In this document: positions 1 to 10,011 of the stretch, in pieces | Layout of the letters: the number at the start of each line of letters is the position of its first letter | How positions within the stretch are numbered: the first letter of the stretch is position 1 | DNA from: a virus | Lineage: Duplodnaviria; Heunggongvirae; Uroviricota; Caudoviricetes | Virus record (IMG/VR): IMGVR_UViG_2802429253_000016 | Span: 1-10,011 of that record | Strand: one strand, 5' to 3' | Length of the DNA: 10,011 bases | The notes under the pieces: generated by a model | The model's input: only the letters and a program-made list of their open reading frames with translations | Databases searched by the model: none | Told to the model about the DNA's origin: nothing | Program-made: the position numbers and the translations under genes

Positions 1-582
1 TTAAACTCTGCGCTGAAATTTCTTTTTTTCATTGGAGCACCTGTGTTGTTCTGAGGTGAGCATATCACCTCTGTTCAGGTGGCCAAATTCAGTGTGCCAC
101 TTCAGATTGAACGCAGCAGCAAGACGGCTGGCGGTATAGTTAATCCCCTCGTTGCGTGCTTCCGCACGTACTTCAGCCAGGAAAGCATCGGTGGCTGGGG
201 TTTGCGGCATCCTTCCGTCTATTGCGCAGATATACGCATCAGATAGTTCATCCTGCTCGCCATCAAACACGTAGCAACTCTGTACGATAAATTTATTCAG
301 CCCCGCATTCTCCGCCGCAAGCGCAGCAAGATTAGTCTCCAGCTCTGCAATGCGTTTGCTTTGGGCTTCCCGTTCATCCAGCAGTGCCAGCACGGTAGCC
401 GGATTGGCTGCTGCTATGAATCGCTTATTGGCGCGATTATCTGGTCCTGAGCATGATGCTATGTAGTAATTTGCGTTCAGTCCGGCATCAGCAATTACCC
501 CATAGTAATCATCAGAACACCATTCGCCAGGGGTTGCATTTTCTGCCGCCATTCGCAGTGCCTGGTAATTAATGTTGCTCAC
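1..582 (-). CDS. Phage accessory protein, tentatively ead/Ea22-like (coiled-coil middle, conserved NATPGEW and NPATVLALLD segments)
   Basis: Six-frame ORF 1..609. The preferred start is GTG at 580-582, preceded by AGGAGG (589-594) with a 6-nt spacer; the ATG at 609 has no SD. Stop TAA at 1-3. Family assignment is from memory and unverified. Confidence 0.55.
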   Translation of the reverse strand: MSNINYQALRMAAENATPGEWCSDDYYGVIADAGLNANYYIASCSGPDNRANKRFIAAANPATVLALLDEREAQSKRIAELETNLAALAAENAGLNKFIVQSCYVFDGEQDELSDAYICAIDGRMPQTPATDAFLAEVRAEARNEGINYTASRLAAAFNLKWHTEFGHLNRGDMLTSEQHRCSNEKKKFQRRV

Positions 583-874
583 TGGTTGCCTCCTGAAAAA
601 TAACTGCATGCCCCAGCTTCTCCGCCAGTGCCAGTTCTGCCTTAGCGCCTGCTGACCGCTGCCAGCCTTTCAGCATGTAAATCGCATCCACACAACGAAT
701 CATTGCCATGCAAATATCCATGTAGTGTGGCTGTGTCAGTCCGTCCGGAAGTACTGCCGGACTTAAGACGGTATGCCCTTCCCGTTTCAGTTCCTCTTCC
801 GCCTTGTGGAACGCCTCACGGTTGAAATTTTTATACCCGGTCATCGGACCAGCGATATAAACCCTCACCCTCAC
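569..874 (-). CDS. DUF4406-like / nucleoside 2-deoxyribosyltransferase-like small protein (101 aa)
   Basis: ORF with GTG start at 872-874 overlapping the upstream stop (GTGA), AGGAGG at 883-888. N-terminal YIAGPMTG motif and a GW-x-S-x-GA segment are typical of the DUF4406/deoxyribosyltransferase-like fold. Assignment from memory. Confidence 0.6.
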   Translation of the reverse strand: MRVRVYIAGPMTGYKNFNREAFHKAEEELKREGHTVLSPAVLPDGLTQPHYMDICMAMIRCVDAIYMLKGWQRSAGAKAELALAEKLGHAVIFQEATSEQH

Positions 875-1287
875 GCCATCACCTCCTGAAAATTACCCTG
901 ATAAAACGCCAGCACACGCTGCATAACCTTGCTTTTCCGGCACTCGCGACAGATTATGTTCTGACGTCTGTCGTAGCGGCGTATCTCTCCATCTGGTAAT
1001 GAATAAATCAGGTCAGGATCGCTCTTTTTCTTCACCGCCGCTTTCGACATCTTTTCGATGGCTTTTATCCAGTCCTTACGCGCCTGCGCTGAAGGGAATA
1101 TTCCATACCCTGAACCATATACAACACCACTGGCTACCAGCTCTTTCGTCAGAACTTCTATCAGATGTCTCGTCGCCCCAATTTCATTTTCCAGTTGTTT
1201 ACGCGTTTTCCGACCATCTCTGCGTACCAGTTCCACAATGCGCGCCTTCACTTCTTCCCGCTGTTCGGAAGTAAAAACTTTTGCCAC
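871..1287 (-). CDS. Hypothetical phage protein (138 aa), basic, possible N-terminal winged-helix and a C-terminal CxxC
   Basis: ORF starting with GTG (1285-1287) 4 nt after AGGAGG (1292-1297). It is co-oriented and tightly packed with the replication gene; no family recognised. Confidence 0.55.
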   Translation of the reverse strand: MAKVFTSEQREEVKARIVELVRRDGRKTRKQLENEIGATRHLIEVLTKELVASGVVYGSGYGIFPSAQARKDWIKAIEKMSKAAVKKKSDPDLIYSLPDGEIRRYDRRQNIICRECRKSKVMQRVLAFYQGNFQEVMA

Positions 1288-1327
1288 AAGTCCTCCTGAA
1301 AATTACCTCATGATCTGAAATAAACAC

Positions 1328-2275
1328 TTACCCCCTGAAGCCCGGCGGAATTTCGGTATCCGGTTCAGAAATGTGATTCACGCAACGCTGTACAGGCGAA
1401 CGCCCCAGACGAATAACCAGCTCATCCCATTTTTCGCGAAGCTTTGACGGGCTCATGACGTTTTTTACCCAGAATGGATCCCGCTGTACCCGACCAAACA
1501 TTTCGCAAATTTGTCTGTGAGTTCTGCCATCCAGCATCCGCATTGTGCGCACATCATTGGCCCATGCAGTCCAGTTGGGTTCTTTCGGTCGCATGATTTC
1601 GCCATCATCGCTGGCAGCCTGCTCGTAAAGACTCACGATTCGTCCCCAGATCCACTGCGCACACGCTAAATCTTCCTGGCTACCCCACTGGCGTTTTTTC
1701 GCACTGAACACAACCGCGTCAGGGTGTCGGGTTAAAAAATCCTGTTCAGCCGTCTGCGAGTCCGGTTGCGAAGCTTCCGGACGAAAAGATCTTTTATCTG
1801 ACGGATCAGGTTTTAATACTGACGGATCGGGGCCAACCATCGCCCCCCTATCCGGCTGTTTTTTATCAATGGTTGATCCATCAAAATTTGAGGGGTCAAC
1901 CGTTGAGGGGGCAATATTTGACGGGTCATTTTTTGCCTGGCTAATTTTTCTTTTCGGTTTATATGCCTCACGCGCCGCCGCTGCTGCTGCTTCTAGTTTT
2001 TCCACATTAAGACGGTAGATATTGCTTACATTACGCCCACCGACCTTACGTTCCTCCTTCGTCAGCCAGCCGTTCTTTTCCAGTTCCGCTATCGCAGCTT
2101 TAACCGTTGATTCACTCTTTGCCCCAATCTGACGACGAATGGTCTCCACTGCAGGCCATGACACACCTTCGTCATTGCTGTAATCTGCAAGGCGAGCCAT
2201 TACTGCCACCCTGGATAAGATCATGCCGGTGAAGGCGCACCCTTCCCAGACAAGACCATGAAGCTTGCTGCTCAT
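1328..2275 (-). CDS. Replication initiation protein: N-terminal winged-helix domain, iteron-encoded linker, C-terminal DnaT-like (primosomal protein I-like) domain
   Basis: 315-aa ORF with ATG at 2275 and GGAG SD. The C-terminus ...VNHISEPDTEIPPGFRG matches the DnaT C-terminal signature as recalled. The internal iteron cluster plus AT-rich tract is the same arrangement as ori inside lambda O. The N-terminal wHTH resembles phage replication proteins. Confidence 0.85.
   Translation of the reverse strand: MSSKLHGLVWEGCAFTGMILSRVAVMARLADYSNDEGVSWPAVETIRRQIGAKSESTVKAAIAELEKNGWLTKEERKVGGRNVSNIYRLNVEKLEAAAAAAREAYKPKRKISQAKNDPSNIAPSTVDPSNFDGSTIDKKQPDRGAMVGPDPSVLKPDPSDKRSFRPEASQPDSQTAEQDFLTRHPDAVVFSAKKRQWGSQEDLACAQWIWGRIVSLYEQAASDDGEIMRPKEPNWTAWANDVRTMRMLDGRTHRQICEMFGRVQRDPFWVKNVMSPSKLREKWDELVIRLGRSPVQRCVNHISEPDTEIPPGFRG
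1796..1966. repeat. Origin-like iteron cluster (TGACGGATC-type 9-mers) followed by an AT-rich tract, embedded in the initiator gene
   Basis: Direct copies TGACGGATC (1799-1807, 1820-1828), TGAGGGGTC (1889-1897), TGAGGGGGC (1904-1912), TGACGGGTC (1919-1927), with 15-bp phasing for the last three, plus an inverted copy (1875-1883, gatccatca). Followed by ttttttgcctggctaatttttcttttcggtttatat (1928-1964). They encode the repeated DPS motifs in the protein linker. Confidence 0.7.
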
Positions 2276-2298
2276 AAAAAACTCCGAACACCGTGCTT

Positions 2299-2724
2299 TT
2301 AGTGCATCACCAGGGCATTTCCCGCCGGACCACCACGATTCATCTGATTGAAACCAGCGATCGCCACTGCGACAAAATCATCAGCGTCTCTCACCAGTCG
2401 TTCCCGCGTCTCCACCAGCTCCCGAAAATAGGCTGAACTGTGGCTGCGCATTCGGGCCACCAGCAGAGGTGGCATTGCTTTTTCGATCGCTGGTAACAAC
2501 GCCTGAATTTTTTTAACCGCATCAGGGGTGTCTTTCTCCACCCAGCGGAAAATCTTCTGAGTATTGCGAGCCAGGGCTTCTGGGTGTGAATCGTCGTACA
2601 GTTCCGGAAACGTCATACCCAGTTCAAAATAAGCCCGGGTTATTTCAGCTGCCGGAACTTTTTCTCCGTCCGGATGCGCCCAGGCATTCATCGCCATGCG
2701 GATGTGCTCATGCTTGATTTTCAT
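2299..2724 (-). CDS. YdaT-like protein (CII-type regulator analogue), 141 aa
   Basis: ORF immediately downstream of the cro-like gene with a 4-nt ATGA start/stop overlap at 2721-2724, the position occupied by cII in lambda and by ydaT in Rac-type prophages. Family call from memory. Confidence 0.65.
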   Translation of the reverse strand: MKIKHEHIRMAMNAWAHPDGEKVPAAEITRAYFELGMTFPELYDDSHPEALARNTQKIFRWVEKDTPDAVKKIQALLPAIEKAMPPLLVARMRSHSSAYFRELVETRERLVRDADDFVAVAIAGFNQMNRGGPAGNALVMH

Positions 2725-2948
2725 GAATCACTCTTCCTTTCGCTCTGAGTGGTATCCTTCTTTTTGTAAAGCTCTGGGTTCAAAGATAATTTTCCCTTGG
2801 AGTATGCAGCAGCTTCCGCAGCTCTCCCTTTCGGAACTATTTCACCGGGGCGCTTACGCCACATGTAAATAGCTTCGCGGGTTATCCCATAAAAATCAGC
2901 GACCCTCTGAACAGAGCCAAAAAACTGAACAAGTTCATCAACTCGCAT
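2721..2948 (-). CDS. Cro/DicC/YdaS-like small HTH regulator (75 aa)
   Basis: First gene of the leftward operon, divergent from the repressor. SD AGGAGG (2954-2959) 5 nt before ATG at 2948. Small, basic, HTH-like N-terminus. Confidence 0.75.
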   Translation of the reverse strand: MRVDELVQFFGSVQRVADFYGITREAIYMWRKRPGEIVPKGRAAEAAAYSKGKLSLNPELYKKKDTTQSERKSDS

Positions 2949-3044
2949 TTCACCCTCCTAAAATCTAAGTATTTTTAGATTACAGGATAATTTTTTTTAG
3001 GTCAATGCGATCTAAAATAATTTATATTCAACTCGCGGGAGAAA
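2949..3044. promoter_or_regulatory. Divergent immunity control region (oR-like) with 18-bp palindromic operators and pR/pRM-type promoters
   Basis: Operator ATCTAAGTATTTTTAGAT (2963-2980, perfect 6-6-6 palindrome) and ATCTAAAATAATTTATAT (3010-3027). On the minus strand TTGACC (3005-3000), a 17-nt spacer and TAATCT (2982-2977) form a candidate pR overlapping the first operator. TATATT at 3023-3028 is a candidate pRM -10. Confidence 0.6.
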
Positions 3045-3692
3045 ATGATGGAAAGCCTTGGCATCAGGCTTAAGAAACTCAGAAAAGATAAGGGACTCAC
3101 CCAAGTAGAACTGGGTAAGCTTTCAGGCGTGACTGGGGTTACTATAGGGTACTGGGAGAAAGATCTAAACGAACCCGGCAGCAAAGCTCTAAGTAAGTTA
3201 GCCCAAGCATTAGGAACTACTGAGTCCTATCTCCTGTATGGAGTATCGTCTCCTGAACTATCTTTTGTGCAGAGCAATCCAGGCACCAAGATCCCCTACT
3301 TTTCGTGGGGTGACGCGATTTCTTTCCTAATCTTAGAAGGAGAGAAAACAATGGGAAATGTCGATAGGATCACCACATTCTTTGATGTAGTGGAAGGTGA
3401 TTTTGCCGTTTCAATGCCTGATGACACTATGCATAACCCCTCAGGGTCGCCAAGTATCCCAGTTGGTGCCACTGTGATCCTAAGACCAGGAGAAAGTTAT
3501 AAAAATGGCAGTATCGTCGCTGTAATAGTTCCAGATCCTCTTACAAATGAACCGTCTATGACTATAAAAAAATTAGTTATTGATGGAAAACTTGTGTATT
3601 TAAGCCCTCTCAATCCGCGCTATCAATCATCCTTGCTTACGCCAGAGTGTAAAATTGTTGCCGTAGCAAAAGGTGTACAGTTCAACCTATAA
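3045..3692 (+). CDS. CI-type phage repressor: N-terminal XRE-family HTH plus C-terminal S24 (LexA-like) autopeptidase domain
   Basis: 215-aa ORF. N-terminus has an HTH (LTQVELGKLSGVTGVTIGYWE). C-terminus has VSM (Ser nucleophile context) and TIKKLVIDGKLVYLSPLNP, aligning with lambda CI GNSM and FKKLIRDSGQVFLQPLNP (Ser/Lys dyad). The second ATG at 3048 has better SD spacing (GGGAG 3037-3041). Confidence 0.9.
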   Translation: MMESLGIRLKKLRKDKGLTQVELGKLSGVTGVTIGYWEKDLNEPGSKALSKLAQALGTTESYLLYGVSSPELSFVQSNPGTKIPYFSWGDAISFLILEGEKTMGNVDRITTFFDVVEGDFAVSMPDDTMHNPSGSPSIPVGATVILRPGESYKNGSIVAVIVPDPLTNEPSMTIKKLVIDGKLVYLSPLNPRYQSSLLTPECKIVAVAKGVQFNL

Positions 3693-3713
3693 CCCTGCCA
3701 TGTTCTTGAACTT

Positions 3714-3740
3714 AAGGTCGGTTATGCCGACCTTTTTTTT
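3714..3740 (+). terminator. Rho-independent terminator downstream of the repressor gene
   Basis: Stem AAGGTCGG (3714-3721), loop TTATG, CCGACCTT (3727-3734), followed by TTTTTT (3735-3740). Confidence 0.75.
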
Positions 3741-3759
3741 AAATTAATTTAGATTCCTC

Positions 3760-3788
3760 TTGACTATAAAACTAAATACTTTTAGATT
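3760..3788 (+). promoter_or_regulatory. pL-like promoter with overlapping operator (oL-like)
   Basis: TTGACT (3760-3765), 17-nt spacer, TAGATT (3783-3788). Operator AACTAAATACTTTTAGAT (3770-3787) has the same 6-6-6 architecture as the oR sites. Confidence 0.5.
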
Positions 3789-3970
3789 TATTGCATGCCA
3801 ACCCATCCCGTCCCCACAGAATGCAGGGCAATACTTCGAGTTACCAGGCAGTGGTCAGGGGTTAAGTAGCCAGCCCGAGGCGTAAGAACATGACGGCAGG
3901 GTTCAACTTTAATAACTATGCAGCAGGTTTTTGTTCCGCTACCCCGGCGTTAAGGGGAAATGAGGTCAAC

Positions 3971-4126
3971 ATGGATACTATCGATCTTGGCAACAACGAA
4001 TCTCTGGTGTACGGCGTGTTTCCCAACCAGGACGGCACATTCACCGCGATGACGTATACCAAAAGCAAAACGTTTAAAACCGAAAATGGTGCCCGTCGCT
4101 GGCTGGAAAGAAACTCAGGTGAGTGA
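3971..4126 (+). CDS. ydfA: YdfA-like small protein (DUF1391), 51 aa
   Basis: Internal ATG at 3971 with GAGG (3962-3965) 5 nt upstream. The product MDTIDLGNNESLVYGVFPNQDGTFTAMTYTKSKTFKTENGARRWLERNSGE matches the Qin prophage YdfA as recalled. The longer ORF from 3890 lacks an SD. Confidence 0.75.
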   Translation: MDTIDLGNNESLVYGVFPNQDGTFTAMTYTKSKTFKTENGARRWLERNSGE

Positions 4127-4127
4127 T

Positions 4128-4256
4128 ATGGATTTCGACACAATCATGGAAAAGGCTTACGAAGAATACTTCGAAGGCCTTGCCGAAGGCGAAGAAGCTC
4201 TCAGCTTCAGTGAGTTTAAACAGGCGCTTTCCAGTTCGGCAAAATCTAACGGCTGA
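4128..4256 (+). CDS. ydfB: YdfB-like small protein, 42 aa (not in the supplied ORF track)
   Basis: ATG at 4128 two nt after the ydfA stop. It encodes MDFDTIMEKAYEEYFEGLAEGEEALSFSEFKQALSSSAKSNG, with stop TGA at 4254-4256. Length and position match Qin ydfB as recalled. Confidence 0.65.
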   Translation: MDFDTIMEKAYEEYFEGLAEGEEALSFSEFKQALSSSAKSNG

Positions 4257-4285
4257 TAAGCGAAACAGCACCGCGAGGAATCAGT

Positions 4286-4501
4286 ATGCAGAAACCAGAA
4301 CCCATCATCATCGCACCAGGCTATACCGATGATGAAATTTACGAATGGATGTGCGGGAAGATACGCGCCATTAATGACCTGAAGCAGGCTGCTGACTATA
4401 AAGAGCGCCTCTCTAAAGAACTGGCGTCAGCGGAGCAGGATATTACCACTCTGGCAAAAAGCGCGGCATTAAACGTTTCACGAGTGAATGAAAACTACTG
4501 A
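4286..4501 (+). CDS. ydfC: YdfC-like small protein, 71 aa
   Basis: ATG at 4286 with GAGGAA (4275-4280) 5 nt upstream; third gene of the dicB-type operon. Confidence 0.8.
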   Translation: MQKPEPIIIAPGYTDDEIYEWMCGKIRAINDLKQAADYKERLSKELASAEQDITTLAKSAALNVSRVNENY

Positions 4502-4516
4502 CTGATGAGGTTGACG

Positions 4517-4846
4517 ATGGAATTTAAAGATTTACCAATACCATTCCAGGAAATGGCAGCGAATATAGTTCGTTCCCAACTGGCGACTCTTGACCTGAGT
4601 ACCGTAGAAAAAGAAACCATCGATAATATATCCGGTAACGTGCGTCGCGCCTTTATCGGGTTGTACGAAGAGAAGCAACTCTCTGATAACCAGGATTTGC
4701 ATGAAAAATACTTCCTGGAATTAATGAACATCATTGATAAGGGGTTTGGCTTGTTAATGAAAAAGAAAGGGATTCGAATAGAACCCCTTGAAAATTACTT
4801 TGCAACAAAAAGCATTAATTCTTTTGATTCAAAACAAGAGAATTAA
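4517..4846 (+). CDS. Hypothetical protein (109 aa) in an AT-rich insertion; function unknown
   Basis: ATG at 4517 with GAGG (4507-4510) and a 6-nt spacer (the ORF track starts at 4505). Markedly AT-rich relative to flanking DNA. Its 3' end overlaps the convergent ORF by 32 nt. Confidence 0.5.
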   Translation: MEFKDLPIPFQEMAANIVRSQLATLDLSTVEKETIDNISGNVRRAFIGLYEEKQLSDNQDLHEKYFLELMNIIDKGFGLLMKKKGIRIEPLENYFATKSINSFDSKQEN

Positions 4847-5090
4847 TAACAGATTTAACATGCTCTTTCTCATGATTGAAGCTCTCATGATTGAAAGCGC
4901 CGGGTTGAAGCGAGTCGATATAATCAACAAGACTCTGTCGTACGACTTCATTTTTATCCATAACAGATGCAAGAAATGAAATTGCTAAAAGAGTTATATC
5001 ACTACGCGCCGCAGCATGCTGCAATGCTTTATCAAAATTATTAATCTGGCGTATCAGGGAGTTAATGATTTCATTATTTTCAGTCGACAT
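4815..5090 (-). CDS. Hypothetical protein (91 aa), antisense-oriented within the pL operon; function unknown
   Basis: ATG at 5088-5090 preceded by AGGAGGG (5096-5102) with a 5-nt spacer; this RBS context (AGGAGGGTGAAATG) is identical to that of the cro-like gene. The longer ORF to 5168 has no SD. AT-rich. Confidence 0.5.
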   Translation of the reverse strand: MSTENNEIINSLIRQINNFDKALQHAAARSDITLLAISFLASVMDKNEVVRQSLVDYIDSLQPGAFNHESFNHEKEHVKSVINSLVLNQKN

Positions 5091-5421
5091 TTCACCCTCC
5101 TGAGGGTTGGTGATTAAGGAGTTCTCCACGGGTGAGGTGGAGTGCGTGCGCCGGACACGGGTGAGCATCCGGCACTGACAGTTTACTGAAAGGATATATC
5201 CCTGAAAAGTCAGGGCATAACGCGAAAGCGCACGGCGAAGTTCTTCTGTCTATACGGTGTCGTTAAATTTAATTCGACCGTGCGCTTCCGGTTGTGGCAC
5301 TCCGCGAAATGGCGCGGCGGTAAGTATGGCGGGGTTATTCCTTCCCCGTTGAGGACACCGGGTTGTCAGGTTGACCATACGCTTAAGTGACACCCCCGCT
5401 GCAACGCCCTCTGTTATCAAT

Positions 5422-5477
5422 TTTCTGGTGACGTTTGGCGGCATCTGTTTGCCCATGAACTGATGCCCGCCCTTTTT
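5422..5477 (+). ncRNA. dicF: DicF-like small regulatory RNA with intrinsic terminator
   Basis: The 5' segment TTTCTGGTGACGTTTGGCGG matches the DicF 5' end as recalled. Hairpin GGCGGCATC (5437-5445) / GATGCCCGCC (5462-5471), then CTTTTT. It sits between ydfC and dicB, as in the Qin dicB operon. Confidence 0.7.
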
Positions 5478-5479
5478 AA

Positions 5480-5631
5480 AGTGAATTTTGTGATGCGGTG
5501 AATGCGGCTCAGCGCACGCGGAACAGTTAAAACCAAAAACAGTGTTATGGGTGGATTCTCTGTATCCGGCGTTAATTGTTAACTGGTTAACGTCACCTGG
5601 AGGCACCAGGCACCGCATCACAAAATTCATT
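5480..5631 (+). promoter_or_regulatory. Long-range RNA stem (about 20 bp) enclosing about 110 nt between DicF and the dicB RBS; candidate RNase III processing or translational control structure
   Basis: 5482-5500 tgaattttgtgatgcggtg is the exact reverse complement of 5611-5629 caccgcatcacaaaattca, extendable by a G-U and an A-U pair. The 3' arm ends 5 nt before the dicB SD (GAGGA, 5635-5639). Confidence 0.5.
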
Positions 5632-5646
5632 GTTGAGGACGCGATA

Positions 5647-5835
5647 ATGGAAACGTTATTACCAAACGTTAATACGTCTGAAGGTTGTTTTGAAATTGGT
5701 GTCAGAATCAGTAACTCTGCATTTACTGAAGATGCCATTAACAAGAGAAAACACGAACGGGAGTTATTAAATAAAATATGCATTCTTTCAATGCTGGCAC
5801 GTTTACGCCCGATGCAAAAAGGATGCTGGCAATGA
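5647..5835 (+). CDS. dicB: DicB cell-division inhibitor (62 aa)
   Basis: ATG at 5647 with GAGGA 7 nt upstream. The product METLLPNVNTSEGCFEIGV...NKICILSMLARLRPMQKGCWQ matches DicB as recalled. The ORF-track N-terminal extension from 5542 is non-coding leader. Confidence 0.85.
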   Translation: METLLPNVNTSEGCFEIGVRISNSAFTEDAINKRKHERELLNKICILSMLARLRPMQKGCWQ

Positions 5836-6035
5836 ATACAGCAATTGCTCTCACTCTGACAGTTTTTCTTAATACGGGCGAGCCTGTTGACCTGGTTATT
5901 GACATTTACGGTTCAATGAAAGAATGCACGGCTGCCGCAGCGGAACAGAAAATTCCCGGTAACTGTTATCCGGTTGATAAAGTTATTCATATGGACAATA
6001 ACGAAATCCCGGCAGGACTTAAAACAGCACCGTAA
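5832..6035 (+). CDS. ydfD: YdfD-like small protein (67 aa; prophage lysis-associated protein in K-12)
   Basis: ATG at 5832 overlaps the dicB stop (ATGA). The product MNTAIALTLTVFLNTGEPVDLVIDIYGSMKEC... matches YdfD as recalled. Confidence 0.7.
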   Translation: MNTAIALTLTVFLNTGEPVDLVIDIYGSMKECTAAAAEQKIPGNCYPVDKVIHMDNNEIPAGLKTAP

Positions 6036-6115
6036 TTAATATCCGGTTTCATTTTTATATGCCAGCAATGGCAGGGATTTGTTCACCCTTAAATCTGTAA
6101 TGAGGTTAAAACAAA

Positions 6116-8590
6116 ATGAGTAAAGTCTTTATTTGCGCCGCCATTCCGGACGAACAGGCAACAGCAGAAGGCGCTAAACCTGTGGCCACTGCCATTGAAG
6201 CAGGCGACGAACGCCGGGCAAGAGCCAAATTTAGCTGGTTATTTCTGGAACAATACCCGGAAACTCAGGACTGTGCTTATAAATTTCTTGTCTGCGAGGA
6301 TAAACCCGGCATGGCCCGCCCTGCTCTCGATTCCTGGGATTCCGAATATATGCAGGAAAACCGCTGGAATGAGGAGTCGGCTTCCTTTGTTCCGGTCGAC
6401 CCTGAACCGGATACAGAAACTGTTAACTTTAATCAGTTATCTGACGACAAGCGGGCTGCTGTCCTTGTCAGGTTCGGTACACATGAAAACATCACCGTGG
6501 ATATGGTCATCAATGCAAGCGGGCTTCTCGGCGATGACGAGATGACGACTTTTGATGGACACCTCACTGAAGCAGTTATCCGGACCAGAGAAATTAACGC
6601 CATGTATCCTGAGCGTCAGACTGAGTACATCAACGATGCCAGACGTGATTTAAAACCAACAGCCAAATGGCCCGATGTTCAGGCGTATTTTCTCGAACGT
6701 AAAAAACGCATGGAAAAGGAGCGCAAAGAAGGTGGAGCATATAATTCCGTCGTCGATCTTGCCCGCGCCAGAGTCAACCGGCAAGGCACTGAAAACTCTG
6801 CAGGAAAAACTGACTCCGTAACTGCTGTCATTCGTCGCGAATACAAGCAGACATGGAAAACACTGGATGGCGAACTGGCCTACGCTCTCTGGCCTGGTGA
6901 TGTGGATGCCGGAAACGTTAACGGCAGCATCCATCGCTGGGCAAAAAATGAAGTTATCGACAACGACCGCGAAGACTGGAAGCGTATCTCGGCATCAATG
7001 CGCAAACAGCCTGATGCCCTTCGCTACGACCGCCAGACTATTTTTGGCCTTGTCCGTGAACGTCCGATCGACATTCACAAAGACCCTGTGGCACTGAACA
7101 AATACATTACTGAATACCTGACTACAAAGGGCGTGTTTGAAGATGAAGGAAGAAATCAGAGCGCAACTGATACTCTCTCGTCGCCAGTACCAGAAACTGA
7201 TGCAGTGGAAACGGCAATTCCGGACAACGAAAAAACCGAATGCAAAGTGGAAGTCGAACCATCTGTAGAGCGTGAGGGGCCATTCTACTTCCTCTTCACC
7301 GACAAGGATGGCGAAAAATACGGTCGCGCAAACAAACTTTCTGGTCTGAATAAGGCGCTGGCTGCCGGGGCTACTGAAATCACGAAAGAAGAATATTTTG
7401 CCCGCAAAAACGGCACATACTCAGGTTCACAACAAAATACTGGTGCATCTGACACGACCGCACAACCAGAGCCGGTAAAAGTTACCGCTGACGAAGTAAA
7501 CAAAATTATGCAGGCAGTCAGCCAGCCTGACGCCAATCAGTTGCTTGCTGCCTCTCGCGGAGAATTTGTTGCAGGGATTAGCGACCCGAATGATCCGAAA
7601 TGGGTGAAGGGGATTGAAACCCGCGATTCTGTGTACCAGAACCAGCAAGAAACGGAACAGAACGACCAGAAAGCGGAACAAAACAGCCAAAATGCGTTAC
7701 AAAACGAGCCAGAAACGAAACAATCCGAACCAGTAGCGCAACAAGAACCAGAAAAAACCTGCACCGCCTGCGGTCAGAGCGGTGGCGGCAACTGCCCTGA
7801 TTGTGGCGCGGTGATGGGCAACGCAACATATCAGGAAACATTCGATGAAGAGAATCAGGTTGAAGTTCAGGAAAATGATCCGGAGGAAATGGAAGGCGCT
7901 GAACATCCACACAAGGGGGACACTAGCGGCGCTCAGGACCACGCCAGCGATAGTGAAACTGGTGAGGCGGCAGATCCCTTAATTAATGTGAATGGTCATC
8001 ATAAAAGCACATCCACCAGTAGAGTGTGGTACCACCTGATGATCGACCTTGAAACGATGGGTAAAAAAAGTAATGCCCCCATCGTGGTTATTGGTGCTGT
8101 GTTCTTCGATCCGCAGACCGGGGAAATCGGGCCAACATTTTATATCGTTATCAGCCTGGTTGACGCTATGGACACGGGTGCTGTACCTGATGGTTCCACC
8201 ATCGAATGGTGGCTTGCTCAGTCCAGCGAAGCCAGATCTGCAATTTTAGTTGATCAGGTAAAACTGGTTGACGCTCTTATTCAATTTCGGGAATTCATCA
8301 ATGAGTACTCGAATGAAAAATTCGTTCAGGTATGGGGCAATGGTGCAACTTTCGACAACACTATTTTACGAACCTCGTACGAACGCCTGAACATCCCCTG
8401 CCCGTGGCGTTACTACAACGATCGCGATGTACGTACAATCGTTGAACTGGGAAAAACTATCGACTTCGATGCCAGAACAGTTATTCCATTTGAAGGCGTG
8501 CGCCACCATGCGCTGGATGATGCCCGTCACCAGGCGAAATACGTTTCAGCAATCTGGCAAAAACTGATCCCGAATCAGGCTGATTTTTAA
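6116..8590 (+). CDS. Large RecE/YdfE-like protein (824 aa) with a Q/E-rich low-complexity linker, a CxxC-x10-CxxC knuckle and a C-terminal DEDDh (DnaQ-like) 3'-5' exonuclease domain
   Basis: Single uninterrupted ORF. C-terminal motifs: Exo I MIDLETMG, Exo II WGNGATFDNTIL, Exo III RHHALDDARHQAKY. The N-terminus MSKVFICAAIPDE... resembles Qin YdfE, and the middle LLAASRGEF...CTACGQSGGGNCPDCGAVMG segment resembles RecE, both as recalled. It sits where exo/recE sits in lambdoid phages. Confidence 0.85.
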   Translation: MSKVFICAAIPDEQATAEGAKPVATAIEAGDERRARAKFSWLFLEQYPETQDCAYKFLVCEDKPGMARPALDSWDSEYMQENRWNEESASFVPVDPEPDTETVNFNQLSDDKRAAVLVRFGTHENITVDMVINASGLLGDDEMTTFDGHLTEAVIRTREINAMYPERQTEYINDARRDLKPTAKWPDVQAYFLERKKRMEKERKEGGAYNSVVDLARARVNRQGTENSAGKTDSVTAVIRREYKQTWKTLDGELAYALWPGDVDAGNVNGSIHRWAKNEVIDNDREDWKRISASMRKQPDALRYDRQTIFGLVRERPIDIHKDPVALNKYITEYLTTKGVFEDEGRNQSATDTLSSPVPETDAVETAIPDNEKTECKVEVEPSVEREGPFYFLFTDKDGEKYGRANKLSGLNKALAAGATEITKEEYFARKNGTYSGSQQNTGASDTTAQPEPVKVTADEVNKIMQAVSQPDANQLLAASRGEFVAGISDPNDPKWVKGIETRDSVYQNQQETEQNDQKAEQNSQNALQNEPETKQSEPVAQQEPEKTCTACGQSGGGNCPDCGAVMGNATYQETFDEENQVEVQENDPEEMEGAEHPHKGDTSGAQDHASDSETGEAADPLINVNGHHKSTSTSRVWYHLMIDLETMGKKSNAPIVVIGAVFFDPQTGEIGPTFYIVISLVDAMDTGAVPDGSTIEWWLAQSSEARSAILVDQVKLVDALIQFREFINEYSNEKFVQVWGNGATFDNTILRTSYERLNIPCPWRYYNDRDVRTIVELGKTIDFDARTVIPFEGVRHHALDDARHQAKYVSAIWQKLIPNQADF

Positions 8591-8654
8591 TGTTCAACCC
8601 CGGTCGTCGCCCACCAGCTATAGTGGCGGCGACCATGATTAGCGAACGACGCTC

Positions 8655-8903
8655 ATGGCAAGACTTATTCTGCTCACTGAGTGGGCAAAAGAGGAATTCA
8701 GTGAACCGGTCCCTACTCCGGGTACGTTAAGTAAATACGCTAAAGCCGGAATGATATTTCCTCTCCCCAAAAAAGTAGGAAGGCACTGGCGAGTGGATCC
8801 ACGCGCTCGCTTTGTCGGAATGGTAAACAAGCCTGAGGTGATCGCCACAGATCACCCTGCTTTGAAGAGGATACTGGAAGATGGCGCGCCCGCGAAAATA
8901 TAA
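8655..8903 (+). CDS. xis: Excisionase (Xis-like, 82 aa)
   Basis: Small basic protein immediately upstream of, and overlapping, int by 23 nt. LILLTEWAKEE...IFPLPKKVGRHWRV parallels lambda Xis LTLQEWNARQ...IFPPPVKDGREY. Confidence 0.8.
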   Translation: MARLILLTEWAKEEFSEPVPTPGTLSKYAKAGMIFPLPKKVGRHWRVDPRARFVGMVNKPEVIATDHPALKRILEDGAPAKI

Positions 8904-10011
8904 AACCGATGTTCCGGGTTTATCTCCGTATTTTGACAAAAGAAATAACAAAGTTTACTGGCGTTACAGGCATCCCATCACAGGTAAAAATCATGGACTC
9001 GGCAGTATTGACCAGAAACTGGCGGAAACCATTGCAGCAGAAGCGAACAGCCGTCTTGCCAGACAAAAAATGGAGCAAATGCTCAGTCTGCAGGAGAAAA
9101 TTATTAGTGATACCGGCGGCGCATCAACCGTTTCCATTTTTCTGAATAATTACAGAAAAATTCAACAGGAAAGATATGAGAACGGAGAAATCAAGCTCAG
9201 CACGCTGAAACAAAAAGCGGCTCCTCTCAGGGTGTTTGATGAACGTTTTGGAGCCAGGCCGCTAGATGCCATAACCGTAAAAGATGTGGTATCGGTGCTG
9301 GAAGAATACAAGGCAAAGGGACATAACAGAATGGGACAAATTTTCAGGAAGGTATTGATCGATGTTTTCCGGGAGGCTCAACAAACGGGTGATGTCCCGC
9401 CAGGCTTTAACCCGGCTGAATCGGCAAAAAAACCGCAAGTGCGGATATCAAGACAGCGACTGACTTTTGATGAGTGGATGATGATTTATAACGCAGCGGA
9501 AAAGGATGGTTACTTTTTACAGCGCGGCATGCTGCTGGCACTGATGACGGGCCAGCGTCTTTCGGATATTTGCAAAATGCAGTTTTCGGATATCCGGGAT
9601 GGTTACCTTCATGTCGAACAGCAAAAAACAGGAGCCCGGATAGCCATTCCTCTGGCTCTGCGTTGCGACAAATTAAATCTTACCCTGGGTGACGTGGTGT
9701 CATCCTGTCGTGATTACATCCTTAGTCCGTGGTTATTGCACCATCATCACGCTAAGGGGATGGGTAAGCGCGGCGGGATGGTTAAACCAGCAACGTTAAC
9801 AGTCGCATTTAAAAAAGCCCGGGATTCTGTGGATTACAACTGGCGTGCTAATGGCACGCCACCCTCTTTCCATGAGCAAAGATCTTTATCAGAACGATTG
9901 TTCAGAGAACAGGGAATTGATACCAAAATTTTGCTGGGCCATTCGAATCAAAAAATGACCGATATTTACAACGACGCACGCGGTAAAGAGTGGAAAAAAC
10001 TGGTTGTTTGA
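8881..10011 (+). CDS. int: Lambda-family tyrosine integrase (376 aa), apparently intact
   Basis: Collinear with lambda Int. N-terminal arm-binding region (YFDKRNNKVYWRYRHPITGK), TGQRLSDI (Arg), HEQRSLSERLF (His, Arg), LLGHSNQKMTDIY (His, Tyr nucleophile), and a C-terminal GKEWKK tail. Stop TGA at 10009-10011. Confidence 0.95.
   Translation: MARPRKYKTDVPGLSPYFDKRNNKVYWRYRHPITGKNHGLGSIDQKLAETIAAEANSRLARQKMEQMLSLQEKIISDTGGASTVSIFLNNYRKIQQERYENGEIKLSTLKQKAAPLRVFDERFGARPLDAITVKDVVSVLEEYKAKGHNRMGQIFRKVLIDVFREAQQTGDVPPGFNPAESAKKPQVRISRQRLTFDEWMMIYNAAEKDGYFLQRGMLLALMTGQRLSDICKMQFSDIRDGYLHVEQQKTGARIAIPLALRCDKLNLTLGDVVSSCRDYILSPWLLHHHHAKGMGKRGGMVKPATLTVAFKKARDSVDYNWRANGTPPSFHEQRSLSERLFREQGIDTKILLGHSNQKMTDIYNDARGKEWKKLVV

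Follow-up and report, generated by a model that had tools for sequence, protein, structure and literature searches.

A ribosome-binding-site box repeated at three consecutive gene junctions of a lambdoid prophage early operon, with copies probably descended from common junction sequences

The distal early-right genes and their boxes

In silico analysis covered a window of 10,011 nt, the whole stretch of DNA presented here, whose minus strand carries the early-right operon of a lambdoid prophage. Judged by its sequence, the element is a Qin/Rac-type lambdoid prophage of Escherichia, and the closest match to the locus was the chromosome of E. coli VTB97432v (98% identical). On the minus strand lie a cro-like gene (2948-2721), a YdaT-family gene (2724-2299) and the gene of an O-like replication initiation protein or replisome organiser (1328..2275, stop codon at 1330-1328). 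Behind the O-like gene, at the distal end of the operon, sit three small genes, each with a GTG start. The first, directly downstream, is lygF (871..1287, minus), which encodes a 138-aa protein of the DUF977 family (PHROG 142, "Ren-like exclusion protein") ending in ...FYQGNFQEVMA. It is followed by a gene for a 101-aa DUF4406 protein (569..874, minus), nucleoside 2-deoxyribosyltransferase-like and ending in ...GHAVIFQEATSEQH, and by an Ead/Ea22-like gene (1..582, minus) with its GTG at 582. A search of solved structures for LygF and DUF4406 gave nothing useful, and the literature on lygF and the box junction yielded only the naming of lygF in the Salmonella Sdf region, with no description of the box.

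No promoter-like site was detected between the O-like gene and the Ea22-like gene, and from the former to the latter the only terminator-like site was a weak one inside lygF; the stretch from the O-like gene through the Ea22-like gene is predicted to be a single operon. The plus strand carries a cI-like repressor gene (3045-3692), DUF1391 and DUF1482 genes, a DicF-like RNA, an excisionase gene, and an 824-aa protein in which an exoribonuclease domain (Rv2179c-like) is the only domain. A lambda-type integrase gene (8881-10011, plus), the sole integrase found, marks the end of the prophage, about 7.5 kb from the boxes described below.

Each of the three small genes is preceded on the minus strand by a copy of a 16-nt box. 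Box 1, GGTAATTTTCAGGAGG, lies at 1292..1307 in the intergenic leader of lygF; its AGGAGG occupies 1297-1292 and is separated from the GTG at 1287 by the 4-nt spacer ACTT. Box 2, again GGTAATTTTCAGGAGG, lies at 882..897 and forms the last lygF codons GGT AAT TTT CAG GAG G (G-N-F-Q-E), with the 7-nt spacer TGATGGC before the GTG at 874. Box 3, GTTATTTTTCAGGAGG, lies at 589..604 in the 3′ end of the DUF4406 gene, where it reads GTT ATT TTT CAG GAG G (V-I-F-Q-E), with the 6-nt spacer CAACCA before the GTG at 582. All three copies claimed by the first-pass annotation were recovered, two of them at exactly its coordinates and one, placed by it at 884-899, displaced by two and lying at 882-897. The spacing of 4-7 nt to the GTG codons that it had described agrees with the 4, 7, and 6 nt found for 1287, 874, and 582, respectively, and one copy is indeed intergenic and two lie in 3′ coding ends. 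Its remark that both upstream proteins end in FQE is approximate: LygF ends in ...GNFQEVMA and DUF4406 in ...VIFQEATSEQH, each followed by the stop. A three-codon mini-ORF, ATG AGG TAA (1303..1311, minus), which is mostly conserved, overlaps the intergenic box 1.

A mismatch search of the window found GGTAATTTTCAGGAGG exactly twice on the minus strand and GTTATTTTTCAGGAGG at two mismatches (14/16). At up to three mismatches four matches were observed against 0.09 expected from shuffles, none of 200 shuffles reached four, and the box was the top-ranked direct-repeat family of the window. The fourth match (4799-4784, 13/16) lies inside a plus-strand ORF with no start codon after it and was set aside as chance. 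AGGAGG by itself was not enriched in the window (6 occurrences, 3.3 expected).

Similarity ended at the edges of the 16-mer. Local alignment of the 60-nt upstream and 40-nt downstream flanks gave p values from 0.09 to 0.95 against shuffles, and a longer duplicated segment around the boxes was rejected because the flanks have no significant similarity. The idea that box 1 is the leftover of a second lygF-like 3′ end was likewise rejected, as no alignment supported it. The small "DNA-binding protein" encoded ahead of DUF4406 in other prophages is unrelated to LygF.

Translation starts and predicted coupling at the boxes

AGGAGG, complementary to the 3′ end of 16S rRNA, is exact in all three boxes, and the spacers of 4, 7, and 6 nt precede the starts of ORFs matching DUF977, DUF4406, and Ead_Ea22. 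At the second junction the lygF stop codon TGA (873-871) overlaps the DUF4406 start as GTGA (874-871), and at the third the DUF4406 and Ea22-like genes overlap by 14 nt (582-569). Box 1 has no stop-start overlap and lies 40 nt after the stop codon of the O-like gene.

In the E. coli locus of 98% identity, NCBI PGAP annotates these three GTG starts. At the codon where lygF begins, many of its homologues have ATG (MAKVFT..., MVKVFT...), Ea22 homologues have ATG at the position of GTG 582, and the second GTG of the DUF4406 gene (868) is GTA in some homologues. In Ea22 the N-terminus VSxINYQAL is conserved, unlike the upstream sequence; the ATG at 609, which had been named as a possible alternative start, is missing upstream of Ea22 homologues that sit behind other genes. 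The predicted GTG starts are therefore supported, by the PGAP calls and by the interchange of ATG and GTG in homologues, and the alternative at 609 is not conserved. That three GTG codons in a row are unusual, as had been suggested, is no independent oddity, since the succession follows from the conserved GTGA stop/start overlap.

A strong Shine-Dalgarno (SD) sequence can make up for a weak start codon, and A/U-rich translational enhancers are known upstream of SD sequences, for example in the leader of phage T7 gene 10. At the boxes, the U-rich tract and the perfect SD 4-7 nt ahead of the GTG would form the start signal, the strong SD presumably offsetting the weak GTG. The apparent likeness to the T7 gene 10 leader is the U-rich run directly 5′ of a strong SD; the run differs in that it reads TTTTC in lygF and mostly TTTCC in the DUF4406 copy. 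Ribosomes leaving lygF would terminate on the TGA that overlaps the DUF4406 GTG, and those leaving DUF4406 would terminate 14 nt inside the Ea22-like gene, which would be classical translational coupling. We infer high translational efficiency and coupling at these junctions, and the translational-coupling reading of the first-pass annotation thereby gains support from the consensus SD, the correct spacing, the GTGA overlap and the 14-nt overlap. As at other coupled junctions with an SD in the upstream 3′ end, the SD lies 4-7 nt from the start, genes overlap, the region is unstructured and the genes belong to one operon. Two features set the boxes apart from ordinary coupled junctions, however: box 1 is uncoupled, 40 nt past the O-like stop, and an extended sequence that coupling does not require is reused at successive junctions. 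Taken together, the box is probably a translation initiation region common to three consecutive small accessory genes, and its copies would resemble each other by descent from common junction sequences and not through a separate function.

Other roles for the box were considered. Folding of 96-nt segments around the boxes gave z-scores of -0.40, +1.49, and +0.10 against shuffles, and no stable hairpin was found in these segments. Rfam gave no match at the boxes, its only matches in the window at E up to 1 being DicF-like and STnc100-like (5423-5679), and no promoter-like or terminator-like site was found at any box. A structured cis-regulatory RNA (riboswitch, leader or thermometer) was rejected because folding is at shuffle level and Rfam gave no match. 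A cassette of the PeSL type was rejected in view of the missing sigma-70 promoter and terminator stem-loop at the boxes, and an attC-like site-specific recombination site in view of the missing hairpin and the distance of about 7.5 kb to the lambda-type integrase. Programmed ribosomal frameshifting was dismissed as well, as no X XXY YYZ heptamer lies between AGGAGG and the stop and the downstream ORFs have their own conserved starts. The earlier proposal of a dedicated regulatory element consequently found no support: the box has neither structure nor an Rfam family, its first three to four bases vary freely, many lygF homologues have another leader with an ATG start, and some are without the box at the 3′ end.

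Junction partners, breakpoints and base-level constraint

The comparison took in more than 200 related prophage loci of Escherichia/Shigella. In these loci homology is broken at the edges of the box, and one box adjoins genes from at least five families that are unrelated. More than 120 IMG/VR prophage contigs contain the exact 16-mer, in every case at lygF. In a species-representative genome set, the 16-mer followed by GTG within 4-7 nt gave 19 matches, of which those in E. coli and Shigella flexneri and in two Collinsella MAG contigs were credible. In one of the Collinsella contigs the 16-mer is present twice, with about 420 nt between the copies, an arrangement like that at lygF.

Upstream of lygF four leader contexts occur in prophages; the box leader stands behind three of them and an unrelated leader in the fourth. 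Behind the O-like gene the box itself is the leader, behind a DnaC/YdaV-like gene that ends in GTG AAG TAA it is AAGTAATTTCAGGAGG, and in a third context GGTGATTTTTCAGGAGG; after a DUF1627/ydaW gene the unrelated leader TGATTGCCGGAGGCGCTT precedes an ATG start. The stop codon of the O-like gene (1330-1328) is a further homology breakpoint. In other contexts the leader's GTAATTT forms the stop-codon region of a YdaV-like gene, and GNFQE is the usual LygF tail regardless of the leader.

Downstream, the lygF 3′ ends fall into two classes, one with the box followed by a GTGA gene and the other ending in ...FYQGDVRYLLK without the box, which part at TTTTATCAGGG, where the box begins. At least four families occur behind box 2 (DUF4406, several Ea22 variants, a methyltransferase-like gene and an unknown VSESKC gene), and at least five behind the DUF4406 box (Ea22 variants, DUF4752 and three unknown families). 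The VSESKC gene was seen behind lygF, behind DUF4406 and behind Ea22.

From 2,034 matching E. coli genomes, 40 rank-spread matches were sampled for breakpoints. Internal match starts fell in box 1, at the lygF start, just past box 2 or in box 3 in 21 of 24 cases, and all internal match ends fell in the box 2 zone, on the final base of box 3 or 15 nt further on. The breakpoints, at query positions 45, 443-471, 464/467, and 747/752, correspond to boxes 1-3, those of box 1 lying at the SD, and only three lie in gene bodies; because the boxes coincide with gene boundaries, this clustering by itself does not tell recombination at the box apart from random joints that selection has filtered at such boundaries. 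Phage matches started or stopped at the same places as the E. coli matches. In addition, VSAPAT, VSQINN, and VSEISY genes were each found with both of two lygF 3′ alleles, whose differences reach to within 6 nt of the box. Such a four-gamete pattern indicates that crossovers happened repeatedly in a stretch of about 30 nt containing the box. The first-pass annotation had offered a junction used for module exchange as one reading and a search of related prophages for the 16-mer as its test; the box was found to mark the edges of variable genes with differing partners, and the reading is favored by breakpoints on the boxes in both the phage and the E. coli collections and by the many unrelated partners of one box.

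In 56 distinct junctions at the lygF 3′ end, GTGA was invariant, as were TTT and CAG at their third positions, compared with a mean third-position conservation of 82% over the 60 nt before them. GGT showed 68% and AAT 89% conservation at the third position, and the spacer from box 2 to GTGA varied. The nucleotide-constrained core thus appears to be roughly ATTTTCAGGAGG plus GTGA only, and not the whole 16-mer. In the DUF4406 copy synonymous sites vary (GTT/GTG, TTC/TTT), with GTTATTTTCCAGGAGG as the commonest allele, and distant DUF4406 proteins of Klebsiella, Proteus, and Vibrio phages end in an equivalent hydrophobic strand; the left half of box 3 therefore consists of native DUF4406 codons, V-I-F. 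The claim that conservation acts at the nucleotide and not at the protein level accordingly holds only where the U-tract and SD are concerned and where box 1 is set against box 2; it fails for the left half of box 3. The 16/16 identity of boxes 1 and 2 is not accounted for by function alone: as GGTAAT is not conserved across homologues, this identity needs a specific duplication or conversion.

Proposed recombination at the SD and competing explanations

After FQE, the DUF4406 tails (ANSE, ATSEQH, EVQ, KTQ, and TASVQD, each followed by a stop) are read-through of whichever downstream leader is attached. Unrelated phages have AGGAGGCAACCAGTGAGC as the Ea22 leader in their early-left operons, where it is read as K-G-G-N-Q-stop, and the right half of box 3 together with CAACCA and GTGAGC is the leader that Ea22-family genes carry elsewhere too. 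Since AGGAGGCAACCAGTGAGC is an Ea22 leader in unrelated contexts, the DUF4406-Ea22 joint looks like a hybrid made at or beside AGGAGG, and in this joint the tail was put into another reading frame. Apart from the SD and a few bases beside it, the otherwise unrelated gene junctions have no sequence in common, and repeated short-homology or microhomology recombination at the SD may have shuffled the genes on both sides. The frame-changing joint fits such recombination and fits a designed adaptor less well.

Short-homology recombination at the box is nevertheless a mechanism suggested by comparison of sequences, and a stretch of 16 bases is too little to favor efficient homologous recombination. 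RecET as a local recombinase was rejected, as the window showed no RecE/RecT and the 824-aa ORF has only the Rv2179c-like exoribonuclease domain. A deletion between boxes 1 and 2, which would place a GTGA gene other than lygF behind the box 1 context, was not found in viral contigs, and a chimeric query joining the O-like gene, the box and DUF4406 (a lygF deletion) returned, as its top 25 E. coli genome matches, only the intact two-piece arrangement.

Could the likeness of the boxes be due to chance, or to pure convergence of three strong ribosome-binding sites? The absence of AGGAGG enrichment in the window might be taken that way, and the native DUF4406 codons account for the left half of box 3. 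However, an exact 16-mer pair and a 14/16 copy stand against an expectation of 0.09, the six further identical bases beyond the shared TTTCAGGAGG have by simple arithmetic a chance of about 1/4096, and the identical 16-mer is present at both positions in many related prophages. We give this explanation hardly any credence; it is rejected for boxes 1 and 2 and is possible only for the left half of box 3. Scarcely more probable, and still very unlikely, is that the box binds a trans-acting translational regulator, protein or small RNA, that would control lygF, DUF4406, and Ea22 together, in the manner of T4 RegA or RegB at early ribosome-binding sites. An extended ribosome-binding context common to three co-transcribed genes would suit such a regulator, and the same prophage encodes a DicF-like RNA. 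Yet no complement to the box exists on either strand of the window within three mismatches, and in a crude and weak duplex test the DicF-like RNA paired with the boxes at -26.3 to -34.4 kcal/mol, within a background of mean -28.6 and sd 4.8, so that pairing of this RNA with the boxes was rejected. Also against a regulator, bases outside the U-tract and the SD vary, the boxes show neither an Rfam match nor structure, and many lygF homologues lack the upstream box and use TGATTGCCGGAGGCGCTT with ATG, some lacking the 3′ box.

Less remote, although we consider it doubtful, is that the box evolved as a dedicated recombination linker, a selected, frame-compatible stop-start adaptor (TTT-CAG-GAG-G, N7, GTGA). 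Such an adaptor might, with the same reservation, let accessory genes swap as cassettes while upstream termination and downstream initiation are kept. The flanking of lygF and DUF4406 by boxes, the same F-Q-E frame in two unrelated proteins, the many partners with the four-gamete pattern and the VSESKC gene behind lygF, DUF4406, and Ea22 all speak for a linker, and PeSL-mediated shuffling is a documented precedent (PMC2839356). Clean box-to-box products were not found, however, among viral contigs or the top 25 E. coli matches. Spacers differ by junction type and several joints shift the frame of the upstream tail, which suggests accidents that were then tolerated and not design; conservation does not extend to the left part of the box; and the exact 16-mer before GTG is limited to Escherichia/Shigella, apart from the two Collinsella MAG contigs. 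Translation already selects the SD, so that additional selection is unnecessary. If the linker were real, small accessory genes of lambdoid early operons would behave as cassettes that can do without a recombinase, any gene with an in-frame ...F-Q-E end would fit before any leader-bearing gene with termination and coupled initiation kept, and the adaptor would be the translational counterpart of the T4-type PeSL transcription cassettes.

Two known systems of module exchange offer comparison. In lambdoid phages short conserved boundary or linker sequences flanking the modules are proposed to permit their exchange, in line with the idea of modular evolution (PMC2327257, citing Clark et al. 2001 on HK620). 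Like these boundary sequences, the box appears as a short sequence common to junctions with differing genes, with breakpoints on it and reticulate alleles. Variable flanks, coincident breakpoints and independent assortment of the two sides were all found at the box; recombination products at the box were absent from viral contigs and from the top E. coli matches. Unlike the boundary sequences as described there, the box seems to be essentially a ribosome-binding site, about 11-16 nt long and partly coding. In T4-type phages, PeSLs consist of an early promoter and a terminator stem-loop, that is, transcription signals, and their recombination products, including mini-circles, have been physically shown (PMC2839356, PMC4122927). 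There, too, short expression signals recur on either side of non-essential genes in variable regions, and modular shuffling takes place at them (PMC2839356, PMC4122927), whereas the signal of the box is translational, contains neither promoter nor hairpin, and gave no recombination product. The box resembles PeSL cassettes in logic only.

The preferred reading, a shared translation initiation region on which genes were repeatedly joined, makes the box an ordinary kind of phage feature and no new type of element. For annotation, it means that the GTG starts are right and that the junction encodes the protein tails behind FQE, the upstream protein having in several cases a C-terminus that is mere read-through of the attached leader. 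The locus clearly illustrates how temperate phages come by mosaic joints, which here fall on a shared ribosome-binding site, and it supports the view that some phage mosaicism comes about via very short shared expression signals and not only through random joints.

Other junction sequences and further matches to the box

Sequence comparison with other loci revealed a second conserved junction type at Ea22-family genes, ...CAGAT(T/C)CG(C/T)AAAGGAGGCAACCA GTGAG, which translates as ...IRKGGNQ followed by a stop codon. This junction (L121, 4350-4400; L175 and L176, both 2470-2515; L208; L237) precedes differing genes and occurs in early-left and early-right operons alike. By the same approach, the leader of the DUF1627/ydaW gene, an alternative upstream neighbor of lygF, was found to read GAAGTAATTTT(GT/TA)CCGG(A)GG AAATTTTA ATG (L281 and L282, both 380-436; L121, 2180-2234). 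It has GTAATTTT in common with the box, the 16-nt ribosome-binding repeat, and within this leader GTAATTTT forms the stop-codon region of the upstream YdaV-like gene.

Further matches to the box were observed inside and outside the window. On the minus strand, AGTAATTTTCAAGGGG (4784-4799) is identical to the box at 13 of 16 positions; we judged this candidate fourth copy to be a chance match, as no start codon lies downstream of it and it is enclosed by a plus-strand ORF (4505-4846). The E. coli lygF box was also found on two short contigs (L276 and L265) of Collinsella sp. MAG B663_006, one of which carries two copies about 420 nt apart. Most likely, this bin is contaminated by an Escherichia prophage.

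Short reading frame and rare codons near the box

The box copy in the lygF leader (box 1, 1292-1307) is overlapped by a minus-strand mini-ORF of three codons, ATG AGG TAA (1303-1311), with the rare codon AGG in the middle. The mini-ORF is kept in most related loci. It is reminiscent of the two-codon bar minigenes of lambda, but no dedicated SD is apparent for it. DUF4406 starts with a tandem GTGAGG (GTG AGG GTG AGG, 863-874, minus strand), placing two rare AGG codons among its first four codons. At least one DUF4406 homologue carries a single GTGAGG.

Repressor flanks and the plus-strand region

A repeat search identified two 21-nt near-palindromes of one family, AAATCTAAGTATTTTTAGATT (2961-2981) and AAAACTAAATACTTTTAGATT (3768-3788), which bracket the cI-like repressor gene (3045-3692). 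They are candidate right and left operator sites. Further along the plus strand, a gene (6116-8590) encodes an 824-aa protein, whose sole domain in the domain search was a C-terminal Rv2179c-like 3'-5' exoribonuclease (residues 640-814); no Pfam family matched the first 640 residues. In Rac, this position is occupied by recE.

Rfam matches on the plus strand comprised a DicF-like antisense RNA (5423-5472; 35.9 bits, E = 6e-5, under the gathering score of 48), followed by an STnc100-like sRNA (5470-5679; 37.7 bits, E = 2e-5, under the gathering score of 47). Both overlap a minus-strand ORF (5250-5783), which is probably spurious. The pair of DicF-like and STnc100-like matches suggests an early-left region of the Qin/dicB type.

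Follow-up and report, generated by a model that had tools for sequence, protein, structure and literature searches.

Does the gene for an O-like replication initiator, carried by a lambdoid prophage, also contain the origin from which that prophage replicates? The question arose from a first-pass annotation of a 10,011-nt stretch of phage DNA (the window), in which a cluster of 9-bp repeats inside one minus-strand gene was taken for the iterons of a lambda-type origin. Our reading, to which we give a probability of about 0.72, is that a Rac-like lambdoid prophage has its replication origin at 1776-1929, possibly extending to 1966, in the linker-coding part of its initiator gene. Judged by sequence, the repeats occupy the place that the lambda and phi80 origins have in their genes; that the initiator binds them, where the duplex opens and how the helicase is recruited are inferred.

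The initiator gene and its surroundings

The product of the gene consists of a winged-helix N-domain, a disordered linker, a lambda-O-like C-domain and a DnaT-like tail (Table 1). In a profile search, its residues 1-315 matched PHROG 391 ('replication initiation O-like') with E 4.3e-113, and 990 homologues were retrieved at E <= 1e-5. The protein is a full-length member of the PHROG 391/HTH_36 O-like initiators, which occur in SfII, SfIV, LLS and Rac-like prophages. HTH_36 (PF13730, aa 25-71) was the sole Pfam family at E <= 0.01, and at this threshold the N-domain did not match Phage_rep_O, the family of the lambda O N-terminus. Likewise, BLASTP detected no similarity of the N-terminus to lambda O or phi80 gp15. 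The C-domain is related to both, with 38% identity to lambda O over 128 aa (E 1e-26) and 36% identity to phi80 gp15 (E 2e-26).

The AlphaFold2 model contains two folded domains (residues 1-104 and 200-290), separated by residues 109-197 with pLDDT mostly < 50. The N-domain is modelled as helices (3-67), a beta-hairpin wing (71-89) and a further helix (91-104), the mean pLDDT of 10-residue blocks being 71-87. Foldseek placed MarR/PadR/ArsR-type winged-helix regulators on top, all above E 0.001, and the search against PDB returned generic winged-helix regulators only, with no solved initiator homologue. On the basis of the model, the N-domain is presumed to be the repeat-binding module. The repeats encode aa 116-160 and thus lie inside the predicted disordered linker. 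As for the tail, phmmer with a 37-aa query matched DnaT chains in PDB at E 2.5e-4 to 6e-4, while other searches gave weaker matches.

The early genes are all on the minus strand, in the order cro, YdaT/cII-like gene, initiator, and are followed by DUF977/Ren-like, DUF4406 and Ead/Ea22 genes. No helicase loader gene of lambda P-, DnaC- or DnaB-type was found immediately downstream of the initiator; downstream of the O157 allele, a DnaC-like ATP-binding protein is encoded. The allele is a common one: at least 80% of its length is present in 1515 of 5426 complete E. coli genomes, O157:H7 included, and relatives of the initiator are carried by serotype-converting Shigella phages. The annotated iterons of lambda and phi80 occupy the same relative position, between the N- and C-domains. 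The lambda-type placement within an O gene, as originally proposed, is thus corroborated by the O-like initiator, the homology of its C-domain and the location of the repeats in the linker.

Table 1. Coordinates in the window of the initiator gene, its domains and the sequence elements of the putative origin
Feature	Position	Strand	Description
O-like replication initiator gene	1328..2275	minus	315 aa; ORF, PHROG 391, Pfam HTH_36, AlphaFold2 layout
N-terminal winged-helix DNA-binding domain coding region, aa 1-104	1964..2275	minus	AlphaFold2 model
C-domain coding region, aa 161-288	1412..1795	minus	BLASTP to lambda O and phi80 gp15
C-terminal tail RCVNHISEPDTEIPPGFRG	1331..1393	minus	Resembles last 20 residues of E. 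coli DnaT
AT-rich tract of the first-pass annotation	1929..1966		A-rich on coding strand; encodes YKPKRKISQAKN; promoter-proximal to repeats
Class A unit 1	1918..1929		ATGACCCGTCAA in coding sense; first of four at 15-bp period
Class A unit 2	1903..1914		TTGCCCCCTCAA in coding sense; one mismatch to the 9-mer
Class A unit 3	1888..1899		TTGACCCCTCAA in coding sense; exact TTGA-N4-TCAA dyad frame
Class A unit 4 (formerly the inverted copy)	1873..1884		TTGATGGATCAA in coding sense; same frame and phase, G-type core
Degenerate in-phase fifth unit	1858..1869		TTGATAAAAAAC in coding sense; left half-site only kept
GC-rich spacer between repeat classes	1829..1857		29 bp, 27.6% AT
Class B box 1	1819..1828		GATCCGTCAG in coding sense; Dam site inside
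Class B box 2	1798..1807		GATCCGTCAG in coding sense; Dam site inside; 21 bp from box 1
A-rich run and junction	1776..1797		ATAAAAGATCTTTTCGTCCGGA in coding sense; third GATC; matches right edge of phi80 tract

Two classes of repeats in the linker-coding region

The 9-mer TGASGGRTC occurs four times in exact form in the window, always on the plus strand (1799, 1820, 1889 and 1919), against an expectation of 0.24; four copies were reached in 0/200 shuffles. When one mismatch is allowed, a fifth direct copy, TGAGGGGGC, appears at 1904 and an inverted one, TGATGGATC, on the minus strand at 1875-1883, the six remaining matches being dispersed over the rest of the window. The count of five direct repeats and one inverted repeat was therefore accurate. 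So was the statement that the iterons double as DPS codons of the linker, since translation gives DPS-like tripeptides (DPSNI APSTV DPSNF DGSTI ... DPSVLKP DPSDKR).

The six 9-mers do not, however, form a single element, as the first-pass annotation had it. Tandem Repeats Finder reported a period-15 array at 1881-1928, and the start-to-start distances of the 9-mers are 15, 15 and 15 bp (1919/1904/1889/1874), then 54, then 21. The mixed 21/15-bp spacing results from the presence of two repeat classes, a 15-bp near-dyad array (class A) and two GATCCGTCAG boxes (class B). Class A comprises four 12-bp near-dyads every 15 bp plus a degenerate fifth. The frame TTGA-N4-TCAA is exact in two of the units, and units 1 and 2 deviate from it by one base each. 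Hence the 15-bp phase noted earlier is real, but it extends over four consecutive units instead of three, and the supposedly inverted copy is one of them. Nor is this copy an odd element. In the closest relatives, one 15-bp register accommodates 30 units of the TTGACCCCTCAA type, whose cores are C-rich, and 16 of the reverse-complementary TTGAGGGGTCAA type, whose cores are G-rich. As these encode the unrelated peptides DPS and EGS, a DNA site fits better than a peptide motif.

The number of class A units varies. E. coli alleles of 305, 310, 315 and 320 aa contain 2, 3, 4 and 5 units, respectively, and about 10 are present in Edwardsiella; the copy number changes by whole units. Because of such tandem duplication, the units within one gene are not independent of each other. 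The 15-bp period corresponds to 1.4 helical turns, as compared with 20-24 bp in lambda and 21 bp in phi80. The array had also been contrasted with the regularly spaced iterons of lambda, which is a contrast that we have to withdraw, as the lambda spacing is itself uneven (20, 24 and 23 bp). The spacer that separates the two classes contains, in close relatives, the inverted pair GGGGTCAA-TGG-TTGACCCC. A terminator-like hairpin at 1922-1939 was rejected as a by-product of unit 1 plus a T-run; a promoter/terminator scan of 1200-3200 gave no enrichment.

The class B boxes are more uniform among the homologues. Box 1 contains GATCC in 78/78 genes, and its codons are nearly fixed (GAT 78/78, CCG 75/78, TCA 68/68), as is GTA (72/74) in the class B block. 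A counterpart of box 2 was present in 78/78 homologues, with GATC in 71. The boxes are spaced by 24 bp in 67 homologues and by 21 bp in 3, and one 21-bp class B unit is missing from some E. coli alleles. Three GATC sites fall inside 41 bp at this region. Across the whole window GATC is not enriched (34 sites vs 39 expected); what stands out is the local clustering, together with the fact that the family has kept it. The A-rich DNA around the boxes is conserved in 78 genes as well.

Constraint on the repeat DNA and its possible causes

Comparison with related prophages, proposed earlier as a check, was made with 82 homologous Enterobacterales genes, 80 of them from a one-genome-per-species collection and each with unique linker DNA. 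It revealed that the repeat DNA, and not just the peptide, is conserved across ~80 species. TCA is the Ser codon in 406 of 455 linker motifs of the form [D/E]-x-S (89%), but in 201 of 1392 cases (14%) elsewhere. The base preceding the D/E codon is T in 327/455 (119 expected), and the residue whose codon supplies this T varies (S, F, I, Y, V or N). In the adjoining N-domain, by contrast, synonymous sites are randomised, the most frequent codon of a conserved residue having a mean share of 0.52. These codon statistics show selection on the repeat DNA beyond the coding requirement. The divergence of E. coli alleles (12.6% in the N-domain, 7.0% in the linker and 8.7% in the C-domain) was too undiscriminating to show constraint. 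The core TGA-N4-TCA is common to N-domain subfamilies that are 55-80% identical, and the pattern within the family is one of conservation, not of covariation; linkage between N-domain and repeats is trivial because the two adjoin.

One could argue that the repeats are a feature of the protein only, a slippage-prone linker of D-P-S-like pentapeptides that expanded in tandem and has no role in cis. They do lie in frame in a predicted disordered linker, their number changes in whole 5-aa steps, and DxS pentapeptides recur through the family. Yet the codon choice goes beyond what the protein needs, both in the preference for TCA and in the near-invariant GAT, CCG, TCA and GTA codons of class B. 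T is also conserved in third position of the codon before, whose amino acid varies, and reverse-complement units with unrelated peptides share one register. We therefore regard a purely protein-level explanation as very improbable.

Even less credit can be given to a constraint acting on the mRNA, by its structure or by a programmed pause where the domains meet. Folding of the coding-strand RNA (1776-1966) is somewhat better than that of shuffled sequences (z -2.1; 7/200 shuffles as good), a modest value which short palindromes would give. The individual hairpin stems would have just 3-4 bp, and no Rfam family was matched in the whole window. Moreover, units that may be used in either orientation preserve a site in duplex DNA, not an RNA sequence.

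A cis element other than an origin deserves more attention, although we find it improbable too. The repeats might serve as copy-number or autoregulatory sites, as sites of another protein (the DUF977/Ren-like DNA-binder, or SeqA at the GATC sites) or as a joint for module exchange. The last possibility is favoured by the mosaic proteins P0020 and P0030, in which the C-domains are swapped just past the class B boxes, and by 'CGTCCGGACGCTTCGCAACCGGAC', which is shared at this point. The cluster of GATC sites, the invariant GATCC and the lack of a strongly AT-rich tract would also suit an element of this kind. A recombination joint, however, leaves the periodic dyad array with its variable copy number unexplained. 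Furthermore, position and architecture match the lambda and phi80 origins, whose initiators have homologous C-domains, and no second repeat cluster or candidate origin was seen in the replication module, where the only DnaA-box-like sequence (TTTTCCACA, 1998-2006) is a single match at chance level. An origin thus remains our preferred reading of the constrained DNA.

The proposed site of unwinding and comparison with known origins

The first-pass annotation placed unwinding in about 37 bp of AT-rich DNA following the repeats. Such a tract exists at 1929-1966, but with 68.4% AT it is only modestly AT-rich, and 5.4% of 38-mers in the window are equally or more so. As the initiator gene is on the minus strand, the tract precedes the repeats in the direction of transcription, opposite to the arrangement in lambda and phi80. 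It is not conserved either: the equivalent DNA is GC-rich in Edwardsiella and Erwinia relatives, and in SfII-type relatives it is not AT-rich. By duplex stability (z 1.74) it is close to, though below, 1783-1822 (1.94), and it is also below 1994-2033 (2.06) in the same gene. We thus consider it a weak candidate for the unwinding element. The layout as literally described, in which five direct 9-mer iterons and an inverted one are accompanied by unwinding at 1929-1966, is accordingly unlikely. In its favour, the tract directly adjoins unit 1, the compared E. coli alleles all have it, and it resembles the AT tract of lambda in having an A-rich coding strand that translates into many Lys residues.

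Unwinding seems more likely on the class B side, since the A-rich DNA found here has been conserved and its end is a sequence that also occurs in the phi80 origin. The local alignment of the junction TAAAAGATCTTTTCGTCCGGAA with the end of the A-rich tract of the phi80 origin scored 28, compared with 14.2 +/- 2.0 for shuffled sequences (0/500 shuffles as high). We favour 1776-1797 together with 1798-1828 as the putative unwinding region. In the overlapping segment 1783-1822, the two boxes break up a sequence of 67.5% AT, and the 29-bp GC-rich spacer lies between it and class A. None of the tracts equals the 77.5% AT over 40 bp in lambda, the best candidates here having 67-68%. This, the 15-bp period and an N-domain outside Phage_rep_O count against the origin reading.

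The following mechanism is conceivable for the proposed origin. Rightward early transcription (cro, YdaT/cII-like gene, initiator) would yield the initiator and at the same time traverse the origin. The winged-helix N-domain, probably as a dimer, would bind the TTGA-N4-TCAA 12-bp near-dyads every 15 bp, and perhaps the related GATCCGTCAG boxes too. The resulting nucleoprotein complex might then destabilise the neighbouring A/T-rich DNA, most likely at ~1776-1828, which is promoter-distal as in lambda and phi80. Finally, the lambda-O-like C-domain, possibly with the DnaT-like tail, may recruit the host DnaB helicase, there being no P-/DnaC-type loader beside the initiator. Our literature search found no published binding, unwinding or replication assays for this initiator family, and nothing relevant on these repeat sequences or on origins of SfII/SfIV-type phages.

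The design itself is familiar. As in ori-lambda, the origin would lie inside the initiator gene, in the middle part that encodes the linker, the dyad repeats also serve as codons and have A-rich DNA coding for Lys next to them, and the genes follow in the order cro, cII-like gene, initiator. The two differ in that lambda has four 18-bp iterons followed by the 40-bp AT tract, whereas here 12-bp dyads in either orientation are combined with a pair of GATCCGTCAG boxes, and the AT content does not exceed 68%. As to the N-domain, it is of HTH_36 type here and of Phage_rep_O type in lambda, and no P gene follows. Local similarity between lambda and the family block was not significant (100/500 and 22/500 shuffles). 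In phi80, gene 15 also carries in-frame repeats of 21 bp (7 aa), which follow the part encoding the DNA-binding domain, and TAAAAGATCTTCGTCCGAGAA at the end of its A-rich tract is almost the same sequence as 1776-1797. The phi80 iterons are, however, 16-bp palindromes, TTCCCGAAAACGGGAA, at 21 bp without GATCCGTCAG boxes, and a lambda-P-like gene 14 lies downstream.

In the literature it is regarded as a rule for lambdoid phages, with lambda, P22 and phage L as examples, that O-like proteins bind different iterons within their own genes, and in gene 18 of phage L the predicted origin consists of six imprecise copies of an 11-bp repeat (PMC8022706). The same rule holds for Stx phages, where O-like proteins have their own intragenic iterons (PMC7466680). 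The predicted origins in gene 18 of P22 and phage L resemble the present case, each O-like protein having its own type of repeat in its own gene; by description, they differ in repeat and initiator sequences and in a phage-encoded DnaB-type helicase (gp12). Plasmid iteron origins (pSC101, R6K, P1, RK2) likewise combine a winged-helix initiator with a variable number of short repeats and adjacent A/T-rich DNA. Plasmid iterons are usually direct repeats of 17-22 bp in roughly helical phase and outside the rep gene, in contrast to the 15-bp period, mixed orientation and intragenic position found here. GATC sites in the proposed opening region are a further resemblance, here to P1 oriR and oriC.

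As the principle is known from lambda, phi80, P22 and phage L, the present origin would add a member and not a concept, although we found no description of this repeat type in the literature searched. Whether it represents a distinct and widespread class of lambdoid origins, shared by Rac-like, SfII/SfIV and LLS prophages and many others in Enterobacterales, is doubtful, and we propose it only tentatively. If it did, 12-bp dyads every 15 bp would be used out of helical phase and in either orientation, and the unwinding region would be built around two invariant Dam-methylatable GATCCGTCAG boxes. The initiator, often without a phage helicase loader, would copy the last 20 residues of host DnaT. 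In that case, Dam methylation and SeqA could control when such an origin fires, and the helicase could be loaded by mimicry of DnaT, via contacts with the host primosome or DnaC.

With a defined origin it would be easier to predict which 'defective' prophages still replicate once induced, and a compact cassette of origin and initiator with new specificity might be of use in vectors and incompatibility typing. The locus also offers a clean case of overlapping protein and DNA codes, measurable by codon statistics alone. Two further leads were set aside. At the same gene position, K-12 Rac has YdaU, but this is annotated as a DUF1376-domain protein and not as helix-turn-helix, and therefore the oriJ literature is not transferable. 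A circular 15,977-bp E. coli record, the only small circular one with the module in the plasmid collection, has no replication genes other than this module; a C-run in the initiator gene contains a frameshift, and the record may be an assembly artefact. In favour of an intragenic origin, winged-helix O-like genes that are more distant have different dyad repeats at the same spot, namely three copies of GGGGTGGGGCAGGAGCTGCCC in Stx2a_F403 and two 44-nt repeats in ZF40.

The initiator gene and its surroundings

The interval 1796-1966 lies within a 315-codon ORF. Its match to PHROG 391 ('replication initiation O-like', E 4e-113) is full-length, and residues 25-71 correspond to the Pfam domain HTH_36. 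The genes around it belong to a Rac-like lambdoid prophage, of which they form the immunity and replication module. Window 1-1327, downstream of the initiator, contains DUF977/Ren-like, DUF4406 and Ead/Ea22 genes but none of lambda-P, DnaC or DnaB type. Phages SfII and LLS are arranged in the same way, whereas in the O157:H7 allele a DnaC-like ATP-binding protein is inserted downstream of the initiator. In the early-left region, between the DUF1391 and DUF1482 genes, an AT-rich stretch harbours ORFs on either strand that are 71-177 aa long and lack Pfam matches; it may be moron or defence cargo.

Features of the window discussed in the text
Feature	Position	Strand	Remark
S24-type CI repressor	3045-3692	+	
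Cro	2721-2948	-	
YdaT/cII-like gene	2299-2724	-	
O-like initiator ORF	1328-2275	-	PHROG 391, Pfam HTH_36
DUF977/Ren-like gene	871-1287	-	
DUF4406 and Ead/Ea22 genes			farther downstream than DUF977/Ren-like gene
RecE-like exonuclease and lambda-type integrase			on the far side
Exact TGASGGRTC matches	1799, 1820, 1889, 1919		
Class A units	1858-1929		15-bp period
Class B boxes	1798-1807, 1819-1828		
Clustered GATC sites	1788-1878		four in 91 bp
DnaA-box-like TTTTCCACA	1998-2006	+	
Candidate unwinding side	~1776-1828		promoter-distal
Joint of mosaic initiators	~1745-1797		
DnaT-like tail	1331-1393	-	aa 295-315
AT-rich stretch with short ORFs	4286-5783		early-left region

The AlphaFold2 model of the initiator comprises a winged-helix domain (1-104), a helical domain (200-290) and a disordered tail, with almost all of residues 109-197 below pLDDT 50. 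Identity of the C-domain (aa 161-288) is 38% with lambda O (E 1e-26) and 36% with phi80 gp15. The C-terminus, RCVNHISEPDTEIPPGFRG, closely resembles the last 20 residues of E. coli DnaT (E 2.5e-4, 37-aa query), which probably accounts for the annotation of homologues as 'primosomal protein I'; the preprimosome paper states no function for this DnaT tail. In E. coli ECDA1023, a 455-aa ORF consists of the first ~79 initiator-family residues followed by unrelated sequence. It resembles the product of a deletion fusion within a defective prophage and may correspond to e14 ymfN.

Two classes of repeats

The first-pass annotation had described five direct and one inverted copy of a 9-mer, TGASGGRTC, followed by an AT-rich tract. 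The repeated 9-mers are real: four exact matches occur in the window (0.24 expected; none of 200 shuffles reached four). With one mismatch tolerated, a direct copy at 1904 and the inverted copy at 1875-1883 join them, the other one-mismatch hits being scattered. Tandem Repeats Finder detected the array with a period of 15. Read in coding sense, it consists of four units spaced 15 bp start to start, ATGACCCGTCAA, TTGCCCCCTCAA, TTGACCCCTCAA and TTGATGGATCAA, with a degenerate unit TTGATAAAAAAC another 15 bp on. Each of these class A units is a 12-bp near-palindrome built on TTGA-N4-TCAA, a pattern that units 3 and 4 fit exactly. The inverted copy is not an odd one out: it is unit 4, in phase, and differs solely in having a G-type instead of a C-type core. 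Beyond a 29-bp GC-rich spacer lies class B, a pair of identical GATCCGTCAG boxes at a 21-bp spacing, each followed by A-rich DNA; the stretch terminates in ATAAAAGATCTTTTCGTCCGGA. Judged by sequence, the putative binding unit is a 12-bp dyad recurring at 15 bp in either orientation, and the predicted second element is a strongly conserved pair of GATC-containing boxes.

Three of the four clustered GATC (Dam) sites fall within 41 bp, and two lie inside the family-invariant class B boxes; across the whole window GATC is not enriched (34 sites vs 39 expected). The single DnaA-box-like match, which in the coding sense precedes the AT tract by ~30 bp, is at chance level, one being expected in the window.

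Conservation of the linker DNA

We compared the homologous genes of E. coli alleles and of phages SfII, Kp4866-6, phiP27, Kp4871-1, LLS and YeP3, together with 80 loci from a one-genome-per-species collection (N-domain identity 54-82%). All 82 linker DNAs were distinct from one another, and in all 82 the winged-helix domain is immediately followed by 15-bp units that have TGA-N4-TCA as their core. The reading of the repeats as purely protein-level is contradicted by codon data. The serine of the linker (D/E)-x-S tripeptides is encoded by TCA in 406 of 455 cases, as opposed to 201 of 1392 outside the linker, and a T precedes the D/E codon in 327 of 455 (119 expected), while the residue owning that base varies. 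The block containing the GATCCGTCAG boxes hardly varies in nucleotide sequence (GAT 78/78, CCG 75/78, TCA 68/68, GTA 72/74, GATCC 78/78); as a control, the commonest codon is used on average only 52% of the time at conserved residues of the adjacent N-domain.

In the subfamily closest to the window (E. coli, Erwinia, Mixta, Morganella, Edwardsiella), TTGACCCCTCAA-type units (n=30) share one register with 16 TTGAGGGGTCAA-type units, which are their reverse complements, the encoded tripeptides being the unrelated DPS and EGS. A site in double-stranded DNA accounts for this pattern, whereas neither a peptide motif nor an RNA element does. Against an RNA element speak the mixed orientation of the units, the lack of an Rfam match and a folding z-score of only -2.1. 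Copy number varies: E. coli alleles of 305, 310, 315 and 320 residues possess 2, 3, 4 and 5 units, and Edwardsiella anguillarum ~10, while alleles of 303 and 308 residues miss one 21-bp class B unit.

Some initiators (e.g. P0020 and P0030) are mosaics, in which a window-type N-domain and linker are joined to an SfII-type C-domain; the converse combination also occurs. The joint comes immediately beyond the class B boxes, in a stretch where both types have CGTCCGGACGCTTCGCAACCGGAC. The conserved DNA may be a cis element other than an origin, such as a set of regulatory sites, a target of SeqA or a joint for module exchange, but this explains the periodic dyad array less economically than an origin does.

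Comparison with known origins

An origin inside the initiator gene, the central idea of the first-pass annotation, is probably right, and the repeats are best described as a predicted further lambdoid case of the already known 'origin inside the O gene'. At the equivalent place, lambda has four annotated 18-bp iterons (spacing 20, 24 and 23 bp) followed by 40 bp at 77.5% AT, and in phi80 four sites for gp15 are annotated there, TTCCCGAAAACGGGAA at 21-bp intervals. The literature gives it as a rule that in lambda, P22 and phage L each O-like protein binds iterons of its own type inside its own gene (PMC8022706; see also PMC7466680). In agreement with it, more distant winged-helix O-like genes carry other dyad repeats right after the DNA-binding domain: three copies of GGGGTGGGGCAGGAGCTGCCC, coding for GGAGAA repeats, in Stx2a_F403 (L093 1736-1801), and two 44-nt repeats, with CTGTGC/GCACAG dyads seen by eye, in Pectobacterium phage ZF40 (L094 1723-1832). 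Our literature search found no description of an origin for the window's initiator family.

The AT-rich tract proposed for unwinding (1929-1966) exists, but it is only 68% AT, a value reached by 5.4% of window 38-mers, and other stretches of the initiator gene are less stable. Transcription of this minus-strand gene reaches the tract before it reaches the repeats, so that the tract is upstream of them. At the equivalent position several close relatives have GC-rich DNA, and SfII-type genes lack the tract. Moreover, TAAAAGATCTTTTCGTCCGGAA of the window matches the sequence closing the A-rich tract of phi80 (score 28 vs 14.2 +/- 2.0; 0 of 500 shuffles). From these observations we infer that the candidate unwinding region is on the promoter-distal side instead. 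No tract of the window matches the AT-richness of lambda.

A 15,977-bp circular E. coli 'plasmid' (NZ_CP148542.1) carries CI, Cro, the initiator, a DnaC-like gene, Q and lysis genes. It is a prophage fragment with no plasmid replicon listed, and the initiator's is its sole replication module. We gave it no evidential use because its initiator is frameshifted by one C missing in a C-run; the record itself may be an artefact that arose in sequencing or assembly.

Follow-up and report, generated by a model that had tools for sequence, protein, structure and literature searches.

How does a lambdoid phage bring the replicative helicase to its origin when no gene for a helicase loader stands beside its initiator gene? 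The question is raised by a gene at positions 1328..2275 (minus strand) of a 10,011-nucleotide stretch of viral DNA, the whole of which is called the window here and which represents only a part of the prophage. The gene is an intact open reading frame encoding 315 residues that end in ...VNHISEPDTEIPPGFRG, and it is matched over its full length by the PHROG family phrog_391, “replication initiation O-like” (E 4.3e-113; residues 1-315 against positions 1-298 of the 298-position profile). Together with its Pfam domain content, this identifies it as the origin-binding initiator, of the lambda O type, of a lambdoid prophage; E. coli prophages carry an initiator that is 99% identical (cluster P0001).

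The gene belongs to a rightward operon, which begins with a Cro-like regulator (2721..2948, minus strand; Pfam P22_Cro, E 1.2e-9) and from which a CI-type repressor with HTH_3 and Peptidase_S24 domains (3045..3692, plus strand; Pfam) diverges. Directly upstream of the initiator lies a YdaT/CII-like gene (2299..2724, minus strand; Pfam YdaT_toxin; PHROG “CII-like transcriptional activator,” E 1e-45). On its other side follow, all on the minus strand, a 40-nt spacer (1288..1327), a gene for a DUF977/Ren-like protein of 138 residues (871..1287; Pfam E 1.5e-33; PHROG “Ren-like exclusion protein,” E 1e-41), a DUF4406 gene that is nucleoside 2-deoxyribosyltransferase-like (569..874; Pfam E 1.4e-37; PHROG), and an Ead/Ea22-like gene (1..609; Pfam Ead_Ea22, E 8e-20), a listed open reading frame whose 3′ end is unresolved in the window.

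Domain anatomy of the initiator and identity of its tail

The N-terminal part of the protein (residues 1-105; 1961..2275, minus strand) is a winged-helix DNA-binding domain: residues 25-71 match HTH_36 (Pfam, E 5e-8), a domain other than the Phage_rep_O of lambda O itself, the AF2 model contains helices and a β-hairpin at a pLDDT of 78-93, and the PDB matches returned by Foldseek are winged helices of the MarR/PadR type, i.e., of regulators. A disordered linker rich in proline, serine, and aspartate comes next (residues 110-174; 1754..1948, minus strand; AF2 pLDDT <50), in which “DPS” peptide repeats are kept across the family. It leads into an all-helical C-terminal domain (residues 176-290; 1406..1750, minus strand; AF2 pLDDT 86-91) homologous to the C-terminal, P-interacting part of lambda O (residues 161-288, 37.5% identity, E 3e-19, tblastn). 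The protein closes with a disordered tail (residues 293-315, ...QRCVNHISEPDTEIPPGFRG; 1331..1399, minus strand; AF2 pLDDT ~40), a short linear motif of the DnaT type with the peptide sequence RCVNHISEPDTEIPPGFRG.

The DNA encoding the linker contains putative origin repeats. A degenerate pattern search found five iteron-like copies of TGASGGDKC, all in one orientation (1799..1927, plus strand; starts at 1799, 1820, 1889, 1904, and 1919), against 0.84 expected; five or more were obtained in none of 200 shuffles, and a generic repeat finder caught just one pair. The same pattern search detected no copy elsewhere in the window. In lambda, the four ori iterons likewise lie within O, and the repeats may by analogy constitute a replication origin inside the initiator gene. 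The lambda O-P module also resembles that of the window in its position in the operon after cro and cII, in a two-domain initiator with a disordered linker, in the iteron-like repeats within the gene, and in the ren-like gene that follows the module. It differs in the N-terminal domain of O (Phage_rep_O instead of HTH_36), in the tail (..LDLTNTDWIYGVDL instead of a DnaT-type sequence), and in the presence of a P gene, of which the window has none.

The initial annotation had recognized the C-terminal signature of the host primosomal protein DnaT at the end of the initiator, and this is borne out by alignment: residues 296-315 and residues 160-179 of E. coli K-12 DnaT are identical at 14 of 20 positions and positive at 18 of 20 (pairwise E 1e-7, BLASTP), and the match occupies the extreme C-terminus of both proteins. 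The best three PDB sequence matches of the initiator, from 177,635 sequences, are DnaT chains (2ru8, 6aep, and 9zbt; E 0.013-0.035), with the alignment confined to initiator residues 295-315. The NCBIfam DnaT model (NF002770) aligns solely the same two segments, 296-315 with 160-179, at 16.7 bits and below its cutoff of 201, and the sole hhalign alignment between initiator and DnaT profiles comprises the last 16-17 residues (300-315 in the full-length run; E 1.6e-4 to 3e-4). In DnaT itself, the tail is flexible by NMR (PMC5778457) and near-invariant among ~108 orthologues (consensus ..RDVNxxSEPDxxIPPGFRG). Chance is excluded as an explanation of the match, because the same tail ends several unrelated phage initiator bodies. 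The tail is under strong constraint. The tail-coding DNA of the phage and of dnaT is identical at 41 of 63 positions, and the many synonymous differences speak against a recent transfer from dnaT.

The likeness to DnaT is limited to this peptide. PF17948, the ssDNA-binding three-helix bundle of DnaT, has no Pfam match in the initiator (an SPN1S protein, as positive control, matches at 3.9e-18), and a DnaT-bundle HMM gave an E of 1.3 (hmmsearch). Tail-less initiator and tail-less DnaT align by hhalign at an E of 0.74 and a probability of 0.06%, with profiles of such low diversity (Neff ~2) that a very remote homology beyond the tail is still possible. No similarity to the N-terminal (oligomerization) domain of DnaT was found by BLASTP or full-length hhalign, nor did BLASTP and hhalign detect homology between the acidic, Pro/Ser-rich linker of the initiator and the acidic, PriB-binding linker of DnaT. 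Kinship with DnaT beyond the tail was rejected on the negative results of Pfam, NCBIfam, the PDB search, the bundle HMM, and tail-less hhalign together. Of the alignment with DnaT that had been proposed, the last 16-20 residues are thus retained and the bundle is not, and of the suggestion that the protein mimics DnaT there stands a flexible 20-residue tail, common to both proteins, and nothing else. E. coli DnaT (PF17948, NF002770) shares with the initiator the disordered tail at its extreme C-terminus, and with many relatives of the initiator the placement of the tail-bearing gene directly upstream of a dnaC-type gene; it is, however, a fork-restart adaptor with bundle and N-terminal domain, whereas the phage protein is an origin-binding initiator without either.

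Absence of a loader and the slot downstream of the initiator

The absence of a P- or DnaC-type loader or helicase among the downstream genes, as originally described, is confirmed: by Pfam they are DUF977, DUF4406, and Ead/Ea22 genes, and tblastn with E. coli DnaB and DnaC, three phage DnaC-like proteins, and three lambda-P proteins as queries found no homologue of P, DnaC, or DnaB in the 10-kb window. The window covers just a part of the prophage, but the full 45-kb genome of phage HannyBb, whose module is the same and whose tail is identical, is likewise without a homologue of P, DnaC, or DnaB. In the window, the DUF977 gene begins 40 nt past the initiator stop codon without an adjoining cognate loader gene, and phage mEp460 has the same spacer sequence at this junction. 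In other prophages, this slot holds a DnaC-like gene, usually followed by DUF1627. Of 74 IMG/VR loci whose initiators share 90% identity or more with that of the window, 48 have a DnaC-like gene, which starts ~10 nt past the initiator stop, and 26 are without one; a phage-encoded loader is therefore dispensable. The junction of the window recurs exactly in 23 of these 26, with DUF977 at +44 nt. Isolated phages in the loader-less form are mEp460, HannyBb, Tritos, SfII, and LLS.

The DUF977 protein had been put forward as a candidate accessory replication factor. Its sole Pfam match is DUF977, and neither an AAA+ (DnaC/IstB) nor a Phage_lambda_P (PF06992) domain was found in it by Pfam, HMM, and tblastn; judged by this domain content, it is not a helicase loader. 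Its gene occupies the position of ren in lambda, and it follows the initiator in IMG/VR loci with as well as without a DnaC-like gene, while many other loader-less modules (LLS, SfII, Klebsiella, Pantoea, and SPN1S) do without it. A Ren-like protein that is not specific to the loader-less state makes a poor candidate for the proposed role.

Modules of this kind, termed “O-only,” account for 34 of 314 Enterobacteriales lambdoid phages (Genome Res 2025, PMC12315714). In that report, their mechanism of replication is called “not yet understood,” and neither DnaT nor the tail is mentioned. The O-only phage LLS described there resembles the window in that its replication module consists of a single O homologue without helicase or loader, and its O protein is GFRG-tailed as well (..DTKIPEGFRG); the C-domain of LLS O is Phg_2220_C, whereas that of the window initiator is lambda-O-like (PMC12315714).

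Covariation of tail type and loader type

Across the initiator family, surveyed with one genome per species, tail type and loader type are strictly associated. A lambda-P gene stands behind the initiator in 12 of 12 species-level loci whose tails resemble ..HWNSPEAWENTL or ..LDFSNTNWIDGIE; it starts at or within ~70 nt of the initiator stop, which it overlaps in most of the 12, and lambda O itself ends in ..LDLTNTDWIYGVDL. With tails of the ..GFRG type (..IPxGFRG), a lambda-P gene was found in 0 of 16 species-level loci (Fisher p 3e-8, a value that ignores phylogeny for loci that are not phylogenetically independent). What follows a GFRG tail is either a DnaC orthologue, 2-12 nt past the stop codon, or no loader. 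The former arrangement is present in Rac (ydaU-ydaV), Gifsy-2, 75/02 Stx, SPN3UB, Klebsiella phages, and two further loci (L118 and L121); the phage DnaC-like proteins encoded after GFRG tails match host DnaC at 47-51% identity along their full length, and the gene order is the same as that of host dnaT-dnaC.

At least seven different bodies end in the GFRG tail: DnaT, the HTH_36 and O-C protein of the window, LLS O (HTH_36 and Phg_2220_C), Gifsy-2 O (Phage_rep_O), Rac YdaU, the 75/02-Stx protein, and an SPN1S protein that combines a YdaU-like N-terminus with a true DnaT domain. The modules Rac YdaU-YdaV, Gifsy-1/2 O-DnaC, and 75/02-Stx “primosomal protein I”-DnaC have the same GFRG tail as the window, and the 75/02 Stx protein has an O-like C-domain in common with the window initiator (E 1e-10); they differ in a phage DnaC paralogue immediately downstream and in their initiator bodies. 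The tail of 75/02 Stx is identical, residue for residue, with that of the window, although this phage carries a DnaC-like gene of its own, so the tail sequence cannot separate phages with their own loader from those that would rely on the loader of the host. A closer resemblance of the tails of loader-less phages to the host DnaT tail was dropped as a test for this reason. A further fusion of DnaT-derived sequence to an N-domain of the lambda O kind occurs in the DopC-DopE system, where DopC joins an HTH_36 N-terminus to a “DnaT C-terminal motif” (tail or bundle); that system differs in being chromosomal and domesticated, in its pairing with the lambda-P-like DopE, and in having no iterons (Brezellec et al., 2017; PMC5509034).

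At their extreme C-terminus, members of the initiator family carry an exchangeable module. Every tail class is found on both N-terminal sequence groups of the family, which implies that tails were exchanged repeatedly. A natural swap is provided by two loci with the same flanking genes, L008 (lambda-type tail and P) and L011 (GFRG tail, no P): their C-domains are near-identical up to ...KLREKWDELSL and the DNA homology ends ~100 nt before the stop, so that tail and loader gene together form the unit of exchange. GFRG tails were seen solely in phages of Enterobacterales, and Vibrio phage relatives have the same C-domain with a different tail. A library-wide phmmer search with the last 33 residues of the initiator returned 19 matches, for the most part fragmentary members of this family; so short a query does not permit a survey of architectures.

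Helicase recruitment by the tail and competing explanations

A mechanism can be proposed in which the winged-helix domain would bind the iteron-like repeats within the coding sequence of the initiator itself, and the C-terminal peptide common to host DnaT (consensus ..[DY]xx[IVL]PxGFRG) would recruit the replicative helicase, most likely by docking onto the DnaC-type loader within the DnaB6-DnaC6 complex. Phages with a DnaC paralogue directly downstream would use that paralogue, and O-only phages such as that of the window would use host DnaC and hence need neither lambda P nor a loader of their own. That the tail docks complexes of DnaB with a DnaC-type loader, and that loader-less phages turn to host DnaC, has in our estimate slightly better than even prospects, based on the comparison of sequences and gene neighborhoods. 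The covariation would then reflect physical binding, with DnaC rather than DnaB as the contact and the repeats as the origin. The DnaC1331 variant (A84Y) selectively blocks the PriA/PriB/DnaT pathway, an indication that a restart protein makes use of a surface of DnaC (PMC11087952), and A84 is kept in the phage DnaC-like proteins. Against docking onto DnaC counts that a physical interaction of DnaT with DnaC has never been documented (PMC5778457, PMC11087952), and against docking by the tail that the authors of the 2026 preprimosome cryo-EM study, the text of which makes no mention of the tail, prefer the N-terminal domain of DnaT as the recruiter of DnaB/DnaC (PMC13377028). Moreover, the association of tail and loader could be due to genetic linkage of neighboring DNA and not to binding, and the tail sequence, as 75/02 Stx shows, draws no line between phages with a loader of their own and those that would borrow it from the host.

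A further point against docking is that the sole experimentally assigned role of the last 18 residues of DnaT is trimerization, with DnaT 1-161 being a dimer rather than a trimer (PMC5778457). The tail might accordingly be an element of self-association or ssDNA affinity only, the helicase being recruited in another way, e.g., by DnaA or transcriptional activation; dT30 is indeed bound more tightly by DnaT 84-179 (Kd 9.9 μM) than by DnaT 84-153 (Kd 27 μM), a modest effect. However, this unlikely explanation offers no reason for mutual exclusion with lambda P or for joint exchange with the loader gene, and it leaves loader-less phages without any helicase-recruiting element.

Next in rank, and likewise doubtful, is that the tail binds DnaB itself, in which case the helicase would be the direct target of the initiator and DnaC would arrive just as the normal partner of DnaB. 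The same genomic pattern would be predicted, and DnaA recruits DnaB-DnaC mainly via DnaB (PMC13377028). Lambda P also acts through DnaB, yet GFRG tails never occur with P, and host and phages alike show a close coupling between the tail-bearing gene and a gene of the dnaC type. In addition, GFRG tails were seen solely in Enterobacterales phages, with a different tail in the Vibrio relatives, although DnaB is universal.

The explanation favored by the initial annotation, in which PriA and/or PriB are recruited and the phage origin is served by the restart primosome of the host with its DnaT, ranks lower and is improbable. It has in its favor that the tail derives from a primosome protein; D-loops are PriA substrates, and the motif D..IP.GF presumably bears a loose resemblance to the C-terminal DDDIPF peptide of SSB, which binds PriA. 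The O-only phage LLS depends on RecBCD/Chi for good growth (PMC12315714). However, in the cryo-EM structures DnaT contacts PriA by the three-helix bundle and PriB by the acidic linker (PMC13377028), and recruitment of PriA or PriB is a weak proposition because these contacting parts are not recognizable in the initiator, which is without the bundle. In the genomes, the tail is paired with a DnaC-type loader, not with PriA or PriB, and the frequent operon with a DnaC paralogue, never with P, would be left unexplained. The aid that RecBCD gives to LLS growth also counts against docking onto host DnaC, since recombination-dependent replication of the PriA type may contribute in loader-less phages as well (PMC12315714).

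Very improbable is a decayed prophage that lost its DnaC-like gene and with it the ability to replicate on its own: the 99% identical initiators of cluster P0001 are followed by DnaC-like and DUF1627 genes in other E. coli prophages and 48 of the 74 close relatives keep the loader, but this reading is rejected because the isolated phages mEp460 and HannyBb have the exact same initiator-DUF977 junction, which recurs in 23 IMG/VR contigs, and the initiator frame of the window is intact, while O-only modules in 34 of 314 lambdoid phages include the plaque-forming LLS (PMC12315714).

Docking of the tail onto DnaC-type loaders would have implications for the host as well. The host dnaT-dnaC pair and the phage pair of initiator and dnaC-like gene may have a common origin, and the DnaT tail may do the same job in replication restart. 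In a broader and more tentative version, for which we see somewhat less than an even chance, the DnaT tail ..SEPDxxIPPGFRG would be the means by which the PriA-PriB-DnaT preprimosome engages DnaB6-DnaC6, dnaT-dnaC would be a domesticated phage initiator-loader cassette, O-only lambdoid phages would present the same peptide on the origin-bound initiator and hijack host DnaC directly, and lambda-O-type initiators would have, in their last 15-25 residues, interchangeable labels that specify P or DnaC as the loader. The mechanism by which the restart primosome recruits DnaB-DnaC “remains unknown” according to the 2026 cryo-EM study (PMC13377028), and a 2024 study of DnaC states that contacts of DnaC with PriA, PriB, or DnaT are not on record (PMC11087952). 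One short peptide makes two questions testable, namely the handover from the restart primosome to DnaB-DnaC and the replication of O-only lambdoid phages: the covariation of tail and loader singles out a 20-residue element, mutants, and partner candidates, and the tail offers a testable mechanism for the O-only modules reported in 2025. The comparison further suggests that dnaT-dnaC may have come from a phage replication module, which would extend the idea, reportedly put forward by Brezellec et al. in 2016, that dnaC was acquired from phages.

The replication initiator and its DnaT-like tail

The window spans the region of a lambdoid Escherichia prophage that serves immunity, replication and integration; of 5426 complete E. 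coli genomes, 4185 contain DNA related to it. The plus strand carries a CI-type repressor gene (3045-3692), several small phage ORFs, excisionase and integrase genes, and the gene for an 824-aa exonuclease (6116-8590). On the minus strand, the rightward operon comprises cro-like (2721-2948), YdaT/CII-like (2299-2724), initiator (315 aa, 1328-2275), DUF977 (871-1287), DUF4406 (569-874) and Ead/Ea22 (1-609) genes. The exonuclease matches phrog_2082 over its full length and combines a C-terminal Rv2179c-like 3'-5' exonuclease domain with a long, acidic, Gln/Glu-rich middle; its orthologue in related loci carries Pfam YdfE_N and YdfE_C. Two further minus-strand ORFs of 117 aa (4815-5168) and 177 aa (5250-5783) lie antisense to the plus-strand early-left genes around them, have no PHROG match, and could be morons or spurious ORFs. 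In several related prophages, ParE/PaaA2 or ParE/RelB toxin-antitoxin pairs adjoin the repressor gene (loci L019-L022, 4276-4754; L008, 1355-1889); no such pair stands next to the repressor gene in the window.

The initiator matches the PHROG family 'replication initiation O-like' over its full length (E 4e-113). An AlphaFold2 model built from 24 homologues contains a confident winged-helix domain (aa 1-105, with MarR/PadR-type winged helices as Foldseek matches), a disordered linker (aa 110-174), a confident helical domain (aa 176-290), and a disordered tail (aa 293-315). Residues 161-288 align with the C-terminal part of lambda O at 37.5% identity (E 3e-19). Within the linker-coding DNA, TGASGGDKC occurs five times in one orientation (1799-1927; 0.84 expected), with no further copies elsewhere in the window. 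By analogy with lambda, where the ori iterons lie at the equivalent position inside O, these repeats are probably the origin of replication.

The initiator ends in ...QRCVNHISEPDTEIPPGFRG, which the initial annotation had likened to the C-terminus of host DnaT. The likeness holds for the tail: when the E. coli K-12 DnaT sequence was retrieved and translated in the present analysis, BLASTP aligned DnaT residues 160-179 with initiator residues 296-315 at 14/20 identities (pairwise E 1e-7). This segment is the very C-terminus of both proteins, and the top three PDB sequence matches of the initiator are DnaT chains aligned solely through it. Homology to the DnaT domain did not emerge: the alignment with the NCBIfam DnaT model is limited to the same 20 residues (16.7 bits vs a cutoff of 201), the Pfam DnaT domain is absent from the initiator, an HMM of the DnaT bundle gives E 1.3 (1.5e-34 for a control protein of phage SPN1S), and hhalign of initiator and DnaT profiles without tails gives E 0.74. 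The likeness is real and restricted to the tail. The tail-coding DNA of initiator and dnaT is identical at 41/63 positions with many synonymous changes, which implies that the tail is conserved as protein and is not a recent copy.

The same tail sits on otherwise different proteins. A tail-only tblastn search picked out replication proteins that carry it C-terminally in 46 phage records (Escherichia, Salmonella, Klebsiella, Shigella), among them Gifsy-2 O (N-domain Phage_rep_O), Rac YdaU and the 75/02-Stx protein (no Pfam domain), LLS O (HTH_36 and Phg_2220_C), and the SPN1S protein, in which a YdaU-like N-terminus precedes a true DnaT domain (PF17948; 63% identity with E. coli DnaT 86-153). 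Epsilon15-like phages unite the YdaU-like N-terminus, the DnaT ssDNA-binding domain and the tail in one replication protein (SPN1S, L005 2748-3563; Klebsiella phage ST11-OXA245phi3.2, L138 1805-2575), and thus the entire DnaT C-terminal half circulates in phages. No loader gene follows in these two loci, and the Klebsiella phage version has four residues beyond GFRG (..PPGFRGGPAP). Among ~108 DnaT orthologues the tail is near-invariant, (K/R)RD(V/I/L)N..SEPD..IPPGFRG, a pattern that, judged from sequence, is that of a short linear binding motif.

Tail types and helicase loaders

The initiator family of the window is conserved as far as ...SPSKLREKWDEL..L and then continues into alternative C-termini: the strict DnaT form, relaxed forms (..VDYSQIPAGFRG, ..YSLPENSGFRS), ..HWNSPEAWENTL or ..EWNTPEGWRDVL, and ..LDFSNTNWIDGIEDD.., the form of lambda O itself (..LDLTNTDWIYGVDL). 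Both N-terminal sequence groups carry every tail form, which implies repeated exchange of tails. In a sample of one genome per species, a lambda-P gene follows the two lambda-like tail forms in 12/12 loci, starting at or at most ~70 nt from the initiator stop and mostly overlapping, and follows GFRG-type tails (ending ..IPxGFRG) in 0/16 (Fisher p 3e-8, uncorrected for relatedness of the loci). Loci fetched one by one follow the same pattern. Loci L008 and L011 represent a natural swap: flanking genes are the same and C-domains near-identical, DNA homology stops ~100 nt before the stop codon, and one has a lambda-type tail and P, the other a GFRG tail and no P.

After GFRG-tailed genes comes either no loader or a DnaC orthologue of full length that shares 47-51% identity with host DnaC and starts 2-12 nt past the stop (Rac ydaU-ydaV, Gifsy-2, 75/02 Stx, SPN3UB, two Klebsiella phages, L118 and L121); the latter arrangement is that of host dnaT-dnaC. 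Host dnaT-dnaC (L001 1239-2518) and phage initiator-dnaC-like pairs (L019 6001-7701, L007 1228-2769) share gene order, a distance of 2-7 nt from the ..FRG stop to the next start, and DnaC N-termini starting MKN, which is consistent with a common origin, possibly in phages.

As initially annotated, no loader gene follows the initiator: tblastn detected no homologues of DnaB, DnaC, phage DnaC-like proteins or lambda P in the window, nor in phage HannyBb, a complete genome of 45 kb with the same module and a tail identical to that of the window. Other prophages of E. coli have DnaC-like, DUF1627 and DUF977 genes after a 99% identical initiator (cluster P0001). In 74 IMG/VR contigs whose initiators share at least 90% identity with that of the window, the DnaC-like gene is present 48 times and missing 26 times; in 23 of the latter, DUF977 lies at +44 nt, the very arrangement of the window, whose 40-nt initiator-DUF977 junction is the sequence of phage mEp460. 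The DnaC-like loader is optional for this initiator. The loader-less form occurs in the isolated phages mEp460, HannyBb, Tritos, SfII and LLS; for LLS, whose O ends in ..DTKIPEGFRG, a 2025 paper describes a replication module of the O homologue alone and makes no mention of DnaT (PMC12315714). The DUF1627 gene (L019 7724-8494; L035-L037), with HTH-like N-terminal matches, separates the DnaC-like gene from DUF977 in most loader-bearing modules; three IMG/VR contigs keep it but have no DnaC-like gene.

The 138-aa protein downstream, put forward earlier as an accessory replication factor, is a DUF977 or 'Ren-like exclusion protein' encoded at the position of lambda ren. It is present with or without the DnaC-like gene and missing from many other loader-less modules, and a role in replication finds no support.

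The tail as a putative address for helicase recruitment

The extreme C-terminus of these initiators appears to act like an address label that names the helicase-loading partner. In lambda, an interaction between P and the C-terminal part of O is established by genetics and biochemistry, and the joint travel of lambda-type tails and P is consistent with it. Throughout the initiator family, the tail types ..LDLTNTDWIYGVDL (lambda O, L135 687-1586) and ..HWNSPEAWENTL always have a lambda-P gene next (L010 5001-5984; L108, L008, L104-L107, L116-L125) and are candidate P-docking peptides, a role for which no assignment was found in the literature consulted. The O-like protein of Vibrio phage K75 (L143 2581-3510) has the same C-domain and an acidic end, ..DFSDDSEGDPQFRF, that recalls the SSB C-terminal tail, with no obvious loader downstream; Vibrio uses DciA instead of DnaC, and this end could be a further address label.

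GFRG tails accompany either DnaC-type loaders or, in hosts that possess DnaC, no loader. In the simplest mechanism, the tail would dock DnaC within DnaB6-DnaC6, and loader-less phages, including that of the window, would bring the host complex straight to the initiator bound at the origin. Based on this association, we lean modestly towards such docking. Two points count against it: no DnaT-DnaC contact has ever been demonstrated, and the authors of a 2026 preprimosome cryo-EM study prefer the DnaT N-domain as recruiter (PMC13377028). According to the same study, the mode of DnaB/DnaC recruitment 'remains unknown', and the tail is not discussed in its text (PMC13377028). DnaC1331 (A84Y) specifically blocks the PriA/PriB/DnaT pathway in vitro (PMC11087952). 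When host DnaC (L001) is aligned with phage DnaC-like proteins, A84 falls within a GQxxAL(S/T)xA(K/R) stretch and is conserved in 4/4 of those compared.

In the part of the DnaT literature consulted, the roles assigned to the DnaT tail are limited to trimerisation, DnaT 1-161 being a dimer, and a modest share in ssDNA affinity (PMC4132743); that the tail is purely oligomerising or ssDNA-binding in the initiators as well is rather unlikely. Direct binding of the GFRG tail to DnaB is improbable. The initial proposal that the phage recruits the PriA/PriB primosome is weakened and now seems quite improbable, because PriA is bound by the DnaT bundle and PriB by the acidic linker (PMC13377028), and these surfaces are missing from the initiator. 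That the prophage is simply decayed is hardly credible.

Some of these genes already carry the label 'primosomal protein I' from annotation pipelines, O-only modules are on record (PMC12315714), and DopC was reported to join a DnaT C-terminal motif to an HTH_36 domain (PMC5509034). Our literature searches turned up no earlier recognition that the sharing is confined to the flexible tail, and no earlier report that tail type and loader type change together as one exchangeable unit. The initiator is of the lambda-O type, with a putatively different helicase-recruiting address, and the tail finding bears directly on how DnaT works.

Follow-up and report, generated by a model that had tools for sequence, protein, structure and literature searches.

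The region studied here lies in a 10,011-nucleotide stretch of viral DNA (the window; positions 1 to 10,011 of the IMG/VR record IMGVR_UViG_2802429253_000016) and constitutes the module for immunity and early-left (pL) expression in a lambdoid prophage of the Qin/Rac type that is common in E. coli. Considered as a whole, the best explanation, to which we assign a probability of roughly 65%, is such a module with a repressor that is not cleaved in response to RecA, without N and nut, and with a structured RNA in the pL leader.

Organization of the immunity and pL region

All components listed in an earlier note on this DNA were located, namely the CI-type repressor, pL, ydfA/B/C, a DicF-like RNA, dicB, ydfD, the exonuclease, xis, and int (Table 1). 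Behind pL, the order is leader, ydfABC, a variable insert, the DicF allele, dicB, ydfD, exonuclease, xis, and int. This arrangement is ordinary and common in E. coli, as 474 of the 5426 complete E. coli genomes contain the immunity region, and N is likewise missing from K-12 Qin. The ydfA/B/C genes are annotated in the same way in E. coli TUM1880 and K-12 Qin; in TUM1880 an identical downstream gene order is annotated, adjoining tRNA-Ser/mtfA. E. coli homologues of the cro-like gene are annotated as Cro/CI family regulators. Most E. coli copies of the operon are without the variable insert (coverage falls to 79%).

Table 1. Features located in the window.
Feature	Position	Strand	Evidence or remark
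cro-like gene, 75 aa	2721..2948	-	divergent from repressor; Pfam P22_Cro 38.3 bits
OR-type operators ATCTAA-N6-TTAGAT (putative)	2963-2980 (perfect), 3010-3027 (1 mismatch)		between cro and repressor gene
CI-like repressor, 214 aa	3048..3692 (alternative start 3045)	+	HTH_3 N-domain, S24-fold C-domain
Intrinsic terminator 3' of repressor gene	3714..3742	+	AAGGTCGG-TTA-TGCCGACCTT and T run; terminator scan
OL operator copies (putative)	3737-3754 (2 mismatches), 3770-3787 (1 mismatch)	+	pattern scan; overlap pL
pL	-35 TTGACT 3760-3765, -10 TAGATT 3783-3788	+	sigma-70-like scan
Conserved promoter-proximal leader RNA H1	3794..3896	+	covariance model R1, 97 bits
Leader mini-ORF MTAGFNF...	3890..3970	+	open reading frame list; SD-N9-AUG
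Second conserved hairpin H2	3933..3958	+	GTTCCGCTA, then CCCC-GGCGTTAA-GGGG, just 5' of ydfA SD
ydfA, ydfB, ydfC	3971-4126, 4128-4256, 4286-4501	+	Pfam DUF1391 98.5 bits (ydfA); phrog_751, phrog_1744
ORF113	4505-4846	+	phrog_6937; part of variable insert 4505..5168
ORF117	4815-5168	-	convergent with ORF113; own - strand terminator 4789-4767
DicF-like sRNA allele	5423..5477	+	Rfam DicF 35.9 bits (gathering score 48), E 2.3e-5
dicF-dicB spacer	5470..5679	+	resembles Rfam STnc100, 37.7 bits (gathering score 47), E 7e-6
dicB	5647-5835	+	Pfam DicB 124.3 bits
ydfD-like gene	5832-6035	+	DUF1482 69.4 bits; ATGA overlap with dicB stop
Exonuclease, 824 aa	6116-8590	+	Pfam Rv2179c-like 230.7 bits
Excisionase-like gene	8655-8903	+	Pfam Exc 30.6 bits
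Integrase	8881 to window end (10011)	+	downstream early-left gene

A scan of the 10 kb window for ATCTAA-N6-TTAGAT returned four sites only, all within the two regulatory regions, and the repressor gene is flanked by two pairs of them, one at cro/pRM and one overlapping pL. These sites are probably the operators of the repressor. pL was the sole sigma-70-like match on the + strand between cI and ydfA; transcription would start at about 3795, and in alignments the similarity to other prophages begins immediately past the -10 element. An sroD-like reading of the terminator behind the repressor gene was discarded, as the weak Rfam match reflects terminator resemblance only.

The DicF allele, whose Rfam match (5423-5472) falls below the gathering score, is identical to the K-12 sequence over its 5' part and into the hairpin base, while the remaining 3' hairpin and terminator differ. 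O157:H7 is among the 290 E. coli genomes in which the allele is present with one mismatch. The description of DicF as an ftsZ-targeting sRNA in the earlier note applies in part: the 5' seed of K-12 is kept, but the ftsZ-pairing 3' region is missing. In K-12, the hairpin/loop of DicF pairs with the ftsZ ribosome-binding site; the ftsZ complementarity of the window allele was not above chance, with 204 of 300 shuffles doing as well. The dicF-dicB spacer is almost identical to that of K-12.

The pL leader RNA and antitermination

At its 5' end, over ~100 nt, the pL transcript forms a conserved hairpin (H1), behind which lie a ribosome-binding site and a short ORF. The leader holds a conserved, previously unannotated structured RNA; an Rfam search of the H1 region gave no match at E values up to 10. 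H1 is a three-tier hairpin (approximately 3805-3862) with the apex C-AAU-ACNNCGA-GUU-A at 3829-3843, where U-G pairs are consistent with an RNA of the + strand. On its 3' side follow UAAGUAGCC and a small hairpin, GCC-AGCCCGA-GGC, with the SD GAGG (3877-3880) and an AUG at 3890. Copies of the mini-ORF agree in SD-N9-AUG and the first three codons but differ in length, frame, and stop (3 to ~30 codons); in the window the ORF continues in frame into ydfA, with a possible product of 78 aa. H2, the only part of the leader in common with K-12 Qin, could also pair as CGCU-ACCCC-GGCG, and compensatory variants of it were judged by eye (CCGC/GCGG, GCCG/CGGC, GCCAG/CUGGC, CACC/GGUG). About 3700 of the 5426 E. 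coli genomes have a copy of positions 3793-3930 at 90-100% identity, the copy in Rac among them. H1 lies downstream of at least 26 promoter/operator types, among them those of K-12 Rac and of a T7-like Serratia phage, where it follows an early host-type promoter.

As the earlier note had proposed, a ydfA-like gene comes first in the pL operon and an N-like antiterminator is absent: among the ORFs between pL and dicF, neither an N family match nor an arginine-rich N-terminus was found. No boxA was detected in 3795-3970, and the leader indeed has no boxA/boxB pair, but it is a conserved structured element and not an empty spacer. The question raised there of how transcription reaches int is a legitimate one, as the longest transcript detected from dicBp in K-12 ends after ydfD (1608 nt; another, of 1146 nt, ends at dicF). 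The DicF terminator might be passed by partial read-through, as measured in K-12.

H1 begins at about +1 of pL, like putL, in an operon without N; it is kept across at least 26 immunity types with strong covariation, and it also stands behind the early promoter of the Serratia phage. These features would suit a protein-independent processive antiterminator like put of HK022, with which RNA polymerase passes the DicF terminator and reaches xis/int. We nevertheless consider such a function unlikely, since H1 has no sequence or model similarity to put of HK022 or HK639, where R1 matches nothing, since K-12 Qin reads through dicF without H1, and since kilR is described as Rho-silenced in Rac, in which H1 is present (PMC4150792). 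Moreover, boxA follows H1 in Arsenophonus and Symbiopectobacterium; the Arsenophonus copies have H1 and then CGCTCTTTAACA (boxA), and several also carry TCGCTGAAAAAGCGA (a lambda-like boxB) and an N-like arginine-rich ORF. Because H1 and N/nut coexist in other genera, H1 is not a simple replacement for N/nut. Tentatively, the cassette of H1 and mini-ORF might protect and/or process the 5' end of the transcript and keep the leader translated, and it could perhaps thereby limit early decay or Rho-dependent termination.

The same H1 architecture was obtained from 26 divergent copies folded independently (MFE). In an alignment made without regard to structure, 79% of cells were paired, compared to 30-40% with the partners slid, and double changes were counted in 104 cells, against 21-27 in the slid controls. 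Compensatory pairs amounted to 16 of 23 on this alignment and to 16-19 of 23 across the covariation counts, and none of 500 shuffles reached the covariation score. The conservation of the invariant AAGTAGCCAGCCNGAGG core is partly forced, because this core was used as the search pattern for most of the distant copies. It is improbable that the leader owes its conservation to the recent spread of a mosaic DNA module, or to a small protein-coding gene, and not to a functional RNA. The near-identity of the E. coli copies, the SD-AUG ORF with its in-frame fusion to ydfA in the window, and an unexceptional folding energy (z = -0.02 for 3797-3866, z = +1.81 for the whole leader) would agree with that; however, the divergent copies in other genera keep their helices by compensatory changes, the slid controls stay far below the observed pairing, the peptide is unconserved in sequence, length, and frame past three or four codons, and the hairpin is situated 5' of the ORF.

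The repressor and SOS induction

The repressor was correctly assigned to the CI type and not to the DicA type. HTH_3 (47.8 bits) and Peptidase_S24 (41.2 bits) were detected by Pfam, the best structural matches of the AlphaFold model (pLDDT 82.8) were lambda CI (Foldseek, 3bdn, E 2e-9) and LexA, and the N-domain shares 36% identity with P22 C2 at TM 0.97 (Foldseek). Databases label the protein as LexA family: the matching cluster P0001 (506 member sequences) bears the name 'LexA family transcriptional regulator [E. coli]' and is listed as 100% identical, although the retrieved sequence has one residue different.

The earlier note had credited the repressor with a full LexA-like autopeptidase domain. 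The fold is full, but the serine nucleophile and the Ala-Gly site are missing: the nucleophile position is Thr127 (codon 3426-3428), with DDTM in place of GDSM, and the position of the scissile Ala-Gly is Ala90-Ile91 (3315-3320), while the lysine at the catalytic position is kept (Lys174, 3567-3569). In a phmmer alignment with C-domain structures of lambda CI, DDTM stands opposite GNSM, and in a MAFFT alignment that included lambda CI and E. coli LexA, T127 falls into the Ser149/Ser119 column, A90-I91 into the Ala-Gly column, and K174 into the Lys column. A failure of the catalytic Ser and Lys to align had been set beforehand as what would refute cleavage; Lys aligns, and Ser does not.

DDTM occurs together with I, M, T, or V instead of Gly at P1' in each of the 12 nearest homologue clusters that contain the two motif regions; these clusters, at 49-100% identity, come from E. 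coli, Salmonella, Yersinia, Sodalis, and Symbiopectobacterium. One further cluster has the non-Gly site, with no DDTM-type motif detected by pattern. The proteins of the sister clade (208 aa, 40-45% identical to the repressor) have GDSM in 107 of 107 clusters, 105 of them with QAG and one with QAR; in the other one, the cleavage-site motif was not captured by the search pattern. Because this clade retains both motifs with two exceptions, the motif loss is specific to the repressor clade and not an alignment artefact. Judged by its sequence, the repressor is a protein with the full S24 fold and a degenerate site, neither demonstrated nor predicted to be an autopeptidase, given the changes of Ser to Thr and of Ala-Gly to Ala-Ile. 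As these changes are present throughout the nearest clade, RecA-stimulated self-cleavage, and hence a RecA-triggered switch, is unlikely, and the designation 'SOS-cleavable' does not fit this repressor.

A counterpoint to our preferred explanation is that threonine can in principle be a nucleophile, and strict DDTM and Lys could mean residual or altered catalysis. It is hardly probable, however, that Thr and Lys form a working but altered dyad, with slow cleavage, cleavage of another bond, or a response to a different partner in place of RecA. Drift might be expected of a dead site, but DDTM and Lys are invariant in the clade, which also has its own insertion of 5-7 residues ahead of the Lys strand; yet the P1' residues on the cleavage-site strand are bulky, structural roles of buried residues explain the conservation equally well, and we know of no precedent for a threonine nucleophile in family S24. 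Just as doubtful is a functional LexA-like autopeptidase cleaved through RecA* in SOS, which would make DicF, DicB, and the remaining pL genes directly SOS-inducible: the complete fold, the retained Lys174, clear purifying selection on the C-domain across the clade, and the database name speak for it, but Thr replaces Ser, all clade members with the site have lost the P1' Gly, the sister clade has largely kept both motifs, and Ind- mutants of LexA and lambda CI show that each change by itself is enough to block cleavage in those proteins. The PDB includes the LexA forms G85D and S119A, which we take to be non-cleaving.

In the explanation that we prefer, the repressor would not be inactivated through RecA-stimulated self-cleavage, its C-domain may now serve dimerisation and cooperativity alone, and DicF and DicB would be derepressed via an antirepressor (as in DicA/Rem, Gifsy, and 186) or by spontaneous Cro-type switching, not by direct SOS cleavage. 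The contrast drawn earlier with K-12 DicA is also weaker than claimed, as DicA belongs to the Gifsy type of repressors and is relieved by an antirepressor, Rem, and Gifsy antirepressors are under LexA control (PMC10448788, PMC3121763). Under a strict rule, no LexA box (CTGT-N8-ACAG) was detected in the window, nor in two E. coli loci that share its immunity region, a 12.6 kb locus (L001) and a 38 kb prophage record (L006). No cognate antirepressor was identified in the prophages examined; a 130-aa gene occupies the 'rem slot' of one prophage and is absent from a second with the same repressor, and the prophage of one Yersinia member of the clade has an ANT/pRha gene.

Comparison with known systems

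Past the promoter, the gene order is the same as in the dicBF operon of K-12 Qin (dicC-dicA / dicBp-ydfABC-dicF-dicB-ydfDE-intQ); both are without an N gene, and the cro-like and repressor genes are divergent in the same layout. The homology begins ~45 nt 5' of ydfA; identity is ~97% in the dicF flank, the dicB leader, and dicB. In contrast, the window has the 214-aa HTH and S24-fold repressor instead of the 135-aa Gifsy-type DicA, other operators, another promoter, and ~130 nt of different leader (H1 is absent from Qin), a different DicF 3' hairpin, and the extra ORF113/ORF117 insert; the exonuclease, xis, and int are apparently intact, whereas they are decayed in K-12.

With the self-cleaving S24 proteins lambda CI, P22 C2, and LexA, the repressor has domain architecture, fold, and the Lys general base in common, and its gene is placed, as in lambda-type repressors, with OR on one side and OL on the other and is read in the direction of pL; they have a Ser nucleophile and Ala-Gly, whereas it has Thr and Ala-Ile. 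As a predicted non-cleavable repressor it resembles Gifsy GfoR/GtgR, K-12 DicA/Rem, and 186 CI/Tum, of which DicA/Rem belongs to the same kind of prophage with the same dicBF cargo. Unlike in these antirepressor systems, neither a cognate antirepressor nor a LexA box was found here. Gifsy-type repressors (~150 aa) have no S24 domain at all and the C-domain of 186 CI is unrelated to S24, while the window repressor retains a degenerate S24 domain.

The put sites of HK022/HK639 are likewise structured RNAs right 3' of pL in an N-less lambdoid operon; put consists of two stem-loops of unrelated sequence, whereas H1 is one three-tier hairpin that in other genera coexists with nutL and N. In position, H1 matches nutL in the pL leader of lambda, but the window has no boxA or N-like protein, and the place corresponding to nutL holds only the small GC hairpin H2. 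The DicF allele, finally, shares the 5' single-stranded seed, the flanks, and a 3' hairpin of the Rho-independent terminator type with Rfam DicF (RF00039), whereas the hairpin/loop, by which K-12 DicF pairs with the ftsZ RBS, is replaced.

Immunity region and repressor

The window comes from a lambdoid prophage, of which it spans the replication, immunity and early-left regions. All the objects listed in the earlier note exist, and their arrangement is common: positions 2650-6200 showed 91-95% identity to many E. coli chromosomes, the same layout was found in E. coli TUM1880 adjoining tRNA-Ser/mtfA, and 474 of 5426 complete E. coli genomes carried at least 80% of the length of the immunity region (2950-3930), with ≥99% identity in 465 records. 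The order ydfA-ydfB-ydfC-dicF-dicB-ydfD, transcribed from a repressor-controlled promoter, is that of a Qin-type dicBF operon.

Features of the window, in window coordinates
Feature	Position	Strand	Remark
DUF4406 protein gene	569-874	-	101 aa, nin-like region
O-like replication gene	1328-2275	-	
YdaT/cII-slot gene	2299-2724	-	
P22-Cro-like gene	2721-2948	-	
Operator motif	2963-2980		between cro and repressor gene; perfect
Operator motif	3010-3027		between cro and repressor gene
Repressor gene	3048-3692	+	
Insertion before Lys-bearing strand	3480-3560	+	repressor residues about 163-169
Repressor terminator	3714-3734		
Operator motif	3737-3754		beyond repressor terminator
pL -35	3760-3765	+	TTGACT; 17-bp spacer
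Operator motif	3770-3787		beyond repressor terminator
pL -10	3783-3788	+	TAGATT
Leader RNA element	3794-3896	+	three-tier hairpin, then SD and AUG of mini-ORF
Leader	3795-3970	+	
Leader mini-ORF with ydfA	3890-4126	+	in frame
Small GC hairpin	3933-3958	+	
ydfA, ydfB, ydfC, two extra ORFs, DicF-like RNA, dicB		+	downstream of repressor
Terminator of 117-aa ORF	4789-4767	-	inside ORF113 3' end
117-aa ORF	4815-5168	-	
DicF match	5423-5472	+	
Replaced DicF hairpin	5436-5475	+	
dicF-dicB spacer	5470-5679		
824-aa exonuclease gene	6116-8590	+	beyond dicB
ydfD-like gene, excisionase-like gene, integrase		+	beyond dicB

The motif ATCTAA-N6-TTAGAT occurs four times, and all four copies are confined to two regulatory regions in the standard OR/OL layout; the last of them overlaps pL, the only sigma-70-like promoter on the + strand of this interval, at its spacer and -10. 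In the nin-like region, the 101-aa DUF4406 protein has a DUF977/Ren-like gene as its neighbour and matches a PHROG family named nucleoside 2-deoxyribosyltransferase.

The repressor matched Pfam HTH_3 (47.8 bits) and Peptidase_S24 (PF00717; 41.2 bits against a cut-off of 23.3). Its AlphaFold (AF2) model (pLDDT 82.8) was closest to full-length lambda CI (3bdn), to cleavage-site-containing fragments of lambda CI and to LexA; as modelled, fold and architecture are those of a CI-type protein with an S24 fold. To compare catalytic positions, the lambda CI and E. coli LexA sequences from their genome records were aligned with MAFFT. Lys174 fell in the column of the general base (Lys192 of lambda CI, Lys156 of LexA) and is invariant in a TxKKL motif. 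The nucleophile column (Ser149 of lambda CI, Ser119 of LexA) was occupied by Thr127, so that DDTM stands where a G-D/N/M-S-M motif would be expected; phmmer against lambda CI C-domain structures likewise placed 'favsmpDDTMhnpsgs' opposite 'fwlevegNSMtaptgs'. The scissile bond (Ala111-Gly112 of lambda CI, Ala84-Gly85 of LexA) aligned with Ala90-Ile91, which is neither Ala-Gly nor Cys-Gly; the linker strand reads PYFSWGDA-ISF in the window, compared with PVISWVQA-GQF in relatives, VQA-GMF in lambda and VAA-GEP in LexA. In LexA and lambda CI, changing the nucleophile Ser or the P1' Gly gives Ind- mutants blocked in self-cleavage. Mutant structures of LexA G85D and S119A are present in the PDB.

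The earlier note had described a full LexA-like autopeptidase domain, of which the S24 fold and the lysine stand, while the serine nucleophile and the Ala-Gly bond do not. It had also taken the repressor to be SOS-cleavable, unless careful alignment should leave the catalytic Ser or Lys unmatched. With Thr127 in place of Ser and Ile91 in place of Gly, and Lys174 aligned, that is what was found; because both the catalytic Ser and the P1' Gly are replaced, direct RecA/SOS cleavage appears unlikely. There is a small chance that the Thr-Lys pair would retain some altered activity, given the strict conservation of DDTM and of the Lys.

The repressor matches a cluster of 506 sequences named 'LexA family transcriptional regulator' at its source, whose representative differs at one residue. 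This name invites the wrong inference that SOS-triggering antibiotics directly derepress the operon, and the sequence argues otherwise. We compared the 13 closest homologue clusters (49-100% identity; E. coli, Salmonella, Yersinia, Sodalis and Symbiopectobacterium). All 13 carry Ile, Met, Thr or Val after the scissile-site Ala, and Thr occupies the nucleophile position in every member matching the motif pattern (as DDTM; about 11-12 of the 13; one cluster without the C-terminal domain could not be scored for the nucleophile and one gave no pattern match). The next 107 clusters (40-45% identity, 208-213 aa), which form a sister clade, all contain GDSM, with QAG in 105 and QAR in one; the pattern missed one. 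Loss of Ser and Ala-Gly is a property of the whole clade, whose members are putative S24-fold pseudo-peptidase repressors. The Thr clade also has an insertion of 5-7 residues (PDPLTNEPS-like) before the Lys-bearing strand, which is not seen in the Ser-containing sister clade, lambda CI or LexA.

Other routes to induction were searched at the level of sequence. No strong LexA box (CTGT-N8-ACAG and near-consensus variants) was found in the window, in the 12.6 kb TUM1880 locus or in a 38 kb prophage record (L006), the latter two being E. coli loci with this immunity region, and three further loci gave one weak box in total, in a Yersinia locus. Repression by DicA, the short repressor of K-12 Qin, is lifted by the antirepressor Rem, whose gene lies between ydfU and hokD (PMC10448788, PMC3121763). 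The equivalent slot of TUM1880 holds a 130-aa protein of phrog_16082, a PHROG of unknown function, with no Pfam match. This protein was rejected as an antirepressor, being missing from a second prophage with the same repressor (strain SJ2D, at potC), and no consistent candidate was found in the comparison of TUM1880 and SJ2D. A Yersinia clade member resides in a prophage with an ANT/pRha gene in its pR operon. Two phage records with an identical repressor, vB_EcoS-689R5 and vB_EcoM-606R7, were considered as evidence of inducibility and neither supplies any; the latter looks like a prophage extracted from a genome, since its record includes flanking host genes (mtfA and yersiniabactin genes).

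The dicBF operon and its DicF allele

Homology to K-12 Qin starts about 45 nt upstream of the ydfA start and continues across ydfABC, the dicF flanks, dicB and ydfD, with ~97% identity in the dicF-dicB segment. Upstream of this point the immunity module has been swapped, as usual in lambdoid phages, with a CI-like module, its own promoter and most of the leader replacing the DicA-type module.

DicB is intact (124 bits). The DicF match scored 35.9 bits against Rfam RF00039 (E 2.3e-5), below the gathering threshold of 48, because the sequence beyond the hairpin base is different: the allele is identical to K-12 from the 5' end into the base, and the remaining hairpin, although replaced, still folds as a terminator. 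Allowing one mismatch, 290 of the 5426 E. coli genomes carry this allele, O157:H7 and O121 among them; the K-12 allele was present in 48 of 260 fetched loci. The 3' region of K-12 DicF pairs with the ftsZ ribosome-binding site and its 5' end with xylR (PMC5069750). We compared both alleles in a crude energy test, using RNAduplex against ftsZ positions -60 to +60 with 300 shuffles. By this measure K-12 DicF formed a duplex of -40.8 kcal/mol, equalled by 15 of the 300 shuffles, and the window allele one of -31.8 kcal/mol, equalled by 204. The description of this copy as an ftsZ-targeting sRNA is consequently not supported, its predicted ftsZ complementarity being no better than chance; retention of the 5' seed targets seems more likely.

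Rfam was searched across the whole window with gathering scores as cut-off, and across 2600-6300 with the limit relaxed to E 10. The leader gave no match, and the only matches in 2600-6300 were the sub-threshold DicF and a resemblance of the dicF-dicB spacer to STnc100 (37.7 bits against a threshold of 47), a family that has been linked with the PasD sRNAs as one (2026 preprint, 10.64898/2026.05.13.724894). The 117-aa ORF is convergent with the pL operon, carries its own intrinsic terminator and matched nothing in Pfam or PHROG; together with ORF113 it forms an insert missing from most E. coli copies of the dicBF operon. In the 824-aa early-left protein, a long N-terminal region without a Pfam match precedes an Rv2179c-like 3'-5' exonuclease domain (230 bits) at the C-terminus; the protein occupies the place of the RecE-type exonuclease VIII of related prophages.

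DicB and DicF block cell division, and they also change the metabolism of the cell and its sensitivity to phages. The dicBF switch hence decides when hundreds of E. coli strains, including ST131 and relatives of EHEC, filament or change phage receptors.

A conserved RNA hairpin in the pL leader

The earlier note had recognised no nut-like box in the leader. Indeed, no boxA (CGCTCTT(T)A) was found there, and boxA matches elsewhere were at chance level, but the leader is not empty: it contains a conserved, covarying hairpin. For positions 3793-3930 alone, matches of 90-100% identity occurred in about 3700 of the 5426 E. coli genomes. K-12 carries a copy in Rac, between racR and ydaG (3001-3102 of our Rac locus), where the annotations of CJ236 and MG1655 mark nothing. 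Copies from different prophages have unrelated promoters and operators upstream, with similarity beginning just past the -10; at least 26 promoter/operator types were counted among the 67 copies with enough upstream sequence.

Distant copies were collected by scanning species-representative genomes and viral contigs for a pattern and then running nhmmer. The pattern was the 17-nt core AAGTAGCCAGCCNGAGG, whose invariance in the distant copies is thereby forced. Divergent copies were obtained from Pectobacterium, Serratia, Symbiopectobacterium, Winslowiella, Superficieibacter, Phlomobacter and, in large number, Arsenophonus. A BLAST search revealed a further copy in the T7-like Serratia phage Kaonashi (2473-2576 of the phage locus), where it sits in the early region with a host-type promoter immediately before it and a boxA-like CCGCTCTTTAATA downstream.

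Applied to the raw MAFFT alignment, RNAalifold gave a poor consensus, as helix lengths differ among copies, and was replaced by per-sequence folds and a hand-specified structure. Folded singly, nearly all of 26 divergent copies formed the three-tier hairpin (P1, P2, P3) with the cap C-AAU-ACNNCGA-GUU-A. In the structure-blind MAFFT alignment 79.1% of cells pair, compared with 30-40% after a shift of the 3' partners by 1-3 columns, and both sides changed in 104 cells, compared with 21-27 in the shifted controls. Compensatory changes occurred in 16 of 23 pairs and none of 500 shuffles reached the observed covariation score, which was computed on the same sequences from which the structure was derived; the model-fitted alignment of 47 copies gave the same picture (19 of 23 pairs). 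Conserved U-G pairs fit an RNA of the + strand. The folding energy of the hairpin was ordinary (z = -0.02; whole leader z = +1.81).

Downstream of the hairpin come UAAGUAGCC and a 3-bp hairpin with the SD GAGG; a variable 4-nt spacer and GAAC then lead to the AUG. The ORF thus opened begins MTA or MKA, beyond which neither sequence nor frame is constant and the length ranges from 3 to about 30 codons. In the window its frame is that of ydfA, so that a 78-aa YdfA with an N-terminal extension would be possible. PHROG 751 has 70 positions, of which YdfA matches 20-70, and the long form appears, misnamed, in the annotation of one phage record (L006). The small GC hairpin further down (about 2972-2995 in locus L002) can pair in two mutually exclusive ways, as CCCC/GGGG or as CGCU/GGCG, each with compensatory variants in other genera as judged by eye; K-12 Qin retains no other part of the leader.

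Possible function and comparison with known systems

Several known elements were considered for the leader hairpin. The AgvB/AsxR anti-sRNAs, considered for its CA-rich 5' arm, are encoded at the pR' moron site instead, and a comparison with T7 R0.3 was dropped as T7 has no copy. An HK022-type put site was rejected as well: in the pL regions of HK022 and HK639 the annotated putL-like RNA is unrelated by eye, and the covariance model of the leader element matched nothing in HK022, HK639, lambda, T7 or K-12 Qin. A role as a stand-in for nut fails too, since Arsenophonus and Symbiopectobacterium copies have a canonical boxA downstream in addition, several of those in Arsenophonus also have a lambda-like boxB (TCGCTGAAAAAGCGA), and ORFs with an N-like arginine-rich motif follow in both genera. 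Arsenophonus genomes hold many copies (L029, L035, L094, L065 and other loci; for example L035 1391-1494 and 3371-3475), most with boxA (CGCTCTTTAACA) after them and at least three with an arginine-rich, N-like ORF; in some the AUG is mutated to AUA, as expected in decaying prophages. A search of the window and of the E. coli loci of TUM1880, L006 and Rac gave no antisense partner for the apex loop, and a string search of the available literature libraries for the conserved sequences of the leader gave nothing relevant.

The element stands at the predicted 5' end of early host-polymerase transcripts in lambdoid prophages of many Enterobacterales, in K-12 Rac and in a T7-like Serratia phage. 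Our best guess, held with low confidence, is that this 5' cassette would protect or process the 5' end of the transcript and keep the leader translated. As a more novel reading, we give a probability of roughly 0.15 to the proposal that the ~100-nt leader RNA is a new, widespread class of promoter-proximal phage RNA acting on the host transcription or RNA-decay machinery; it may be an anti-Rho or antipausing element, or an RNase III/RNase E gate coupled to the mini-ORF. If so, it would let operons without N, like dicBF, be expressed as far as xis and int, and may bear on how such cryptic prophage operons escape or submit to Rho silencing. Being an unannotated structured RNA in most E. coli genomes, it is directly testable in K-12 Rac.

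Three points are, modestly, new: a CI-like clade with an apparently degenerate S24 site that would control a common dicBF prophage; a DicF allele whose ftsZ complementarity, in a crude energy test, is not above chance; and an unannotated covarying leader RNA common to very many prophages.

The earlier note is thus partly confirmed: its SOS-cleavable interpretation is not supported, and its statement that the operon has neither N nor nut holds in the window. Between pL and dicF no protein (ydfA, ydfB, ydfC, ORF113) matched an N family in Pfam or PHROG or had a K/R-rich N-terminus, and the small GC hairpin has an 8-nt loop rather than a GNRA-like pentaloop of boxB. In the E. coli forms, including K-12 Qin, GTTCCGCYA and this hairpin take the place of boxA/boxB just before the SD of the first gene. 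The same was already true of the K-12 operon, where Qin likewise lacks both N and boxA. K-12 Northern blots revealed two transcripts, one of 1146 nt with its end at dicF and one of 1608 nt through ydfD, and none longer; as the 1608-nt one passes dicF, the DicF terminator is leaky without any N. The two systems differ in their repressors, which are DicA (a short Gifsy-type HTH protein) with DicC in K-12 Qin and a 214-aa HTH and S24-fold protein in the window. The contrast drawn with DicA stands as one of repressor type, but as one of SOS control it is softer than claimed, as Gifsy-type repressors such as DicA may themselves be linked to SOS via LexA-controlled antirepressors (PMC3121763).

What the first reader, a model, noticed from the sequence alone, without database searches (positions are those of the whole stretch)
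4502..5102. AT-rich insertion carrying a convergent, 3'-overlapping pair of small ORFs inside the dicB-type operon
Between the ydfC-like gene and DicF lies an AT-rich block, judged by eye, with two unrecognised ORFs facing each other: 4517-4846 on the plus strand (109 aa) and 4815-5090 on the minus strand (91 aa). Each has a credible Shine-Dalgarno and their 3' ends overlap by 32 nt. The minus-strand gene is antisense to the pL-type transcript, so the two are necessarily in expression conflict. The compositional contrast and the arrangement suggest a horizontally acquired moron, with candidate roles as a toxin/antitoxin-like pair, a superinfection-exclusion or abortive-infection module, or a regulator of dicF/dicB expression. 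Neither product has a motif I can assign.
Basis: partly seen in the sequence, partly recalled or inferred. Interest (0 to 1): 0.75.

Follow-up and report, generated by a model that had tools for sequence, protein, structure and literature searches.

The report
Variable antisense gene cassette in Qin-like prophage
The AT-rich block holds two real but uncharacterised small genes facing each other inside a prophage's early operon, and the backward-facing one is one of at least four interchangeable small genes found at this spot in about a quarter of E. coli genomes, placed like the phage-exclusion gene sieB of phage lambda but with no function yet shown.

Summary
Window 4517-5104 is an AT-rich indel (GC 0.38; 0.35 in its core) that K-12 Qin lacks. 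It carries a 109-aa plus-strand ORF (4517-4846) and a 91-aa minus-strand ORF (4815-5090) whose 3' ends overlap by 32 nt, lying between a ydfC-like gene and a DicF-like RNA.

Both ORFs evolve like protein-coding genes: dN/dS is 0.14-0.35 in their own frames, and the minus ORF is intact in all 57 IMG/VR loci where it was read, with only in-frame indels.

The two are not one unit. The plus ORF is a PHROG 6937 member that occurs alone, as a 124-aa protein, in at least 461 genomes. The minus ORF occurs in 198 of 5426 complete E. coli genomes.

The segment 4666-5090 is a hypervariable slot. It is bounded by the conserved N-terminal coding part of the plus ORF and by a conserved leader with a strong Shine-Dalgarno sequence. 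Other prophages fill the slot with three other antisense genes, of 69, 77 and 92 aa.

Pfam, NCBIfam, PADLOC, PDB and fold searches gave nothing informative. The only lead is a probable remote relationship to the 92-aa type.

The best reading is a sieB-like accessory gene expressed in the lysogen. Its function and its promoter are unproven. Interest is moderate.

The parts
4517..4846 (+). Plus ORF, 109 aa. Early-left operon gene of the PHROG 6937 family, with GAGG (4507-4510) as its Shine-Dalgarno sequence.
   Evidence: PHROG 6937 E = 1.5e-67 over residues 1-107 of a 124-position profile. dN/dS is 0.14-0.35 in frame, against about 1 or more in the other two plus-strand frames; two minus-strand frames also score low. 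232 homologues, almost all Escherichia and a few Salmonella. The ATG at 4505 is not conserved in other loci.
4517..4665 (+). Conserved N-terminal module of the plus ORF (about 50 aa), shared by proteins with different C-terminal halves. It forms the left boundary of the variable slot.
   Evidence: Residues 1-55 also match PHROGs 1363, 2151 and 9419. Nucleotide homology to L008, L009, L010, L015 and L016 ends at 4665. The same module is found in Stx2a-converting phages at 48-52% identity.
4666..5090 (.). Hypervariable slot, GC 0.353: the C-terminal half of the plus ORF plus the whole minus ORF coding sequence.
   Evidence: Homology with other Qin-like prophages stops at 4665 and resumes at about 5091 in L010, L015 and L016 (5088 in L008, 5067 in L009). 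GC.
4815..5090 (-). Minus ORF, 91 aa. Predicted four-helix soluble protein with almost no detectable relatives.
   Evidence: Only 15 near-identical hits among 5.8 billion clusters. Nothing beyond its own cluster in an exhaustive phmmer search of 1.84 billion representatives. dN/dS is 0.29 in frame, against 0.5-1.6 in the five other frames. Intact in all 57 IMG/VR loci where it was read. Within the major lineage, 8 synonymous against 4 non-synonymous variable codons. AlphaFold2 model: 4 helices, pLDDT 68.
4815..4846 (.). 32-nt overlap of the two 3' ends. The recombination joint with the solo 124-aa form lies at about 4834-4840.
   Evidence: Homology with L004 runs to 4833-4836, so the last six or so codons and the stop of the minus ORF lie in sequence shared with the solo plus gene.
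4757..4789 (-). Terminator-like hairpin for the minus gene, embedded in the plus ORF: a 9-bp stem at 4789-4767 followed by UUUCUUUUUC.
   Evidence: This is the only terminator-like site the scan found in 4200-5700. Folding of the 71-nt segment 4750-4820 gave -14 kcal/mol, z = -2.9. It starts 26 nt after the minus ORF stop. It is not present behind the other cassette types, so its function is unproven.
4869..4898 (-). Two tandem 15-nt units inside the minus ORF, encoding FNHES-FNHEK. Copy number varies between strains.
   Evidence: Variants of 86, 91 and 96 aa differ by exactly one unit and are always in frame.
5091..5104 (-). Shine-Dalgarno sequence AGGAGGG (5101-5095) and the 4-nt spacer of the minus ORF. 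This is the right edge of the indel relative to K-12.
   Evidence: Read. The K-12 alignment resumes at 5105. The identical motif CCCTCAGGAGGGTGA(A)ATG precedes the unrelated 77-aa gene and the 92-aa-type gene.
5105..5200 (-). Conserved leader upstream of the minus ORF. It is backbone sequence, also present in K-12, and folds into stable hairpins. It is the candidate promoter region.
   Evidence: About 90% identical across all loci, including K-12. RNA fold z = -4.1. The hairpin part travels with the minus ORF into a different context in L048. No promoter met the scan's criteria here. By eye, TTTTCA-17 nt-TAAACT gives 8 of 12 matches.
4286..4501 (+). ydfC-like gene. Context: the left neighbour.
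   Evidence: PHROG 1744 E = 1.7e-26. Aligns with the annotated ydfC of K-12.
5423..5472 (+). DicF-like small RNA with a variant terminator stem. Context: the right neighbour.
   Evidence: Rfam RF00039 at 35.9 bits, E = 9.4e-06, below the gathering score of 48. The 5' part is identical to other loci, while the stem differs.

Best explanation
The block is one allelic state of a polymorphic accessory slot in the early-left (dicBF, pL-type) operon of a Qin-like lambdoid prophage.

Shown:
- Both ORFs are conserved as protein-coding genes.
- The plus gene is an ordinary member of the operon. It has a conserved N-terminal module of about 50 aa and an exchangeable C-terminal half.
- The minus gene is a separable add-on. 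It sits behind a conserved leader with a strong Shine-Dalgarno sequence, runs antisense to the operon, and ends inside the plus gene, shortening it by 15-18 codons.
- At least three other small antisense genes occupy the same slot in other prophages.
- Phage lambda has the same geometry with sieB, which converges on N.

Inferred:
- The minus gene is transcribed from a promoter in or beyond the conserved spacer while the prophage repressor keeps the early-left promoter off.
- Its small helical protein acts in the lysogen, most plausibly in excluding other phages or in buffering the toxic dicF/dicB/ydfD genes.
- On induction, convergent transcription and sense-antisense pairing over roughly 32-90 nt shut it down.

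The specific function is unknown.
For: Coding status:
- dN/dS is 0.29 for the minus ORF and 0.14-0.35 for the plus ORF in their own frames. All five other frames are higher for the minus ORF; for the plus ORF two minus-strand frames are comparably low.
- All 57 IMG/VR loci where it was read carry an intact minus ORF, with only in-frame changes of one 15-nt unit.
- Within the major lineage, 8 of 12 variable sites fall at codon position 3.
- No shuffle out of 2000 reproduced both ORFs.

Separability:
- K-12 lacks both genes.
- 198 genomes carry both.

Slot architecture:
- Homology breaks at 4665 and at about 5091 in the cleanest cases.
- The same leader and Shine-Dalgarno sequence sit in front of the 91-, 77- and 92-aa genes, and the distal leader in front of the 69-aa gene.
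- Genome counts are 198, 650, 597 and 127 of 5426 for the four types.
- The +135/-77 pair is present in the deposited genome of phage Evi.

Other points:
- Foreign composition: GC 0.353, GC3 0.30.
- A terminator-like hairpin follows the minus ORF stop.
- Lambda sieB (34482-35036, plus strand) abuts and converges on N (35037-35438, minus strand) inside the pL operon.
- Allelic depth at the minus gene only: forms at 98%, 80% and about 27% protein identity, while the flanks stay about 90-97% identical.
Against: - No promoter for the minus gene met the scan's criteria in 5091-5300, and there are no expression data.
- The conserved leader is also present in K-12, where there is no gene to serve. 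Its conservation may therefore reflect plus-strand RNA processing of the DicF precursor (PMC10448788).
- The terminator-like hairpin lies in sequence shared with some solo plus genes, and the other cassette types lack one.
- There is no match to any PADLOC defence model, and none to SieB.
- The proteins are soluble, unlike membrane-bound SieB.
- The fold models are only moderately confident, and their matches are generic helical bundles.
Confidence: 0.55

Rival explanations
1. The two products form a cognate pair of effector and inhibitor, in the manner of toxin-antitoxin or toxin-immunity systems. The variable C-terminal half of the plus protein would be neutralised by the matching minus protein, which would explain why both vary together within one slot.
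For: - The variable segment spans exactly the C-terminal half of the plus gene plus the minus gene.
- Four different plus C-terminal types each come with a different minus gene.
- The window-type minus gene is always found with the plus gene (199 of 199 records).
- The minus protein is a small helical bundle; by general knowledge, many immunity and antitoxin proteins have that shape.
Against: - Nearly the same plus protein persists alone in at least 461 genomes.
- L008 keeps its minus gene next to a truncated plus pseudogene.
- The genes are convergent and, given that geometry, presumably oppositely regulated, unlike type II toxin-antitoxin operons.
- There are no toxin or antitoxin domain hits.
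- Co-variation of two adjacent genes is expected from linkage alone.
Confidence: 0.15
2. The minus-strand unit works mainly at the RNA level. Convergent transcription, or the antisense RNA itself, would damp leaky read-through from the early-left promoter into the toxic dicF, dicB and ydfD genes, and the protein would be secondary.
For: - The unit lies directly upstream of dicF and dicB and opposes their only known promoter (PMC10448788).
- The 3' overlap and the terminator inside the plus gene would yield 32 to about 90 nt of duplex.
- There is precedent for prophage antisense RNAs with exclusion or regulatory roles (PMC7067206).
Against: - The purifying selection is specific to the minus reading frame.
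- The Shine-Dalgarno sequence is conserved and strong.
- The ORF is intact in every IMG/VR locus where it was read.
- Four unrelated coding sequences occupy the slot, each kept as an ORF.
Confidence: 0.15
3. The minus ORF is a non-functional remnant or an annotation artefact in a decaying cryptic prophage.
For: - It has almost no homologues and none in deposited phage genomes.
- RefSeq start calls are inconsistent: 86, 91 and 145 aa.
- An ORF of this length arises in 4.7% of shuffles.
- The related 92-aa type is frameshifted in L011 and L012.
Against: - dN/dS is 0.29, and the two lineages have diverged to dS 0.40 without any disruption.
- All 57 IMG/VR loci where it was read are intact, with only in-frame indels.
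- The strong Shine-Dalgarno sequence is retained in the diverged lineage.
Confidence: 0.07

Closest known systems
sieB of phage lambda (also in P22 and Rac): a superinfection-exclusion gene lying antisense within the pL operon
   Same: - It is a gene on the opposite strand inside the early-left operon.
- It converges on, and abuts, the 3' end of an operon gene: N ends at 35037 and sieB ends at 35036.
- By general knowledge it is expressed in the lysogen from its own promoter.
- It lies upstream of the cell-division inhibitor: kil in lambda, dicB here.
   Different: - There is no sequence relationship; no Pfam SieB hit was found.
- The proteins here are 69-92 aa, soluble and helical, not a membrane protein of about 190 aa.
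- No promoter has been identified here.
- No exclusion phenotype has been tested.
Phage morons: extra genes with their own transcription signals and deviant composition, present in some related phages and absent from others
   Same: - Presence/absence polymorphism among otherwise collinear prophages.
- Lower GC than the flanks.
- A terminator-like hairpin downstream.
   Different: - The cassette carries no promoter of its own. Its right boundary is the start codon or Shine-Dalgarno sequence, so it depends on backbone sequence for transcription.
- It disrupts the end of a resident gene instead of sitting between genes.
PHROG 18692: uncharacterised 92-aa prophage proteins of Escherichia and Salmonella
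   Same: - Same slot, strand and leader/Shine-Dalgarno sequence.
- Nearly the same length.
- A collinear, near full-length weak match: hmmscan E = 0.017; hhalign E = 6.4e-4 with 28% identity over 78 columns; 25-31% identity in MAFFT.
   Different: - The similarity is below usual significance: hhalign probability is 28%, and BLASTP finds nothing.
- That family's function is equally unknown.
Type II toxin-antitoxin modules
   Same: Two small adjacent genes with overlapping ends on a mobile element.
   Different: - The genes are convergent, not co-directional, so they cannot be co-transcribed.
- Neither protein has a recognised toxin or antitoxin domain.
- One partner commonly occurs alone.

Membership tests
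PHROG 6937 (plus ORF) | Significant full-length match to the family profile | tested here: met
   E = 1.5e-67 over residues 1-107 of a 124-position profile. The last 17 profile positions are missing because of the truncation.
PHROG 18692 (minus ORF) | Significant match to the family profile | tested here: inconclusive
   hmmscan E = 0.017, collinear over profile positions 6-89 of 92. hhalign E = 6.4e-4 with probability 28%. No BLASTP alignment. Same genomic slot and leader.
SieB superinfection exclusion protein | Sequence homology to SieB | tested here: not met
   The Pfam-A scan of both ORFs at E up to 1 gave only chance-level hits, none of them SieB.
SieB superinfection exclusion protein | Antisense placement inside the early-left operon, converging on an operon gene | tested here: met
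   In the window the minus ORF converges on the plus ORF. In lambda, sieB converges on N.
SieB superinfection exclusion protein | Expression in the lysogen and abortive exclusion of superinfecting phage | not testable with these tools
   This needs transcript mapping and phage challenge.
Moron | Present in some and absent from other closely related prophages, with deviant base composition | tested here: met
   [not shown]
Moron | Own promoter upstream and own terminator downstream | tested here: inconclusive
   A terminator-like hairpin lies at 4789-4767. No promoter met the scan's criteria upstream, and the cassette ends at the Shine-Dalgarno sequence.
Type II toxin-antitoxin system | Co-directional two-gene operon | tested here: not met
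   The genes are convergent.
Type II toxin-antitoxin system | Recognisable toxin or antitoxin domains | tested here: not met
   No Pfam or NCBIfam family scored above chance.
Known anti-phage defence systems (PADLOC-DB 2.0) | Match to a defence protein model | tested here: not met
   The only hit was BrxA at E = 0.016 and 12.6 bits for the 91-aa protein, which is chance level. Among the other cassette proteins there was only a chance-level HerA hit (E = 0.021, 11.1 bits) for the 133-aa plus protein.

The most novel reading that the evidence does not exclude
The slot is a diversity hot-spot for a new class of prophage specificity module. Each allele would pair a variable C-terminal effector domain on an early protein with a cognate small antisense-encoded protein made in the lysogen. 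Together they would set exclusion or immunity specificity between competing Qin-like and lambdoid phages, or would gate the toxic dicF/dicB genes. The deep allelic divergence confined to the slot would reflect diversifying selection.
Probability: 0.15. Interest if true: 0.7.

Novelty: new member of a known kind. Interest (0 to 1): 0.4.

Why it matters
The dicBF region of Qin-like prophages is present in most E. coli. It encodes toxic regulators, DicF and DicB, that also alter phage sensitivity.

About 1570 of 5426 complete genomes carry one of four uncharacterised antisense genes immediately upstream of dicF. The 1570 is the sum of four separate searches, so genomes with two types are counted twice.

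If these genes act in the lysogen, three things follow:
- They would be a common, unannotated layer of prophage-host or phage-phage interaction.
- They would be a convenient natural allelic series for finding new exclusion or regulatory proteins.
- They would lengthen and oppose the DicF precursor transcript, which could change DicF and DicB output between strains.

If they have no such role, the finding is still useful for annotation. The 145-aa RefSeq models of the minus gene are probably over-extended.

Tried and rejected
- Family scans. Pfam, NCBIfam, PADLOC and PHROG scans of both ORFs gave only chance-level hits. The exceptions were the PHROG matches of the plus ORF and the weak PHROG 18692 match of the minus ORF.
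- Word-indexed search of 5.8 billion clusters and exhaustive phmmer search of 1.84 billion representatives with the minus ORF. Both returned only its own near-identical cluster.
- tblastn of the minus ORF. Deposited phage genomes gave nothing. Plasmids gave one E. coli record.
- Profile searches against PDB sequences. The best E-values were 0.12 and above.
- Scan of GTDB species-representative genomes with the combined minus-family alignment. No relatives were found.
- Rfam at a permissive threshold. Nothing matched the leader or the insert apart from DicF and STnc100 further downstream.
- The longer minus ORF models of 117 and 145 aa. I rejected them for three reasons. The extension lies in backbone sequence that K-12 keeps without any ORF. 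The extension is broken in this window upstream of 5168. The Shine-Dalgarno-proximal ATG marks the cassette boundary in three cassette types.
- The 177-aa minus ORF at 5250-5783. I rejected it as spurious: it matches no family and is antisense to DicF and dicB.
- A lead from L048, where a Zn-ribbon/coiled-coil ORF of about 172-216 aa precedes the minus gene on the same strand. It gave no Pfam or PADLOC hit.
- Literature searches. I found no paper dealing with these ORFs or with an antisense transcript between ydfC and dicF.
- I could not run a two-chain structure prediction.
Full report
**1. What is in the sequence**

The window is the immunity and early-left region of a Qin-like lambdoid prophage. 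Its gene order is as follows.

- Replication genes, a YdaT-like gene and a Cro-like gene lie on the minus strand.
- A 215-aa CI/LexA-type repressor lies at 3045-3692 on the plus strand.
- The plus-strand operon follows: ydfA (DUF1391, 3890-4126), a ydfB-like ORF, a ydfC-like ORF (4286-4501), the block in question, a DicF-like RNA (5423-5472), dicB (5647-5835), a DUF1482/ydfD gene, a long exonuclease gene and an integrase.

The plus ORF runs 4517-4846 (109 aa), with GAGG 6 nt upstream of its ATG. The minus ORF runs 4815-5090 (91 aa), with AGGAGGG 4 nt upstream. Their 3' ends overlap by 32 nt.

The composition contrast is real. GC is 0.33-0.40 across 4501-5100, against 0.45-0.55 on either side. 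GC is 0.353 in the core 4666-5090. GC3 of the minus ORF is 0.30, against 0.48-0.51 in neighbouring genes.

The ORFs exceed chance. In 2000 dinucleotide-preserving shuffles of the block, a plus ORF this long arose 15 times, a minus ORF this long arose 93 times, and both together never.

**2. The block is an indel, but a layered one**

- Against K-12 Qin, roughly window 4473/4488-5104 is replaced by about 40-50 bp. K-12 keeps the ydfC stop, a short spacer and then the sequence that starts at window 5105.
- That 124-aa form is the reference length of PHROG 6937. Its tail, which ends ...ISINH, is kept open in diverged members. The junction of this solo form is found in at least 461 of 5426 complete E. 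coli genomes.
- The minus ORF is found in 198 genomes. In every case both ORFs are annotated under the match.

So the pair is not a single unit. The minus gene is separable. Where it is present, the plus gene is 15-18 codons shorter. The last six or so codons and the stop of the minus ORF lie in sequence shared with the solo plus gene. I could not tell which state came first.

**3. Both ORFs behave as genes**

*Plus ORF.* Pairwise dN/dS is 0.14-0.35 in frame, against about 1 or more in the other two plus-strand frames. Two minus-strand frames over the same stretch also score low, as low as 0.16, so frame specificity is weaker here than for the minus ORF.

*Minus ORF.*
- Two lineages exist, at about 98% and 84.5% nucleotide identity.
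- Between them dS = 0.40, dN = 0.116 and dN/dS = 0.29. The five other frames give 0.5-1.6.
- IMG/VR yielded 58 loci. In the 57 with the start region present, the ORF is intact: 55 at 91 aa, one at 96 aa and one at 86 aa. The length variants differ by one copy of a 15-nt tandem unit at window 4869-4898.
- Within the major lineage, 8 of 12 variable sites are at third codon positions, and 8 variable codons are synonymous against 4 non-synonymous.

*Start of the minus ORF.* The 91-aa start is preferred over the 117-aa and 145-aa models for four reasons.
- The strong Shine-Dalgarno sequence is retained in both lineages.
- The high-divergence zone begins exactly at the ATG.
- The 5' extension lies in backbone sequence that K-12 keeps without an ORF.
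- The 145-aa frame is closed in this window.

**4. The block is one state of a recurrent slot**

Other Qin-like prophages carry, at the same place, a plus ORF with the same N-terminal 50 or so residues but a different C-terminal half, followed by a different small minus-strand ORF.

| Loci | Plus ORF | Minus ORF | 3' ends |
|---|---|---|---|
| L010, PPompW prophages, deposited phage Evi | 135 aa | 77 aa (PHROG 10348) | overlap 23 nt |
| L009, L008 | 212 aa (PHROG 2151) | 69 aa (PHROG 4274) | abutting |
| L011, L012 | 133 aa | 92-aa type (PHROG 18692), frameshifted in these two loci but intact elsewhere | overlap 41 nt as called in L012 |

Nucleotide homology with the window ends at 4665, which is codon 50 of the plus ORF. 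It resumes at 5091, the base before the minus ATG, in L010, L015 and L016, and within about 25 nt of that in L008 and L009.

The 91-, 77- and 92-aa genes are all preceded by the identical CCCTCAGGAGGGTGA(A)-ATG and the same 100-nt leader. The 69-aa gene shares the distal leader.

Genome counts among 5426 complete E. coli genomes are 198 for the window type, 650 for the 77-aa type, 597 for the 69-aa type and 127 for the 92-aa type.

In one IMG/VR locus (L048), the leader hairpins and the minus ORF follow a minus-strand ORF of about 172-216 aa with coiled-coil and Zn-ribbon features, instead of the dicF spacer.

**5. What the proteins are**

*Minus protein.* It has no relatives beyond its own cluster among 5.8 billion clusters or 1.84 billion representatives. 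It has none in deposited phage genomes. It has no Pfam, NCBIfam or PADLOC match.

Its one lead is the 92-aa PHROG 18692 type, which sits in the same slot.
- hmmscan gives E = 0.017, collinear over nearly the full length.
- Profile-profile comparison gives E = 6.4e-4, 28% identity over 78 columns, probability 28%.
- MAFFT gives 25-31% identity with small gaps.
- The nucleotide alignment has z = 3.1.
- BLASTP finds nothing.

Given the shared position, leader and length, I regard the two as probable diverged alleles. This is not proven.

**6. How it most likely works**

The minus gene cannot be expressed from the early-left transcript, so it needs a minus-strand promoter. None lies within the cassette, whose right edge is the Shine-Dalgarno sequence. 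The scan found no site meeting its criteria in 5091-5300. By eye, TTTTCA-17 nt-TAAACT in the conserved spacer gives 8 of 12 matches.

The leader folds into stable hairpins, z = -4.1. However, the same sequence belongs to the DicF precursor on the other strand. [quoted passage not shown] Conservation alone therefore does not show which strand is under selection.

A terminator-like hairpin with a U-run lies 26 nt past the minus stop, inside the plus ORF.

The geometry matches lambda sieB, which is antisense in the pL operon and converges on N with abutting ends. From this I infer three things.
- The minus gene is expressed in the lysogen while the repressor silences the early-left promoter.
- It is shut off by convergent transcription and RNA duplex formation on induction.
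- It is an accessory gene acting for the lysogen.

Deep allelic divergence confined to the slot, against flanks that stay about 90-97% identical, fits genes involved in phage-phage or phage-host conflict. That is an inference, not a result.

A cognate effector-inhibitor pair is a weaker rival. The plus gene persists alone in more genomes than carry the pair. One cassette type keeps its minus gene beside a plus pseudogene.

A purely RNA-level role is disfavoured by the frame-specific constraint. A non-functional ORF is disfavoured by its intactness across diverged copies.

**7. Comparison with what is known, and verdict**

No paper found here treats these ORFs. Databases call them hypothetical proteins, with inconsistent starts for the minus gene.

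The finding is a real, previously uncharacterised accessory gene arrangement of a familiar kind: a moron-like gene in an early-left operon, positioned like sieB. What this analysis adds is that the locus is a multi-allelic slot with sharply defined boundaries, common in E. coli and sitting just upstream of the toxic dicF/dicB genes. Function and expression remain untested.

Interest is moderate, at 0.4.

Noticed in passing
window 5423-5472: The DicF-like RNA scores below Rfam's gathering score (35.9 against 48 bits). Its 5' seed part is identical to that of other loci. Its terminator stem-loop (about 5441-5466) has a different sequence that still forms a hairpin before the T-run, unlike all seven other loci aligned.
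   Followed up: partly
window 5470-5679: The spacer between DicF and dicB gives a sub-threshold, full-length match to the Salmonella sRNA family STnc100 (RF02076, 37.7 bits against a gathering score of 47, E = 3e-06).
   Followed up: no
window 5105-5420: The roughly 320-nt untranslated spacer upstream of DicF is about 90% conserved across all Qin-like loci, including K-12. It contains several strong hairpins, including CCCTGAAAAGTCAGGG (5201-5216), which by eye resembles a lambda boxB. Whether it serves plus-strand processing or antitermination, or minus-strand expression, is open.
   Followed up: partly
L048:2228-2878 (IMG/VR UViG_2757320581_000006): In this prophage, the 91-aa gene and its leader hairpins are preceded on the same strand by an ORF of about 172-216 aa with coiled-coil and Zn-ribbon features (CPNC...CLKC). 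The dicF spacer is missing upstream of the leader. The ORF has no Pfam or PADLOC match.
   Followed up: partly
L011:2865-3140 and L012 (same coordinates): The 92-aa PHROG 18692-type antisense gene is split by a 1-nt frameshift into 27-aa and 64-aa pieces in these two loci. Intact 92-aa copies (P0139) exist elsewhere.
   Followed up: partly
window 4869-4898: A 15-nt tandem unit inside the minus ORF varies between one and three copies among strains, always in frame. It gives proteins of 86, 91 or 96 aa.
   Followed up: yes
[not shown]
   Followed up: no
window 2934-2962: The Cro-like gene (2721-2948, minus strand) has exactly the same Shine-Dalgarno, spacer and start string, AGGAGGGTGAAATG, as the 91-aa minus ORF. 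This is probably coincidence between two strong ribosome-binding sites.
   Followed up: no
L001:5314-5751, L003:3126-3563, L005:2982-3419: RefSeq annotates the minus gene as 145 aa in these genomes, but as 91 or 86 aa in RM8082 and JNEC-KY173. The long model extends into backbone sequence shared with K-12 and is probably an over-extension.
   Followed up: yes
window 5250-5783 (minus strand): A 177-aa ORF runs antisense to DicF and dicB. It matches no family in Pfam or PHROGs and is most likely spurious.
   Followed up: partly

Follow-up and report, generated by a model that had tools for sequence, protein, structure and literature searches.

Two prophage-encoded factors, DicB and DicF, inhibit cell division and also alter host metabolism and phage susceptibility, and the way in which their joint dicF-dicB transcript is divided sets the amount of each product. 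In the Qin prophage of Escherichia coli K-12, the full-length dicBF RNA is cut by RNase III to give a DicF of 72 nt (PMC5069750 and PMC9438474, citing Faubladier, Cam and Bouche 1990). The dicF-dicB spacer was named among the noted RNase III substrates in a review from 2009 (PMC2777011). In addition, the K-12 position 1649470, listed as 'intergenic dicF-dicB' and marked 'Known: Yes', has 0 reads in the wild type vs 26 reads in an rnc mutant (PMC5371410, Table S1). The mapping of the 72-nt species is taken here from these secondary citations, and the sizes were derived from S1 mapping and Northern blots.

RNase III also acts on the precursors of 16S and 23S rRNA, in which the flanking sequences form a long-range helix that is cut on both strands, freeing the structured RNA. 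In the lambda N leader, cleavage by RNase III relieves an inhibitory leader structure. The dicF-dicB spacer resembles this leader and the R sites of T7 in its placement: each RNase III site lies in an early, polycistronic phage transcript, shortly 5′ of a ribosome-binding site (RBS). However, the sites in T7 and lambda are local hairpins, whereas the dicF-dicB helix is long-range, with arms 110 nt apart that flank an independently folded RNA. It is like the rRNA precursor stems in that a long-range helix is built from the flanks of a structured RNA, but the enclosed RNA comprises about 110 nt and its release is predicted.

The dicBF module in the analyzed window

The window analyzed here is a 10,011-nt stretch of a virus of the Caudoviricetes (IMG/VR record IMGVR_UViG_2802429253_000016, positions 1 to 10,011). 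It comprises a lambdoid immunity and early-left region with Cro, an S24 repressor, YdfA, an exonuclease and an integrase. Homologues of DicB, YdfD and YdfA are located downstream of the repressor/Cro pair, which is the arrangement of a Qin-like dicBF operon. Besides the matches listed below, Pfam identified DUF1391 (97 bits), HTH_3 plus Peptidase_S24 in the repressor, and P22_Cro. The following features were located around the dicF-dicB spacer:

5422-5477 (+): DicF-like sRNA with a conserved 5′ seed, a variant terminator hairpin (~5437-5471) and a U-run (5473-5477); alignment with K-12 b1574, Rfam, centroid fold
5473-5479 (+): U-run plus AA, able to pair with 5633-5639 (UUGAGGA, which includes the Shine-Dalgarno sequence, SD); anchored helix search
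5480-5500 (+): left (5′) arm of the 21-bp helix; repeat search, minimum free energy (MFE) fold, K-12 alignment, covariation, RNAalifold
5501-5610 (+): STnc100-like structured core with H1 (5504-5519), a variable middle, H4 and H5; Rfam STnc100, RNAalifold, covariation
5568-5576/5586-5594 (+): H4; covariation, RNAalifold
5596-5600/5606-5610 (+): H5 (CCUGG-AGGCA-CCAGG); RNAalifold
5611-5631 (+): right (3′) arm of the 21-bp helix; repeat search, MFE fold, covariation, RNAalifold
5635-5649 (+): dicB RBS, with SD GAGGA at 5635-5639 and ATG at 5647-5649; sequence
5647-5835 (+): dicB, 62 aa; Pfam DicB, 124.3 bits
5832-6035 (+): ydfD-like gene; Pfam DUF1482, 70.2 bits

The initial annotation had already proposed a DicF-like RNA with its own terminator at 5422-5477, and both the alignment with K-12 dicF (b1574) and the folds place it there. 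The RNA starts at 5422, and its 53-nt form reaches to 5472, directly 5′ of the U-run. The first 13 nt (5422-5434) are identical to K-12, with single substitutions only at 5435 and 5439, and the terminator hairpin shows compensating differences. The element has the seed, the terminator hairpin with U-run and the site between ydfC-like genes and dicB that define DicF. In Rfam, DicF (RF00039) matches 5423-5472 with 35.9 bits (E 2.5e-6), a score that fails to reach the gathering value of 48 owing to a terminator hairpin unlike that of K-12; K-12 dicF itself scores 76.7 bits. The Rfam scan at gathering thresholds gave zero matches in the window, and DicF and STnc100 were found only in E-value mode. 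The DicF terminator was not called by a simple terminator scanner, since its stem is bulged; the hairpin is evident in the folds.

Several further elements were observed in the vicinity. A terminator-like hairpin (3714-3734) lies past the repressor gene, and a promoter-like site (3760-3788) just 5′ of the ydfA-like gene is likely the counterpart of dicBp. A 14-bp stem with one bulge can be formed by 5226-5239 and 5273-5287, and its 3′ arm overlaps the expected 5′ end (~5283-5288) of a 190-nt DicF, which in K-12 is the product of a second, upstream RNase III cut (PMC10448788). An ORF of 97 aa with a GTG start (5542-5835, +) runs in frame from within the core into dicB, and a publication which, going by its title, deals with 'translation of the division inhibitor from an in-phase internal start' fits this ORF. 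On the opposite strand, an ORF of 177 aa (5250-5783, -) covers the entire dicF-dicB region and is probably spurious.

Considering the whole window, no E. coli genome in the collection matched at least 80% of it at high identity, the best one covering 80% at 88% identity. Many E. coli genomes share the dicF-dicB segment at 93-98% identity. Judged from these identities, the dicBF module appears better conserved than its prophage surroundings.

A long-range helix between dicF and dicB

A repeat search identified a perfect inverted repeat with the arms 5482-5500 (TGAATTTTGTGATGCGGTG) and 5611-5629 (CACCGCATCACAAAATTCA), which are 19 nt long, 100% complementary and separated by 110 nt. By estimate, about 4e-7 perfect 19-mer inverted repeats are expected by chance in 450 nt (~1e5 position pairs x 4^-19). 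The MFE fold of 5400-5660 contains the same stem and lengthens it to 21 consecutive pairs (5480-5500/5611-5631) by G5481-U5630 and A5480-U5631. The fold has a z-score of -5.73, and 0 of 200 shuffles fold as well. The perfect pairing around ~110 nt had been described in the initial annotation and is reproduced exactly in arms and spacing; the 5 nt given there from the stem end to the dicB SD are correct for the perfect repeat, the distance from the 21-bp helix being 3 nt. With 19 of 21 pairs being Watson-Crick, the helix has the length of about two turns (~20-22 bp) and the largely Watson-Crick pairing of an RNase III signal.

In addition, two weak pairings of the SD were predicted. The segments 5473-5479 and 5633-5639 may pair across a 1-nt bulge, which would lengthen the helix to 28 pairs. 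Alternatively, in the MFE fold, GAGG of the SD is paired with CCUU at 5471-5474.

Correspondence to the RNase III site of K-12

The region 5230-5850 shares ~95% identity with the dicF-dicB part of the Qin prophage in K-12. The two spacers are orthologous, sharing the gene order ydfA-...-dicF-dicB-ydfD, the arms and the core, and the start of DicF aligns at 5422. The arms differ from K-12 at two positions. In K-12 these form two adjacent G-U pairs, while the window has C-G and G-C there (left arm ..GATGCGGTG, right arm CACCGCATC), and the helix of the window is perfect because of this replacement. A further difference lies in the terminator hairpin of DicF, and the prophage around the window, with its S24 repressor, exonuclease and integrase, looks more intact than Qin.

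Counting 72 nt from the 5′ end of DicF leads to K-12 position 1649453, which corresponds to about 5491 in the window, the tenth base of the 19-nt left arm. An error of up to ~9 nt in 3′ direction in the old sizes would still keep this end within the arm. The position 1649470 from the rnc comparison corresponds to 5508, 8 nt past the left arm, and its peak comprises only 26 reads.

The cleavage published for the K-12 orthologue agrees with the proposal of an RNase III-sensitive duplex whose cutting sets DicF apart from the dicB mRNA, and by this analogy the proposal is supported for the window. Since the spacer is orthologous to the documented dicF-dicB site of K-12, which was reported in 1990, the RNase III site was already known. 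The initial annotation is therefore right but not new in its interpretation and mostly re-derived known biology from the sequence. The additions made here are modest: the helix closes a conserved fold related to STnc100, and the design of a long helix followed by an RBS recurs.

Conservation and covariation of the helix

Homologous elements were collected by a motif scan with the 20-nt sequence CACCNGGAGGCACCNGGCAC, which forms the hairpin just 5′ of the right arm. The scan of public genome and viral contigs gave 240 loci. For the covariation analysis, 38 sequences with a long helix, 36 of them distinct, were aligned.

In the 36 distinct homologues, 98.7% of the cells in the 21-bp helix are paired, vs 34-43% after a shift of the 3′ partners by 1-3 columns; this percentage is inflated, as the members were picked for a long helix, but compensatory changes cannot arise in this way. 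Such changes on both sides with the pairing kept were found in 12 of the 21 helix pairs. The covariation score observed for the whole structure (21-bp helix, H4 and H5) was reached by 0 of 500 shuffles, and RNAalifold independently predicts the same 21-bp helix. Covariation of the arms had been set beforehand as the test on which the duplex would stand or fall, and the 12 covarying pairs leave it standing.

The non-Watson-Crick cells of the helix comprise 58 G-U/U-G, 5 A-C/C-A and 5 others. This asymmetry therefore points to selection on the plus strand RNA and not on a DNA element or on an RNA from the opposite strand. The arm sequences are wholly different among lineages, as shown by AGTGAATTTTGTGATGCGGTG in the window, CAACAGACCTTGCAATGCAGTG in locus L155, AAGCAGGTTTTAAGGTGTGGTG in L016 and AGCAGGCTTTAAGGTGCGGTG in L003. 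Despite these differing arms and differing downstream ORFs, the helix has a length of ~18-23 bp in about ten lineages. The feature is hereby confirmed as a real RNA helix.

Relationship of the enclosed core to STnc100

STnc100 is a prophage-borne sRNA family of the Gammaproteobacteria, and PasD was reported to be related to it (bioRxiv 10.64898/2026.05.13.724894). The Rfam model STnc100 (RF02076) matches 5470-5679 over its full length (model 1-206) with 37.7 bits and an E-value of 7.9e-7 in E-value mode. As the gathering score is 47, the window falls short of it and is not a member by the criterion of Rfam itself. The scores of the family are distributed as follows:

Canonical copies with the H5 motif: 59-88 bits
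L017, with a long helix: 47.8 bits
Window: 37.7 bits
Other lineages with a long helix: 35-39 bits
K-12 spacer: 34.4 bits

In the consensus structure of STnc100, the long-range helix of the window is the closing helix. Closing helix, H1, H4 and the H5 motif of the consensus are all present in the window, and the helices were recovered by RNAalifold. H4 is supported by covariation in 5 of 6 tested pairs, and H5 has pairs of U-A and G-C in the alignment as well as A-U in L040, a locus of the motif scan outside the alignment. Common to the window and STnc100 are thus the multi-hairpin core closed by a GGUG/CACC helix and the identical H5 motif CACCNGGAGGCACCNGGCAC. In contrast to the stand-alone copies, the closing helix of the window has 21 bp instead of 6-11, and the element lies within an operon, directly 5′ of an RBS, without a promoter or terminator of its own. 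It does not have the form of a stand-alone sRNA, since no terminator was found within 70 nt of the element and the dicB RBS comes next instead. Based on the model matches and the shared architecture, the dic-type spacer is regarded as a divergent relative of STnc100, which is left unlabelled by Rfam-based annotation because it scores just below the threshold.

A role of the core in antitermination, like that of nut or put sites, was considered and rejected, as the core sits downstream of the terminator that would have to be overridden. Additionally, H5 appears unlike boxB loops.

Within the core, CAGUUAA at 5524-5530, in the junction past H1, complements UUAACUG at 5579-5585 in the loop of H4 and is a candidate for a pseudoknot or an alternative pairing. 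Complements in the same place occur in L066 (GGCAAA/UUUGCC) and L016 (CAGC/GCUG). Family-wide, the mean complementarity is 7.3 nt vs 5.8 nt in shuffles, with an ambiguous register.

Two architectures of the family

A set of 175 unique elements, selected by the motif and the core, was sorted with simple pattern rules, and many of the long copies among them are close kin. The length of the closing helix is bimodal and tracks the genomic context. Stand-alone copies have a closing helix of 6-11 bp, whereas operon copies have ~18-23 bp, followed by an RBS and an ORF. The two classes were counted as follows:

Short helix (<12 bp): 124 unique copies; terminator within 70 nt, 66; SD and ORF within 60 nt, 10; promoter-like site upstream, 22
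Long helix (>=17 bp): 37 unique copies; terminator within 70 nt, 0; SD and ORF within 60 nt, 33; promoter-like site upstream, 0

Of the promoter-like sites belonging to short copies, 15 have a -10 hexamer whose end lies 5-9 nt 5′ of the helix base. The long class comprises about ten lineages, in which the downstream ORF is dicB or encodes 64, 73, 82, 91, 94 or 159 aa. Many of the long copies lie downstream of a DicF-type terminator, and the seeds vary. From these sequence contexts, the stand-alone copies are read by us as ordinary sRNA genes, and the operon copies may have gained a two-turn helix suited to RNase III.

Two other explanations of the helix have to be weighed at this point. The inverted repeat could act as DNA, whether as a recombination site, as an operator bound by a protein or by forming the two ends of a miniature mobile element. 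The STnc100-like copies are indeed dispersed and at times tandem, and the repeat is perfect in the window. However, the excess of G-U over A-C cells is sensible only for an RNA of the plus strand, the compensatory changes include the internal hairpins, and the matches are to covariance models; a function as mobile-element ends or operator was rejected due to the asymmetry and the compensatory changes and has hardly any probability left. The helix could also be a mere structural closing stem of an STnc100-type RNA, with a length that has no role in processing. This would explain why a closing helix anchored by GGUG/CACC is present in all family members and also in the Rfam consensus, but neither the dependence of its length on the context nor the published 72-nt end of DicF inside the arm would be expected, and such a purely structural stem is very improbable.

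Further observations concern the distribution of the family. STnc100 copies occur in tandem arrays (L051, 894-2010; L035, 3539-4072; L075, 225-1398). The Pantoea plasmid pAPP145_2 carries four copies in an array and two more elsewhere beside a tRNA gene, and three copies of the motif were found on a Superficieibacter contig. In a Shigella flexneri prophage (L028, 3005-3424), matches to isrK and to the C4 antisense RNA are located within ~100 nt past the long-helix element. In the P1-like phages P7 and D6 (records H65-H67), the match covers the core only.

Proposed processing and effect on dicB expression

The window holds the dicBF module from the early-left operon of a lambdoid prophage, in which most transcripts would end at the DicF terminator (5437-5477). 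In the read-through RNA, the 21 nt past the U-run (5480-5500) pair with 5611-5631 and close the 110-nt multi-hairpin domain related to STnc100. RNase III would cut both arms mid-helix, at ~5491 on the left and, as suggested by its 2-nt stagger, at ~5620-5623 on the right. Three products are expected from this. The first one would be the 72-nt DicF, whose single-stranded 3′ tail could be trimmed to the terminator hairpin. The second one would be a core of ~130 nt, presumably released, keeping 9-10 bp of the closing helix, which corresponds to the upper end of the range of 6-11 bp in stand-alone copies. The third one would be the dicB-ydfD mRNA, starting near 5620-5623 with a leader of ~25 nt.

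That RNase III cuts the two-turn helix of the dicBF read-through RNA into DicF-72, core and dicB-ydfD mRNA appears very probable as an overall explanation. The cleavage in the spacer was reported for the K-12 orthologue and is assumed by analogy for the window; the cut in the right arm, a freed core and the consequence for dicB are inferred. The K-12 data contain zero wild-type reads within the core (PMC5371410), which speaks weakly against an excised core that is stable in K-12, provided that library preparation did not remove small RNAs.

The possible effect on dicB was addressed by partition-function folding. For read-through RNA starting at 5422, 5285 or 5100, the SD has a mean unpaired probability of 0.18 and the AUG one of 0.01-0.02. 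In the RNA after the cut, starting at 5620-5625, the values are 0.63 and 0.31, respectively. The masking is predicted to come from the 3′ side of the terminator and the U-run, which pair weakly with the SD, plus a small hairpin on the AUG. Gating of dicB translation by the stem is a prediction from folding.

How cleavage would act on dicB can be read in different ways. Since SD and AUG are predicted to be more open after the cut, activation is favored, in which cleavage would unmask the SD and so permit translation of dicB, as RNase III does for lambda N. This reading is weakened by being a prediction, by the masking of the SD not being conserved across lineages, which share only the short distance between helix and RBS, and by RNase III cuts in 5′ UTRs mostly destabilizing the downstream message (PMC5371410); we consider the chances for it to be about even. 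Cleavage could instead mainly lower dicB expression, if the 5′-monophosphate leader speeds up decay by RNase E and keeps the toxic inhibitor low. The toxicity of DicB (PMC10448788) and the spacer reads, which are zero in the wild type vs 26 in the rnc mutant, speak for this. The predicted opening of SD and AUG by the cut speaks against it. Phage precedents such as the lambda N leader run in the opposite direction as well. On balance, lowering by cleavage is possible rather than probable.

Furthermore, the helix with its weak extension onto the SD might be a translational lock that hides the dicB RBS without any cleavage, cutting being incidental. In the uncleaved RNA, SD and AUG have the low predicted unpaired probabilities given above, and the U-run is able to pair with UUGAGGA. 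However, this pairing of the SD is weak (U-G, U-A) and unconserved, with the SD lying 3-20 nt past the helix in other long-helix lineages, the helix keeps to the roughly two turns that RNase III requires, and RNase III-dependent ends were reported in K-12. A lock of this kind is therefore unlikely. A reading that goes further than the processing proposed above regards the spacer as a divergent, operon-borne member of STnc100/PasD, whose helix was lengthened in about ten lineages and whose ~130-nt core is excised by RNase III like the rRNAs. It is put forward tentatively and is, in our judgment, somewhat improbable.

If the core is excised in this way, one cut would yield both DicF-72 and an mRNA of the downstream gene with a short leader; in the dicB copies, this gene encodes a toxic division inhibitor. 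STnc100-type RNAs would then have two routes of biogenesis, one by their own promoter and terminator and one by excision from an operon. The two-turn helix around a core directly 5′ of an RBS recurs before different genes in many enterobacterial prophages, and this recurring design gives a testable reason to ask whether RNase III controls the downstream translation and whether the excised core has a function.

Under the same assumption, a released core might have targets in trans, one candidate being the DicF seed, with which it could pair. The seed GGTGACGTT (5427-5435) is perfectly complementary to AACGTCACC (5589-5597) in the core over 9 nt. Covariation between seed and core gave no support for this pairing, as elements without an upstream DicF seed retain the same TTAACGTCACC, so that the support consists of the match itself. 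Finally, a second part of DicF, ACGTTTGG (5431-5438), complements CCAAACGT (5662-5669) in codons 6-8 of dicB, and this pairing is used by the MFE fold of the read-through RNA.

Follow-up and report, generated by a model that had tools for sequence, protein, structure and literature searches.

A phage gene whose product joins the N-terminal scaffold of the exonuclease RecE to a nuclease of another family, with no annealase gene beside it, raises the question of whether it encodes a recombination enzyme or a nuclease with some other task. Such a gene is found in the 10,011-nucleotide stretch of viral DNA analyzed here (the window), as an open reading frame at 6116-8590 on the plus strand. The ORF is complete, with 824 codons plus a stop codon and a GAGG ribosome-binding site 9 nucleotides 5' of the ATG, and its product is predicted to comprise a RecE-type scaffold, a disordered linker, and a DEDDh 3'-5' exonuclease. 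Over its full length the protein matches PHROG 2082, "exonuclease" (E 0), and its relatives in Escherichia albertii and E. coli are 80-93% identical. A preliminary description of the DNA had called the protein giant, which is not apt for 824 amino acids; the ORF itself is real, and every motif named in that description was located in the translation.

Operon position and prevalence of the gene

Within a Qin/Rac-like lambdoid prophage, the ORF ends the series of cargo genes in the early-left (dicB) operon, which is under repressor control, and the gene order ydfA-ydfB-ydfC-dicF-dicB-ydfD-exo-xis-int matches that of Qin, Tritos, and EC931. The repressor gene lies at 3045-3692. A terminator-like hairpin at 3714-3734 is followed on the plus strand by a promoter-like site at 3760-3788, a candidate for the early-left (dicB-operon) promoter. 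In a weak consensus scan this was the only plus-strand promoter-like site upstream of the ORF, and none was found directly before it. As the last cargo gene of a repressor-controlled operon, it is therefore probably expressed mainly after induction or infection; because the scan was a weak consensus search, an internal or weak promoter permitting expression in the lysogen is possible. Immediately downstream, after a gap of 64 bp, is the excisionase gene xis (8655-8903, plus strand; Pfam Exc PF07825), and then the integrase gene (ORF at 8881-10011, plus strand), which lies at the prophage end and is annotated "integrase" in relatives integrated beside ompW. The operon also encodes a DicF-like sRNA; Rfam at gathering thresholds gave no match in the window. 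A 177-amino acid minus-strand ORF (5250-5783) was rejected as a gene, since it overlaps the conserved noncoding dicF/dicB-leader region.

Far from rare, the gene is very frequent in E. coli prophages, where it already has an annotation; it was found in about 2,200 (about 40%) of the 5,426 complete genomes of E. coli, in up to nine places per genome, with copies 80-92% identical. Few uncharacterized early genes are commoner in E. coli prophages, among them those of Shiga-toxin-producing E. coli. Database names are inconsistent ("exodeoxyribonuclease VIII," "3'-5' exoribonuclease," and "exonuclease"), and two of the three are probably wrong. Many 180-183-amino acid "E. coli" entries are probably fragments, because they fall into clusters of long forms and their start is a Met internal to those. 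A literature search returned no functional data for the K-12 counterpart ydfE, and no work linking Rv2179c to prophages or treating PF16473.

A RecE-type scaffold joined to a DEDDh exonuclease domain

The N-terminal scaffold, with coordinates on the plus strand throughout, is resolved into four domains. Domain 1 (amino acids 1-96; 6116-6403) has a small α/β fold. Domain 2 (amino acids 100-206; 6413-6733) and domain 3 (amino acids 245-344; 6848-7147) are helical, with AlphaFold2 pLDDT of approximately 90 and above 90, respectively. Domain 4 (amino acids 388-435; 7277-7420; pLDDT approximately 90) is a β-hairpin and helix module whose motif, GPFYF...GRANK...EIT.EEY, is conserved in the scaffold alignment. 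Amino acids 102-338 match residues 130-372 of Rac RecE with an hhalign probability of 98.8%; domain 2 lies almost wholly within this match, and domain 3 is matched to RecE by both hhalign and BLASTP (27% identity to RecE 288-368). Domain 3 is the most widely conserved stretch of the RecE-family scaffold and the best-matched part in many distant relatives. An attempt to enlarge the N-terminal alignment by profile search yielded close E. coli relatives only.

The similarity to RecE extends through the linker and stops before the nuclease. Amino acids 472-622 (7529-7981) are 74% identical to residues 471-614 of Rac-SA53 RecE, and the NCBIfam RecE model NF007259 aligns only to amino acids 237-623 (model positions 260-602 of 877), its nuclease part remaining unmatched; the score of 271.3 bits, from a match that is not full length, lies below the equivalog cut-off of 1269. 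Neither Pfam family of RecE PD-(D/E)xK nuclease (PF06630 and PF12684) matched the 824-amino acid protein, and the Rac RecE nuclease domain gave no match as a tblastn query. The RecE-like scaffold proposed from inspection of the DNA is therefore borne out by profile comparison, and structure prediction returned folded scaffold domains, a folded C-terminal domain, and a linker with pLDDT mostly below 50 (amino acids 497-546 and 564-634 below 50).

The linker module contains three elements common to Rac RecE. The peptide RGEFVAGISDPNDPKW (amino acids 481-496; 7556-7603; pLDDT 58-69) recurs in 182 of the 216 long, close relatives and in 6 of the 70 diverse relatives of the scaffold, and is possibly a docking motif. 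Two acidic tracts rich in Q, E, and N, at about amino acids 507-547 (60% Q/E/N/D) and 571-600 (53%), flank a zinc knuckle as had been described. The knuckle, CTACGQSGGGNCPDCG (amino acids 549-564; 7760-7807), was also correctly recognized, but the spacing of its cysteines (C549, C552, C560, and C563) is CxxC-x7-CxxC rather than x10. It occurs in 186 of the 216 close long relatives, in Rac RecE, and in a single one of the 70 diverse relatives.

The C-terminal domain (amino acids 640-814; 8033-8557) belongs to the Rv2179c/DexA-like group of DEDDh exonucleases. Pfam PF16473 matches it with an E-value of 1.2e-68 (230.7 bits against a cut-off of 27), covering positions 2-177 of the 177-position profile, and the domain is modeled with a pLDDT of approximately 90. 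A motif scan of the translation placed Exo I, DLET, at amino acids 644-647 (D644 and E646; 8045-8056), Exo II, GNGATFDNT, at 741-749 (D747; 8336-8362), and Exo III, HHALDDA, at 797-803 (H797 and D802; 8504-8524). Among 322 aligned sequences, H797 and D802 are invariant and D644, E646, and D747 are kept in 319, 317, and 318, so that the pentad is 98-100% conserved among the 321 relatives. T4 DexA is the one relative with a solved structure that sequence searches revealed (PDB 8KEL; E 1.4e-9, profile E 3.5e-13, approximately 30% identity); weak matches to RNase_T and oligoribonuclease were also seen. T4 DexA is a 3'-5' DNA exonuclease (PMC12153337). Since it is the nearest characterized relative, a 3'-5' polarity is expected for the domain by homology, and the same homology points to DNA as its substrate. 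The DnaQ-type exonuclease that had been read from the three motifs is upheld far beyond chance similarity, and its 3'-5' polarity as the expectation from homology.

Comparison with DexA also locates the most variable column of the DEDDh domain. Position 767 (codon 8414-8416), which lies inside a conserved motif and is occupied by Y, C, W, H, or T (2.64 bits), is equivalent to DexA W152. In DexA, W152 is reported to stack on 5hmC, and W152 and D169 are reported to contact it (PMC12153337). These proposed recognition residues are not kept in the window protein, where they correspond to Y767 and T781. The DexA tetramer residue D90 has its aligned counterpart in D719, which 275 of the 322 sequences retain; the loss of D90 associated with the dimer-like state of HREX enzymes is therefore not seen, and DexA S87 is replaced by K716. 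The hypervariable W152 position offers a concrete point of contact with the recent claim that enzymes of the DexA type tell modified DNA apart.

The tails carried by the scaffold differ between relatives. Among 70 long scaffold relatives, 20 end in Exonuc_VIII, 12 in DUF3799 (PDDEXK), and 9 in a DEDDh (Rv2179c-like) domain, and these tail types interleave when the relatives are ordered by scaffold similarity. A metagenomic relative (L095) is 74% identical to the window protein over amino acids 1-499, and its C-terminus is a RecE nuclease 87% identical to that of Rac, with recT directly downstream. Rac-SA53 likewise has recE-recT in the slot occupied by ORF 6116-8590. These comparisons fix the domain identities and the mosaic junctions. 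Since a DEDDh tail is found on a RecE scaffold, the L095 counterpart is accompanied by recT, and no annealase was found beside the DEDDh form (see below), the nuclease-domain swap suggested earlier is supported, and we consider it probable that the 824-amino acid protein is a mosaic phage nuclease in which a DexA-like DEDDh domain stands in place of the RecE PD-(D/E)xK nuclease.

Absence of an annealase partner

Only 64 bp separate the ORF from xis, and therefore nothing is encoded between them, in agreement with the original observation that no bet- or recT-like gene lies there. The plus-strand ORFs between the repressor gene and ORF 6116-8590 all encode 113 amino acids or fewer, without an annealase domain, and no annealase Pfam domain was found in any ORF of the window. 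A hidden annealase among these small early-left ORFs was rejected, as they encode DUF1391, DicB, DUF1482, or unassigned proteins of at most 113 amino acids. The families Sak, Sak4, and Gp2.5 were excluded for the window's own ORFs. Whether homologous prophages pair the gene with an annealase was surveyed by tblastn with RecT, Bet, and Erf seeds, for which positive controls worked: neither the window, nor 88 related DEDDh-form loci, nor the whole of phage Tritos gave a homolog. Homologs of λ Exo, Gam, and Abc2 were also not found in the window, in loci L001 and L002, in 80 IMG/VR loci, in Tritos, or in five of six genome loci. The window spans 10 kb, and an annealase elsewhere in its own prophage is possible; the complete phage Tritos has none. 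With a predicted polarity that is wrong for the purpose and no annealase, the protein should be unable to act as a single-strand-annealing recombinase of the Red or RecET type: a two-component recombinase pairs a 5'-3' exonuclease with an annealase gene, and here a member of a 3'-5' family is found without Bet, RecT, or Erf.

The N-terminal 560 to 600 residues of RecE are described as a domain of unknown function that RecET recombination can do without, and no function has been assigned to them in all the time that RecET has served for recombineering (PMC11611040). The same scaffold now proves to be naturally joined to two unrelated nucleases of predicted opposite polarity, with recT next in line in the two PD-(D/E)xK cases for which flanking DNA was examined. 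Such a combination speaks for a scaffold function that does not depend on single-strand annealing. With its L095 counterpart the window protein forms a matched natural pair for studying scaffold binding.

Possible roles and relation to known systems

In the mechanism that we propose, the C-terminal domain would act as a two-metal DEDDh enzyme removing nucleotides from free 3' DNA ends, the scaffold would do for it what it does for RecE in targeting or in contacts with partners, and the whole would be a stand-alone 3'-end-trimming or DNA-degrading enzyme rather than an annealing recombinase. As a rough division, we place processing of the phage's own DNA ends foremost, though tentatively, degradation of competing or modified phage DNA next, and other roles in the remainder. 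In the tentatively favored case the protein would replace a recombination module and process DNA ends for phage recombination or replication together with RecA or further factors of the host, in place of a phage annealase. This would fit its analogous position in lambdoid phages, where slot and scaffold are those of recE in Rac-type prophages, its likely expression from the early-left operon, and the existence of the viable phages Evi, Tritos, and PPompW, which carry the gene without Red or RecET. However, in E. coli recombination 3'-5' exonucleases strip the 3' tails that RecA and annealases require, and the stand-alone versions of the domain sit among accessory "ea"-type genes, not beside recombinases. 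One study reports that a xonA mutation enhances RecET-mediated assembly (PMC13048471), a further point against this role. In its favor, DexA is reported to act in double-strand-break repair during T4 intron homing (PMC12153337), which such end processing would resemble. Somewhat less probable is an HREX-type nuclease of inter-phage conflict that would degrade the modified DNA of superinfecting phages, with residue 767 setting the modification recognized. The E. coli DexA homolog EcD is reported to degrade 5hmC DNA and not unmodified DNA and, when expressed from a plasmid, to protect against T4 (PMC12153337); the equivalent of W152 is the domain's most variable column, the gene is prevalent, diverse, and multi-copy in E. 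coli, and stand-alone versions occupy an accessory region beside xis/int. Against such a role, W152 and D169 are both replaced, and, unlike typical exclusion genes expressed in the lysogen, the gene belongs to a repressed early-left operon and has no promoter-like site directly before it. The HREX evidence comes from one overexpression study (PMC12153337). EcD possibly belongs to the stand-alone Rv2179c-like group; its accession HAK9828821.1 was not located among the clusters of ten stand-alone or short forms. PADLOC gave a single marginal, generic DEDDh match (E 8e-4), and assignment to a known defense system on this basis was rejected.

The other roles appear less probable. Counter-defense, in which the protein would remove 3'-ended DNA species used or sensed by host immunity, such as single-stranded DNA intermediates, is unlikely: probable early expression, the lack of an annealase partner, and the co-occurrence of stand-alone relatives with RdgC-family proteins would be consistent with it, but that neighborhood is drawn from two phages and no match to a known anti-defense family was obtained. 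RdgC binds DNA and inhibits RecA; Pfam describes it as a putative exonuclease only. Quite improbable is an exoribonuclease acting on 3' ends of phage or host RNA, one possible target being the dicBF polycistronic transcript. Pfam calls PF16473 a 3'-5' exoribonuclease domain, NCBI names relatives accordingly, and both the weak RNase_T and oligoribonuclease matches and the DicF-like sRNA of the same operon would accord with this, yet the database name carries little weight because DEDDh enzymes are often active on both DNA and RNA, sequence searches led to a single solved relative, the DNA exonuclease DexA, and the scaffold is shared with the DNA nuclease RecE. A broader and rather speculative idea, which we also regard as unlikely, is that the RecE scaffold is an autonomous targeting module with interchangeable nuclease "warheads," residue 767 tuning the DexA-like tail to modified foreign DNA. 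If true, about 40% of E. coli genomes would carry a widespread, unrecognized modification-sensing nuclease of anti-phage defense or phage competition.

The probable mosaic nuclease thus resembles several known systems in part. Rac RecE has a homologous scaffold and its gene takes the same place, last in the early-left operon and before xis/int, but it combines this scaffold with a PD-(D/E)xK nuclease and recT, where the window has a DEDDh domain of opposite predicted polarity and no recT. λ Red (Exo/Bet/Gam) occupies the same early-left operon region of the lambdoid genome; the window protein has no similarity to Exo, Bet, or Gam, lacks an annealase, and is again of opposite predicted polarity. 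T4 DexA (8KEL/8KEN) shares the DEDDh catalytic residues with the C-terminal domain, but is a free-standing protein of 227 amino acids with extra loops, from a lytic phage with modified DNA. The stand-alone "Rv2179c-like" exonucleases of enterobacterial prophages, of approximately 190 amino acids, are 60-65% identical to amino acids 640-824 and are likewise encoded just upstream of xis/int in lambdoid phages; they lack the RecE scaffold and mostly have W at the hypervariable position. The K-12 pseudogene ydfE of the Qin cryptic prophage, 66% identical to amino acids 1-255 and with the same neighbors ydfA, ydfB, ydfC, dicF, dicB, and ydfD, is cut by IS2E, retains nothing past about amino acids 255 to 300, and has lost the nuclease; it is an IS2-truncated remnant of a gene of the window's kind.

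The exonuclease domain of the exo protein

The exo gene is an 824-codon ORF on the + strand (window 6116-8590) with a GAGG ribosome-binding site 9 nt 5' of its ATG. It encodes a RecE-type scaffold and disordered linker followed by an intact DEDDh exonuclease, and lies, without an annealase gene, in an early-left operon. The ORF and all the motifs named in the preliminary description were located by motif scan: DLET (aa 644-647), GNGATFDNT (aa 741-749), HHALDDA (aa 797-803) and the zinc knuckle CTACGQSGGGNCPDCG (aa 549-564), with Q/E/N-rich acidic tracts at approximately aa 507-547 and 571-600, around the knuckle as described. The sole error in that description was the knuckle spacing, given as CxxC-x10-CxxC but found to be CxxC-x7-CxxC. 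AlphaFold2 predicted disorder at aa 497-546 and 564-634.

The identification of the C-terminus as a DEDDh exonuclease was upheld by HMM search, in which aa 640-814 matched the entire PF16473 profile (Rv2179c-like 3'-5' exonuclease) with an E value of 1.2e-68. Among all PDB sequences, the only relative of this domain at E ≤ 0.01 is phage T4 exonuclease A (DexA, 8KEL/8KEN; E 1.4e-9 from one sequence, 3.5e-13 with a family profile), a 3'-5' DNA exonuclease (PMC12153337). Residues D644, E646, D747, H797 and D802 are conserved in 98 to 100% of 321 relatives with a complete domain, and the AlphaFold2 model of the domain is confident (pLDDT ~90). From the DexA relationship, the conserved catalytic residues and the model, nuclease activity, 3'-5' polarity and a DNA substrate would be expected by homology.

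Database records name this family 'exodeoxyribonuclease VIII', '3'-5' exoribonuclease', '3'-5' exonuclease' or 'exonuclease'. The first is wrong as regards the nuclease domain; '3'-5' exoribonuclease', taken from the Pfam family name, is unsupported and probably misleading. Many 180-183-aa E. coli database entries look like fragments, because their first residue is an internal Met, that of MIDLETMG, and they cluster with the long forms.

The RecE-type scaffold and exchange of its C-terminal tail

The proposed RecE-like scaffold was recovered when the N-terminal region was compared with RecE, its profile matching RecE 130-372 with 98.8% probability. The NCBIfam RecE equivalog aligned to aa 237-623 only (model 260-602 of 877), with a score far under the cut-off. 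By BLASTP, aa 472-622, a linker comprising an RGEFVxGISDPNDPKW peptide, the acidic tracts and the zinc knuckle, is 74% identical to RecE of the Rac-type phage Rac-SA53, and the similarity ends at the start of the RecE nuclease domain. The peptide RGEFVAGISDPNDPKW (aa 481-496, window 7556-7603), set within otherwise disordered linker, is kept in Rac RecE and 182 of 216 close relatives, and is also found in several distant scaffold relatives without the zinc knuckle. Some partner may dock at this short motif.

Searched exhaustively with HMMER, aa 1-470 yielded no more than 184 cluster representatives. Among the 70 long relatives, Pfam identified Exonuc_VIII in 20, DUF3799 (PDDEXK) in 12 and the Rv2179c-like domain in nine. 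In a ranking of relatives by similarity of the scaffold, the two tail types are interleaved, which indicates that tail exchange has occurred repeatedly. The metagenomic locus L095 (10001-14013) shows this most clearly: its 987-aa product shares 74% identity with the exo protein across aa 1-499 but terminates in a RecE PD-(D/E)xK nuclease 87% identical to that of Rac, and recT comes directly after it. Nature here provides a matched control for the tail swap. Scaffold homology, alternative tails and L095 thus support the suggested nuclease-domain swap on a RecE-like scaffold.

AlphaFold2 predicted four N-terminal domains with confidence (aa 1-96, 100-206, 245-344 and 388-435), with disordered segments between them. 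Neither the PDB nor the viral models searched yielded informative structural relatives of these domains. This fits the statement that the RecE N-terminal domain is of unknown function and dispensable for RecET recombination (PMC11611040). The exo gene bears directly on this unexplained N-terminus.

Absence of an annealase and possible roles

Pfam scanning detected no annealase domain in any window ORF, and the + strand ORFs from the repressor to the exo gene are all ≤113 aa. Tblastn queries with Rac RecT, lambda Bet, Exo and Gam, P22 Erf and Abc2, and the RecE nuclease domain, in a survey whose positive controls worked, found no match in the window, in the related loci L001 and L002, in 80 IMG/VR loci (≤10 kb upstream) or in the complete phage Tritos genome. 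Recombination-gene queries likewise had no match in five of six genome loci, the sole exception being L095, with its RecE-type tail. The claim that there is no annealase partner therefore stands for the window ORFs, the DEDDh-form related loci and Tritos, the related-loci survey covering three annealase families (RecT, Bet and Erf). Predicted 3'-5' polarity and the absence of an annealase would together make a Red/RecET-type recombinase role impossible. The enzyme would instead trim nucleotides off DNA 3' ends, presumably after induction or infection.

Such trimming could process DNA ends in the phage's own replication or recombination, since the exo gene shares both slot and scaffold with recE, although a 3'-5' exonuclease normally degrades recombinogenic 3' tails. 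DexA itself takes part in intron homing (PMC12153337), which is in keeping with own-DNA processing. Alternatively, the target could be the DNA of competing or modified phages: an E. coli DexA homologue is reported to degrade 5hmC DNA and protect against T4 (PMC12153337). The DexA residues proposed for 5hmC recognition are, however, not conserved in the alignment, W152 corresponding to Y767 and D169 to T781, and the predicted silence of the exo gene in lysogens argues against classical exclusion. A lead in favour of competitor attack is that position 767 (codon 8414-8416), the W152 equivalent, varies more than any other column of the domain (2.64 bits; Y 62, C 50, W 40, H 39 and T 19 among 229 distinct domain sequences) within the conserved motif CPW-x-x-[YCWHT]-ND[RH]DVRT. 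It is mostly H, C or Y in fused forms and mostly W in stand-alone forms, a pattern that would be expected of a substrate-recognition residue under diversifying selection, as a lead rather than proof. Counter-defence and an RNA substrate are further possibilities. The exo gene offers a testable link to modification-sensing exonucleases.

Distribution and operon context

The exo protein is a well-populated, already annotated RecE-family variant of ordinary distribution (PHROG 2082, 'exonuclease'; precomputed Pfam architecture of relatives PF27430 + PF27432 + PF16473), and a literature search found no paper describing the fused form. Full-length relatives are encoded on at least 599 IMG/VR contigs, and a copy spanning ≥80% of the gene is present in 2,200 of 5,426 complete E. 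coli genomes, in up to nine places per genome. The window's best DNA match among those genomes is only 87-92% identical, and Escherichia albertii supplies the closest proteins (93% across aa 1-470), so that the window's lineage may be E. albertii or a related Escherichia.

The C-terminal domain alone is found in 1,408 phage records. Stand-alone versions of ~190 aa, 60-65% identical, occur in Salmonella, Citrobacter, Klebsiella and E. coli prophages, likewise just 5' of xis/int. In Yersinia phage YeP2 (L088, 900-5567) and Providencia phage PSTCR8lys (L089, 1858-5498) the stand-alone gene is at the int-proximal end of the early-left operon, and a gene of the RdgC family lies further upstream. 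The RecT, Bet and Erf probes had no match in either region, and Pfam found no annealase domain in the few neighbouring ORFs scanned. In Salmonella phage S.Typ Adana (L097, 5231-9564), DUF2303 (YfdQ-like), YfbR-like, GmrSD_N/ParB-like, Ead/Ea22 and EaA-like genes lie upstream of the stand-alone DEDDh gene, and an SseK/NleB effector gene lies past the integrase.

On the rightward side of the window, downstream of replication genes, are genes for an Ead/Ea22-like protein (202 aa, 1-609, - strand) and a DUF4406 protein (101 aa, 569-874, - strand). A DicF-like sRNA (5423-5472, + strand) scores 35.9 bits, below the Rfam gathering threshold of 48; its flanks share ~95% identity with the DicF region annotated in Tritos, but the 3' hairpin differs. 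An STnc100-like match over the dicB leader (5470-5679) scores 37.7 bits against a threshold of 47. A 177-aa ORF (5250-5783, - strand) is probably no gene, since it overlaps the dicF/dicB-leader region, which is conserved and non-coding, and Pfam matched nothing in it. Judging from its Pfam match, DicB would start at ~5647 rather than at the GTG at 5542.

The window reads: LexA-type repressor gene (3045-3692), terminator-like hairpin and promoter-like site (3714-3788), DUF1391/ydfA, ydfB-like, ydfC-like, DicF-like RNA, DicB, DUF1482/ydfD, exo, xis and int. A promoter scan found no promoter-like site directly 5' of the exo gene, which most simply would make it the final cargo gene of the repressed early-left operon. 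This gene order is shared with ompW-integrated E. coli prophages and phages Evi and Tritos, and with the dicB operon of the K-12 cryptic prophage Qin, where ydfE is an IS2-disrupted pseudogene whose intact portion is 66% identical to aa 1-255 of the exo protein.
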